Source: Promethearchaeum syntrophicum (GTDB lineage: Archaea > Asgardarchaeota > Lokiarchaeia > Sigyniarchaeales > Promethearchaeaceae). Taken from it: a stretch of 32,000 nucleotides of DNA. Below the pieces are notes generated by a model. The model ran no database searches. It worked only from the letters and a program-made list of their open reading frames with translations, and was not told the DNA's origin. Numbering within the stretch: position 1 is the stretch's first letter; the number at the start of each line of letters is the position of its first letter. A program made the translations under genes and the position numbers. Positions 1 through 32,000 of this stretch are shown in pieces. The stretch covers positions 900,001 through 932,000 of the forward strand of contig NZ_CP042905.2 in NCBI RefSeq assembly GCF_008000775.2. The letters are read 5' to 3'.

Positions 1-131
1 CTCTTTGGATCTGAAGATAATGACAATATTATTTTCTCTTTTTCAGAATCTTGATATTCCAAAGATTCACAACTCCATAAATTATATCGATTTTTCCCCC
101 ACTTCGGAATAATTTTCGAGTACTGATTCAT
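1..131 (-). CDS. hypothetical protein, N-terminal part only (gene runs off the left edge)
   Basis: ATG at 131..129 on the minus strand opens a frame (MNQYSKIIPKWGKNRYNLWSCESLEYQDSEKEK...) that stays open to position 1. It is absent from the ORF track because no stop lies in the window. No motif recognised. Confidence 0.3.
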   Translation of the reverse strand, partial: MNQYSKIIPKWGKNRYNLWSCESLEYQDSEKEKIILSLSSDPK

Positions 132-264
132 TTCTAATTTTTAGTTAGTGGTTTTCTATTTAATTTTTTGTAGCGAAAAATTAATAGAGTTCATAAGTTT
201 TTCCCTTGGTTTTTTTTTAATTTTGAATAATAAAAGATAAATAACTTTTCCAACTTTCTCAAGT

Positions 265-1452
265 GTGTTACCCCCCTTCGTAAGTTTCATCATCATCTTG
301 ATACTCATACTAGTTTTTTCAAAATATGAACTTGGAATAATATTACTCATAGGAGCAATATTATTTGGGTTATTAGCAGAGGTTGATCTTTTTACAGTAT
401 TTGCTAATGTATTTTTAGATCCTTCCGTAATTTTACTCGCAATTGCCGTTACCCTTATTCCAATCTTAGGTGCAATAATGGAAGAATCTAAAATGATGCT
501 GGAACTTATAGAGAAATTAAATATTTCAAAAAAATCTGCTTTAATGCTATCTCCTGCCTTATTTGGGCTTCTTCCGGTTGCAGGGGGTGCATTAATGAGT
601 GCTCCTATTGTAGATCAAGTTGACAATGAGTTAGATGTTAATAAAAAAGTGGCAATTAATGTATGGTTTCGGCATGTTTTTATCCTAATTTATCCCTTGG
701 CTTCAACAATTATTGTTTCAAGCGTTTTAACACAAATTCCCCTCTATACAATCGTACTTGTTATGCTTGTTCCATTTTTCTTGATGACTCTCCTAGGATA
801 TATATTTTTAATCAGATCTATACCAAAAACAGAAAAACATAATCATCGGGATCTTAAACGTGCATTTAGAAATTTCATTCCTATCATTATCGCACCTATT
901 ATCGATTTAATCGGTAGAAGTATTTGGAAGGAATTTGAATATGAAGAAATATTTTTGGTTATTGGATTATTTATAAGTCTTATTATTGGTTTACGATTCG
1001 CAGATTATGGCTTAAAAAGTTTGTTTACATTTGCTAAGAAAATGAAAGTATGGCGATTTCCTTTATTAATTATCGCAATGTTCTTGTTTTTGGAAGTTTT
1101 TATAGAATCAGGAGTTCCCGATCAAATAGCGTCTGTAGATTTACCCTTAATATTGTTTTTGATTTTAGCTTTTATATTAGGATTTGCTACTGGCCGGGCT
1201 CAATTACCCCTAACAATATTAATTCCGATCTACCTCACCCAATATGGGTTGACAGTATTTCCATTATTGGAATTTGCTTTACTCTATTCTGTAACATTTT
1301 TGGGTTATATTATTACTCCACTTCACCCGTGTGTCTCATATACTTATCAATATTTCAAAACTGACTATAAAAGTGCATTCAAATATCTGGCTTTACCTAC
1401 ATTTATTTCATTTGCAATAGCCTTACTTTTATCTCTAATTACATTTTTCTAA
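265..1452 (+). CDS. polytopic integral membrane protein, possible transporter (DUF401-like by recollection of the LPVAGGALMSAP motif)
   Basis: 395-aa ORF, hydrophobic throughout with about 10 predicted TM stretches. It has a GTG start and no in-frame ATG near the 5' end. The family call rests on memory only. Confidence 0.6.
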   Translation: MLPPFVSFIIILILILVFSKYELGIILLIGAILFGLLAEVDLFTVFANVFLDPSVILLAIAVTLIPILGAIMEESKMMLELIEKLNISKKSALMLSPALFGLLPVAGGALMSAPIVDQVDNELDVNKKVAINVWFRHVFILIYPLASTIIVSSVLTQIPLYTIVLVMLVPFFLMTLLGYIFLIRSIPKTEKHNHRDLKRAFRNFIPIIIAPIIDLIGRSIWKEFEYEEIFLVIGLFISLIIGLRFADYGLKSLFTFAKKMKVWRFPLLIIAMFLFLEVFIESGVPDQIASVDLPLILFLILAFILGFATGRAQLPLTILIPIYLTQYGLTVFPLLEFALLYSVTFLGYIITPLHPCVSYTYQYFKTDYKSAFKYLALPTFISFAIALLLSLITFF

Positions 1453-1524
1453 TTACATTTCTTTTTTAAGTAAGTAAATTAAAAGATTTAAATAAGGAAA
1501 AAATTTCAATATGTTAATTACCCC

Positions 1525-1896
1525 GTGGTCGTAATTATGCCTCCTACAAAAAAAAAATCGACTCAAAAAAAACGAACTAGTGGAAAACGTTCAAACTGGA
1601 AAAATCTCAAGCGAGATTCTCGAGGTCGATGGATTTCATCAAAAATAACCAAAACAACAATTGTTAAGAAAAAAAAATTTCCCAAAAAGGATTTAAAGAA
1701 GAAATCTAGTGATATTAAAGAGGAAAAAAAAGTAACTAAAATTCTAAGTCAAATGGAGCAAAATTTTGCAGTCGATTGTCCACGGTGTTCCGGCGATTTA
1801 AAACGTGTTAGAATTCGGTGCGGACCTGATCGATTAATTACTGTAAATAAATGTATTATTTGTAACTATTGGATACCATTAAGTGAAGATAAATAA
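1525..1896 (+). CDS. small lysine-rich protein with a C-terminal zinc ribbon
   Basis: The N-terminal half is K/R/S-rich (PPTKKKSTQKKRTSGKRS...). The C-terminus has CPRC...(26 aa)...CIIC, a CxxC-CxxC pair. The likely true start is the ATG at 1537 (MPPTKKK). Confidence 0.6.
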   Translation: MVVIMPPTKKKSTQKKRTSGKRSNWKNLKRDSRGRWISSKITKTTIVKKKKFPKKDLKKKSSDIKEEKKVTKILSQMEQNFAVDCPRCSGDLKRVRIRCGPDRLITVNKCIICNYWIPLSEDK

Positions 1897-1897
1897 A

Positions 1898-2452
1898 TCA
1901 AAGTGAATCATCCAAAAAGGGTTCCAGATCCGGATGATTTTGCCCTCCTTCTAAGAATTTCTTTGCATTATTAACATAAGCTATGGCAGCTTGTTCATTT
2001 TCTGCAATTATTGATTCAGGTAGATTTTTTTTTGGTTTTGCCGGTGTTCCAACGACTAATGTTAAAGTAGGAATTTCATTTCGAGCCGTAGCTCCTCCAG
2101 CTACTATTGCCCCTGTTCCAATTTTGCTTCCTTGTAATACTATAGAACTGATTCCTATTAGCGTGCAACGTTCTACAATACAAGGTCCATGAACCATAGC
2201 ACTATGACCTACAATAACATGATCTTCAATAATACATTCCGTCCCCGCTTGAGCATGTAGAACACAATTGTCTTGAATGGAAGTATTCTTTCCAATTTTA
2301 ATGGAACAATTATCTCCTCTTAAAACTGCCCCATACCAAATATTTGCTCCGGCCTCAATAGTAACATCTCCAATAATCGTTGCATTGGGAGCTATAAATG
2401 CTTTTGGGCTGATTTTTGGTTTTACTCTAGTAACTGGACTTGCAATTATCAT
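1898..2452 (-). CDS. gamma-class carbonic anhydrase-like / hexapeptide-repeat (LbH) protein
   Basis: The sequence AFIAPNATIIGDVTIEAGANIWYGAVLRGD...IKIGKNTSIQDNCVLH...VGHSAMVHG is the typical left-handed beta-helix hexapeptide pattern with the conserved His residues of the gamma-CA/YrdA/PaaY family. Its ATG overlaps the TGA of the upstream gene (ATGA, 2449-2452). Confidence 0.85.
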   Translation of the reverse strand: MIIASPVTRVKPKISPKAFIAPNATIIGDVTIEAGANIWYGAVLRGDNCSIKIGKNTSIQDNCVLHAQAGTECIIEDHVIVGHSAMVHGPCIVERCTLIGISSIVLQGSKIGTGAIVAGGATARNEIPTLTLVVGTPAKPKKNLPESIIAENEQAAIAYVNNAKKFLEGGQNHPDLEPFLDDSL

Positions 2453-3378
2453 AATAGTGTTCCCTCAACAACCAAGTTGACCAGCCCTCCGATAGAAACA
2501 TCGATAACTCCATCAGACATAATTTGAGCCTTCGCCAATATTAGAGAAGGGCGTTCGATCTCATAACCTTGCTCAATTCGAATATCTACAATGTTATTGT
2601 CGAAATATTTATATTTTGCTAAATATGCAGCCAATCCTCCATTACTACTTCCTGTTGCCGCATCTTCAGGAATCCCATAGTAATCCGCAAAGACTCTTAC
2701 GTGAATATCATTTTCAGGATGCTCTGTTTCAGAACAGAAAACTAATATTAATTTAGCTTGGGTCCTTTGGATAAGCCATTTATATCTTTCATGATTAATT
2801 TTTATCTGTTTTAAAATTTCAAGGTTTTTTAATGGGACTAAAATTACTGGTAATCCAATAGTAACTTCTTGTATTGGGAATTCATTATCAATGTCTTGAG
2901 GGCTTAACCCTAATATTTTACTGAGTAGGACTGGTTCATAAATACGACCAAATTCAGGATTTTTTTGAGGTGATGTTAAACAAGGTTTATGTTTTGAAAT
3001 AAAATTGGAATCTCCTGTATGTTCTATTTTACTAACTCCAATACTTATTTGACCGGAAGGTAGATCGAGTAGAATTTCATCTCTTTGTTCAGGAATTAGA
3101 AAATTATTGATGATATAAGCCGTACCAAGTGTTGGATGGCCAGAAAATGAGACTTCTCTTTCAGGTGTGAAAATTCTGACATCATAACTTCCATCAGGAT
3201 TAGGTTGGTTTTGAACGAAACTAACTTCGGGAAGACTTAATTCACGAGCAATTCTTTGCATTAAATCAACTTCTAAAGGTTTTTCACATTCAATAACAGC
3301 TACTTGATTTCCTGTGTATTTTCTTGTTGCAAATACATCTACAATAAAAAATTTCATGTGGGGCATTGTCTTCTCCAT
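2449..3378 (-). CDS. PhzF-family (phenazine biosynthesis-like) isomerase/epimerase-fold protein
   Basis: The N-terminus MKFFIVDVFATRKYTGNQVAVI and the GHPTLGTAY motif are typical of PhzF/YddE proteins, as is the ~300-aa length. The true start may be the MKFF Met 7 codons downstream. Confidence 0.8.
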   Translation of the reverse strand: MEKTMPHMKFFIVDVFATRKYTGNQVAVIECEKPLEVDLMQRIARELSLPEVSFVQNQPNPDGSYDVRIFTPEREVSFSGHPTLGTAYIINNFLIPEQRDEILLDLPSGQISIGVSKIEHTGDSNFISKHKPCLTSPQKNPEFGRIYEPVLLSKILGLSPQDIDNEFPIQEVTIGLPVILVPLKNLEILKQIKINHERYKWLIQRTQAKLILVFCSETEHPENDIHVRVFADYYGIPEDAATGSSNGGLAAYLAKYKYFDNNIVDIRIEQGYEIERPSLILAKAQIMSDGVIDVSIGGLVNLVVEGTLL

Positions 3379-3436
3379 TTCAATTATCTGAATATTTGAT
3401 ATATAAAAAAAAATATTCTATTTTCTTTAACTTTCT

Positions 3437-6400
3437 TTAGTTAAACAAATTAATTAAAGAACTTTCTTCATCAAGTAGGGGTAATTCATTAAGAATTTCA
3501 TTCAATTCTGATTGAATTGAATTATAATTAGTAGAAAGCGAATCAATAATGAAATATGCAACCTTTATTTCAAAATTATCGATTAGAATCTTCTTTACGA
3601 TTCCTAAACTACCAAGTAATGAATTAATATTCGTTTTAATATCGGTTAATTTCTCTTTTGCTTTAATTCGAGATAAGACTGCAAGTAAGATCATCAAACT
3701 AGCACTATCAAAATCATTTCTTCGTGCCATTCTTTTAGATAATTTTTCGTAATTAACCGCTGCATCTTGATATTTCTTATTATGAAGATCATCCAAGATA
3801 TCTTTATAATAAGCGCGAATCATTTTTTGTCTTTTTCCTTTAAATTCCTTGAATTTTTCCTTGATTTTGTTTAAATCCTCTACGAGTAGTAAAACCTGAT
3901 TCTTTAAAAAGTCATCTGCCGATTCTGAAATACTTTCAGGTTGAGAAATTTGTTCACGATCTGATTCTGGTTGCTTTTTTCCCTCTATACTCGAAATTAA
4001 ATGTTTAATAAATGAGGACTCCCAATCTAGAAGATGGAGTTTTATTTCAAAAGCAATTAATATTTCTTTTAACATATATATTGCAATAGATTTATTCCAA
4101 AAACGAATAAGAATGTCTAATAGTTGGATTTCTTCTGTTTTGGAAATTTCTTTATTATTCTTTGATAATTGGTAGATATATTTTTCAAAAGTCTTATAAA
4201 CATCTTCAGGTTGTCTGATTTTTAGTAGCAATAAGAATGCCATTACAATCGAATCTATTGAAAAAATTTCTAAATTGCGTTTATTAAGTTCATTAATTGC
4301 GTCTAAATAACTCGTGGATGCTTCTTCGTATTGTTGATGATATAAATAACTCTGGCATTCTCCCCAATATTTGTTTTCAAGAGTTTTCCTTTTTGATTTC
4401 AGATTCGGATTATAAACTAGTTTCTCAATCATTAAATCGTAATTTGATGGAATTTTTTTAACAGTTTCTTGAGTTCTGGTTGTTTTCTTTTGCATTAGGG
4501 CTTTTATATCCGAATTATCACCCAAAAGTGTTTCCAAAAGTAATCTTTCTTCAGGAAATAGCGCTAAAACATCAAATAATTTTAAAGCACTCTTAATTTG
4601 CTCAGATCTTTTCGCATTTATCATAATCAATGTATAATTTATTAATTTAATTGGAAATGTTTCAAAAAATATTTTTTTTGAGTTTGAGACATTGAAAATA
4701 AAACTTTCTAATTCTTTTTCAATTAAATCAATTTCTTTAAGGATAAGATAAATTAAACTCGCTACGGCAGTACTAATCCCTGCCAGTTCAAATTTCTTTG
4801 TAGTGATCAGCTTTTTTGCGATATCAGAATAAACTTGTGCCGCCTCAGAAAGATTTTTTGTGCTAATTAGATCAATACCTTTTTGGAAATAGCGTTTCTT
4901 TAAACCAATCCTCATTCTCAATAGACTTTGTGATGCCATTCTCTGATCTCTAGCTTGATTAGATAATTGAGAAAGCTGATCAGCATACATTTGCATTTGT
5001 TGCTTTTGTTGTGCTAATAACGCAACAGAACTTCCTTTTTCTTCTTCAATTTTCTCCATACGAGAGAAATATGCATCAAATATGTCTTGATCTTTAATTC
5101 TTCTATTATATGTTCTGGCTTCCTTTAAATCTCCTTTTTCTATAAAATAATTAACTATCAATGAAAGAAGAGAATCTAAATTAACCTCTTTTTCTTCAAA
5201 GTAACTTTTGATTACTTGTTCTATTTGATGAACTATATCTACACTTTTTAATAGAGATTCATCATCGCCCTTCTTTGCAATATTAGTGCCCAAATCTTTT
5301 AGGAATTCAATATAGACTTCAGAAAATCTCTTCGATTCTTCATAAAGTAGATGGTTACGATATAATTTTATCATCGCAGTCAAAATATTTTCAAATTCAA
5401 CCGAATCTATTGAATGTGAAATTTTTTCAATAGAATCCATGATTTCATTTATTTTTCGCTTTAAAAATGTACTTCTACGATTTTCAGGTAGAAAATGAAT
5501 TTCGTTGATAAATTTTCCACACATATCTCCTTGAATATAGATGTCAAAAACTTTTTCCAATACATCAAAAGATAGGATTTCCATTCCGATTTGGCGTAAC
5601 CAATCTGCTTGTTTTTTCACTAGAAGAGAAGCTTGACTAAAATTTTTATTGTATACTAAAAAATCTGATTTATCATAAATATCCTTATTCAAATCATAAA
5701 ATATAAGACCTTCATCCTTAACATAATCAAATAAGAAATCACACATTTTCTTTAAATCTTTTAATTCATATTGCTTGGTTTCTTTTTTGTATTTTTCTTC
5801 TACTTTCAAAGATGATTTTGTTAATTGTTTCTTCAAACTTTTTGATTGTATCTTTTTAACAATAGCTTCGACTTTTTGGAAATCGTAAGCTTTAATGAAT
5901 AAATGTCCCATTTGCAAAAGATACTGATCTATATTTTCAGATTTGACTTCAAAAGATTCCCAAATGTTATATAATTCATCTAAAGTTAGTTTAGCTGTAT
6001 ACACATCATTATTGTTTAAATGTTTTTCGAGAATTCGTTTTAAAATCTTAACAACTTTGTTCGCAAAAACTTTTATTGATTCAAATAACCCCGCTTTTTG
6101 ATATCTTTGAAAACATAAATATAATTGAGATTTAGCATATTCATCCTGCCCTATAGAGGATAAATAATCCGCAGATCCCGCTATATTTTGAGTGACACTT
6201 TCTAAAATCTCTACCATTTCATTATGATTGAATTTTTCTAATAATGTAAATGCATTCTGGGTTTCACAAGCACCTATCCAAGAATCAATTGCTAACGTAT
6301 AGCTTTTTTTCATTAATTCCGTATTAGATAGTTCAATTCGTGCCCAATTTCCCGCCATTTCAAATAATTGTGCCGCATCACCAAATTTCTTTTCTCTCAA

Positions 6401-7174
6401 AAGACGATTTCCTTGTGAATTTAACTTGTCAACATACATTTTCCGAAAACGATTAGAAAACACAGGATTAAAACTTGAAATTATTTTTGCTGCACTTAGA
6501 AATTCTCCATCTCTAGAATAAAGCCATGCAGCTTGTTCAGCATAAATTGTCCAATCAGAATTTTGATTTTTTTGAGCAATTTTTGCAATTTTTTCTACTA
6601 GTTTTCCTGCTTCTTTCCAATTTTGTTGCTCAATTTCATAATTTGCTTGCTTAAAGAGTGAAGGGATTCTCAACCATGCATTACTTTGTAAAATAATCAT
6701 ATCCCCTCCAATTATGCTTTCAGTAAGACAACTAATGATCATTTTCAAGATATTTGGACTTCCTATATCAGAGATACAAGCTTCAAATGGATAATCCGAC
6801 CAAATCCAATTCAATAATTCATTAGCTGAAGCATCAATAACTCTTAATTTGTCTCGAAAAATCACTATAGTATGGATATCTCTCTTCATTCCTTGGATTA
6901 TTTTCATCATTTCTTTAAAAATTTCTATCTCACTTTCTGAATTAGGGTTTAAAAAAAATAATATTCCATCAGCCATAGAAATTAAATTGTCATAATCTGC
7001 GTTTATGTTCATAGGCACTTCAAAAGTAAGGTTTACATTTTCATTTCCCTTATATTCCCACTCAGAAACATCTTCAATTGAAACGTTTTCAAGTCCACCT
7101 TGTTGTAAATATTCCAATACAGTTTCATTGTCACCCAAAACTAAAATATTAAATATATAACTCATTTCTGACAT
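3437..7174 (-). CDS. 1245-aa protein: N-terminal P-loop-less Ras-like (pseudo-GTPase-like) domain plus a long TPR/SNAP-like alpha-helical repeat region
   Basis: This is the longest ORF in the window. The N-terminus reads NILVLGDNETVLEYL ... ADGILFFLNPNSESEIEIFKEMMKII ... TIVIFRDKL, which follows small-GTPase strand/helix spacing but lacks GxxxxGK[ST], DxxG and NKxD. The rest is helical with recurring x-[YF]-x-[DE]-A-[AS]-x-x-[YF] hairpin signatures (KKFGDAAQLFEMAG, KNLSEAAQVYSDIA, HQQYEEASTSYLDA, NKKYQDAAVNYEKL). Confidence 0.8.
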   Translation of the reverse strand: MSEMSYIFNILVLGDNETVLEYLQQGGLENVSIEDVSEWEYKGNENVNLTFEVPMNINADYDNLISMADGILFFLNPNSESEIEIFKEMMKIIQGMKRDIHTIVIFRDKLRVIDASANELLNWIWSDYPFEACISDIGSPNILKMIISCLTESIIGGDMIILQSNAWLRIPSLFKQANYEIEQQNWKEAGKLVEKIAKIAQKNQNSDWTIYAEQAAWLYSRDGEFLSAAKIISSFNPVFSNRFRKMYVDKLNSQGNRLLREKKFGDAAQLFEMAGNWARIELSNTELMKKSYTLAIDSWIGACETQNAFTLLEKFNHNEMVEILESVTQNIAGSADYLSSIGQDEYAKSQLYLCFQRYQKAGLFESIKVFANKVVKILKRILEKHLNNNDVYTAKLTLDELYNIWESFEVKSENIDQYLLQMGHLFIKAYDFQKVEAIVKKIQSKSLKKQLTKSSLKVEEKYKKETKQYELKDLKKMCDFLFDYVKDEGLIFYDLNKDIYDKSDFLVYNKNFSQASLLVKKQADWLRQIGMEILSFDVLEKVFDIYIQGDMCGKFINEIHFLPENRRSTFLKRKINEIMDSIEKISHSIDSVEFENILTAMIKLYRNHLLYEESKRFSEVYIEFLKDLGTNIAKKGDDESLLKSVDIVHQIEQVIKSYFEEKEVNLDSLLSLIVNYFIEKGDLKEARTYNRRIKDQDIFDAYFSRMEKIEEEKGSSVALLAQQKQQMQMYADQLSQLSNQARDQRMASQSLLRMRIGLKKRYFQKGIDLISTKNLSEAAQVYSDIAKKLITTKKFELAGISTAVASLIYLILKEIDLIEKELESFIFNVSNSKKIFFETFPIKLINYTLIMINAKRSEQIKSALKLFDVLALFPEERLLLETLLGDNSDIKALMQKKTTRTQETVKKIPSNYDLMIEKLVYNPNLKSKRKTLENKYWGECQSYLYHQQYEEASTSYLDAINELNKRNLEIFSIDSIVMAFLLLLKIRQPEDVYKTFEKYIYQLSKNNKEISKTEEIQLLDILIRFWNKSIAIYMLKEILIAFEIKLHLLDWESSFIKHLISSIEGKKQPESDREQISQPESISESADDFLKNQVLLLVEDLNKIKEKFKEFKGKRQKMIRAYYKDILDDLHNKKYQDAAVNYEKLSKRMARRNDFDSASLMILLAVLSRIKAKEKLTDIKTNINSLLGSLGIVKKILIDNFEIKVAYFIIDSLSTNYNSIQSELNEILNELPLLDEESSLINLFN

Positions 7175-7303
7175 GTTTCCCTAATTCCTCTGTTTTTCTA
7201 ATTATATTTCTATCTTAGTTTTAGCTATCTACTTTAAATAAATTTTCTAGGTTTTTAAATCAAAATATAAAAAATTTTTGAATTAAGGAATCAATCATGT
7301 CTT

Positions 7304-7723
7304 ATGGTAGATTATGAATCGCGCAAGTTAGCAAATTGCTTCATTCAACCATTTTCTCAAAAGATTCAGATTCCATCCGAGATTTTTGATGAGATTCAAC
7401 CCATTGGGAAGAATTTAGTTGCAGTTATTCCGGGAGAATCCAAAAAATTAACATTTTTCTTAACAAATGCAGATAAAGTACTATTTATCAAATTAATATT
7501 AGATAAATCAAGTTTGAACGAAGTATTCTTTACATCTTTAAGAGAAACAATGATTGAATTAAAAATGGAAAATCTTTTTTCAACTGGGGTATGCTTCAAA
7601 GAAGAAATATGTGTGTGGGAAGGCGTTTTTGAATTTGATCAAGGAAATTTTGATGAGATCCAAGAAAAATTTTCTAAAGTTACCCATGTAAAGACAGCAA
7701 AATTCGAAAAACTTCATATTTAA
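7304..7723 (+). CDS. hypothetical protein (139 aa)
   Basis: ORF divergent from the 1245-aa gene across a 129-bp AT-rich promoter region. No motif recognised. The antisense ORFs 7396..7599 and 7580..7858 are treated as shadows. Confidence 0.5.
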   Translation: MVDYESRKLANCFIQPFSQKIQIPSEIFDEIQPIGKNLVAVIPGESKKLTFFLTNADKVLFIKLILDKSSLNEVFFTSLRETMIELKMENLFSTGVCFKEEICVWEGVFEFDQGNFDEIQEKFSKVTHVKTAKFEKLHI

Positions 7724-7744
7724 AATATTGAGTGATAAAAAAAA

Positions 7745-8422
7745 ATGGTACGCTATCGATCTGATGAAAAATTGTTTCTTCTCCATCCAACACGAAGAAA
7801 TATCTATAAAATTCTTTGTGAAAATCCTGGGACATATTTTTATAAATTGATGAAACAAGGTTCTTCAGGGAGTAGCGCGACATTATTATATCATTTAAAT
7901 AAATTAGAAGATGATGGGTTAATCACATCCGCAAAAATTGATGGAAAAAGAATCTACTTTCCAAAAAATTTACGTACACAAGAAATTGAACGAGCTTATA
8001 TGTTACTTAAAAATAAAAATGCTCTAAAGATCTTTCTGTACATTGTTAATCATAAATCTTGTTTTCAAAATCAAATTGCGCGAGAATTTAGTTTACATCA
8101 CGACACAATAAGACATCATGCAACCCGTTTAGCAGACGCGGAGCTAATTGAAAAGAAAAAGGAAGGTAAACATGTTTTTTTCAGTATAGGTCGTGTTGGT
8201 ATAGAAATATTAGAGGGATCTATTATCTTGTTTTCTGAAGCTTATATTCGATTTATAATTTCAAAATTAGCCGACGATTGTCATTTTCCAGAAATTGTGA
8301 ATCGAACAAGAGATCAACTAACTATTCGCGTTGTATGTCCTGGAGAAGACGATATCATGCTTACTATCGATATTTCCAATTGGGATGCGCAATTTATAGA
8401 AAATCCAAAAGAAGTTTTATAG
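7745..8422 (+). CDS. transcriptional regulator with two ArsR-type winged-helix domains
   Basis: There are two wHTH-like segments: HPTRRNIYKILCENPGTYFYKLMKQ...LLYHLNKLEDDGLITSAKIDGKRIYF and ALKIFLYIVNHKSCFQNQIAREFSLHHDTIRHHATRLADAELIEKKKEGKHVFF. Confidence 0.75.
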   Translation: MVRYRSDEKLFLLHPTRRNIYKILCENPGTYFYKLMKQGSSGSSATLLYHLNKLEDDGLITSAKIDGKRIYFPKNLRTQEIERAYMLLKNKNALKIFLYIVNHKSCFQNQIAREFSLHHDTIRHHATRLADAELIEKKKEGKHVFFSIGRVGIEILEGSIILFSEAYIRFIISKLADDCHFPEIVNRTRDQLTIRVVCPGEDDIMLTIDISNWDAQFIENPKEVL

Positions 8423-8434
8423 CTGTGAATTAAT

Positions 8435-8887
8435 ATGCTATTTCCTCATCCAAAAGGAACAATTCAGTTGATTAAGGATATAGATTTAGATCAAATGAAG
8501 GAAATTTGGAATCAAAACTATTGTTTTTTGTCATCTACTGGAAGGATCCATACAACAGAAACAATAAACGACTGGTTCGAAAATCGACATACTGATTTTC
8601 ATGAATATTACGGATATTTTATCGATTCGATTCTGGTCGGTTTCATCATTATAAGAAATCCCAAAAAATCACTCTGGATAAAATTTTTAGCTGTAAAAAT
8701 AAGCTCCCAATCTCAAGGAGTTGGCAAAGCGTTATTGGATTTTATTATTAATAATAGCGAGAATAAACAAAAATTTACGGAATGTTTTATTGATAATATC
8801 AAAGCTCTTAATTTTTTTAAGAGATATGGATTTAAAATTGTTAAAGTTGATTCAGATTATAACGAATATACTTTAGAATATGAGTAA
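8435..8887 (+). CDS. GNAT-family N-acetyltransferase
   Basis: 150 aa. It carries the acetyl-CoA-binding motif A region LAVKISSQSQGVGKALLDFII and a C-terminal FFKRYGFKIV. It lies 12 bp downstream of the wHTH gene, so an operon is probable. Confidence 0.8.
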   Translation: MLFPHPKGTIQLIKDIDLDQMKEIWNQNYCFLSSTGRIHTTETINDWFENRHTDFHEYYGYFIDSILVGFIIIRNPKKSLWIKFLAVKISSQSQGVGKALLDFIINNSENKQKFTECFIDNIKALNFFKRYGFKIVKVDSDYNEYTLEYE

Positions 8888-8969
8888 TTCTTAATTTAAT
8901 TCAAAAAACAGAATAGTTTTTTAATTATTATATTTGATCAAATAATTATTAATTAACAAATAATTAGTA

Positions 8970-9689
8970 ATGATTATGATTTCTAACCGTTCTGCTAAAA
9001 TTTCTATATCAACATCGCTAGAAACTATAAGCAGAAATTCCGATCTTGTTAAGGAACACCTATTAAGACAAATGCGCGAATCATTAGCAGTGGGTAAACG
9101 GTTAATTGGTGAAGAACTAACAGGTTTAACGTTAGTTCTCAAACCTATTGTTCTTAGTATGTATTCAAATTTAGTGCAGAAAGATTTGGAGAAAGGAACC
9201 ATCAAAACTATTAATCAACTTCTGAATTTATCTAAAAGCATGATAGTGGATGGTATAGAACTAAAAAGTGAGCAATTTTATAAACGTCTCACTGATAATT
9301 TTCCGATATACTTAAAGAATGATCAGACAGGGCGTCTTTGTAAAAGAAATCACATGAATTTTAAGCGATTAGAAGATAATTTGAGAAAAACTTTTGAAGC
9401 ACAGATTTGTTCTATCATACCCTTGCTCAAAATTGATAATAAAGAAATCCAAAACTATTACCAATTATGCAGAAGTGCTTTTGAGACTGTTGAAGAATGC
9501 AAATCTATTCTTAAGAAACAGACTGATGCTATGTATAATGCTCAACAGATTATTAAAAAAGATTTATCAATATTAGATATCCCAACAGCCCGATCGATAA
9601 TATTTAAAATTTTACGAAAGGGATTTGATATTCAAGTACGGAATTTTGATAAAGCAATTGAGAGAATTTATGCCGCCGATATGGTTTAA
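8970..9689 (+). CDS. hypothetical soluble, predicted all-helical protein (239 aa)
   Basis: ORF with an ATG start, followed 20 bp later by the membrane-protein gene. No motif recognised. Confidence 0.55.
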   Translation: MIMISNRSAKISISTSLETISRNSDLVKEHLLRQMRESLAVGKRLIGEELTGLTLVLKPIVLSMYSNLVQKDLEKGTIKTINQLLNLSKSMIVDGIELKSEQFYKRLTDNFPIYLKNDQTGRLCKRNHMNFKRLEDNLRKTFEAQICSIIPLLKIDNKEIQNYYQLCRSAFETVEECKSILKKQTDAMYNAQQIIKKDLSILDIPTARSIIFKILRKGFDIQVRNFDKAIERIYAADMV

Positions 9690-9709
9690 TTTTGTGAGAT
9701 ATCAATATC

Positions 9710-10903
9710 ATGCCTCGCTCTCACAACCCTGATGTTCCGATAATTCGAACGCGTTTTCAGACAATTATAATCTGGTTACTAGAGTTTTTCATAACCGCAA
9801 TGCTATATTATTTTTCAACAAGGGATATAAAAGCATTCAATTATATTACTATTTACTCGGTCAATCCTGCGATAGTTATCAATTCATTCCCAATGCATTT
9901 TTGGATTTCAATTTTATTCATTCAAATCTTAGCAAGGCTTTTTAAGCGATCTGCAGTTCTTTTGGGCGCTCTAAGCATTGAATTTTTAATTGAGTATATG
10001 AAATCTACTCCCATACAACCCGTTTTAATTGGTTTTATAATTTGGACTTCAATTTTTGAGAGTTTTATGTCGTATAAAGGTGGAGAATATTATTCTAGGC
10101 AAAAGATACTCAAGCAAATTGGGTATAATGTTTTGTATATTTTTCTTTATCTACCAATTATATATTTTGGTTATGTTTTCACTTTTAGTTTCACAGAAGA
10201 ATTAAGTGAATCGACAGCTCGAACTTTCGTTGCTATGAATTTCCTTGTAAATATGCTTTTTTTAGTTATTCCCCTATGGGTTAATTTCTTTATTCTCGAT
10301 CGATTTCTGGTTCCGTATTTCCCACTCTTAGAAGAGGAAGAAAAAATCATATCACAAAATATAAGCAAATATAGTGATGATGGGGAAGCATATGATGATT
10401 TTATTCCTAAACCTGGAGAATTTTATAGTCAATTATTCACTCATCATTCATTAGAAGAAGACGATCATACAATTATTGTCCTAATTGGAAAAGTTCGATT
10501 CTATCTTTGTACTCGATGCACAGCAATGATTCTTGGGATATTAATAACGATTTTCCTAAGTAGCATAGCCCTATATGAATTTAATTTACCATTTTCTCCA
10601 AAATTGGCCCTTTATTTGATAATATTTCTTCCAATTTTTCCACTAACAGATTGGGGATTACAAGCCGTCCTTATTAGAAAAGCAACTACTATTAGTCGAT
10701 TGATTACGGGGTTTATATTAGGAATTTCCATGCAGATGATTGCATTTATTAGTGATGAATACGTTGTGCTAGAAATAATTATTGTATTATCTTATTTTAT
10801 AATTTTTGGAGTTCTCTTCTATTTTCGAGTTAAAGTCCGCAAAAAACAATATGACAAAGAAGCGCTTAGCGAATTTATTGCAGAAAATTCAAATCCCGTT
10901 TGA
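9710..10903 (+). CDS. polytopic membrane protein with a C-terminal DUF2085-like module
   Basis: 397 aa with multiple TM segments and an acidic loop. The motif FYLCTRCTAMILGI followed by 4 TM helices resembles the CxRCxG signature I associate with DUF2085. Its 3' end overlaps the convergent GTPase gene by 15 bp. Confidence 0.65.
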   Translation: MPRSHNPDVPIIRTRFQTIIIWLLEFFITAMLYYFSTRDIKAFNYITIYSVNPAIVINSFPMHFWISILFIQILARLFKRSAVLLGALSIEFLIEYMKSTPIQPVLIGFIIWTSIFESFMSYKGGEYYSRQKILKQIGYNVLYIFLYLPIIYFGYVFTFSFTEELSESTARTFVAMNFLVNMLFLVIPLWVNFFILDRFLVPYFPLLEEEEKIISQNISKYSDDGEAYDDFIPKPGEFYSQLFTHHSLEEDDHTIIVLIGKVRFYLCTRCTAMILGILITIFLSSIALYEFNLPFSPKLALYLIIFLPIFPLTDWGLQAVLIRKATTISRLITGFILGISMQMIAFISDEYVVLEIIIVLSYFIIFGVLFYFRVKVRKKQYDKEALSEFIAENSNPV

Positions 10904-11584
10904 TCTTTTTTCCTTTATCTCCTTTATCCTAGCTGAGTATTTTCGATCTGAAGGATGATTTTCCTTTTTTTCATTAAAATTTTTTCCCAATCCAATCTCA
11001 TCTTCATCAAGAACAGACATAACTAGCCCTCTTTTCGCCAACATTCGGAAATATCGTATAGTTGCTTCCTCGATAAATTCTTCAATCTTAATCCTCGTTT
11101 CTGGATTTCCATCCGTGGCATTTATCTCTAAAATGTCATTTATATTTAATATTTTTTTTATTTCTGCACCCGAAAGTCGACCAGGTAAATCCTGCATGTT
11201 GGCAATAATAAAAATAATCATTTTTCGTTTAATTCGGGGCCAAATTTTGAAAGATTGCTTTATAGCATTTACATCTTCGAGTGTTGAATCGGAGACAATT
11301 AATAAAATATTTGTGGGCACTAAGAGTTTACGTAAATGTTTTGCCCGAAGATCCTTCCATCTCATTTCTAATTTAGGATCGGTGAGAAAAACCATTGTAT
11401 GTTCCCACCTTCGTCGTAAAACCCAACACCGAGCATAATAAGTTCGAAAATCGTATGATAAATTCCCCCCCTCTTTCAAGAATTTTTTTTCAGCAAAAAG
11501 CTCGAATATAGTTGTTTTTCCGCACCCAACTTTACCAAATAAATCAATAGTAACATATTTCGGTGTAGAAAAATACTTTGGCAT
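10889..11584 (-). CDS. divergent Arf-like small GTPase (intact P-loop, degenerate G3/G4)
   Basis: G1 is GKVGCGKT. IIANMQDLPGRLSGAEI aligns with the Arf-family FANKQDLPNAMxAAEI, so NKQD has become NMQD. At the switch II position the protein reads FLTDPKLEMRW where Arf has WDVGGQDKIR, so there is no DxxGQ. It has a C-terminal K/E-rich tail. Confidence 0.75.
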   Translation of the reverse strand: MPKYFSTPKYVTIDLFGKVGCGKTTIFELFAEKKFLKEGGNLSYDFRTYYARCWVLRRRWEHTMVFLTDPKLEMRWKDLRAKHLRKLLVPTNILLIVSDSTLEDVNAIKQSFKIWPRIKRKMIIFIIANMQDLPGRLSGAEIKKILNINDILEINATDGNPETRIKIEEFIEEATIRYFRMLAKRGLVMSVLDEDEIGLGKNFNEKKENHPSDRKYSARIKEIKEKRSNGI

Positions 11585-11653
11585 AGGAAATATATAAATG
11601 AATACTATTAAATTTCTTTGGAAAATCAGTTTGATTTTGATGCGATAATAGTA

Positions 11654-13060
11654 TCAGAATTTACTGTGGTTTTTTTTTAGTTCTTTCTCGGAAAGAGTTT
11701 TTCGTACTCTTTTCTTTATTTGAGCGGTCATCCAATCATAAGAACCAATTTGTCCGAATTTACTCCAAATTTTTAAAATAAAAAACCATAAAATGACAAT
11801 AATCATACTATAACAAACTACCAATGCCATATTTTGAGCCCAACCAGGAAAAACTTTGTCCAGAATTAGGAGTTTTATTACAGATCCAAAAAAACTTTCC
11901 AATAAATACATAGTAAGTGAGAATTTACCAAAAAGTTGTAGGAAGGTCATCCTTTCTTTCTTCTTTTTCAACTTATAATCTAATTTATTTGTGTTCCTTT
12001 TATCTTTCTTTGAAATTTCAGAATAAACCAACATTGTTACAATTAAAATCATGATTCCTATTTGGAGATGAGTTGTTTGAATTGGTAAAGTTCTTAAAAT
12101 ATGCTCAACTGGCGGTTCTCCGAAGATTATATATCCTATTGTTCCTAAAATAATGTAAATTGATGAGACAATGATTCCAACCAATAAAAAAATATTTTTT
12201 GGAACTTTTCCTTTAATTTCAATTCCAATTGCTACTCCGTACAGAGCAAAACCCAGAAAAGGCATCATTGGATCCGAGTCTCCGACTAAAATACCAACTA
12301 ATATAATTTTCCCGTAATTTTCATCTATTAATGCCTGAACCCAAATAGGTCTTAAAATATCAATTAGGAATGGTGAAATTACTATTATAAATGTCGCTAA
12401 AATTCCCACTATAAGTAGGTTTCTATGAATTCTCTTATAACCTTCATTATGGAATAAAATTACAAGTAAAACACTATAAAACATTAGCGATAAACCCATC
12501 ATTGATAAAGCTCCACTTGAAAAAAAAGTAGGATACAAAGGAAATGGATGAAATACACCAGTTTCTAGATATCCTAATATATAAGAATAATATGTAGGAC
12601 CCGTATCAAAATCATAAATTCCTCCTCCTGTAACTGGCCGATCTAAAAAACGATAAACGACCCTCTCTAAAATTATGAACCATAAACCTACAATGAATGA
12701 TTCCATTATTGTTTTCTTCCCGTTTGTGGTTCCTTTTGAATATCTACTGTAAATACTCATTGAGTTTGATATTCCGGATATAAATACAAATATACCCGCC
12801 ATTCTCGCCATAAATTCGATCACTTTTGCAACTGGATTTTCAGTCAATGCAGATGCAACGCCCAATAGATCCATCTCTAAAAGTTGAAAACCGTGAAAAA
12901 GAACCATACAAAATATTGCAAATCCCCTAAGAGAATCAAGACTTTTCAATCTTCTTGAATGTTTCAATACTTTTTTGTCTATAGAATTTGTAATTATTTG
13001 GTATGTAGATTGTTGAATTATTATCACGATCCATGAAGAAATTATTGGCCATTTTAACAA
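11654..13060 (-). CDS. polytopic membrane protein, DUF1624 / HGSNAT-like acyltransferase family
   Basis: RLKSLDSLRGFAIFCMVLFHG near the N-terminus is the signature I associate with DUF1624/acyltransferase-3-like proteins, and there are about 10 TM segments. The start is uncertain: TTG at 13060 or GTG at 13027. There is no in-frame ATG upstream of the motif. Confidence 0.65.
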   Translation of the reverse strand: MLKWPIISSWIVIIIQQSTYQIITNSIDKKVLKHSRRLKSLDSLRGFAIFCMVLFHGFQLLEMDLLGVASALTENPVAKVIEFMARMAGIFVFISGISNSMSIYSRYSKGTTNGKKTIMESFIVGLWFIILERVVYRFLDRPVTGGGIYDFDTGPTYYSYILGYLETGVFHPFPLYPTFFSSGALSMMGLSLMFYSVLLVILFHNEGYKRIHRNLLIVGILATFIIVISPFLIDILRPIWVQALIDENYGKIILVGILVGDSDPMMPFLGFALYGVAIGIEIKGKVPKNIFLLVGIIVSSIYIILGTIGYIIFGEPPVEHILRTLPIQTTHLQIGIMILIVTMLVYSEISKKDKRNTNKLDYKLKKKKERMTFLQLFGKFSLTMYLLESFFGSVIKLLILDKVFPGWAQNMALVVCYSMIIVILWFFILKIWSKFGQIGSYDWMTAQIKKRVRKTLSEKELKKNHSKF

Positions 13061-13191
13061 TGAGAGCGAAATCTATTTAAGCTAAATATATAGAGTTCCC
13101 GGTAATTCTACATAAAGAATTTGTGAAAAAATCCATTTTGTTGATTTCAAATTTTTTGAATATTCGATAGCACACGAAATTAATGTTTGAG

Positions 13192-13205
13192 ATTTAACGT
13201 TAAAT
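13192..13205. promoter_or_regulatory. palindrome ATTTAACGTTAAAT in the unit 1 spacer (candidate operator)
   Basis: Perfect 14-bp palindrome centred on AACGTT. A related half-degenerate site, ttaatgtt, lies 14 bp upstream (13180-13187). The arrangement is conserved in unit 2. Confidence 0.3.
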
Positions 13206-13276
13206 TTGAAATATCTTATAATTTCGGATCAAAGAAAATTTAGATGTAATTTATGAATAAAATAGAGAATATGACA

Positions 13277-13305
13277 AGCCAGAATTCGATTTCGTGTCGC
13301 TAAAG
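13277..13305 (-). pseudogene. decayed tRNA-Asp 3'-exon fragment (psi-1)
   Basis: agccagaattcgatttcgtgtcgctaaag matches 21/29 positions of the plus-strand tRNA segment gaccggaattcgaatccgagtcgctggag (T-arm to the 3' side of the anticodon stem). The acceptor 3' strand, the intron and the 5' exon are absent. Confidence 0.7.
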
Positions 13306-13417
13306 AAATTCATAATTTAGAAAAGATCGAGATTTGTTAGAGATAAATCCTTTTAAGGTTAACAAAAATATTCCTTTAGAACAAAAATATATATAATATA
13401 CAAAACCATAGTTAAAT

Positions 13418-14038
13418 ATGGTTAGTAAAAAGGATTTTTTTACCTATACCAAAATTATTTTTATATTAACAATATGTTTTGGTCTTATCGGAAACTATAT
13501 CTATGTTGAGAATTTTAAACCTCTTATAAGTAATTACAATTATCATGATGAGCCAATTAATTCTTTGTTTCATAAGCAATACGATGATTTTGTATTAGAA
13601 GGTGGTCATGAATATATTTTCTACTTTTTTTTAGAAGGACCCCATGATGTCTATCTTAATATAAATATGATATTTGAAACCATGGATAATATTACAATCT
13701 CTTATGGTACAGGCGTAAATGAATCCTGGTTGGAGTACTGGGGGGAAGATAGAATTTATACAGAACCATTATATATTCCCCAAAACGAAACAATTTTTAT
13801 TTCGGTACAAATGACAGCTCCCGGCACTAGTTATGGTAGTTCTCATTGGCAAATGCTTGTTTATCAAGATTTACCCATGTGGTTAACCAAACCTATACCC
13901 ATAATTGTTTTCTTTACTATCCTCTTGCTCGTAATTTGGGCGATTGCATATGAAAAATATGAAAAAATCTTTACCGATATTAAAAACCAAAAAAGAAAAT
14001 TAGTAGAAAAAACGGAGGAAGTAAGAAATGTCGAATGA
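13418..14038 (+). CDS. bitopic membrane protein A1 (N-terminal TM anchor, ~120-aa exposed domain with N-x-S/T sequons, C-terminal TM, charged tail)
   Basis: 206-aa ORF and a paralog of 14863..15483. The TM segments are IIFILTICFGLIGNYIYV and PIPIIVFFTILLLVIWAIAY. The sequons NIT, NES and NET are conserved in the paralog. A TATA-like atatatataata lies about 25 nt upstream of the ATG. Confidence 0.75.
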   Translation: MVSKKDFFTYTKIIFILTICFGLIGNYIYVENFKPLISNYNYHDEPINSLFHKQYDDFVLEGGHEYIFYFFLEGPHDVYLNINMIFETMDNITISYGTGVNESWLEYWGEDRIYTEPLYIPQNETIFISVQMTAPGTSYGSSHWQMLVYQDLPMWLTKPIPIIVFFTILLLVIWAIAYEKYEKIFTDIKNQKRKLVEKTEEVRNVE

Positions 14039-14468
14039 AAATAAGGAAGAAAATTTTATATCAATGTCCGGTTCCAGTAAAATAAAGATAAAGCATATGA
14101 TTTCCCACCCAAATTTCTTTTCCGATTTTAGACAAACACCAATGAATTGGTTTTTGATAATTTTAAGTCTATTAATTTTGATCTTCGTAATGATAACTGA
14201 TCATTGGTATTTCATGATAGGAATACCTATTTTTATTGTGCTATTTATTTTTCTAATCATCTCCCAAGGAGAGTGGCAAAGGTTCAAAGTATATTATCCA
14301 ATATTAGATGTGGCTTTCTATGGATTAAACATTGCCGGTTTTATAATTCTATGCTTTTACAATATTTTCTTTTCTCTATCCGTTTTATTTTTGATATTGA
14401 TGTTTAGAATATATCTCGTCAATCGAGAAAAAAGAATAGCAACAGCTATGAAAGGGTTATATCCATGA
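14028..14468 (+). CDS. small four-TM membrane protein B1
   Basis: 146-aa ORF whose ATG overlaps the end of A1 by 11 nt (aaATGtcgaaTGA), which suggests translational coupling. It is a paralog of 15473..15913. Confidence 0.7.
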   Translation: MSNENKEENFISMSGSSKIKIKHMISHPNFFSDFRQTPMNWFLIILSLLILIFVMITDHWYFMIGIPIFIVLFIFLIISQGEWQRFKVYYPILDVAFYGLNIAGFIILCFYNIFFSLSVLFLILMFRIYLVNREKRIATAMKGLYP

Positions 14469-14635
14469 AGAATTTCTTACAGAAATTACTTACCCTTTAA
14501 AGAATGAGAGTAAAATCTATTTATGCTAAATATATAGAGTTTTCAGTAAATCTACATAAAAGATTTAATAAAAATTTTATTTTGTTGATTTCAAATTTCA
14601 TTGAACATTCGATAACACACGAAATTAACGTTTGA

Positions 14636-14651
14636 AATTTAACGTTAAATT
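14636..14651. promoter_or_regulatory. palindrome AATTTAACGTTAAATT in the unit 2 spacer (candidate operator)
   Basis: Perfect 16-bp palindrome. A second TTAACGTT lies at 14625-14632, so the two AACGTT centres are 14 bp apart, the same spacing as in unit 1. Confidence 0.3.
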
Positions 14652-14720
14652 CGAAATGTTTTATAATCACGGATTGTGGAAAATTTAGATGGAATTTATG
14701 AATAAAATAGAGAATATGAC

Positions 14721-14749
14721 AAACCAGATTTCGATTCCGAGTCGCTGGA
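14721..14749 (-). pseudogene. decayed tRNA-Asp 3'-exon fragment (psi-2)
   Basis: cgattccgagtcgctgga matches cgaatccgagtcgctgga of the intact gene at 17/18 positions, and aaccagattt matches gaccggaatt at 7/10. The preceding flank atgaataaaatagagaatatgac resembles atgaaataaaataaagaaaatg, which precedes the real tRNA 3' end. Confidence 0.8.
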
Positions 14750-14862
14750 AAAACCCTTAATTTAGAAAAGGTAGAGATTTTTTAAAGATAAATCCATTTT
14801 AAGGTTAAAAAATAATTACTTCAAACCAAAAACCTAAATTAAATACAAAACCTTAGATATAT

Positions 14863-15483
14863 ATGGTTAGTAAAAAGGATTTTTTTGCTTATGCCAAAAA
14901 CATTTTTATATTAACAATTTGTTTTGGGCTTATAGGAAACTATATCTACGTTGAGAATTTTGAAACCCTTATAAGTAATTATAATTATCATGATGAGCCA
15001 CTGAATTCTTTGTTTCATTGGAATTACAACAATTTCGAATTAGAAGGTGGTCATGAATATAGATTCTTCTTTTTTTTTGAAGGACCGCAAGATGCCTATC
15101 TTCATATAGATATGATATTTGAAACCATGGACAATATAACATTCTCATACAATACAGGTGCAAATGAAACTTGGTTTGGGCAATGGGGGGAAAATACAAT
15201 TTATACAGAACCAATATACATTCCCCAAAATGAAACAATTTCTATTTCGGTAAACATAAATCCGGGCAGCATTAGTTCTAGTACTCTTCATTGGCAAATG
15301 CTGGTTTATCAAGATTTACCTATGTGGTTAACCAAACCCTTACCCATAATTGCTTTCTTTACTATTCTCCTGCTCGTAATTTGGGTGATTGCATATGAAC
15401 ACTATGAAAAAATCTTTACAAATATTAAAAACCAAAAAATAAAATTGATCGAAGAAACGGAGGAAGTTACAAATGTCGTATGA
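14863..15483 (+). CDS. bitopic membrane protein A2 (paralog of A1)
   Basis: Same length (206 aa) and same architecture, with 156/206 identical residues to A1. Confidence 0.75.
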   Translation: MVSKKDFFAYAKNIFILTICFGLIGNYIYVENFETLISNYNYHDEPLNSLFHWNYNNFELEGGHEYRFFFFFEGPQDAYLHIDMIFETMDNITFSYNTGANETWFGQWGENTIYTEPIYIPQNETISISVNINPGSISSSTLHWQMLVYQDLPMWLTKPLPIIAFFTILLLVIWVIAYEHYEKIFTNIKNQKIKLIEETEEVTNVV

Positions 15484-15913
15484 AAATAAGGAAGAAAGTA
15501 CTATATCAATACACGGTACCAGTAAAATTAAGATAAAACATTTGGTTACTCATCCATATTTCTTTTCTGATTTTAGACAAACACCAATAAATTGGGTTTT
15601 GATAATTTTAAGTGTAGTAAGTTTGATCTTTGTATTTAATACTGATCGGTGGTATTTTTTGATAGGAATTCCTATTTTTATTGCACTGTTTATTTTTCTA
15701 ATTCTCTTCCAAGGAGAGTGGCAAAGGTTTAATGTATATTATCCAATATTAGATGTGGTTTTCTATGGATTTATTATAGTCGATTTTATTATTCTATGTT
15801 TTTTTAATATTTTCTTTTCTCTATCCGTTATATTTTTGATACTGAAATTTAAAAATTATCTCGTCGATCGAGAAAACCGAATAGCATCTGCAATGAAAGG
15901 GCTATATTCTTAA
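15473..15913 (+). CDS. small four-TM membrane protein B2 (paralog of B1)
   Basis: 146 aa with 109/146 identical residues to B1 and the same 11-nt overlap with the upstream A gene. Confidence 0.7.
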   Translation: MSYENKEESTISIHGTSKIKIKHLVTHPYFFSDFRQTPINWVLIILSVVSLIFVFNTDRWYFLIGIPIFIALFIFLILFQGEWQRFNVYYPILDVVFYGFIIVDFIILCFFNIFFSLSVIFLILKFKNYLVDRENRIASAMKGLYS

Positions 15914-16041
15914 TTAATTCATAAGGTGACAAGATAGTCTAAAAAATATTGATCTTTTTTTTAATTTATTATAATTTTCTTCTAATTTACGTGATATTTT
16001 AATAAAACAGAGTCATATTAAATGAAATAAAATAAAGAAAA

Positions 16042-16147
16042 TGGCGCCCCGACCGGAATTCGAATCCGAGTCGCTGGAGAGCTGCTGAATACTTGAAAAC
16101 AAGCATACATTGACAGTCCAACATGCTTACCACTACACTATCGGGGC
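16042..16147 (-). tRNA. tRNA-Asp: tRNA-Asp (anticodon GUC) with a 31-nt intron at the canonical 37/38 position and an encoded CCA
   Basis: The reverse complement folds as acceptor GCCCCGA/TCGGGGC, D-arm GTGT-AGTGGTAA-GCAT, anticodon stem TTGGA/TCCAG, loop CTGTCA[intron]C, T-arm TCGGA-TTCGAAT-TCCGG, discriminator G and CCA. The intron (plus-strand 16080-16110) sits in a bulge-helix-bulge: a 3-nt bulge CAA, the 4-bp helix CUGU/GCAG, a 3-nt bulge CUC, and then the intron helix UGUAUGCUUG/CAAGUAUUCA. Confidence 0.93.
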
Positions 16148-16286
16148 TTTTAAGAATATTTGAGTTTACTAAAAAATCTTAATCTAAAAAAGGTAGACCT
16201 AAATTAAAAATTTTTGATACTATACTTTATCAACTACATTCATAATCGAGAATTTTTAAAATTATTCAAGATTACTGAGAGTATTA

Positions 16287-16943
16287 ATGAATAAGGAAAT
16301 ATGCATTATTTGGGATTGGAATGGCACATTAATTGATGATGTACACACCTCACTTGAGTGTATAAATATCATTTTAAAGAAACATCAATTAGCAACAATA
16401 AATCGAGAAAATTATCAACAAATTTTTACGTTTCCAGTTGAGCAGTACTATAGAAAGCTTGGGTTTGATTTTACAAAAATTTCTTTTGCGAAATTAGCGG
16501 ATGAATTTATCCATGAGTATAAAAAAAGAATGTTGGATGCGAAATTATATCCCAATGTGAAAGATGTTTTGGAACACCTGCAACAAATGGGTGTAAAACA
16601 ATTTGTAATTTCAGCTATGGAAATTGGAAAACTCAAGCTATGTATCGAAAATAAAGGTATATCACATTATTTTGAAGACATTTTGGGGTTGAATAATAAT
16701 TATGCTAATGGCAAAATGAGTTTAGTAAAAGAGTTCGCGAGACAAAGAAAGGATTTATTATATTCGAGTAATATTTGGATGATCGGCGATACTGAACATG
16801 ATTTTTACATAGCTAGTGAATTAAAATGGAATTCTATCCTGGTTTCCCAAGGCCATCACAGTTATTCAAGATTGAGTGCTGTTGGTAATATTGTGCTGAG
16901 AAATTTAAATGATATCAAGAAAATCTTTTCAAACATAATATAA
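16287..16943 (+). CDS. HAD-superfamily hydrolase (phosphoglycolate-phosphatase-like subfamily IA)
   Basis: The motif I region is ICIIWDWNGTLIDD. Motif II is VISA (S/T), and motif IV is the region MIGDTEHDFYIA (GDxxxD). The length of 218 aa fits a small cap domain. Confidence 0.8.
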   Translation: MNKEICIIWDWNGTLIDDVHTSLECINIILKKHQLATINRENYQQIFTFPVEQYYRKLGFDFTKISFAKLADEFIHEYKKRMLDAKLYPNVKDVLEHLQQMGVKQFVISAMEIGKLKLCIENKGISHYFEDILGLNNNYANGKMSLVKEFARQRKDLLYSSNIWMIGDTEHDFYIASELKWNSILVSQGHHSYSRLSAVGNIVLRNLNDIKKIFSNII

Positions 16944-17379
16944 TAAGAATGTATATAAGAATAATTATATGCAAGGTTCACCGGATGAGTTATTAATGAA
17001 GGTAAAATACGAGAGAGATCTCTGATTACACTCATAAATGTTGTGGATATAACTTAAATCGAATCGAAAAAGAGGGTTTTTAATTTATCCAAATCAGCAA
17101 TAGTACTAGTAATTTTAAACTTAGTCTGTTAAGTATTCCTTGTGTTTTAATGCCCAGTGTAGCATTTTTTCTTCAATCTGAGCAATTTCTTCGTCTGTTA
17201 TCATAAATTAATCACCTTAAGCATGTGTCTTATATTTCTATAAAAAAGGCTATTTTTTTTTTTAAATAAAATCTATAGCTATTTTCTATAACGCTTACTA
17301 AGGCTTTGTGTTACATGTTCAAAAAATTTTTCGAATACAATTATTTGTTGGTGAGAAAAATGGGATTAAATTTTTTTAT

Positions 17380-18075
17380 TTATTCTATCTTATATCCACT
17401 CTTTTCCCAAGCGTCTCTCATAATTGGGTTCTTTTTAAGAAATTCATCAACAATATCTTTAGGAACACTATTAAATGGGCATGAAAAATTAATACAAACG
17501 GTGCAGATTTGGGTTTTAAGAACAATTAGCCAAATCACGAACCCCAAAGCTGAAATTCCTAGAAGTAAAAATTGTTGACCAATAATTAAAAATACATAAG
17601 GAATAACACCTATTAATAATACTCCAAAAATAAATTGTATCTGTTCAGATTTGTTCATAGGATGTGGTTTAAAGGATGCTGTTCGAATAAAACCACCATT
17701 TGCATAGCAATGAAGAATTTTTGTTCCCCCTTCTGCATAATATGGACAATGGCTGCATAGCATTTGTGGCTCCCAAATTAAAAAGAAAATAACCAAATAG
17801 ACAATCCAAGATACCAGACCCAAATAAAAAAGCAAGGATTCAACACCCAATTTGAAAATTCCAATAATTGCAGGAATGAAAAATATAAAGAAAGTCCCCC
17901 CAAACATAGCTGAGTATTTTAGATCTAAATGGCATTGAAGTTTTTTGTTAATTGAACAATCCTCACATATTTTATTATCTGCCCAAATGCATATATTACA
18001 GGGATTTTTCTCAGAATCCATTATTTTTTTTTTTTCTTCCTTTTTTATATTTTGATTTTGCTCCAATTTACTCAC
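17380..18075 (-). CDS. Cys-rich polytopic membrane protein, function unknown
   Basis: 231 aa with three Cys clusters: CNICIWADNKICEDCSINKKLQCH (N-terminal), CSHCPYYAEGGTKILHC (a loop) and CTVCINFSCPFN (C-terminal). They are separated by TM helices. The overlapping plus-strand ORF 17306..17578 is treated as a shadow. Confidence 0.65.
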   Translation of the reverse strand: MSKLEQNQNIKKEEKKKIMDSEKNPCNICIWADNKICEDCSINKKLQCHLDLKYSAMFGGTFFIFFIPAIIGIFKLGVESLLFYLGLVSWIVYLVIFFLIWEPQMLCSHCPYYAEGGTKILHCYANGGFIRTASFKPHPMNKSEQIQFIFGVLLIGVIPYVFLIIGQQFLLLGISALGFVIWLIVLKTQICTVCINFSCPFNSVPKDIVDEFLKKNPIMRDAWEKSGYKIE

Positions 18076-18100
18076 CTATATATTAGCTCAAGGATTAAAA

Positions 18101-18907
18101 ATGGTATTAATGACTGATTATGAGCTTTTTAATTTAAATGAATTGAATGGATGGATAATTGGATCAGAATTTGAAAAAAATACGCCCTTCTATTCATCTT
18201 TATTCCAACTGGGTAGAACCAATTATTTATATCCTTGGAAAGATCCGAAGTTTCATTATCATACAGAATCTATCGAAATATATCTTGTCCTGCAAGGGGA
18301 ATTATGGGTTATTGTTGATGAAATTGCAGTAATATTAAAGGAAAAATCAATCCTTCTTGTGCAACCTGGAATATTTCATTCTGTAATCGGGGGAAAAGGA
18401 TTGATTCAACATTTCGGGATGAAAATTCCTTCTATGGAGGATAAAAAGATTATTAAAGAAGAAAAAGATGATTATGAAAATAAAATTGAAAAAATTACTA
18501 AATCTGGTTTCAATCAAAGTCCATATAAGCAATTGGATCGCAATCATGGATTTATTGCAGATTTGAAAGAAGAAAGTAATATCAATTGCTGGTTAATTGG
18601 ATTGTGGGAAGTGAAATATAAAACAGAAAAGTTTTGTTTTGCATATATAAATTTTGACACGTTAGAAGAAAAAAACGCCCATATTCATCAAGATCATTTT
18701 CATTACCATTCAGAAAGCACAGAATGGTATTTTACATTCAAAAATTCGCAAGAATTATTGGTAAACGATACAATAGTGAAGGTTCCTGAGGGATATTTAT
18801 TAAAAATTCCAAAAGGAATTCCTCACAAACAAATTTCCATGAGTTTCCCCTTTGAAGGAGCCACGATTCGAACCCCAATTCAAGATGATAAAATCATCCT
18901 CAGCTGA
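18101..18907 (+). CDS. bicupin protein (two cupin beta-barrel domains)
   Basis: There are two copies of the cupin pattern: HYHTESIEIYLVLQGELWVIVDE...VQPGIFHSV and HYHSESTEWYFTFKNSQELLVND...IPKGIPHKQ. A K/E-rich linker joins them. Confidence 0.7.
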   Translation: MVLMTDYELFNLNELNGWIIGSEFEKNTPFYSSLFQLGRTNYLYPWKDPKFHYHTESIEIYLVLQGELWVIVDEIAVILKEKSILLVQPGIFHSVIGGKGLIQHFGMKIPSMEDKKIIKEEKDDYENKIEKITKSGFNQSPYKQLDRNHGFIADLKEESNINCWLIGLWEVKYKTEKFCFAYINFDTLEEKNAHIHQDHFHYHSESTEWYFTFKNSQELLVNDTIVKVPEGYLLKIPKGIPHKQISMSFPFEGATIRTPIQDDKIILS

Positions 18908-18914
18908 TTTAGAG

Positions 18915-18939
18915 AAATGAGGTGATTTTTTCCTCATTT
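18915..18939 (+). terminator. hairpin followed by a T-rich tract downstream of the bicupin gene
   Basis: aaatgagg (18915-18922) pairs with cctcattt (18932-18939), giving 8 bp with a 9-nt loop, followed by tttattc. Archaeal termination mainly needs oligo-T, so the role of the hairpin is uncertain. Confidence 0.3.
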
Positions 18940-19113
18940 TTATTCTTTAGAGTGCATTTCTTTCAACTATGGTATTTTATATAAGATATCGGTTTTTGGT
19001 TCAAGTATAATTTTTGGATTAAATCACCCTTTGACATAATTAATGGAGTTTTCTTAAAATTATTTCAAAAGTAAAGAGTTATGGTTAAAATGTACTAGTT
19101 TACTAGAATTATA

Positions 19114-19614
19114 ATGGAAAAAAACATCCTTGAGAAACTTGAAAAATCCCATTCTTTAGCGGATATATTCGAATTAGTTAAAGATTGCGTTGATTCTTTA
19201 TATAAGAAACATCGACGTGGATTAATGTTAGGTTTAGCTGATTTAGGTGGAGGTGCAAATGCATGGATTGGAGGATATCATATAATATCTTCCAATGCAA
19301 TTATAATGAATTCTCGCCCTTTAGATTATGTAAAAAAGCATCACCCAGAATTGCATAAACCTTACGTGTTTGTTATTCTAACTCATGAATATATTCATAC
19401 TTTGGGGGTACTTGATGAAAAAACATGTCGGGAACTCACCTATAAATTATGTCATTCCTTATTAAAAGATGAAATAACAACAGCAATGGCTAAAGACATG
19501 AGTAAATTTCTCCCAAAAATCCAACAAGCAAGTTTTGGATGGCAACCCAGCCAAGATCCACATATTTATTATGTTCGGGATTTTGATCGGTCATCTGTGA
19601 CTTATGTTATATAA
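19114..19614 (+). CDS. small HExxH-motif protein (putative zinc metallopeptidase-like)
   Basis: 166 aa. VILTHEYIHTLGVLDE contains HEYIH (HExxH) followed by G and E. No signal peptide or TM segment is seen. Confidence 0.55.
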   Translation: MEKNILEKLEKSHSLADIFELVKDCVDSLYKKHRRGLMLGLADLGGGANAWIGGYHIISSNAIIMNSRPLDYVKKHHPELHKPYVFVILTHEYIHTLGVLDEKTCRELTYKLCHSLLKDEITTAMAKDMSKFLPKIQQASFGWQPSQDPHIYYVRDFDRSSVTYVI

Positions 19615-19643
19615 GTAGATCGAATTAACTTCTTCATCAAGAA

Positions 19644-22316
19644 TTAATTTTTATTTATATCAAAGGTATTAATTCTGTTCACTAAGATCTTTGTAATTTG
19701 ATATAATTCTTCAATGTTATCACATCTTTTGCGAGGATCTTCATTTAACATTCTTTTTAATAGGGGAAAAATGAAATCAATCTTTGAAAAATGTTTTCGA
19801 TGGATTTCTGAAATTTGCAAACCTTTATCTCCATCGTATTTGGAAAATGTTAACATAAAGAAAATTGTTGCGCCTATTGCAAAAATGTCTGCATTATACC
19901 CAACATGAGGAGATGTTAATTGTTCGGGAGCGGAAAATCCATCTGTTCCACATCCACCAACGATTGTGAAATCTGTTCCAGTAATTTCTTTGGGGGCTGT
20001 GGCGATCCCAAAATCTATTAATATAATATCTTCTGGGTGTGGTATGGATTCGTATGTATCAATAATTATATTTGAAGGTTTAATATCACGGTGAACTATT
20101 CCGGATTCATGAACTGAAATAGTTGCTTGTAATAATCCCACAAAAATTGTCAAAATAGCTAGTGGATCCAACATTTCATTTTTTTCTTGTAATGATTTAA
20201 TTCGTCTCTCTAATGTACCGTGTTGGTAGAAGGGTTCTTGTAAAATATAACCAAAATTTCCTTGATATTCTCCCAAAAATGAATCTATTAATTTGATTAT
20301 GTTATCGGATTCTATTTTCGAAAGTAAAGTGATTTCTCTAAGCGCCATATGTTCAATTAGCTTGCGATTTGTAATATCTCCTTTAAAGATTATATGTTTA
20401 AGAACGTAAAGTTTCATTGCATTCCGTTCTTCTGCCAACCATAGTTGTGAATAATTGGTAAAAGCAAGCAATTTCTTGACATCAAATCTTTCTTCAATAT
20501 CAACAACAATTGGTTCTGTTTCTATTTTAGATTGTTCAAGCTGACCTCCAAATTTTAAATGGTCCAAAAACATCTTAACGGTTATTCGATTTTGAATCGC
20601 TAAATCTCTTATTTTATGCTGTAAACTCGGGATATCTGTTATATATGGTTCATTGTAAACAAGTGGGAGAAGTTCTGAATATGCAATTTCACTATATGCC
20701 TTGGAGTACTTTGTTAATTGATCATAAAGTTGATCTTCAACAAGTTGTGCGTGATGTGCAAGTTGTTCTTTTTGTTCGGATTGTTTTTTCATTAAATCAA
20801 GTTCTTTCTTCGGAATTCGACTTAAATACTGTAAAGCAAGAGAGTTTTTAGAATCGAGATCGATACAATTATTTAATGCATTAACAGATTGTTGATAATC
20901 TCCAGTATTAAAAAAACCAATTCCTAAATACATCCATAGTTGAGGATTTTTAGAAGAAATTGCCAAAGCTTGTTTAAACGCTCGAATTGATCTTCTATAA
21001 TCCCCTCTATTATTAAAAGCAACACCACTTGATGTCCATGCATGAATATTGTAAGTATTTAATTGGAGTACGTTTCGATATGCGAGTAAAGAATTCAGGT
21101 AATCTTCATTTTTAAGGAGTTCATTGGCAAAATTTAACCATTCTTCCTCAGTTTTATAATTTTTATTTAACACGGTCTGGATTTTTGGATTTGGAATAGG
21201 AACGGCTTTAGGTGGAACCTTCTTTTTTTTTTTTTTGATTTTGATGGGGGGACTTGGAACTGATTTAATATTCGGTTTAGAATTTAAATTGTATTCATAT
21301 TTTCTATTTCGTGGTAAGCTTGGGGGATTTTGTTGGACAAATTGAAGTTGTTTTTCTGGAACAATCTTTTTTCGTTCTTCTTTAACTTCATCTTTTGAGA
21401 GAACCTGTGTGTTAAATTCTAATTCTTTATCGATTGCTTTTCGATCTTTTGACAATCGTTTTTGCTTTTCAAATTCCAATTTTTTTTTATGTTTATCTTG
21501 GCAGTATCTTACAATTCGGTTTGCAGGTTTTAGAATATATGATAAAGATTCTGAATTTAAAGAGTTTCTAGCTAAATTTATTTTTTCTAAAACAATATGG
21601 TCTTGTAAATTCTCTAAATCTACGATTTTATTATCATTTAAATTTAAAAATTTCAAGAGTTTGTTTTCATTCAAATTTTCAATCTTTTTAATCTGATTTA
21701 AAGCAAGATTTAATTCTCGTAGATTTTTAAGCTTGGTCAATCCTTCAATTTTCTCAATTTTAGTTTTAGCTAGCATTAAAGTTTCTAATTGCCTCAATTC
21801 TGAGAGATTTTCAATTTTCTCAATTGGATTTCTGTTTAATTTTAGAACCACTAAATCTTTCAGACGATCCAATCCTTCAATTTTAGATATTTGATTAACA
21901 TTTAAATTCAGAACTTGAAGTCTTCTAAGATTATAGAGAGCTTGTATGATTGTAATTTTATTATCGGATAGGTCCAATTCTTTTAAATCAACCATATGGT
22001 CTAAATTCTCAATGGTTTTAATTGAATTTTCTCGGAAATTTAATTTTATTAACCTTTCTAACGGTCTAAGGTTGTAAATTTTTTCAATATGGTTTCGCGA
22101 AAGATCTAAATGTCTAAGATGTTGAAACTCACCAATTTCCTTTGGAATACTCTTTAGTTCTTTATATTTCATAAATAAACCTGTAATATTCCCATTTTCA
22201 ATTCTAAAATTAAAATCTTGTAAACCATATTTCTCAATTAACTTTTGAATTGCATTTCTCTCACTTTTCACTTTAATATATTTAATTTTAAGTTTAAGGG
22301 TTTTTTTCATTGACAT
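19644..22316 (-). CDS. LRR - Pro/Lys-rich linker - TPR - Ser/Thr protein kinase multidomain protein (890 aa)
   Basis: There are nine 22-residue LRRs (LxxLxxLxLxxNxIxxIxxL, e.g. LKELDLSDNKITIIQALYNLRR) and a linker PSPPIKIKKKKKKVPPKAVPIPNP. About three TPRs follow (AWTSSGVAFNNRGDYRRSIRAFKQALAISSKNPQLWMYLGIGFFNTGDYQQSVNALNNCIDLD). The kinase motifs are YVLK (beta3 Lys), HRDIKPSN, DFGIA, SAPE and DIFAIGAT. No GxGxxG loop is recognisable. Confidence 0.9.
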   Translation of the reverse strand: MSMKKTLKLKIKYIKVKSERNAIQKLIEKYGLQDFNFRIENGNITGLFMKYKELKSIPKEIGEFQHLRHLDLSRNHIEKIYNLRPLERLIKLNFRENSIKTIENLDHMVDLKELDLSDNKITIIQALYNLRRLQVLNLNVNQISKIEGLDRLKDLVVLKLNRNPIEKIENLSELRQLETLMLAKTKIEKIEGLTKLKNLRELNLALNQIKKIENLNENKLLKFLNLNDNKIVDLENLQDHIVLEKINLARNSLNSESLSYILKPANRIVRYCQDKHKKKLEFEKQKRLSKDRKAIDKELEFNTQVLSKDEVKEERKKIVPEKQLQFVQQNPPSLPRNRKYEYNLNSKPNIKSVPSPPIKIKKKKKKVPPKAVPIPNPKIQTVLNKNYKTEEEWLNFANELLKNEDYLNSLLAYRNVLQLNTYNIHAWTSSGVAFNNRGDYRRSIRAFKQALAISSKNPQLWMYLGIGFFNTGDYQQSVNALNNCIDLDSKNSLALQYLSRIPKKELDLMKKQSEQKEQLAHHAQLVEDQLYDQLTKYSKAYSEIAYSELLPLVYNEPYITDIPSLQHKIRDLAIQNRITVKMFLDHLKFGGQLEQSKIETEPIVVDIEERFDVKKLLAFTNYSQLWLAEERNAMKLYVLKHIIFKGDITNRKLIEHMALREITLLSKIESDNIIKLIDSFLGEYQGNFGYILQEPFYQHGTLERRIKSLQEKNEMLDPLAILTIFVGLLQATISVHESGIVHRDIKPSNIIIDTYESIPHPEDIILIDFGIATAPKEITGTDFTIVGGCGTDGFSAPEQLTSPHVGYNADIFAIGATIFFMLTFSKYDGDKGLQISEIHRKHFSKIDFIFPLLKRMLNEDPRKRCDNIEELYQITKILVNRINTFDINKN
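21555..22125 (-). repeat. 66-bp periodic coding repeats (nine SDS22-like leucine-rich repeats) inside the kinase gene
   Basis: The translated repeats run from FQHLRHLDLSRNHIEKI (about 22124) to VLEKINLARNSLNS (about 21551). Each is 22 aa with the ...IEKIENL... consensus. Confidence 0.8.
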
Positions 22317-22405
22317 TGATAGACCTACCTTTTAAAAAAAAAGGATTTTTACATTATACGTTTTAGGTATAATTAGAACCTAGCTATAAAAAAATATTGA
22401 TAAAT

Positions 22406-23707
22406 ATGGGAAATACTAAAATCTTAAGAGTGGGTATTGTCGGATGCGGGAGAATTTTCCAAAGCCATAATCATGCATACAATGATCTAGAAAATGTTGT
22501 GGTAACTGGATTTTATGATAGAATAAAAAAAAGAGCGCAAGAGTGGCATAATCGAATGACTGAAGAGATGCAACTTGTTAAAGAAGTGGCATTAGAGCAT
22601 GAAGATGAGAACGATGAACGCCACTTAGAAAGATGCAGAATTTTTGAGGAAGAATCCGAAGTTTATGAAAATTTTCAAGATCTACTTAATAATGTAGATG
22701 TTATTGATATTTCCACTCCTAATTATGCCCATGCTCCTTATGCGATATGGGCGTTAAGACAAAATAAATCTGTAATGTCTGAAAAACCTCCTGCTCTTTG
22801 TTCATTAGAAACTCAATGGATTTGTGAAGCAAAAGAAAAATCTAAAGCTCATTATCAAATTAATGAAAATTTCTTATGGAAGGTTTTTGTCAGAGAGATA
22901 AAGAAAATAATTGATAACAATGTTATTGGAAAAATAAATGAAATTAATATTAAATTGGGGCATGGTGGACCTTCTTGGGGTTGGCAGGAAAATTTTCTAA
23001 ACCCCACTATATCAGGTGGGGGAGTTCTGTCAGACATGGGTTCTCATGCTCTAGGTTTTGTATTTGGAATTCTTGGACATGAATATGAGATAGAAAAAGT
23101 CCAAACAATTCGGATGGAGACAAGTTCTAAATCAGAAAAAATTATGAGAGATCTTGAAAATAAAGAGGAATATCTAAAAGAACGATTTATGGTTGAAGAT
23201 GAAGCAGAAGTTAAAATAAAGATGATAAATAAAGATACAAAACAAGAAATATTAATTCAAATTGAAGTGTCGTGGGCTAAAACTTATAAAGAGATCTCTG
23301 TTCACGGTTCTAAAGCAACATGTGAACTCGGAGAAGATGAAAGAAAACAAAATATCTTAATCATCAAAAGTGAGAATGGAAAAAAGCAAAAAATAAAAAT
23401 TCCAGGGCAAGGGAGAGACAGCCACCAAATGCAGATAACTGATTTCCTATCTCGAATTGTAAAAGATCAAGATTCATTTGCCAATGAAAAAATTGCTCAT
23501 AAGATACAGACAATTATTTCCGCTTCATATTTATCTAATTTGCTTGGATTTAAATCAAATAAGAAGAAAAAGGAAGGAAAACCAATCACTCCCGATAAAT
23601 TAAACAAATTTTATCAAGATATTATTAAAAGCGGTTGTCCTAAAAATATAATTATTGAGGAGATTATTTACCACTTCGTATCACCATTTATTAAGAGTTC
23701 TGAATAA
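22406..23707 (+). CDS. Gfo/Idh/MocA-family NAD(P)-dependent oxidoreductase
   Basis: N-terminal Rossmann motif LRVGIVGCGRIFQSH and the EKP motif (VMSEKPPA). The ORF track starts at a TTG (22397). The ATG at 22406 (MGNTKILRVGIVG) is the more likely start. Confidence 0.8.
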   Translation: MGNTKILRVGIVGCGRIFQSHNHAYNDLENVVVTGFYDRIKKRAQEWHNRMTEEMQLVKEVALEHEDENDERHLERCRIFEEESEVYENFQDLLNNVDVIDISTPNYAHAPYAIWALRQNKSVMSEKPPALCSLETQWICEAKEKSKAHYQINENFLWKVFVREIKKIIDNNVIGKINEINIKLGHGGPSWGWQENFLNPTISGGGVLSDMGSHALGFVFGILGHEYEIEKVQTIRMETSSKSEKIMRDLENKEEYLKERFMVEDEAEVKIKMINKDTKQEILIQIEVSWAKTYKEISVHGSKATCELGEDERKQNILIIKSENGKKQKIKIPGQGRDSHQMQITDFLSRIVKDQDSFANEKIAHKIQTIISASYLSNLLGFKSNKKKKEGKPITPDKLNKFYQDIIKSGCPKNIIIEEIIYHFVSPFIKSSE

Positions 23708-23756
23708 TGAATAATTATTTTTCAATGAAATTTTCAAATTAAAATACAAAAAAAAA

Positions 23757-24932
23757 GTGAAAATTATGAAAGAAACAGCAGATGCAATTAATAGAATCCC
23801 TCCTGATGAAGTAGGACCGTTTGCAGTTCTAATAAAAGCCCAGAAACTTGAGCGAGAAGGTCGTAAGATTTTACATTTCGAAATAGGGCAACCTGATTAT
23901 CAGTGTCCGAACCATATTTCGGAAGCAGGTATTCAAGCAATTAGGGATGGCCATACGAAATACGTTCAAACTGCAGGAATTCCCGATTTTAAAGAAGCAA
24001 TCCAAGATGAAATTGAAAAAACTCGTGGTTTTAGACCAACTTCAGATCAAATTGTTGTGTTTCCAGGAGGTAATACTGCTATTTTTTATATTTTGGCAGC
24101 CACTCTTAATCCCGGAGATGAAGTGATATATCCAAATCCAAGTTTTCCCACTTATGGACTATCTGCACATTACTTGAATGCAAAACATGTAATGCTACCA
24201 GTTAAAGAAGAAAACGGATTTAGACTTGATCCTGGAGATATTTTAGATAGAATAACTGATAAAACTAAGCTTATCATAATAAATTCTCCTCAGAATCCTA
24301 CAGGTGCAGTTACTAACAAAAAGGAAATACAGAAAATTGCTGAAATAGCTGAAGAAAAAAATATCTTTTTATTTACAGATGAAATTTATTCCAAGATGTT
24401 ATACGACGAAACACACTATTCTGCTTCAGTTCAAGATAAATGTCAAGAACGGACCATTTTAATTGATGGAATGGCGAAAGCGTATGCAATGACGGGATGG
24501 AGATTAGGGTATGCTGTTGCTCCGCCAAATGTGGCTAAAAAAATGTGCGAACTAATTGTTACATCATTTTCATGTGTTCCTGCATTTATCCAGAAAGCCG
24601 GAATTGCTGCATTAAAGGGAGATCAATCCTTTATTAAAACTAATATGGATCTTTACAGAAAAAGGCGCGATGTAATTGTGAGTGGATTAAATTCAATTCC
24701 AGGATTTCATTGTACGGTTCCACAAGGGGCATTTTATGCATTTCCAAGTATTACTGGTACTGGAAAAACAAGTATTGAATTGGCTGATCTTCTTCTCAAT
24801 GAAGCTGGGGTTGCTTGTCTTCCAGGTCCTGCTTTTGGTCCCTATGGAGAAGGTTTCTTACGTTTTTCCTATGCAACCACAATTGATACAATAAAGGAAG
24901 CGATTGAAGCCATAAAAAAAGTTATTTCATAA
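23757..24932 (+). CDS. class I/II PLP-dependent aminotransferase (aspartate/aromatic aminotransferase-like)
   Basis: Motifs INSPQNPTG, DEIYSKM, GMAKAYAMTGWRLGY (with the PLP-binding Lys) and a C-terminal FLRFSY. The start is either GTG 23757 or ATG 23766. Confidence 0.88.
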   Translation: MKIMKETADAINRIPPDEVGPFAVLIKAQKLEREGRKILHFEIGQPDYQCPNHISEAGIQAIRDGHTKYVQTAGIPDFKEAIQDEIEKTRGFRPTSDQIVVFPGGNTAIFYILAATLNPGDEVIYPNPSFPTYGLSAHYLNAKHVMLPVKEENGFRLDPGDILDRITDKTKLIIINSPQNPTGAVTNKKEIQKIAEIAEEKNIFLFTDEIYSKMLYDETHYSASVQDKCQERTILIDGMAKAYAMTGWRLGYAVAPPNVAKKMCELIVTSFSCVPAFIQKAGIAALKGDQSFIKTNMDLYRKRRDVIVSGLNSIPGFHCTVPQGAFYAFPSITGTGKTSIELADLLLNEAGVACLPGPAFGPYGEGFLRFSYATTIDTIKEAIEAIKKVIS

Positions 24933-25052
24933 TTATCTACTTTTTTTTGAAATAATTTTAAGATTTTAATGATACTTGGTTTGGATATGAATTAGAAAGA
25001 TAAATTATCCATAATTCAAAATAAAATAAAAAAGGAAAAAAGAGAAGATTTG

Positions 25053-25346
25053 TTATTCGATAAGTTTGAGGGCTTCTTCGGCTGAAAAAGTCCCCTTGAT
25101 ATCGTATTCAAATCCTTCAATATCTTCGTATTTCATCATGGTTTTCATATATTCTCCGATCCTTTGACCCAATTTTTCCGGGGTAACTTCTTCGATTTGG
25201 ATAGTCACAAGTTTTCCGCATTCAGTATGAGTAGAATGAACCTTGACTGCTGGGTTTGGAGGATTATCTTTAGTCAACTCCAAAAATCGAGCCACTACCT
25301 TTTCTCTCACTTGATGGGAATAAATTGCTTTCATTAAAACATACAT
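25053..25346 (-). CDS. hypothetical small protein (97 aa)
   Basis: Isolated minus-strand ORF with an ATG start and AT-rich promoter-like sequence upstream. No motif recognised. Confidence 0.45.
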   Translation of the reverse strand: MYVLMKAIYSHQVREKVVARFLELTKDNPPNPAVKVHSTHTECGKLVTIQIEEVTPEKLGQRIGEYMKTMMKYEDIEGFEYDIKGTFSAEEALKLIE

Positions 25347-25490
25347 TTTTTTTACATCCTTTTCTTTTCTTAGTAATATTATGTGCTTAAAATAAAAAGC
25401 AATTTTATTTTTGTTACAAAACCATTTAAAGGTTTACACTTTTGGAAAATCTGTTAGAAACATTGAAATTAGTTATTAGATTAAAAATAA

Positions 25491-26498
25491 GTGATTTCAA
25501 TGGTCTCGTTAATAATTGTAGGATTTGGAAACGTAGGACGCTCTTTAGCTGATATCATGCTTAAAGATCGTGAATATCTACATAAAACTTTTGGTTTTAA
25601 TTCTGAAATTAGGGCAATCTGTGAGTTGAAAGGAGCTTTAATTAATAAAAATGGTATTGATGTAGAAAATCTTTTAAAATTGAATGATATTTCTCAATCT
25701 TCTGATTGGGTACCCGATAAAACTGCATTAGATGTAGTTAAAGAAGTTGATGCAGACATTTTAGTGGAATGTAGCTGGGTAAATAAAGACACTGGGGAAC
25801 CTGCTGTTTCGACTTTAAAAGCAGCTATGAATCGAAAAATGCATATTGTTTCATCCAATAAAGGACCGTTCTATTTAAAATATAAAGAACTTAAGGAAGT
25901 AGCAGATAAGAATGAAGTCATGATGGGGATGGAGAGCACAGTTTTGAGTGCGGTTCCTGCATTAGCCGCTAAAACGACACTCGCTGGAACTCATATAAAA
26001 AGCATTCGGGGAATATTAAATGGAACATGCAATTACATCTTATCTCAGATGACTCAAAATGGCTCATCATTTGATGATGCTCTTAAGGAAGCTAAGGATT
26101 TAGGATATGCTGAAGCGGATCCAACACTTGATATAAATGGATATGATGCAGCAGGTAAAATTGTAATTCTTGCTAATGTTTTTCTTGGGTGGGATAAGAC
26201 AATTAAAGATGCTGATATTAAAGGAATTACAGAAGTGACAGCAGAAAAAATCGAACAAGCGAAAAAGGAGAATAAATACATCAAACATGTTTGTACTGCT
26301 AAAGATGGGAAGCTTACAGCTGGAACTGAATTGATCCCCATGGATTCTACTTTAGCAGTCATGGGTTCGCTTAATTTAGTTGAATTTGAAACTGTACATG
26401 CCGGGCCGTATACTTTTATTGGTCGTGGTGCAGGAGGTCCTGAAGCAGCTGCTGGGATTCTTTCCGATATTATCAATATTTCTCTCTTAAAATTCTAA
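25491..26498 (+). CDS. hom: homoserine dehydrogenase
   Basis: Motifs IVGFGNVGRS (NAD(P) binding), VSSNKGP, GILNGTCNYIL and LGYAEADPTLDINGYDAAGKIVILAN. The likely start is the ATG at 25500. T-runs follow the stop codon. Confidence 0.9.
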   Translation: MISMVSLIIVGFGNVGRSLADIMLKDREYLHKTFGFNSEIRAICELKGALINKNGIDVENLLKLNDISQSSDWVPDKTALDVVKEVDADILVECSWVNKDTGEPAVSTLKAAMNRKMHIVSSNKGPFYLKYKELKEVADKNEVMMGMESTVLSAVPALAAKTTLAGTHIKSIRGILNGTCNYILSQMTQNGSSFDDALKEAKDLGYAEADPTLDINGYDAAGKIVILANVFLGWDKTIKDADIKGITEVTAEKIEQAKKENKYIKHVCTAKDGKLTAGTELIPMDSTLAVMGSLNLVEFETVHAGPYTFIGRGAGGPEAAAGILSDIINISLLKF

Positions 26499-26699
26499 TT
26501 TTCAAGTTTTTTATTATATTTTTTTTTGAAGTTCCTTAAATTACGATTTTTTGCTTTATTTTGAAGAAGGTCATTTCTCCAACTCAACTCCTTCGCCATT
26601 TTCATCTTAAACATGATTTTTACTTATAGAAAAGGAAAGCTCTTTGAATTTGTGTAATTTTGGAATTCATACTTAGGAATCCATCACCAAAAGACTTTT

Positions 26700-27261
26700 T
26701 GGAGCACTTAGCACTCCGAAAGTATTAAATAATCTGCCGACAAAATAATAATTACCGCCAATCTACTCGTTGCAGGCGGATCCCAAGGGGACTGGAGAAC
26801 AATGTTCTTTTTATGTGACTCGGTTCGCCCGATCATATCGAAAAAAAATTTGTCATTCCTTTGCGTGAGATCCGAATTCCAAGACCATTCTTGGGATTTG
26901 AAGCTCGAGGTCACCCATCTTTCAAAGACTTTGGCTAACCTCCGTGAAAACTTACAGGGAAGATCCACAGAAAGCTTCTTTTCCAGGTGATCACGGGAGT
27001 GGTCATTTAATAAAATATTGTCACGCCTCACAGCATTGGATGCAGAGCCTTTTGGGATCTTTTTTGGCTTTGCATCCGCTTTGAGGGTCTGAACAGACCG
27101 TGTAAGGACCAATCCCTTGTGAGATCCGCGTGAAATGGTGTGATATTGGCGAAAATCCTTTCATTGGTAAAAAATCCGACCAAAAGAAAGAATTGAGAGC
27201 AATTGCAACGAACAATTGCTCTCGGTGATGGATTCAATCAACCTGAATCCAGTGAGTTACA
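26700..27261 (+). ncRNA. candidate structured non-coding RNA (bridge-RNA-like) in the IS110 left end
   Basis: There is no credible ORF on the transposase strand. Two perfect adjacent hairpins lie just upstream of the ATG: gagagcaattg/caattgctctc (27195-27205 / 27213-27223, 11 bp, 7-nt loop) and tggattca/tgaatcca (27229-27236 / 27244-27251, 8 bp, 7-nt loop). A weaker ccgcc/ggcgg stem lies at 26755-26779. The extent and the RNA identity are not established. Confidence 0.25.
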
Positions 27262-28797
27262 ATGAGTCATAATCCCTCAAAAAGCTTTAGGAAAAAAACA
27301 ACCCGTCGAAAATCCAGGAGAAGTTCTCAAGGATCTACTTCATCTGGTGCTGAAATTGAAATTGTCCGATATGGGGTCGGCTTAGATGTTCATAAGGAGA
27401 ACATTGTGGTGAGTGTCGCGGCCCAAACTGAGCAAAACTTGATTATTCAAATTCGAACCCATAAATTTCGAAATCAACCTCAAGGATTGCAGGAATTAAC
27501 CCAGTTCTTACAGAAATATCTTCCCGTTTCCCATTATTTAATGGAATGCACAGGCATATATCATCGACCTGTATATCACGCCTTGGAAGATGCATTTCCG
27601 AATTCAAAGACGAAAATTATTGCAATGAATCCATTATTGGTCCACCGTAAATTGACCGATTTGGGAAACAAACATGATAAAGCAGATGCTCAAGGCATGG
27701 CAGAACTTAGCTTCTACGATCGATTAATACGACCAAGTTATATCGGTACTCCCGAGTTTTTCCATTTGCGGGATACTCTGCGAAATTACAAGCATGCAAA
27801 GAAAGCAGCTAATAAATACGTGAATCGTATTCATCGAGTATTATGCAGTGTCAATTTCATGCATAAACTTAATCTTCATCATGAATGGGAATTACACTTG
27901 CTCGATTTTATGATTACAACTGAAGGTCCGATGAAACGGGCATTTAAAGCAATGGTAGAATCATCTCAGTTAGAAAAGCGATCAATCAGCAGCTTGATGA
28001 AACATCAAGATGATTATGTGCCTTATTTTAACATAGAACTTCCCAAAACTTCTCGGTTCAACTTGCGACAATTAGTCATCCAATATCTCCAAGCAGAAAC
28101 AAATGCTGCCCAATATTTATTGCAAACCGAAAAACAAATTCTTAAGGATGCTGAATTCGAATATTGGTACCTCCAACTTCTCCGAATTCCCTGTGTAGGG
28201 CAAGTTTCCGCCTTGCGTTTAATTACTGAATTAGGGGATTTTCGACGGTTTGTCAATTGGAAGGCTTTTGCTAAATATTGCGGAGTAGTTCCTGAAATAA
28301 AGGAAAGTGGAGGAACATTTACTCCCGGTCATATCAATCGGTTTACTAATACTCATCTTCGGACCGCCTTATCACAAATTGCCATGTTATATGTCAACGG
28401 TTATGCCAAGGGAAGCGACTTAGCTAAATTTGCTCATCGCCAGTATGTTTTAAGAGGACTTCCTTACAAGAAAGCCGTGATGCGAGTGGCTCAAAAACTC
28501 AGTCGCATTATATATCAAGTCCTAGTAAATAATGTTTCCTATGATGCGACTTTTGAACAAACCAAGGCGAAAATACAGCGATTGCAGCGCCGAAATACCA
28601 AACACGGTACAATGTTAGAATTTCCCCAAACTCGCAGTCTCCGTCGTGATATATCTCAACTTTTGGTTACCAACTCACAATATATGACCTCCAAAAGTCG
28701 CTTCTTCTTGATAAAGGGTTTCCAACAATTGATACGGAAGGCAAATGTAGTGGAACTGCAAGGGACTAAGGTGGATTCAAAAAAAAATAAGATTTAG
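27262..28797 (+). CDS. IS110-family transposase/recombinase (DEDD RuvC-like domain plus C-terminal Tnp domain)
   Basis: Motifs YGVGLDVHKENIVV (first Asp), LMECTGIYHRP (Glu), NKHDKADAQ, and C-terminal FAKYCGVVPEIKESGG (conserved Ser region) with NTHLRTAL. A basic ~35-aa N-terminal extension makes the protein long (511 aa) for this family. Confidence 0.88.
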   Translation: MSHNPSKSFRKKTTRRKSRRSSQGSTSSGAEIEIVRYGVGLDVHKENIVVSVAAQTEQNLIIQIRTHKFRNQPQGLQELTQFLQKYLPVSHYLMECTGIYHRPVYHALEDAFPNSKTKIIAMNPLLVHRKLTDLGNKHDKADAQGMAELSFYDRLIRPSYIGTPEFFHLRDTLRNYKHAKKAANKYVNRIHRVLCSVNFMHKLNLHHEWELHLLDFMITTEGPMKRAFKAMVESSQLEKRSISSLMKHQDDYVPYFNIELPKTSRFNLRQLVIQYLQAETNAAQYLLQTEKQILKDAEFEYWYLQLLRIPCVGQVSALRLITELGDFRRFVNWKAFAKYCGVVPEIKESGGTFTPGHINRFTNTHLRTALSQIAMLYVNGYAKGSDLAKFAHRQYVLRGLPYKKAVMRVAQKLSRIIYQVLVNNVSYDATFEQTKAKIQRLQRRNTKHGTMLEFPQTRSLRRDISQLLVTNSQYMTSKSRFFLIKGFQQLIRKANVVELQGTKVDSKKNKI

Positions 28798-28805
28798 TCT
28801 TTAAT

Positions 28806-28822
28806 GGGGGTCAACGACCCCC
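28806..28822 (+). terminator. perfect GC hairpin followed by T-runs at the IS right end
   Basis: gggggtc-aac-gaccccc (7 bp, 3-nt loop) lies 9 nt after the transposase stop and is followed by ttttttttc ttttttt. It could be a terminator or a right-end recombination structure. Confidence 0.4.
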
Positions 28823-28867
28823 AGGCTAAATTTTTTTTCTTTTTTTCCAAATAGTCACATTTTTTCT

Positions 28868-29584
28868 CTAAAAATTTAACAGATAGGGAATTATCGAATA
28901 CCCGGTCCAGAATAATGGAAGTAAATTCAATAGAAAATGGGGGATGAACGTGTAAATCATTTCATTTCCTTTTCGCCATACTACCAAATGTAGAAATCCA
29001 GAAATTGTAGTGAGTAGGATAAAAATAACTCCAATTAGCATAGATGAATCTACTGTATGAAGAAAATTGACCCAGTACATGGTGTGGATGGTTCCTACAA
29101 AGACCGAAAATAGAATCAGACCGATAAACCGAAATACCCAGTTTTTCTTTTTGTTCTCTTCAGTCCAAGGAAGATATAAATCCCATGATTCAAATAGATA
29201 GATCCAGAGAAGTTGTTCAGAAGCTGCATTAATTGTAGCCCAAACTAGTGCAGTTAAAATAATTCCTGATGTGTTTGGGTGTACATTTACAATTCGTGCA
29301 AAGTAAGCACAAATTAAGCTCATAAGGATAACTCCCACATTCATCAAGAAAGCTTTTGGATACTTAGTTTTTGGATTATTAAAATAACCAGTTGATCCAC
29401 GACGCCATTTACAAATTCCCCACGCTAATCCATAATAGAGAACCATAGGGATTAAAGCCCCAGTTTTCAAATATAGAAATTGGGCAATAAGGGGAAATAT
29501 AATTGAAATCACTGATGAGAGTCCTAAATCCAATGGTGTCGGTTTCCATGTCTTTATCATGATTAGATAAACGGAAAGAATCAT
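28868..29584 (-). CDS. polytopic membrane protein, weakly CPBP (CAAX-protease)-like
   Basis: 238 aa with about 7 TM segments. Possible degenerate CPBP motifs are ASEQLLW (for EExxxR), GTIHTMYW and IPHFLLN (HxxxN). The assignment is tentative. Confidence 0.55.
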   Translation of the reverse strand: MILSVYLIMIKTWKPTPLDLGLSSVISIIFPLIAQFLYLKTGALIPMVLYYGLAWGICKWRRGSTGYFNNPKTKYPKAFLMNVGVILMSLICAYFARIVNVHPNTSGIILTALVWATINAASEQLLWIYLFESWDLYLPWTEENKKKNWVFRFIGLILFSVFVGTIHTMYWVNFLHTVDSSMLIGVIFILLTTISGFLHLVVWRKGNEMIYTFIPHFLLNLLPLFWTGYSIIPYLLNF

Positions 29585-29729
29585 AATAATTTTTCTAGAA
29601 TATTTTCTTTCAATTTTGGATAAAAATGATAACGAAAATGGACAAATGTGCTATTTTCTATACAAAATGTCAAATGAAACACTACTATGAAATATTAAAT
29701 TTATTTGATAATTCAATGATATAAGAATA

Positions 29730-30491
29730 ATGAAAATAGTATCTTGGAATGTAAATGGGATAAATTCTTCATTAAAAAACAATTTAATCCCAATTCTCAA
29801 TAATTTGAATGCAGATATCATTTGCCTACAGGAAATTAAGGTATCAGAAAAAACAATCGATCCTCAAATAAAGGAGCTTTCAATTAATTATAAACAATAT
29901 TGGAACCAAGCAGAACGTAAAGGATACAGCGGTGTTATGACATTATCGAAAAAAAAACCTATTTCGGTAAAATTCGGTTCAGAAAATAATATTTTTGATA
30001 ATGAAGGACGATTAATTACCCTAGAATTCGATAATTTTTTTTTAATGAACGCATACATTCCAAATTCTGGGCGTGGATTACCTCGTTTACCTTTTAAACT
30101 AAAGTACAATAAAAATTTAATCAAATATATGAATACATTAAAAAAGAAAAAACATGTAATCCTATGTGGAGACCTTAATGTAGCTCATAAAGAAATTGAT
30201 ATAAAAAATCCAAAAACAAATAAAAAAAATGCTGGATTTACCCAAGAAGAAAGAGATTCTTTCAGTGAACTCCTAAATGAAGGTTATATAGATACATTCC
30301 GTGAATTTACAAAGGATGGGGGGCATTATACCTGGTGGAGTTACAGAAATAATGCCAGAGAAAGAAATATTGGATGGAGATTAGACTATTTTGTTATCGA
30401 TGAAAAATTCCTACCCAATTTAAAAAGTAGTGAAATTTTGCCAGATTTATTGGGGTCCGATCATTGCCCTATTGAATTAGTCATAAAATAG
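29730..30491 (+). CDS. xth: exodeoxyribonuclease III (Xth/APE1-family AP endonuclease)
   Basis: Motifs MKIVSWNVNGI, ICLQEIK, GYSGV, CGDLNVAH, NAGFTQEER, WWSYRNNARERNIGWRLDYF and GSDHCPIEL. Confidence 0.93.
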   Translation: MKIVSWNVNGINSSLKNNLIPILNNLNADIICLQEIKVSEKTIDPQIKELSINYKQYWNQAERKGYSGVMTLSKKKPISVKFGSENNIFDNEGRLITLEFDNFFLMNAYIPNSGRGLPRLPFKLKYNKNLIKYMNTLKKKKHVILCGDLNVAHKEIDIKNPKTNKKNAGFTQEERDSFSELLNEGYIDTFREFTKDGGHYTWWSYRNNARERNIGWRLDYFVIDEKFLPNLKSSEILPDLLGSDHCPIELVIK

Positions 30492-30541
30492 ATCAGTTTT
30501 TCTTTATTGAAATTAAAATAGATAATTGAGAATTGAGAACA

Positions 30542-32000
30542 ATGAGTAATGAAAAAAAAAAAATTATGCCAGATCTCATTAGAATTAAACTAAATTCTAA
30601 AAAGATTGAACGAGAAGTAGTAGATTCAGAACACCCCTTAAAATTCTATGCGGGTAGGGCTTTATCATCAAAAATTATTGCTGACGAAGTGCCTCCTTTA
30701 TCTGATCCTTTAGGTCCGGATAATAAAATGATTTTTGCTTGTGGATTTTTAAGTGGCACTACAGCCCCTAATTCAGGTAGAATTTCAATTGGGGCTAAAA
30801 GCCCTTTGACTAAAGGTATCAAAGAATCTAATGTTGGAGGAAGAACTCCTGCCTTGCTTGTTAGAAATAATATTCGAGCTTTGGTTCTTGAAGAACAATC
30901 TCCTGAATGGGTGATCATCAAAGTCTCAGATGGAAACGTTGAAATCCTTGATGGAAAGAAATACGTAGGTTTAAATAACTACAAACTTACCAAGACAATT
31001 TTAGATGAATATGGATCAAAAGTGGGTGCTTTTATGATTGCCACTGGAGGTGAACTTCAATTTGCAAATTCATCTGTAGCTTCAATTGATATGGAAGGTT
31101 ATCCATCTAGACATGCTGGAAGAGGAGGATTAGGTAGTGTTATGGGATCCAAAAAAGTTAAAGCTATTGTTGTTATTTCTCCATCCCAATCTTTAATGCA
31201 ATATGCTAATCAAGAAGCTTTCAAACCTGTTGCTAGCACTTGGTTTAAAGCACTAAATATCGCAAATAAAGAAACAAAACATGTATTTGGAACTCCTGGT
31301 TGTTTACTTGAGATGAATGAAATGCACGGACTACCTACTCAGAATTATCGGAGAGGACAATTTAAAGATGCTGAAAAAATTGGAGGGGAGGCAGTTCACG
31401 AATTAATTGTGAAAAATAAAGGAAAATATGGCCTTGCTTGCAGTCCCGGTTGTGCAATTCAATGTTCAAACATGATCCTTGATTCAGAGGGAACTCATAT
31501 CACATCCAGTTTTGAATATGAAACTATCGGTTTACTCGGATCCAATTTGTTAATCAGTGATCTTGAAAAAATTGCCCAGATGGATAAATTATGTGATGAT
31601 TTTGGAATTGACACCATTGAAACAGGGAGTTGCTTAGGAGTGCTGATGGATGCGGGAAAAATTGAATGGGGAGATGCTGATAGATGTATAGAACTAATCG
31701 AAGGTTTAAGGGAAAAAAAATCCGAAAGTCTGGATTTGGGTTTGGGAGTCTACGAACTTGGTATGAAATTAGGCCATTCGAGAATTCCTCACGTAAAGCA
31801 TCAAGCTTTTCCCTCATATGAACCTAGATCTTTAAAAGCACCTTCAATTACTTTTGTTACAGGTCCGATGGGGGCCGATCACACTGCAGGGGACGTATCC
31901 GGAGAAAATCCTAATAAATCTGAGGGAAAAGTGGCAATATCTAAAGAAAAACAGATTCATACGATGATTGTTGACTCATTTGGAATATGCTACTTTGTGG
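30542..32000 (+). CDS. aor: tungsten-containing aldehyde:ferredoxin oxidoreductase family protein, N-terminal ~486 aa (runs off the right edge)
   Basis: My manual translation from ATG 30542 stays open to the window end. It reads ...FYAGRALSSKIIADEVPPLSDPLGPDNKMIFACGFLSGTTAPNSGRISIGAKSPLT..., SRHAGRGGLGSVMGSKKVKAIVV, GTPGCLLEMNEMHGLPTQNYRRGQF, ACSPGCAIQCS (Fe-S Cys cluster) and VDSFGICYF. It is absent from the ORF track because it has no stop. The minus-strand ORFs 30646..30921 and 31554..31817 are shadows. Confidence 0.9.
   Translation, partial: MSNEKKKIMPDLIRIKLNSKKIEREVVDSEHPLKFYAGRALSSKIIADEVPPLSDPLGPDNKMIFACGFLSGTTAPNSGRISIGAKSPLTKGIKESNVGGRTPALLVRNNIRALVLEEQSPEWVIIKVSDGNVEILDGKKYVGLNNYKLTKTILDEYGSKVGAFMIATGGELQFANSSVASIDMEGYPSRHAGRGGLGSVMGSKKVKAIVVISPSQSLMQYANQEAFKPVASTWFKALNIANKETKHVFGTPGCLLEMNEMHGLPTQNYRRGQFKDAEKIGGEAVHELIVKNKGKYGLACSPGCAIQCSNMILDSEGTHITSSFEYETIGLLGSNLLISDLEKIAQMDKLCDDFGIDTIETGSCLGVLMDAGKIEWGDADRCIELIEGLREKKSESLDLGLGVYELGMKLGHSRIPHVKHQAFPSYEPRSLKAPSITFVTGPMGADHTAGDVSGENPNKSEGKVAISKEKQIHTMIVDSFGICYFV

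Follow-up and report, generated by a model that had tools for sequence, protein, structure and literature searches.

A two-gene membrane cassette duplicated in tandem beside tRNA-Asp in Promethearchaeum syntrophicum probably stems from two separate events rather than serial integration

The 32,000-nt window analysed here, a stretch of the Promethearchaeum syntrophicum MK-D1 chromosome (NZ_CP042905.2, positions 900,001 to 932,000), contains two head-to-tail units beside a tRNA-Asp gene, each carrying a degraded piece of tRNA-Asp and two overlapping genes, A (206 aa) and B (146 aa); the genes are annotated as DSAG12_01398-01401. We consider it likely that this architecture arose from two separate events, neither of which was serial integration. 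The units lie on the plus strand at 13031-14462 and 14463-15907, with about 85% nucleotide and 75-76% amino acid identity, and are evident from a direct repeat with a period of 1444-1445 nt across 13037-15913 (families D1 and D2). Unit 1 comprises the leader and promoter of an acyltransferase gene, a spacer, the tRNA-Asp pseudo-fragment, A1, and B1 up to its penultimate codon, while unit 2 is a second copy of this segment, 1445 nt long. The two tandem units described in the initial annotation were thus recovered, but their limits, given there as 13029-14460 and 14461-15913, had to be corrected. A single unit junction can be read in the sequence at 14462/14463 (GGGTTATAT on its left and CCATGAAGAA on its right), where the last codon of B meets the leader of the acyltransferase gene located upstream; the last codon of B1 was created by this junction. 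The 'AT' microhomology found there is unreliable given the 15% divergence since. Adjacent, collinear, head-to-tail copies with one novel junction are as expected of a tandem segmental duplication, and the copies are also mutual closest relatives (sister sequences with 96% bootstrap in an NJ tree, the internal branch uniting them being short). Moreover, both units share states unseen in relatives, such as an identical 21-nt trailer, ATGAATAAAATAGAGAATATG, in place of which relatives show ATCAATAAAAT... The 15% nucleotide divergence between the units corresponds to a dS of about 0.33 (range 0.32-0.35), with a dN/dS of 0.37-0.41. The MK-D1 duplication is therefore old, and both copies are intact under purifying selection, for which reason the earlier description of the locus as "actively rearranging" is too strong for MK-D1. 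Unit 2 is followed by a cassette 3' tail of ~95 nt (15914-16008, plus strand) ending in ...TTTTAATAAAAC, which is 80-82% identical to the post-B sequence in the related loci L001, L002, and L010 and is present in L006 too.

The intact gene beside the units is a functional tRNA-Asp(GUC) with orthologues in relatives, located at 16042-16147 on the minus strand, with CCA encoded at 16042-16044 and a ~31-nt intron at position 37/38 (about 16080-16110). Rfam RF00005 matched it at 16045-16147 (minus strand, 49.6 bits, anticodon GUC), while ARAGORN missed the gene at 16042-16147 because of the intron. Its 27-nt stretch at 16052-16078, covering the T-arm and the 3' anticodon-stem strand, is matched at 14723-14749 (24/27) and 13278-13304 (21/27), and dinucleotide shuffles of the window gave 0 matches to this stretch at ≤3 mismatches. 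By sequence comparison, pseudo-fragment 1 (13253-13344, minus strand) consists of a 3' trailer (13253-13273), the T-arm with the 3' anticodon-stem strand (13278-13304), and a 5'-flank box (13304-13344); pseudo-fragment 2 (14698-14789, minus strand) has an identical anatomy and no significant fold (z 0.1 to 0.5). Both have lost the 5' half of the tRNA and the 3' strand of its acceptor stem. Hence remnants of the 3' side of tRNA-Asp do precede each gene pair, as had been noted, but they are not a complete 3' exon because the acceptor-stem 3' strand is missing. The homology spans the whole tRNA region, i.e., the 3' trailer, T-arm, and 5'-flank box. The box of the intact gene (16171-16211), which forms the right-hand end of an old direct repeat bracketing the cassette, recurs directly after each fragment (13304-13344 and 14749-14789; 76-80% over 41 nt), and the tRNA 3' flank recurs directly before each fragment, in agreement with the initial annotation that both tRNA flanks resemble the sequences around the fragments. 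The 22-nt trailer match of MK-D1 is by itself non-significant (z 0.1) and counts by position only; in L010 and L006, the trailer homology extends up to 55-68 nt (z 4.2 and 5.8). Only L006 shows the left part of the right-hand repeat clearly.

The corresponding sites in relatives, which are MAG or metagenome contigs, allow the two events to be ordered. One cassette per site was found in the syntenic L002-L006, L010, and L012, preceded by the same spacer, fragment, and flank box. Because these single-cassette relatives carry the same fragment with both tRNA flanks, the fragment existed before the MK-D1 duplication, which then copied it too. The fragments of the relatives retain 24-25 of the 27 nucleotides, that of L002 also keeping 'GCCA', and those of MK-D1 are more decayed. 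Three lineages (L019/L020, L021, and L022) have an empty site with a single intact tRNA-Asp, and the left and right copies each align to the single intergenic region of these empty sites. The fragment is a relic of one older event and not a marker of each cassette's own arrival. Unrelated genes occupy the same slot in other relatives, which therefore makes it variable between lineages: L002 has a pair made of a DUF5678 gene and a retropepsin-like gene, L006 has a 480-aa ORF, and L017 has a toxin-antitoxin pair with LRR genes. The copy-number comparison that the initial annotation had proposed thus gave zero, one, or two cassettes, or other genes, at the tRNA-Asp site, and its view of an accessory locus anchored there holds. 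The tRNA-Asp introns differ between lineages. The locus is a recombination mosaic, with a dS of the HAD gene of 0.39 for MK-L002 versus 0.94 for L002-L019. In the flanking-gene tree, filled and empty alleles are interleaved (the left-flank signal is moderate, with one node at 47%).

In the older of the two proposed events, which would be common to the relatives, a promoter-bearing cassette of ~1.23 kb, reaching from ATTTTTTGAAG, 89 nt upstream of A, to the tail motif after B, would have come to lie between two copies of the tRNA-Asp region, each of them ~258 nt when complete and made up of the tRNA with its 3' trailer and 5'-flank box. Loss of the acceptor 3' strand, the 5' half, and the 5' leader would then have reduced the upstream copy to the pseudo-fragment, while the downstream copy would have stayed a working tRNA. 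With filled and empty alleles interleaved in the flanking-gene tree, this event may have been either an insertion that duplicated its target or a duplication with a subsequent deletion. Later, in the MK-D1 lineage, the 1445-nt segment from just upstream of the acyltransferase start codon to the penultimate codon of B, pseudo-fragment included, would have been duplicated in tandem by illegitimate recombination, after which both duplicates would have stayed intact while diverging to the present identity. A segmental duplication with internal deletion had already been preferred over serial integration in the initial annotation, and this preference is borne out by the single-cassette relatives that already have the fragment and both flanks, by a junction that is not at a tRNA-derived repeat, and by the sister relationship of the copies. 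The cassette itself is, across lineages, an accessory unit, and its spread and loss probably proceed via host homologous recombination rather than a recombinase of its own.

We also considered whether the second unit could have been captured from a related lineage by homologous recombination and set beside the resident one. A mosaic locus would accommodate such a capture, as would the short internal branch uniting the units and a unit-unit dS no smaller than the value for MK-D1 against the L001 copy (0.22-0.27); however, the bootstrap value for the sister pair, the derived states common to both units, such as the trailer, and a junction with the form of a simple tandem duplication make this unlikely. 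Still less probable is that the fragment and spacer are functional, whether as a tRNA-half gene, a split or permuted one, or some other non-coding RNA, transcribed from the copied tRNA promoter box. The abutting tRNA 5'-flank box, the retention of the fragment across lineages, and a perfectly conserved 35-mer in the spacer would suit such a role, but conservation of the spacer does not exceed that of other intergenic regions (81-83% versus 74-96%, MK-D1 versus L002), the fragments have decayed further in MK-D1, and both the empty sites and the translocated cassettes of L001 and L007 manage without a fragment. Furthermore, folding was no better than that of shuffles and no Rfam family matched beyond the real tRNA; since the acceptor 3' strand is gone and nothing resembling a 5' half turned up other than the real tRNA, a split, permuted, or half-tRNA gene was rejected. 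As for a small element integrating twice into the tRNA-Asp 3' half, each time displacing a partial tRNA copy, with its integrase later lost or acting in trans, the fragment-cassette-fragment-cassette-tRNA order is its expected product, tRNA genes are the usual archaeal attachment sites (PMC3293823), and empty sites with an intact tRNA exist as for tRNA-targeting elements, yet it is very improbable and largely refuted, since the repeats take in both tRNA flanks rather than an att core only, the unit boundary falls in the last codon of B and the acyltransferase leader rather than at an att site, single-cassette relatives have the same fragment with the same two deletions, the units are sister sequences, and no integrase is present in the window or in the inserts of the related loci.

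The gene pairs occupy 13418-14038 (A1, DSAG12_01398, 206 aa) and 14028-14468 (B1, 146 aa) in unit 1, and 14863-15483 (A2, DSAG12_01400, 206 aa) and 15473-15913 (B2, DSAG12_01401, 146 aa) in unit 2, all on the plus strand. With A1/A2 and B1/B2 identities of 76% and 75% and the direct repeat described above, the tandem two-gene duplication that had been annotated is real. A has two hydrophobic helices, an N-terminal and a C-terminal TM helix, which enclose a beta-sandwich ectodomain with three N-x-S/T sequons and are followed by a charged tail; B has four hydrophobic helices. The start of B1 overlaps the end of A1 by 11 nt, and this A/B overlap is conserved. An A-B fusion of 359 aa exists (P0012), and a distant A homologue is adjoined by a B-like gene (hhalign 93%). 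A and B are thus a translationally coupled, sometimes fused pair whose products would work together; most likely they form a small membrane complex exposed at the cell surface, on which constraint is weak or diversifying. The genes evolve fast, with a dN/dS from 0.4 to above 1 compared with 0.06-0.21 for neighbouring genes, and only 11 relatives were present among 1.84 billion cluster representatives. Profile searches against Pfam, NCBIfam, PHROGs, and PADLOC gave no match at E ≤ 0.01, in line with the earlier statement that A and B fall in no known family. The structure models are of low confidence (pLDDT 62 and 58), and the fold matches to C1q/TNF/CBM-like jelly rolls, derived from the pLDDT-62 model, are weak (E about 3e-3, TM 0.26-0.45).

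Apart from the tRNA-Asp site, the cassette was found at two other loci, L001 and L007, each time between direct repeats of local sequence. The L001 repeat is 177 nt long with 81% identity (score 190 versus 31 ± 5 in shuffles), and the 95-nt cassette tail travels with this copy; the L007 repeat is 37 nt long with 84% identity and could be a recurrent promoter motif. The MAG of L001 also holds the empty tRNA-Asp site L021, a pairing for which binning is assumed, the relatives being contigs from MAGs or metagenomes. An empty counterpart was not found for either context, L001 or L007. Homologues on viruses or plasmids, which the initial annotation had suggested looking for, were not found in IMG/VR, INPHARED phages, or PLSDB plasmids. 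Integrase domains were absent from all window ORFs, as had been stated before, and from the L001, L002, L006, and L017 inserts; the only transposase in the window is an IS110-family gene (27262-28797), 11 kb from the cassette. In Campbell-type insertion-duplication, a circle carrying target homology integrates by a single crossover, which yields an insert flanked by a direct target duplication of arbitrary length, and template switching during replication gives the same product. Such a product would match the repeats of 258, 177, and 37 nt at the three sites, although no circular intermediate was seen for the A-B cassette. A tentative extension, to which we give a minor share of probability, is that the A-B cassette is mobile in Promethearchaeum-like Asgard archaea although it has no recombinase, and that its insertions make long target duplications of variable length, with insertion-duplication of a target-bearing circle by host homologous recombination, or replication template switching, as the likely route. 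Clean excision via the same repeats would then explain the empty sites, the cargo would be a rapidly diversifying surface module, and the tRNA-Asp site would be a recombination hot spot with intron turnover. If the local-repeat pattern holds, it would suggest that small gene cassettes can move in these archaea by way of host recombination.

The locus resembles the archaeal tRNA fragments left by integrated elements of the SSV1/pNOB8 type and the Caldiarchaeum tRNA-Thr locus (Sugahara et al. 2012, PMC3293823). Inserted genes are bracketed by the intact tRNA and a partial copy of it, here at a distance of 1.3-2.9 kb, close lineages differ in whether they have the insert, and introns of the same tRNA vary. 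In contrast to these cases, however, the MK-D1 locus has no recombinase gene, its repeat covers the whole tRNA region with both flanks (~258 nt) rather than a 40-50-nt att core, and its fragment represents a 3' portion that has suffered internal deletions, while the tandem duplication gave rise to the second one. A tRNA fragment beside an insert, then, is not by itself proof that an integrase was at work. It has been argued that Asgard genomes have grown in large part through gene duplication and gene flow (PMC13247210). The MK-D1 block shares with the tandem gene-block duplications reported there a head-to-tail arrangement and purifying selection on both copies, and its dN/dS lies near the median that the study gives for Asgard tandem paralogues (0.367); it differs in being made of orphan genes, in being itself accessory and relocatable, and in the co-duplication of a tRNA pseudo-fragment and a second copy of a neighbour's promoter region. 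The locus offers a fully traceable duplication in the one closed genome of a cultured Asgard member: one can see where the junction lies, how old the event is, and what single-copy and empty alleles look like. Archaeal 'dark matter' islands (PMC4158269) similarly hold orphan, narrowly distributed, fast-evolving membrane proteins in a variable spot, a likeness of kind only, and A-B differs from them in that no links to known secretion, defence, or virus modules were found. Cell-cell contacts of this organism attract broad interest, and the proteins encoded by the cassette are candidates for a role in surface interactions.

Each unit also contains two conserved elements. A core-promoter-like box at 13070-13097 (minus strand; TATA-like CTATATATTTAGC), with a second copy at 14514-14541 in unit 2, is 28/28 or 27/28 identical in relatives and occurs in empty sites too; judged by its position, it is the putative promoter of the upstream acyltransferase gene. 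The other, a 35-nt element with two AACGTT palindromes (13171-13205; second copy at 14616-14650), occurs neither in the empty sites nor in the tRNA-side repeat. It is 35/35 identical in unit 2, L002, L006, and L010, with hairpin z-scores of -2.1 and -3.5.

The locus is an orphan accessory cassette that has been duplicated beside tRNA-Asp, with an old tRNA pseudo-fragment copied along, in a slot that differs between lineages. Exact protein matches placed the window on the 4.32-Mb chromosome of MK-D1 and identified A1, A2 and B2 as DSAG12_01398, DSAG12_01400 and DSAG12_01401, respectively; no literature on DSAG12_01398-01401 was found. The neighbouring genes are chromosomal and Asgard-like in look (an Arf-like GTPase, an LRR-TPR protein kinase and an HGSNAT/acyltransferase-3-like membrane protein), and the GC content is flat over the region at ~0.27-0.31. 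A direct repeat with a period of 1444-1445 nt extends over 13037-15913, and it contains two A ORFs of 206 aa (13418-14038 in unit 1 and 14863-15483 in unit 2) and two B ORFs of 146 aa (14028-14468 and 15473-15913), which overlap by 11 nt in both pairs. An IS110-family transposase gene (27262-28797; domains DEDD_Tnp_IS110 and Transposase_20) lies within a locally GC-richer patch at ~26-29 kb, 11 kb off the cassette, and no link between the two was found.

The sole novel junction in MK-D1 is at 14462/14463 ('GGGTTATAT|CCATGAAGAA'). To its left, B breaks off one codon before the end that B2 and the B genes of relatives have, and to its right is the sequence that in unit 1 stands directly upstream of the GTG, the conserved start codon of the left-hand neighbour, the acyltransferase gene; therefore, unit 2 is a second copy of the acyltransferase leader/promoter region, the spacer, the tRNA fragment and the cassette. 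Unit 2 carries this leader and promoter, probably with no coding sequence, and a version in which it includes the first 11 acyltransferase codons was rejected because the conserved GTG start falls just inside the left edge of unit 1. The acyltransferase start is probably this GTG (13026-13028, minus strand). Just upstream of it (13029-13060), MK-D1 unit 1 has an 11-nt deletion relative to two related loci (L006 and L010), which puts the upstream ATG of the relatives out of frame. Units 1 and 2 group as sisters when the cassette region is placed in a neighbour-joining tree (96% of 300 bootstraps), and they show 85% nucleotide identity, a dS of 0.32-0.35 and a dN/dS of 0.37-0.41, near the median of 0.367 for Asgard-wide tandem paralogues (PMC13247210). 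The duplication therefore can be neither an assembly artefact nor recent, and the argument from divergence that the initial annotation had made against an artefact is borne out by the 15% nucleotide difference between the units. Unit 2 might have come from another lineage, but the tree and the states common to both units speak against this. What took place in MK-D1 is a simple tandem duplication, real and well resolved, and the unit boundaries first proposed stand with a small correction.

The adjacent tRNA-Asp (16045-16147, minus strand; 49.6 bits) is the sole Rfam tRNA in the window; its anticodon is GUC, the CCA is encoded and there is an insertion at position 37/38. ARAGORN missed this gene because of its intron and so reported no tRNA in the window. 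A stretch of 27 nt of tRNA-Asp, comprising the T-arm and the 3' strand of the anticodon stem, is repeated at 14723-14749 (24/27) and 13278-13304 (21/27), and by chance no 27-nt tRNA match at ≤3 mismatches is expected. In window order, each fragment is immediately followed by a 41-nt box with a 76-80% match to the tRNA 5' flank (16171-16211) and immediately preceded by a match to the tRNA 3' trailer. Compared with the real gene, each fragment lacks ~95 nt (a 23-nt leader, the 5' half and the intron) as well as ~5 nt of the acceptor 3' strand. Thus, these matches and the 1444-1445-nt repeat confirm the decayed tRNA copies and duplicated cassettes beside tRNA-Asp, while the earlier term "3' exon" does not hold, part of the acceptor strand being absent.

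Look-ups of A and B homologues led to syntenic contigs of related Promethearchaeota: L002-L005 (four assemblies of one lineage), L006, L010 and L012. Each carries one A-B cassette, with the acyltransferase gene on one side and the HAD hydrolase gene on the other, and in every syntenic relative the spacer, the tRNA fragment with both deletions and the flank box precede the cassette as in MK-D1; the fragment predates the MK-D1 duplication. The L002 fragment retains 'GCCA', the discriminator base plus CCA, and the fragment side and the tRNA side stay similar for 55-68 nt past the tRNA 3' end in L010 and L006 (z 4.2 and 5.8). The repeat is a duplication of the tRNA-Asp region as a whole, and one of the two copies later decayed. 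That the fragment gives rise to a functional RNA is unlikely, since it lacks the acceptor strand and does not fold, the spacer is conserved no better than other intergenic DNA, and neither the translocated cassettes nor the empty sites have it. A special constraint on spacer and fragment was likewise rejected, other intergenic regions being equally or better conserved. A 35-nt element with two AACGTT palindromes (13171-13205 and 14616-14650; 35/35 identical in unit 2, L002, L006 and L010) is absent from the empty sites and the tRNA-side repeat; its hairpin z values are -2.1 and -3.5, and it may be an operator or a small insertion. The metagenome contig L012 has a deletion at ~1000-1100, by which the acyltransferase gene lost its 5' part and the spacer its left half with the 35-mer; it retains the tRNA fragment, the flank box and the cassette.

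A search with the HAD protein found empty sites in three lineages (L019/L020, L021 and L022), where the acyltransferase-HAD gap is 420-510 nt with one intact tRNA-Asp and contains neither fragment nor cassette. The one intergenic region of the empty site aligns to both the fragment side and the tRNA side of the filled site. The full-length repeat runs from 'AGTTCTTAG', beside the acyltransferase promoter box, to 'AAAAAAGGTAGA' (~258 nt in L019), and its right-hand copy is whole in L006 and limited to the tRNA-proximal part in L010 and MK-D1. Because the repeat covers both tRNA flanks, it is not the product of att-site duplication, and serial site-specific integration into tRNA-Asp, an origin weighed in the initial annotation, fails on four tested features. 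The locus matches tRNA-adjacent islets and Asgard tandem duplications, of which it is a variant.

The cassette varies in presence and copy number at tRNA-Asp across relatives (0, 1 or 2 copies). Between cassette and tRNA, L010 has nothing, L002 a DUF5678 and retropepsin-like pair, L006 a 480-aa ORF without recognisable domain and MK-D1 the second cassette; the slot of the outgroup L017 holds a DUF3368/UPF0175 pair and two further genes, with no A-B. The L006 ORF was rejected as the missing recombinase: no domain supports that role, and its C terminus carries a membrane anchor. These data are compatible with the empty alleles being either ancestral or derived by deletion. Trees and dS of the flanking genes are mosaic: for the left genes, MK-D1 is nearest L021 and L002 nearest L019, whereas for the HAD gene (16287-16943) L002 is nearest MK-D1 (dS 0.39) and furthest from L019 (0.94), its left-flank sister. 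The neighbourhood has therefore been shuffled by homologous recombination between lineages, and the flip in phylogenetic signal across the slot indicates a breakpoint near the tRNA. A GNAT acetyltransferase gene (8435-8887) is present in MK-D1 and L022 and missing from L002, L019 and L021. The interval between HAD and a 231-aa gene (16944-17379) is empty in MK-D1; in L002 and L021 it is occupied by genes of 85 and 362 aa, and in L019 by a DUF6326 gene.

Intron content also varies among the orthologous tRNA-Asp(GUC) genes of close relatives. Multi-intron orthologues fell below the Rfam gathering threshold and were recovered by alignment to the intron-less L019 gene (7778-7852); L020 has no intron either. 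A canonical 37/38 intron only is found in MK-D1 (16042-16147), L006 (3879-3980) and L017 (~7752-7851), and these introns are homologous. L010 (~2962-3064) and L021 (~7755-7861) have a D-loop intron only, L002 (12205-12340) D-loop and T-loop introns, and L022 (~7731-7861) canonical and T-loop introns. This is rapid gain and loss of introns at one tRNA-Asp gene, adjoining a recombination hot spot.

The cassette starts at 'AGATTTTTTGAAG', 89 nt 5' of the A start codon, exactly where the alignment of L007 to L002 begins, and ends at '...TTTTAATAAAAC', ~95 nt past the B stop codon. In a circular form, '...TTTTAATAAAAC' would directly abut either the repeat or 'ATTTTTTGAAG'. At L001, which shares its MAG with the empty site L021, the cassette lies between NurA and proteasome genes, with the 95-nt tail kept and the 5' region shortened. 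A 177-nt direct repeat flanks it (81% identity; score 190, shuffles 31 ± 5) and corresponds to the 3' end of a neighbouring gene for a zinc-ribbon membrane protein. Between the left 177-nt repeat and the cassette are a 67-nt direct repeat (9082-9148 and 9368-9434, 90% identity) and a 129-aa ORF without recognisable domain (9518-9907), which may be a remnant of the cassette's mover. At a third locus (L007, L008, L009 and L011), which lies between a FAD-binding-domain gene and ydjM, a single 359-aa ORF combines A and B, and a 37-nt repeat (84% identity) flanks it. Direct repeats of local sequence thus flank the cassette at three loci, and no recombinase gene was found in or near it at any of them; neither the second nor the third locus yielded an empty site, and no intermediate was seen. 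This pattern fits single-crossover insertion-duplication or replication template switching, and the less certain reading is a putative recombinase-free, duplication-generating mobility of the cassette.

As first noted, A and B can be assigned to no known family, having no match in Pfam, NCBIfam, PHROGs or PADLOC. Neither has homologues in IMG/VR, INPHARED phages or PLSDB plasmids. For A, 1.84 billion cluster representatives were searched exhaustively by profile, which gave 11 relatives; seven are distant (22-33% identity), share its architecture and conserve the motifs 'YQDLP' and 'W..AY..YEK', and one distant homologue adjoins a gene for a B-like 146-aa protein (hhalign probability 93%). The AlphaFold model of A (pLDDT 62) runs from a transmembrane helix through a ~95-residue beta-sandwich to another transmembrane helix, which bears a charged tail; the ectodomain has three N-x-S/T sequons, and Foldseek gave weak matches to C1q/TNF/CBM-like jelly rolls. 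For the A-B fusion, AlphaFold gave a model too weak for use. A and B may form a small membrane complex that is exposed at the surface and subject to weak or diversifying constraint. Their dN/dS is 0.4-0.6 in MK-D1 comparisons and 0.9-3.8 among metagenomic sequences, and that of ten neighbouring genes is 0.06-0.21.

Follow-up and report, generated by a model that had tools for sequence, protein, structure and literature searches.

Decayed copies of a tRNA-Asp 3' exon beside the intact intron-bearing gene of Promethearchaeum syntrophicum and their bearing on tRNA intron turnover

Caldiarchaeum subterraneum carries a tRNA-Thr(GGU) fragment 1.8 kb from the intact, intron-polymorphic gene, together with a recombinase-bearing insert, and the integration of elements at tRNA genes was proposed as a cause of both intron gain and fragmentation (Sugahara et al. 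2012, PMC3293823). The same text records the suggestion that an intron may shield an att site (PMC3293823). In the duplications of att sites of the SSV and pNOB8 type, exemplified by the 44-bp SSV1 core in tRNA-Arg (PMC3293823), a copy of the tRNA 3' half is found at the distal border of the inserted DNA and the intact gene at the proximal border. Split and permuted tRNA genes are known from Nanoarchaeum, Caldivirga and Staphylothermus (Chan, Cozen and Lowe 2011, PMC3218864). [quoted passage not shown]

The tRNA-Asp locus of the Asgard archaeon Promethearchaeum syntrophicum most closely recalls the C. subterraneum case. In both, a fragment in direct orientation and the intact gene are 1-2 kb apart and separated by inserted DNA, the number of introns varies among very close genomes, and recombination at the tRNA gene is invoked. 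However, the C. subterraneum fragment is a 5' piece and its insert encodes a recombinase and resembles a pNOB8-type element, whereas here a 3' piece is fused to the gene's own upstream flank, the insert encodes only two membrane proteins, and the arrangement is old and stably inherited. Compared with the Asgard study (10.64898/2026.10.13.758758), which is a census, this locus adds a dated relic and a pair of contigs of ~99 % identity that differ by one intron.

The window analysed is a stretch of 32,000 nucleotides of the P. syntrophicum genome (G000; 4.32 Mb in a single contig, 31 % GC, introns in many tRNA genes). Relative genomes are denoted G001-G003, and loci fetched from metagenomic and relative contigs are numbered L0xx. 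The intact tRNA-Asp(GTC) gene occupies 16042..16147 on the minus strand, as found by Rfam, by ARAGORN with introns allowed and by its hBHBh' structure. It consists, on that strand, of a 3' exon with encoded CCA (16042-16079), a 31-nt BHB intron at position 37/38 (16080-16110) and a 5' exon (16111-16147). The Rfam match (49.6 bits, 16045-16147, minus strand) is to the sole tRNA in the window. With default settings ARAGORN called 0 tRNAs in the window; the run with introns allowed was needed to obtain tRNA-Asp(GTC) at c[16042,16147], in which an intron of 31 nt follows position 37. In the cloverleaf and canonical hBHBh' drawn by hand all pairs are standard, with a 4-bp central helix (32-35/63-66), 3-nt bulges CAA and CUC and cuts at 37/38, and the intron contains a 2+7-bp outer helix. 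This hBHBh' fold lies 5.8 kcal/mol above the minimum free energy fold, which avoids the bulges. The gene is an archaeal tRNA gene with a canonical BHB intron, and the exon and intron limits of the original prediction were reproduced by the cuts of the hand-built structure. ARAGORN with introns and exon BLAST, which found no second gene, put the copy number of tRNA-Asp in the genome at one.

Both flanks of the gene are of importance for what follows. The 3' flank at 16022..16041 (minus strand), the trailer/terminator region, is copied beside both remnants described below (Smith-Waterman), and the upstream flank from -31 to -50, at 16178..16197 (minus strand), is copied in them directly after the 3'-exon copy. 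On the right the syntenic anchor is a gene for a HAD-family hydrolase (16287..16943, plus strand; Pfam HAD_2, 7e-22), and all relatives examined have it linked to tRNA-Asp. The spacer that separates it from tRNA-Asp (16171-16286) shares 89-92 % identity between G000 and L030, L033 and L034, and by eye it is nearly unchanged in G001-G003. It is thus conserved non-coding DNA, while the HAD genes of the same three loci are mostly only ~80 % identical to that of G000 at the nucleotide level. The genome also has an open reading frame for an Arf-like GTPase.

To the left of the tRNA gene lie two tandem units in plus orientation with a repeat spacing of 1445. Unit 1 (13029..14473) starts with a spacer that contains the promoter region of a neighbouring 468-aa gene, AACGTT palindromes and remnant R1, followed by gene A1 (206 aa, 13418-14038, plus strand) and gene B1 (146 aa, 14028-14468, plus strand). 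Unit 2 (14474..15925) has a spacer with remnant R2, followed by A2 (14863-15483) and B2 (15473-15913), both on the plus strand. The two spacers, of ~380 nt each, are 85 % identical, and the products of the A and B genes share 76 and 75 % amino acid identity, respectively (BLAST). Downstream of B2, the stretch 15914-16021 is conserved 3' of B in relatives. The A-B cassette consists of two membrane protein genes, and neither Pfam nor PHROG gave matches for A or B. In one lineage (L036:660-1739, L037 and L038) A and B are fused in a single ORF of 359 aa, which supports the idea that both membrane proteins act jointly. The left syntenic anchor is the gene for the 468-aa membrane protein (11654..13060, minus strand), with weak matches to HGSNAT_cat and DUF418 of Pfam; its synteny holds in G003, L030, L033, L034 and L035.

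Remnant R2 (14698..14775, minus strand) is composed of a copy of the 3' flank (14698-14716), a decayed 3'-exon copy with a 4-nt deletion in the acceptor strand (14717-14750), five ambiguous bases (14751-14755) and a copy of the upstream flank that matches at 18/20 positions (14756-14775). R1 (13253..13330, minus strand) is the tandem copy of R2 and is more decayed; its corresponding parts are at 13253-13271, 13272-13305, 13306-13310 and 13311-13330. In Smith-Waterman alignments the left homology of R2 pairs 16022-16078 with 14698-14749 and stops exactly at 16078, and that of R1 pairs 16022-16075 with 13253-13301. With GC-matched genome windows as null, these matches reach P<1/3000 for R2 and P=0.003 for R1. 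It had been proposed that both remnants match up to 16078. The base for C38 (16079) is kept in R1 and in all relatives that retain the stretch (L030, L033-L035), so that the left homology reaches the edge of the exon itself.

On the right side, local alignment with shuffles paired 14749-14775 of R2 with 16171-16197 (23/27, P about 0.001). R1 taken alone gave 16/20, which is not significant (P=0.44), in the same register as R2. The remnants of relatives, compared with 16148-16286, yielded P<1/2000, and a 16-nt block, 16182-16197, is exactly common to the remnants of L030, L034 and L035. R2 and three independent relatives therefore show the right homology at P about 0.001 or less, with all copies in one register. 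A jump from the exon to 16171 and onward, as first suggested, is certain only from 16178; 16171-16177 is ambiguous. The possibility that the match reflects a generic tRNA promoter motif was rejected, since among the upstream regions of all 45 tRNA genes compared with the remnant that of tRNA-Asp is an outlier, with 34 against at most 24 for the others. When tested against AT-rich background the upstream-flank similarity (16171-16197) proved clearly better and specific to tRNA-Asp. A three-way global MAFFT alignment misplaced the deletion and put the right side of the remnants on the intron; local alignment with shuffles favours the upstream flank. Neither remnant has an Rfam tRNA match, even at E<=10, or a call by ARAGORN. 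The acceptor strand has suffered the 4-nt deletion and several G-to-A changes, and the 5' half is absent. R1 and R2 are tRNA pseudogenes or gene fragments.

The extent of the repeat is informative on its origin. In L034 and L035 the intact 3' flank aligns with the left flank of the remnant for ~50 nt past the tRNA end; in L033 this alignment weakly extends further, and in G000 only 20 nt are alignable. All well-preserved remnants contain a block identical or near-identical to 16178-16197. In L041, where the cassette lies beside a different gene, homology starts exactly after the 16178-16197-like block, which shows that this block belongs to the tRNA locus and not to the cassette. A long direct repeat of the tRNA-Asp locus, with 3' flank, gene and upstream DNA to about -50, thus encloses the cassette, and the left copy of this repeat lacks an internal piece. 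As the repeat spans both tRNA flanks, it points to a duplicated locus with a subsequent internal deletion rather than to an att core.

It is rather probable that R1 and R2 are non-functional relics that go back to one incomplete, internally deleted duplicate of the locus. Part of the tRNA-Asp locus would have been doubled in an ancestor of this Lokiarchaeial genus, so as to form a long direct repeat on either side of A-B; this part included the gene, at least ~50 nt of its 3' flank and the DNA upstream as far as about -50. This may have occurred by segmental duplication or by homologous (Campbell-type) insertion of a circle, either choice being inferred. A deletion that began in the anticodon region and reached about -30 upstream would then have removed an internal segment of the redundant left copy. 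This would have joined the 3' part of the tRNA to the gene's own upstream flank, and the product would have decayed since. In G000 a later tandem duplication of 1,445 bp, of spacer, A and B, made the second relic copy. Because R1 and R2 lie inside this tandem duplication they represent one event, not two, and they share their breakpoint as copies of each other.

The relic is shared with relatives. A and B were not found in the 40 species-representative relatives searched; in a protein search, homologues of A with 62-80 % identity were found in metagenomic contigs. A pattern scan of metagenome contigs yielded one new locus and a scan of genome contigs gave no matches, nor did a search for more remnant-bearing contigs with the N-terminal 180 aa of the 468-aa protein as query. 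L030, L033, L034 and L035 show the 468-aa gene (minus strand), a spacer with the same remnant, A, B and, further on, tRNA-Asp and the HAD gene. The same spacer, with a 17-nt deletion across the junction, is present in L039/L040, so that at least five metagenomic relatives have a relic of identical architecture in the interval from the 468-aa gene to A. In L043 the 468-aa gene adjoins A, the distal spacer and remnant are missing, and A and B are intact. In L029, L036-38 and L041 A-B is found in other contexts. In G001 and G002, both of which are rearranged, the 468-aa gene and tRNA-Asp are on different contigs, and no remnant was found beside the 468-aa orthologue. For both anchor genes G000 is the most divergent (80-84 % nucleotide identity to the others versus 83-93 % among the others), with the exception of the HAD gene of L030 (90 %). 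As the arrangement is common to G000, L030, L033, L034 and L035 and G000 is the most divergent, the relic predates the group or genus. G003 has the 468-aa gene, a spacer, tRNA-Asp and the HAD gene without cassette, and its spacer shows clear homology to the remnant-side spacer over the proximal ~90 nt only. Since G000 is the outgroup, this state is best read as a later, secondary loss. A circular permutation of the cassette, considered on the basis of two 129-aa genes of L029 and L030, was rejected because these genes are unrelated.

The locus of L030 is a mosaic. Its 468-aa gene, spacer, A and B go with those of L034 (90-96 % nucleotide identity), and its HAD gene is 90 % identical to that of G000 and only 83-85 % to the others (16287-16766 and, for the 468-aa gene, 11654-13036 were compared). 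The pattern suggests that lineages have recombined, with a breakpoint close to tRNA-Asp. The DNA directly 3' of tRNA-Asp varies in almost every relative and is a hotspot of insertion and rearrangement with no recognisable recombinase: L030:7409-7977 carries a gene pair encoding a DUF5678 and an aspartyl-protease-like protein, L033:2227-3669 a 480-aa ORF without assignment, and G001 and G002 (L017 and L018) unrelated sequence.

The original prediction held that the locus may preserve a recombination event exactly at the junction of anticodon loop and intron, and pointed to the att cores of archaeal integrative elements. An old rearrangement is indeed real, with an end at or very near the edge of anticodon loop and 3' exon, but its reading as an integration is not supported. 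On that reading the repeats would be attL and attR of an integrase-mediated insertion into the tRNA-Asp 3' half, and A-B the residue of an element that has lost its integrase. This is quite unlikely. A direct copy of the 3' half across inserted DNA, at the distal border with the intact gene proximal, is the classical picture known from SSV1 (PMC3293823); G003 has no cassette between the 468-aa gene and tRNA-Asp; and the DNA just 3' of tRNA-Asp differs in G001, G002, L030 and L033, as expected of a rearrangement hotspot. However, whole or split integrases that overlap the repeats are lacking and the spacers and remnants contain no ORF of at least 50 aa. No integrase or mobile-element gene was found between the repeats in the six remnant-bearing loci that were read across the cassette (G000, L030, L033, L034, L035 and L039), and no cassette has a mobile-element match in PHROG or Pfam. 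The three tyrosine recombinases of the genome (PF00589, Phage_integrase) are encoded at 2.54-2.62 Mb only, ~1.6-1.7 Mb away, and no sequence matching the 3' exon lies near them. Further 3'-exon copies do not occur elsewhere in the genome, and the 3'-exon patterns (n=2) had no match in viral contigs, so that a free or viral form was not found either. The arrangement is, moreover, stably inherited across ~15-20 % nucleotide divergence.

The composition of the repeat also argues against an attachment site. An integrase crossover is expected to leave a short core, followed by element DNA. Here the repeat is not confined to a tRNA core with an unrelated element side, but covers both flanks: the upstream flank (16178-16197) and, in L034 and L035, ~50 nt of 3' flank. 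There is no reason for an attP to carry 20 nt of tRNA upstream flank. With a single event and with relatives that have no intron at this site, an attachment site of a virus or plasmid is not supported.

The intron content of tRNA-Asp varies within the genus. G000, G001 and L033 have a tRNA-Asp intron at 37/38 only, G003 at 37/38 and in the T-arm, G002 and L030 in the T-arm and D-arm with none at 37/38, L034 in the D-arm only, and L035 none (L016:8840-8971, L017 (rc) 833-935, L018:2392-2527, L030:8194-8340, L033:3876-3980, L034:2943-3064, L035:2156-2230). Alleles without the 37/38 intron thus occur in G002, L030, L034 and L035. These are five intron configurations within one genus, in keeping with the repeated gain and loss in Asgard tRNA genes (10.64898/2026.10.13.758758); they include D-arm introns that escape standard finders, and the multi-intron alleles were missed by ARAGORN. 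G000, G001 and G003 share one homologous intron at 37/38, to which that of L033 is unrelated in sequence. L034 and L035 are 98-99.5 % identical in spacer, A and B, yet differ by one 31-nt D-arm intron, and their tRNA-Asp exons and 3' flank are identical to those of G000. Intron turnover in this tRNA is very fast, and the locus is in line with the absence of a general link to mobile elements (10.64898/2026.10.13.758758).

This bears on the position of the breakpoint. The exon copies end in GCTGGA, and the next base corresponds to C38. The bases that follow GCTGGA are G TGATA C... in L033, G TGATA T... in L034 and L035, G TAATA T... in L030, G AAATT C... in R1 and A AAACC C... in R2. The five bases after C38 derive either from the anticodon loop of an intron-less gene (TGACA) or from the flank (AAAAT, 16173-16177). 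The copies of L030, L033, L034 and L035 match the loop at 3-4/5 positions, including a rare G, and the G000 copies match the flank at 3-4/5. From the base frequencies of the spacer, a 4/5 loop match was estimated to arise by chance with a probability of ~0.02. Parsimony gives a tie between both readings when applied to the two clades. The ancestry of the junction was reasoned by hand, from branch length and mutation direction rather than from an outgroup. Each stem lineage changed at only ~4-5 % of the sites where the ancestral state is known (exon and flank). The flank reading requires four changes in five adjacent sites on the stem of L030, L033, L034 and L035, which hit the loop sequence by chance, while the loop reading requires two or three A-ward changes on the G000 stem. 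The G000 copies are also more decayed, with 4-6 versus 2-3 differences in 27 exon positions. The loop reading is preferred on account of the low rate of stem change, the cost of the flank reading and this greater decay, even though AAATT and AAACC of the G000 copies are closer to AAAAT than to the loop.

The true breakpoint was thus probably at 32/33 of an intron-less ancestor, the relic retaining positions 33-76. A breakpoint exactly at the 3' splice site is unlikely by comparison, and one elsewhere would come as a surprise. A relic from an intron-less allele necessarily loses homology to the G000 gene at the intron, and the sharp stop at the intron boundary is, as far as the aligned copies go, most likely an artefact of comparing the relic with an intron-bearing gene. 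The proposed coincidence of the breakpoint with the junction of anticodon loop and intron holds in so far as the end is at or very near the edge of the 3' exon, but the TGATA of L033, L034 and L035, set against TGACA, places the event itself probably at 32/33. The homologous 37/38 intron of G000, G001 and G003 could nevertheless have been present when the relic was formed.

It is improbable that the breakpoint truly is the 3' splice site, with intron-associated or RNA-guided removal of the DNA from roughly the transcription start to the intron end, so that promoter and 3' exon would form the fossil of an attempted gene split. C38 is kept and the next bases of the G000 copies are not clearly derived from the exon. 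The right breakpoint (-24 to -31) is close to one of the three candidate start sites that AT-rich, promoter-like motifs would predict, and rearrangements at the sites of introns are known from other work (PMC3218864; PMC3293823). As in split and permuted tRNA genes (PMC3218864), a lone 3' half is preceded by promoter-like DNA, and its edge coincides with or adjoins the canonical intron position. However, a coincidence within 1 nt has ~3-10 % chance for what was a single event, given that several landmarks would have been noticed. The remnants of relatives carry loop-like bases past the exon edge, and no other part of the spacer is as poorly conserved as the remnant. Unlike a functional split gene the half is degenerate, with the acceptor strand destroyed and no leader able to form a BHB in trans. 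A separate 5' half is found nowhere in the genome, where the 5' exon occurs once, inside the intact gene that supplies tRNA-Asp.

A more far-reaching variant is very doubtful. The deletion endpoints would then be non-accidental, and the relic would record a DNA rearrangement aimed at the 3' splice site of a tRNA gene with an intron, and perhaps at its transcription start as well. If true, this would be a fossil of the birth of split tRNA halves with their own promoters, in an Asgard archaeon. In a related variant the cassette would spread among lineages without integrase and use the duplicated tRNA-Asp unit as a portable homology arm.

It is hardly probable either that the relic has been co-opted, be it as a small RNA or as part of a regulatory spacer that serves the 468-aa gene or the A-B operon. 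The whole spacer (83-87 % nucleotide identity) is about as conserved as the flanking coding DNA (78-84 %), and a block of 20 nt within it, 14697-14716, scores 0.95. The initial impression that the spacer is far better conserved than coding DNA was rejected by this comparison at the nucleotide level. In the six-sequence alignment, however, conservation within the spacer is lowest in the columns derived from the tRNA (0.58-0.73), compared to 0.92-0.97 for neighbouring blocks (promoter block of the 468-aa gene 0.97, AACGTT palindromes 0.92-0.95). L039/L040 have lost the junction and L043 the entire stretch, with A and B intact in these loci. Spacer conservation, to judge from these identities, argues for regulatory content in the spacer and not in the remnant. 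The weakest reading, that AT-rich background noise explains the similarity, draws on the insignificant right side of R1 alone and is refuted by the left homologies of R2 and R1, by the right-side values of R2 and the relatives and by the single register of all copies.

Two blocks of the spacer deserve mention. Immediately 3' of the decayed tRNA copy, a block of 20 nt (14697-14716, and 13252-13271 in unit 1) is homologous to the trailer/terminator region and may still act as a terminator or as regulatory DNA of the spacer. A pair of AACGTT-centred palindromes, 14617-14656 and 13172-13211, is almost invariant across species (mean pairwise identity 0.92-0.95) and is probably bound by a regulator, as a site that lies upstream of either the 468-aa gene or the A-B operon.

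The relic is an ordinary pseudo-tRNA fragment of a known kind, its coincidence with the splice junction is probably trivial, and its modest interest comes mainly from intron turnover. Where tRNA introns turn over fast, homology between a gene and a relic will seem to stop at a splice site for trivial reasons, and such coincidences need comparison with relatives before integration or splitting is claimed. The dated relic and the five tRNA-Asp intron configurations make this a locus at which the rate of intron turnover in Asgard archaea can be approached. The locus also bears on the question whether alleles move between lineages by recombination at tRNA genes. No other tRNA-fragment repeats were found in the genome. 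Partial strong matches to tRNA-Leu, tRNA-Gly and tRNA-Ser exons without an ARAGORN call were found at genome positions ~144712-144834, 75892-76018, 2437069-2437118 and 8335-8356, and these are probably further multi-intron tRNA genes missed by standard finders.

What the first reader, a model, noticed from the sequence alone, without database searches (positions are those of the whole stretch)
26700..28830. Compositionally foreign IS110-family element with a ~560-nt structured non-coding left end: candidate archaeal bridge-RNA locus
The transposase has the IS110 DEDD and Ser-containing Tnp signatures. IS110-group elements are known to encode a structured guide (bridge) RNA in the non-coding end upstream of the recombinase, and that RNA specifies both target and donor. 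Here the upstream non-coding part is unusually long and shares the element's elevated G+C. It ends in two perfect back-to-back hairpins (27195-27223 and 27229-27251), 10 nt before the ATG. The only long ORFs in this stretch are antisense and start with TTG. The element is inserted between hom and a membrane-protein gene and is longer (~2.1 kb, 511-aa recombinase with a basic N-terminal extension) than the IS110 members I know. An archaeal, possibly Asgard, IS110 with its guide RNA would be worth characterising.
Basis: partly seen in the sequence, partly recalled or inferred. Interest (0 to 1): 0.65.

Follow-up and report, generated by a model that had tools for sequence, protein, structure and literature searches.

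The report
Asgard IS110 element with oversized bridge RNA
This is a 2.3-kb jumping gene of the IS110 family in an Asgard archaeon. Its unusually long (~750 nt) non-coding left end folds into a conserved RNA, and loops of that RNA match the element's own ends and its insertion sites, so it is very probably an archaeal, enlarged version of the "bridge RNA" that guides this kind of recombinase.

Summary
Copies at other sites put its ends at about 26508/26513 and 28830/28838, giving a left end (LE) of ~750 nt rather than ~560.

The 511-aa ORF is a true IS110/bridge-recombinase homologue: both Pfam domains, the NCBIfam equivalog, D42/E95/D139/D142/S349, and an IS621 fold (TM 0.83). It belongs to an Asgard (Lokiarchaeia/Promethearchaeota) clade of ~500-aa proteins, all with ~700–750-nt LEs.

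The last ~570 nt of the LE are non-coding, more conserved than the protein, and structured:
- Fold z-score is −6.7.
- 94% of alignment cells pair, against 84% when shuffled.
- 29 pairs show compensatory changes.

Four RNA segments covary with DNA across ~10 lineages. One internal loop has target-binding polarity: its 5′ side equals the left junction and its 3′ side complements the right junction (10–12 nt). A second loop complements the LE terminus (four states, all matched) and a site inside the right end.

Targets are oligo-T tracts just after the stop codons of co-oriented genes.

Three features depart from IS621: no canonical left-donor guide, a 10–16-bp subterminal inverted repeat, and a ~230-nt 3′ RNA domain that pairs with the Shine–Dalgarno sequence.

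Verdict: a new variant of a known kind. No expression or activity data exist.

The parts
26507..28838 (+). Whole IS110-family element, ~2.33 kb. The ends are uncertain by a few T on each side.
   Evidence: Homology with independent copies L011, L012, L013 and L022 spans 26507/8-28845/6, with unrelated flanks. The T-run lengths at both junctions differ between copies.
26507..26512 (+). Left-junction oligo-T (T6). It is probably the remnant of the target T-tract plus the core.
   Evidence: The run is 5, 6, 7 or 8 T long in four copies that carry the same or nearly the same element. It lies 8 nt after the hom stop codon.
26509..26516 (+). LE terminus TTTTATTA. It is the right-donor (RD) site recognised by the RNA and is also part of a TATA-box-like TTTATTATAT.
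   Evidence: It is complementary to RNA 27008-27015. Four sequence states across lineages are all matched in a constant register. The TATA-box reading is inference only.
26517..26530 (+). Left subterminal inverted repeat (STIR-L), TATTTTTTTTTGAA.
   Evidence: It forms a perfect 14-bp inverted repeat with 28776-28789 (I6). The repeat covaries in other lineages (10-16 bp, permutation P=0.0004).
26531..26685 (+). Poorly conserved AT-rich leader of the LE.
   Evidence: The alignment shows little conservation outside the closest copies.
26686..27256 (+). Conserved structured non-coding RNA domain, ~570 nt.
   Evidence: Sequence blocks are invariant between elements whose proteins are 41-58% identical. 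Fold z-score is -6.66. 94.2% of cells pair against 83.5% shuffled and 34-48% slid, and 29 pairs show double changes. G-U pairs fit the + strand only.
26794..26858 (+). Target-binding-loop-like hairpin: basal stem 26794-26802/26850-26858, an internal loop, and an apical hairpin 26814-26837.
   Evidence: RNAalifold helices 4 and 5. Coordinates.
26803..26813 (+). 5' side of that loop (LTG-like), UGUUCUUUUUA. It has the same sequence as the top strand of the left junction.
   Evidence: Cognate matches are L017 TTCCTTTA (8), L007 AATAATTTC (9), L025 CTTTTTTT (8) and L004 8 of 9. In the window it is only TTTTTAT (7). Permutation P=0.0003.
26838..26851 (+). 3' side of that loop (RTG-like plus handshake-like), UCGAAAAAAAAUUU. 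[quoted passage not shown]
   Evidence: 10-12-nt matches with five covarying states: AAAT8C, AAAT5CT, AAACT6CT, AAACT8 and AAAT7CT. Permutation P<0.0001.
26867..26906 (+). Hairpin between the two loops. It is the best-covarying helix.
   Evidence: In helix 7, 11 of 11 pairs show changes on both sides.
26907..27022 (+). Donor-binding-loop-like domain: 5' strand 26913-26932, stem 26933-36/27001-04, variable apical hairpin 26937-27000, and 3' strand 27005-27019.
26924..26930 (+). AAAGACU on the 5' side of the donor loop. It is complementary to AGTCTTT inside the right end (28796-28802).
   Evidence: Four covarying states are all matched: AGTCTTT, AGTCCCT, AGTCCAT and ATCTCT. Permutation P=0.0001. 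Its role is unexplained.
27005..27019 (+). 3' side of the donor loop (RDG-like), AUUUAAUAAAAUAUU. The core UAAUAAAA (27008-27015) is complementary to the LE terminus.
   Evidence: One search shows TTTTATTA, TTTAATTA, TTTAATTG and ATTTCGTG all matched, extending into the flank in L016 (11 nt) and L003 (10 nt). Permutation P=0.0001.
27027..27256 (+). 3' domain closed by CUCAC (27027-31) pairing with GUGAG (27252-56), which is the Shine-Dalgarno-like sequence.
   Evidence: Helices 10, 14 and 15 and the per-lineage folds. The Shine-Dalgarno-sequestration role is inference.
27262..28797 (+). IS110-family recombinase, 511 aa, with D42, E95, D139, D142 and S349.
28776..28789 (+). Right subterminal inverted repeat (STIR-R), TTCAAAAAAAAATA, inside the last codons of the ORF.
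28794..28830 (+). Right-end stem-loop: TTAGTC-TTTAAT-GGGGGTCAACGACCCCC-A-GGCTAA, then a further A (28830).
   Evidence: It is conserved, with compensatory loop and stem changes, in all lineages.
28831..28839 (+). Right-junction T8C (core plus right target). Together with the hairpin it looks like a terminator.
   Evidence: L013 and L014 encode the identical protein but differ here, T8C against T9A, so at least part of this run is target-derived.

Best explanation
The window holds one copy of an IS110-family insertion sequence from an Asgard-specific clade. Like bacterial IS110 elements, it encodes its guide in the left non-coding end.

Proposed mechanism.
- The LE is transcribed on the + strand, probably from the TATA-like box at its very tip.
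- The resulting RNA has a core of ~240 nt (26794-27022) that carries two guide loops in the IS621 order.
- The first loop is target-binding. Its 5' side has the sequence of the left target plus core. Its 3' side is complementary to the core plus right target, and continues handshake-like into the last bases of the right end.
- The second loop is donor-binding. Its 3' side is complementary to the LE terminus. Its 5' side pairs with a site about 30 nt inside the right end, rather than with the terminal left-donor bases.
- The recombinase (DEDD plus Ser) would use this RNA to join the circular donor junction to oligo-T tracts that lie just downstream of stop codons of co-oriented genes. These tracts are probable archaeal terminators. 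That is how this copy came to sit 8 nt after hom.
- About 100 nt of conserved RNA upstream of the core, and a ~230-nt 3' domain that pairs with the Shine-Dalgarno sequence, are additions specific to this clade. They probably serve as scaffold or as translational control.

What is shown: family membership, element ends, non-coding status, conserved covarying structure, RNA-DNA covariation, and the insertion-site pattern.

What is inferred: transcription, the RNA ends, RNA-guided catalysis, the position of the core, and the roles of the extra domains.
For: Protein.
- Pfam and NCBIfam matches lie above their cut-offs.
- phmmer hits IS621 (8wt6) and ISCro4 (9t56), with the catalytic residues aligned.
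- D42, E95 and D139 are invariant, and D142 and S349 at least 90% conserved, in 54 homologues.
- The AlphaFold model (pLDDT 85.5) matches IS621 at TM 0.83 normalised to the target.

Element ends. Five or more independent copies, plus three in the L. ossiferum genome, have unrelated flanks.

RNA.
- LE motifs persist in elements whose proteins are only 41% identical.
- There is no conserved ORF.
- Fold z-score is -6.66.
- 94.2% of cells pair, against 83.5 +/- 0.6 shuffled (0 of 500) and 34-48% slid. 29 pairs change on both sides.

Guides.
- Searches show cognate-specific matches at the same alignment columns in all lineages.
- One search shows constant registers and multiple covarying states.
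- One search gives permutation P from <0.0001 to 0.0003.
- Side and polarity agree with the published LTG, RTG and RDG definitions (PMC11208160).
- Contiguity across the junctions agrees with handshake guides (PMC11208158).

Targets.
- In 10 of 10 informative left junctions a co-oriented long ORF ends 3-64 nt upstream.
- The syntenic locus in a related MAG has a T9 run after hom.
Against: - There are no transcript or activity data.
- No Rfam family matched the region. I do not know whether Rfam 15 holds a bridge-RNA family.
- No canonical left-donor guide was found, meaning an RNA segment identical to the last bases of the RE plus core. The GGCTAA at 26933-26938 occurs only in the window lineage.
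- In the window copy and its three closest relatives, the LTG-like side matches the left flank only through the T-run. The 4 nt upstream never match.
- All guide and target sequences are A/T-rich and low in complexity, so absolute match lengths overstate significance.
- Only ~10 lineages were available, and these are related to each other. The permutation test ignores phylogeny.
- No exact empty site was found, so the core and the exact crossover point remain undefined.
- The basal helices of both loops are invariant, so they have no covariation support.
Confidence: 0.8

Rival explanations
1. The long LE is only a promoter plus a structured 5' UTR that controls recombinase expression, for example by sequestering the Shine-Dalgarno sequence or stabilising the transcript. 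On this reading the matches to the junctions come from A/T-rich composition.
For: The CUCAC/GUGAG helix covers the Shine-Dalgarno-like sequence 5-10 nt before the ATG, and two stable hairpins abut it. The LE tip looks like a TATA box. The targets and guides are oligo-T and oligo-A.
Against: Composition does not explain cognate-specific covariation. RDG-like states such as ATTTCGTG in L007, and T-run lengths of 5, 6, 7 and 8 with the following C, are matched in the same register, and non-cognate pairs score lower. The LE tip lies upstream of any transcript made from its own TATA box, so a pairing with it is not a UTR fold. A regulatory 3' domain is compatible with a guide core and does not exclude it.
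Confidence: 0.08
2. The covarying LE-internal, LE-terminal and RE sequences are DNA-level repeats bound by the recombinase as protein-DNA sites (subterminal repeats). They are not RNA guides.
For: A true 10-16-bp subterminal inverted repeat exists. The RDG-like and RE-complementary matches are formally inverted repeats within the element. Co-inherited sites recognised by one protein could covary.
Against: It does not explain matches to flanking, target-derived bases: TTCC in L017, AATAA in L007, and the C or CT after the right T-run. It does not explain why the segments sit on opposite sides of covarying RNA internal loops with G-U pairs specific to the + strand. The solved relatives recognise DNA through RNA (PMC11208158).
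Confidence: 0.07
3. The two LE segments complementary to the right end (26924-26930 with 28796-28802, and 26838-26851 with 28828-28839) pair RNA-to-RNA with the 3' UTR of the recombinase mRNA, forming a 5'-3' interaction, rather than pairing with DNA.
For: Both complementarities are to the sense (top) strand, which is the mRNA strand. AGUCUUU starts within the stop codon, and the second site is the terminator U-run.
Against: The matched C or CT after the T-run is at least partly target-derived, since L013 and L014 differ there, and it lies beyond a likely termination point. This rival does not cover the LE-terminus and left-flank matches. It could hold for the 28796-28802 site alone while the rest stays guide-to-DNA.
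Confidence: 0.15
4. The LE hides a small protein-coding gene, either the 134-aa antisense TTG ORF or the 62-aa sense ORF.
For: The ORFs exist. A gene caller annotated a 79-aa ORF in the L. ossiferum LE.
Against: Open frames occur in all six frames with different boundaries in every lineage. The 134-aa frame is split or absent in L011, L013, L022 and the L. ossiferum group. It has no Pfam match.
Confidence: 0.02

Closest known systems
IS621 / IS110-group bridge RNA systems (Durrant et al. 2024, PMC11208160; Hiraizumi et al. 2024, PMC11208158)
   Same: - DEDD (RuvC-like) plus Ser (Tnp) recombinase with the same fold.
- Long LE and short RE.
- Guide RNA encoded in the LE upstream of the ORF.
- Two loops in the order target-binding then donor-binding.
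- The 5' side of the target loop has the top-strand sequence of the left target.
[quoted passage not shown]
- Complementarity continues across the junction, as with handshake guides.
- No terminal inverted repeats.
- Insertion is site-selective.
   Different: - The recombinase is 511 aa against 326 for IS621, with a published range of 300-460. It has a basic N-terminal tail, a helical linker about 70 aa longer, and an ~80-aa conserved C-terminal helical extension.
- The LE is ~750 nt and the conserved RNA ~570 nt, against 150-250 nt.
- There is an extra hairpin between the loops and a ~230-nt 3' domain.
- No canonical LDG was found. Instead the 5' side of the donor loop is complementary to the top strand ~30 nt inside the RE.
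- It has a 10-16-bp STIR, against 2-3 bp.
- The target is an oligo-T tract after stop codons rather than a REP element.
- The host is archaeal, so any promoter would be of the TATA/BRE type rather than sigma-70.
IS1111-group elements and seekRNA
   Same: Long subterminal inverted repeats, 7-17 bp in the literature and 10-16 bp here. Donor-binding nucleotides have been reported in multi-loop rather than simple internal-loop contexts (PMC11208160).
   Different: IS1111 elements have short LEs and long REs, with the RNA downstream of the ORF. Here the RNA is upstream and the RE is 33 nt plus a T-run.
Archaeal box C/D sRNP (Nop5-L7Ae-fibrillarin)
   Same: Nop56/58 structures appear as distant fold matches of the model, as published for IS110 recombinases (10.1101/2024.06.21.599552). 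Both use internal-loop guides.
   Different: No conserved C or D box or K-turn signature was seen by eye in the LE alignment. The active site is intact, so this is a transposase and not a domesticated scaffold.

Membership tests
IS110 family (recombinase) | DEDD_Tnp_IS110 (RuvC-like) N-terminal domain plus Transposase_20 (Tnp) C-terminal domain | tested here: met
   PF01548 at 1.6e-17 (residues 39-196) and PF02371 at 6e-16 (residues 306-377). NF033542 at 185 bits against a cut-off of 140.
IS110 family (recombinase) | Catalytic D-E-D-D and Ser nucleophile (IS621 D11, E60, D102, D105, S241) | tested here: met
   D42, E95, D139, D142 and S349 align to the IS621 residues. D42, E95 and D139 are invariant and D142 and S349 at least 90% conserved in 54 homologues. 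The Ser is Thr in two members.
IS110 family (recombinase) | Bridge-recombinase fold | tested here: met
   The model (pLDDT 85.5) against 8wt9, 8wt6 and 9t56 gives E about 1e-13 and TM 0.81-0.84 normalised to the target.
IS110 group (as opposed to IS1111 group) | Long LE, short RE, RNA in the LE | tested here: met
   The LE is ~750 nt and the RE is 33 nt plus a T-run. The conserved structured RNA lies in the LE.
IS110 group (as opposed to IS1111 group) | Only a short (2-3 bp) STIR | tested here: not met
   The window has a 14-bp perfect subterminal inverted repeat, and relatives have 10-16 bp repeats that covary.
Bridge RNA (IS621 type) | Target-binding internal loop: 5' side equals top-strand LT plus core, 3' side complements top-strand core plus RT | tested here: met
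   Loop 26803-13 / 26838-51. The right side gives 10-12-nt matches with five covarying states. The left side gives 7-9 nt in L017, L007, L025 and L004 but only the T-run in the window copy.
Bridge RNA (IS621 type) | Donor-binding loop 3' side (RDG) complements top-strand core plus RD | tested here: met
   27008-27015 against 26509-26516. Four states are all matched in a constant register.
Bridge RNA (IS621 type) | Donor-binding loop 5' side (LDG) equals top-strand LD plus core | tested here: not met
   No segment is consistently identical to the RE terminus. The 5' side instead complements a site 28-34 nt inside the RE.
Bridge RNA (IS621 type) | Compact size (about 150-250 nt) | tested here: inconclusive
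   The two-loop core is ~230-240 nt (26794-27022), but it is embedded in ~570 nt of conserved structure. The transcript ends are unknown.
Bridge RNA (IS621 type) | The RNA is expressed, bound by the recombinase and required for recombination | not testable with these tools
   Needs RNA-seq, binding assays and recombination assays.
Rfam families | Match to a curated covariance model | tested here: not met
   An E-value scan of 26000-29500 returned only chance-level hits, with E of 5.5 or more.

The most novel reading that the evidence does not exclude
This Asgard clade may be a third architectural class of IS110 elements. It combines a long LE and short RE (an IS110-group trait) with long STIRs (an IS1111-group trait). 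Its multi-domain guide RNA of ~570 nt would recognise the donor in three places: the LE terminus, a site inside the RE next to a conserved hairpin, and the junction T-run. It would home to terminator oligo-T tracts behind co-oriented genes, and its 3' domain would couple guide folding to translation of the recombinase. Because the hosts are the closest archaeal relatives of eukaryotes, and IS110 recombinases are proposed relatives of Nop5/Prp31, the extra RNA and protein domains could also recruit host RNP factors.
Probability: 0.35. Interest if true: 0.72.

Novelty: new variant of a known kind. Interest (0 to 1): 0.6.

Why it matters
Bridge RNAs have so far been characterised in bacterial elements, with ~180-nt RNAs and 320-340-aa recombinases. 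If this reading is correct, several things follow.

- **Reach.** The mechanism would operate in Asgard archaea with an RNA and a protein well outside the published size ranges.
- **Natural variation.** It would give examples of how donor recognition, subterminal repeats and the guide scaffold can differ from IS621.
- **Target niche.** It would identify oligo-T terminators directly behind genes as a target. This is a safe harbour that keeps the element co-transcribed with a host gene.
- **Evolution.** It would provide material for the proposed link between IS110 recombinases and archaeal or eukaryotic Nop-domain RNPs.
- **Annotation.** About 750 nt upstream of these "transposase" genes in Asgard MAGs belong to the element and should not be read as host intergenic DNA or as small ORFs. 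The many 2.2-2.8-kb contigs in metagenomes are collapsed copies of this element.

Tried and rejected
- **Rfam.** A permissive-threshold scan found nothing.
- **Metagenome scan.** A scan with the 20-nt invariant motif returned one true copy (L022). The other three hits (L019-L021) had no element or transposase homology: two lie in unrelated genes and the third sits at a contig end beside unrelated ORFs. A viral-contig scan returned nothing.
- **Empty site.** An exact-sequence look-up of the window's Hom protein returned nothing, probably because I chose the wrong start codon. The best syntenic locus (L026, Hom 88% identical) is not a precise empty site, because the window also carries an extra 238-aa gene there. 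The core dinucleotide therefore stays undefined.
- **Canonical left-donor guide.** k-mer scans of whole LEs against RE termini gave only lineage-specific or T-run matches. GGCTAA at 26933 is restricted to the window lineage.
- **A/T-rich segment 26742-26756.** It resembles the complement of the LE tip in several lineages, but there is no cognate-specific signal, so I dropped it.
- **U-rich hairpin loop 27048-27067.** It matches junction T-runs by identity in some lineages (L024 10 nt, L017 9 nt, L025 11 nt), but overall cognate against non-cognate is only 6.7 against 6.3. I left it as unexplained.
- **17-nt inverted repeat 26677-93 / 27219-35 (I4).** It is not conserved in the distant lineages.
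- **C/D-box or K-turn motifs.** GUGAUGG at 27225-27231 is not conserved, and CUGA in the invariant hairpin has no partner C box. This was by eye only.
- **Coding potential of the LE.** Rejected.
Full report
**1. What is at the coordinates**

The 511-aa ORF at 27262-28797 (+) is an IS110-family recombinase.
- It carries DEDD_Tnp_IS110 (1.6e-17) and Transposase_20 (6e-16).
- It passes the NCBIfam equivalog NF033542, "IS110 family RNA-guided transposase", at 185 bits against a cut-off of 140.
- By sequence it hits the solved IS621 and ISCro4 recombinases. D42, E95, D139, D142 and S349 align to the IS621 catalytic residues (residue roles from PMC11208158).
- An AlphaFold model built on 54 homologues (pLDDT 85.5) has IS621 and ISCro4 as its best structural matches. 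TM is 0.81-0.84 normalised to the target, and about 0.53 normalised to the query because the query is larger.

G+C is moderately raised over the element.

**2. Where the element really starts and ends**

The closest proteins (91, 89 and 84% identity) sit on short metagenome contigs, and one more copy came from a motif scan (L022).

blastn shows homology from window position 26507/8 to 28845/6, with unrelated sequence on both sides. The non-coding left end is therefore ~750 nt, not ~560.

The same layout holds across the clade: a ~2.3-kb element, a 700-750-nt LE and a very short RE.
- It holds for three 99.6-99.7% identical copies in the complete genome of Candidatus Lokiarchaeum ossiferum. Their proteins are 57-60% identical to the window's.
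- It holds for further Promethearchaeota MAG and metagenome copies.

At both junctions the length of an oligo-T run differs between copies of the same element. On the left it is T5 to T8. On the right, L013 and L014 encode the identical protein but read T8C and T9A. The crossover therefore lies inside a T-run, and the ends cannot be fixed to the base without a circle junction or an empty site.

**3. The LE is a conserved, structured, non-coding RNA domain**

- Conservation. In an alignment of 11-14 lineages, blocks such as AAATATTGTCACGCCTYACA, CTGGAGAACAAT, TTTGTCAT and CATCTTTCA..GACTTTGG are invariant between elements whose proteins are only 55-60% identical. Their order survives in a 41%-identical member.
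- Coding potential. Open frames occur in all six frames with shifting boundaries and none is conserved.
- Single-sequence fold. The window RNA 26690-27261 folds at -195 kcal/mol, z = -6.66.
- Consensus structure. RNAalifold gives 78 pairs, 29 of them with changes on both sides.
- Pair counts and controls. Counted independently, 94.2% of cells pair, against 83.5 +/- 0.6% when partners are shuffled (0 of 500 reach the observed value) and 34-48% when partners are slid by 1-3 columns.
- Strand. Many pairs alternate G-C and G-U, which fits the + strand only.

**4. Guide-like relations between the RNA and the junction DNA**

I scanned every alignment column for exact matches to each lineage's own left and right junctions. 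The scan covered both sense and complement, and used the junctions of other lineages as the control. Four places stood out. The table shows each of them in a constant register.

- The length of the T-run and the position of the next C change together in RNA and DNA: AAAT8C, AAAT5CT, AAACT6CT, AAACT8 and AAAT7CT.
- The matches are 10-12 nt long.

(b) RNA 26803-26813, on the other side of the same internal loop, has the same sequence as the top strand of the left junction.
- Matches are L017 TTCCTTTA, L007 AATAATTTC, L025 CTTTTTTT and L004 8 of 9.
- In the window and its close relatives only TTTTTAT matches.

(c) RNA 27008-27015 is complementary to the LE terminus.
- All four terminus states are matched: TTTTATTA, TTTAATTA, TTTAATTG and ATTTCGTG.
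- In L016 and L003 the match runs on into the flank (11 and 10 nt).

(d) RNA 26924-26930, across the same multi-helix loop from (c), is complementary to AGTCTTT at 28796-28802, about 30 nt inside the RE.
- Again all four states are matched.

With ten lineage representatives, shuffling the RNA-junction assignment gives P < 0.0001 for (a), 0.0003 for (b), 0.0001 for (c) and 0.0001 for (d).

These permutations ignore relatedness. However, the statistic is complementarity, not mere association. Matches to flank-derived bases cannot be co-inherited with the element.

**5. Comparison with the published mechanism**

[quoted passage not shown] The target loop precedes the donor loop (PMC11208160). Handshake guides next to the RTG and RDG pair, after strand exchange, with the donor and target top strands (PMC11208158).

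Relations (a) and (b) therefore have the side, polarity and order of a target-binding loop. The run of (a) into the last RE bases looks like a handshake.

Relation (c) has the side and polarity of an RDG, with occasional handshake-like extension.

Relation (d) is not a canonical LDG. It pairs with the top strand at a subterminal site. No segment identical to the RE terminus is shared across lineages.

The two-loop core (26794-27022) is ~230-240 nt, within the published 150-250-nt range. The excess length comes from three places: ~100 nt of conserved sequence upstream, the hairpin between the loops, and a ~230-nt 3' domain.

**6. Other clade-specific features**

- Subterminal inverted repeat. 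A perfect 14-bp repeat joins 26517-26530 and 28776-28789 (I6). Its equivalents in other lineages are 10-16 bp and covary (P = 0.0004). According to PMC11208160, long STIRs are a trait of the IS1111 group and IS110-group elements have 2-3 bp. This clade therefore mixes traits of both groups.
- Right-end stem-loop. The RE is a conserved stem-loop, TTAGTC-TTTAAT-GC hairpin-A-GGCTAA, followed by the T-run.
- LE tip. The tip (TTTATTATAT, or TTTAATTATATA in relatives) resembles an archaeal TATA box. This is inference; no tool here scores archaeal promoters.
- Shine-Dalgarno pairing. The 3' RNA domain is closed by CUCAC (27027-31) pairing with GUGAG (27252-56). The latter is the Shine-Dalgarno-like GGUGA/AGUGA 5-10 nt before the ATG. 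Sequestration of the ribosome-binding site is a reasonable inference but is untested.
- Protein extensions. The recombinase has a conserved basic N-terminal tail that is disordered in the model, a longer helical linker (residues ~150-295 against 115-189 of IS621) and a conserved C-terminal helical extension.

**7. Where the elements insert**

In 10 of 10 left junctions with enough flank, a long ORF on the same strand ends 3-64 nt upstream of the element. In the window that ORF is hom, whose stop codon lies 8 nt before the T-run.

Several right flanks hold the 3' end of a convergent gene.

In a related MAG (Hom 88% identical), hom is followed by a T9 run and then, after 36 nt in all, by the exoIII-like gene that lies at 29730 in the window.

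The target is thus an oligo-T tract directly behind a gene. This is the usual form of archaeal terminators, which I state from general knowledge. The element always points the same way as that gene.

**8. Verdict**

The element belongs to the IS110 family by every protein test. Its RNA works like a bridge RNA by three of the four guide criteria. It departs from the IS621 type in size, in left-donor recognition and in its long STIR.

I class it as a new variant of a known kind.
- A full-text search of the held literature found no description of it.
- NCBI already names the proteins "IS110 family RNA-guided transposase".
- Nothing here shows expression or activity.

Noticed in passing
window 13418-14038 (+), 14863-15483 (+), 16287-16943 (+): Two 206-aa ORFs spaced ~1.4 kb apart are 76% identical paralogues with hydrophobic N- and C-terminal segments. 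A third ORF of 218 aa follows at the same spacing and was not compared.
   Followed up: partly
window 28868-29584 (-), compared with L026:4499-4540: The 238-aa gene next to the IS has no Pfam match and is absent from the syntenic hom-exoIII interval of a related MAG. It is also absent from all other copies of the IS. It is therefore a separate gain or loss adjacent to the insertion.
   Followed up: partly
L007:3204-3250 (CAYPTZ010000103): The LE terminus of this 41%-identical relative, TTTCGTGATATTTTTTACAATA, is present as two tandem copies at the left junction.
   Followed up: no
window 27038-27077: The hairpin GGAUGCA...UGCAUCC encloses a U-rich loop. In some lineages this loop is identical to the T-rich junction or flank sequence (L024 10 nt, L017 9 nt, L025 11 nt), but there is no clear cognate-specific signal overall. 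It could be an extra guide or a decoy.
   Followed up: partly
window 26924-26930 and 28796-28802: An LE loop segment and a site inside the RE, which starts within the stop codon, are complementary and covary through four states. I cannot tell whether this is RNA-DNA donor recognition or an RNA-RNA contact between the 5' and 3' UTRs.
   Followed up: partly
P0010, P0040 (alignment A2, column of S349): The predicted nucleophile Ser is Thr in two family members.
   Followed up: no
L012 and L022: These two contigs from different samples share the same left flank and the same element, but their right flanks diverge after AAATTTTTCTTTT. L012 also contains a run of N. This may be an assembly chimera or variation in a T/C-rich tract.
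   Followed up: no
L023:1021-1260 (L. ossiferum CP104013): A 79-aa gene is called inside the LE of the L. ossiferum copy. Given the lack of ORF conservation, it is probably a spurious call on the guide-RNA region.
   Followed up: partly
L002:3275-3290 compared with its own RNA (alignment A1 columns 219-236): In L. ossiferum the 5' side of the target loop (AAUUGUUAAUUUUU) is 13 of 14 identical to the element's own LE start (AATTGTTTATTTTT). This may be chance in A/T-rich sequence, or it may hint at self-targeting.
   Followed up: no
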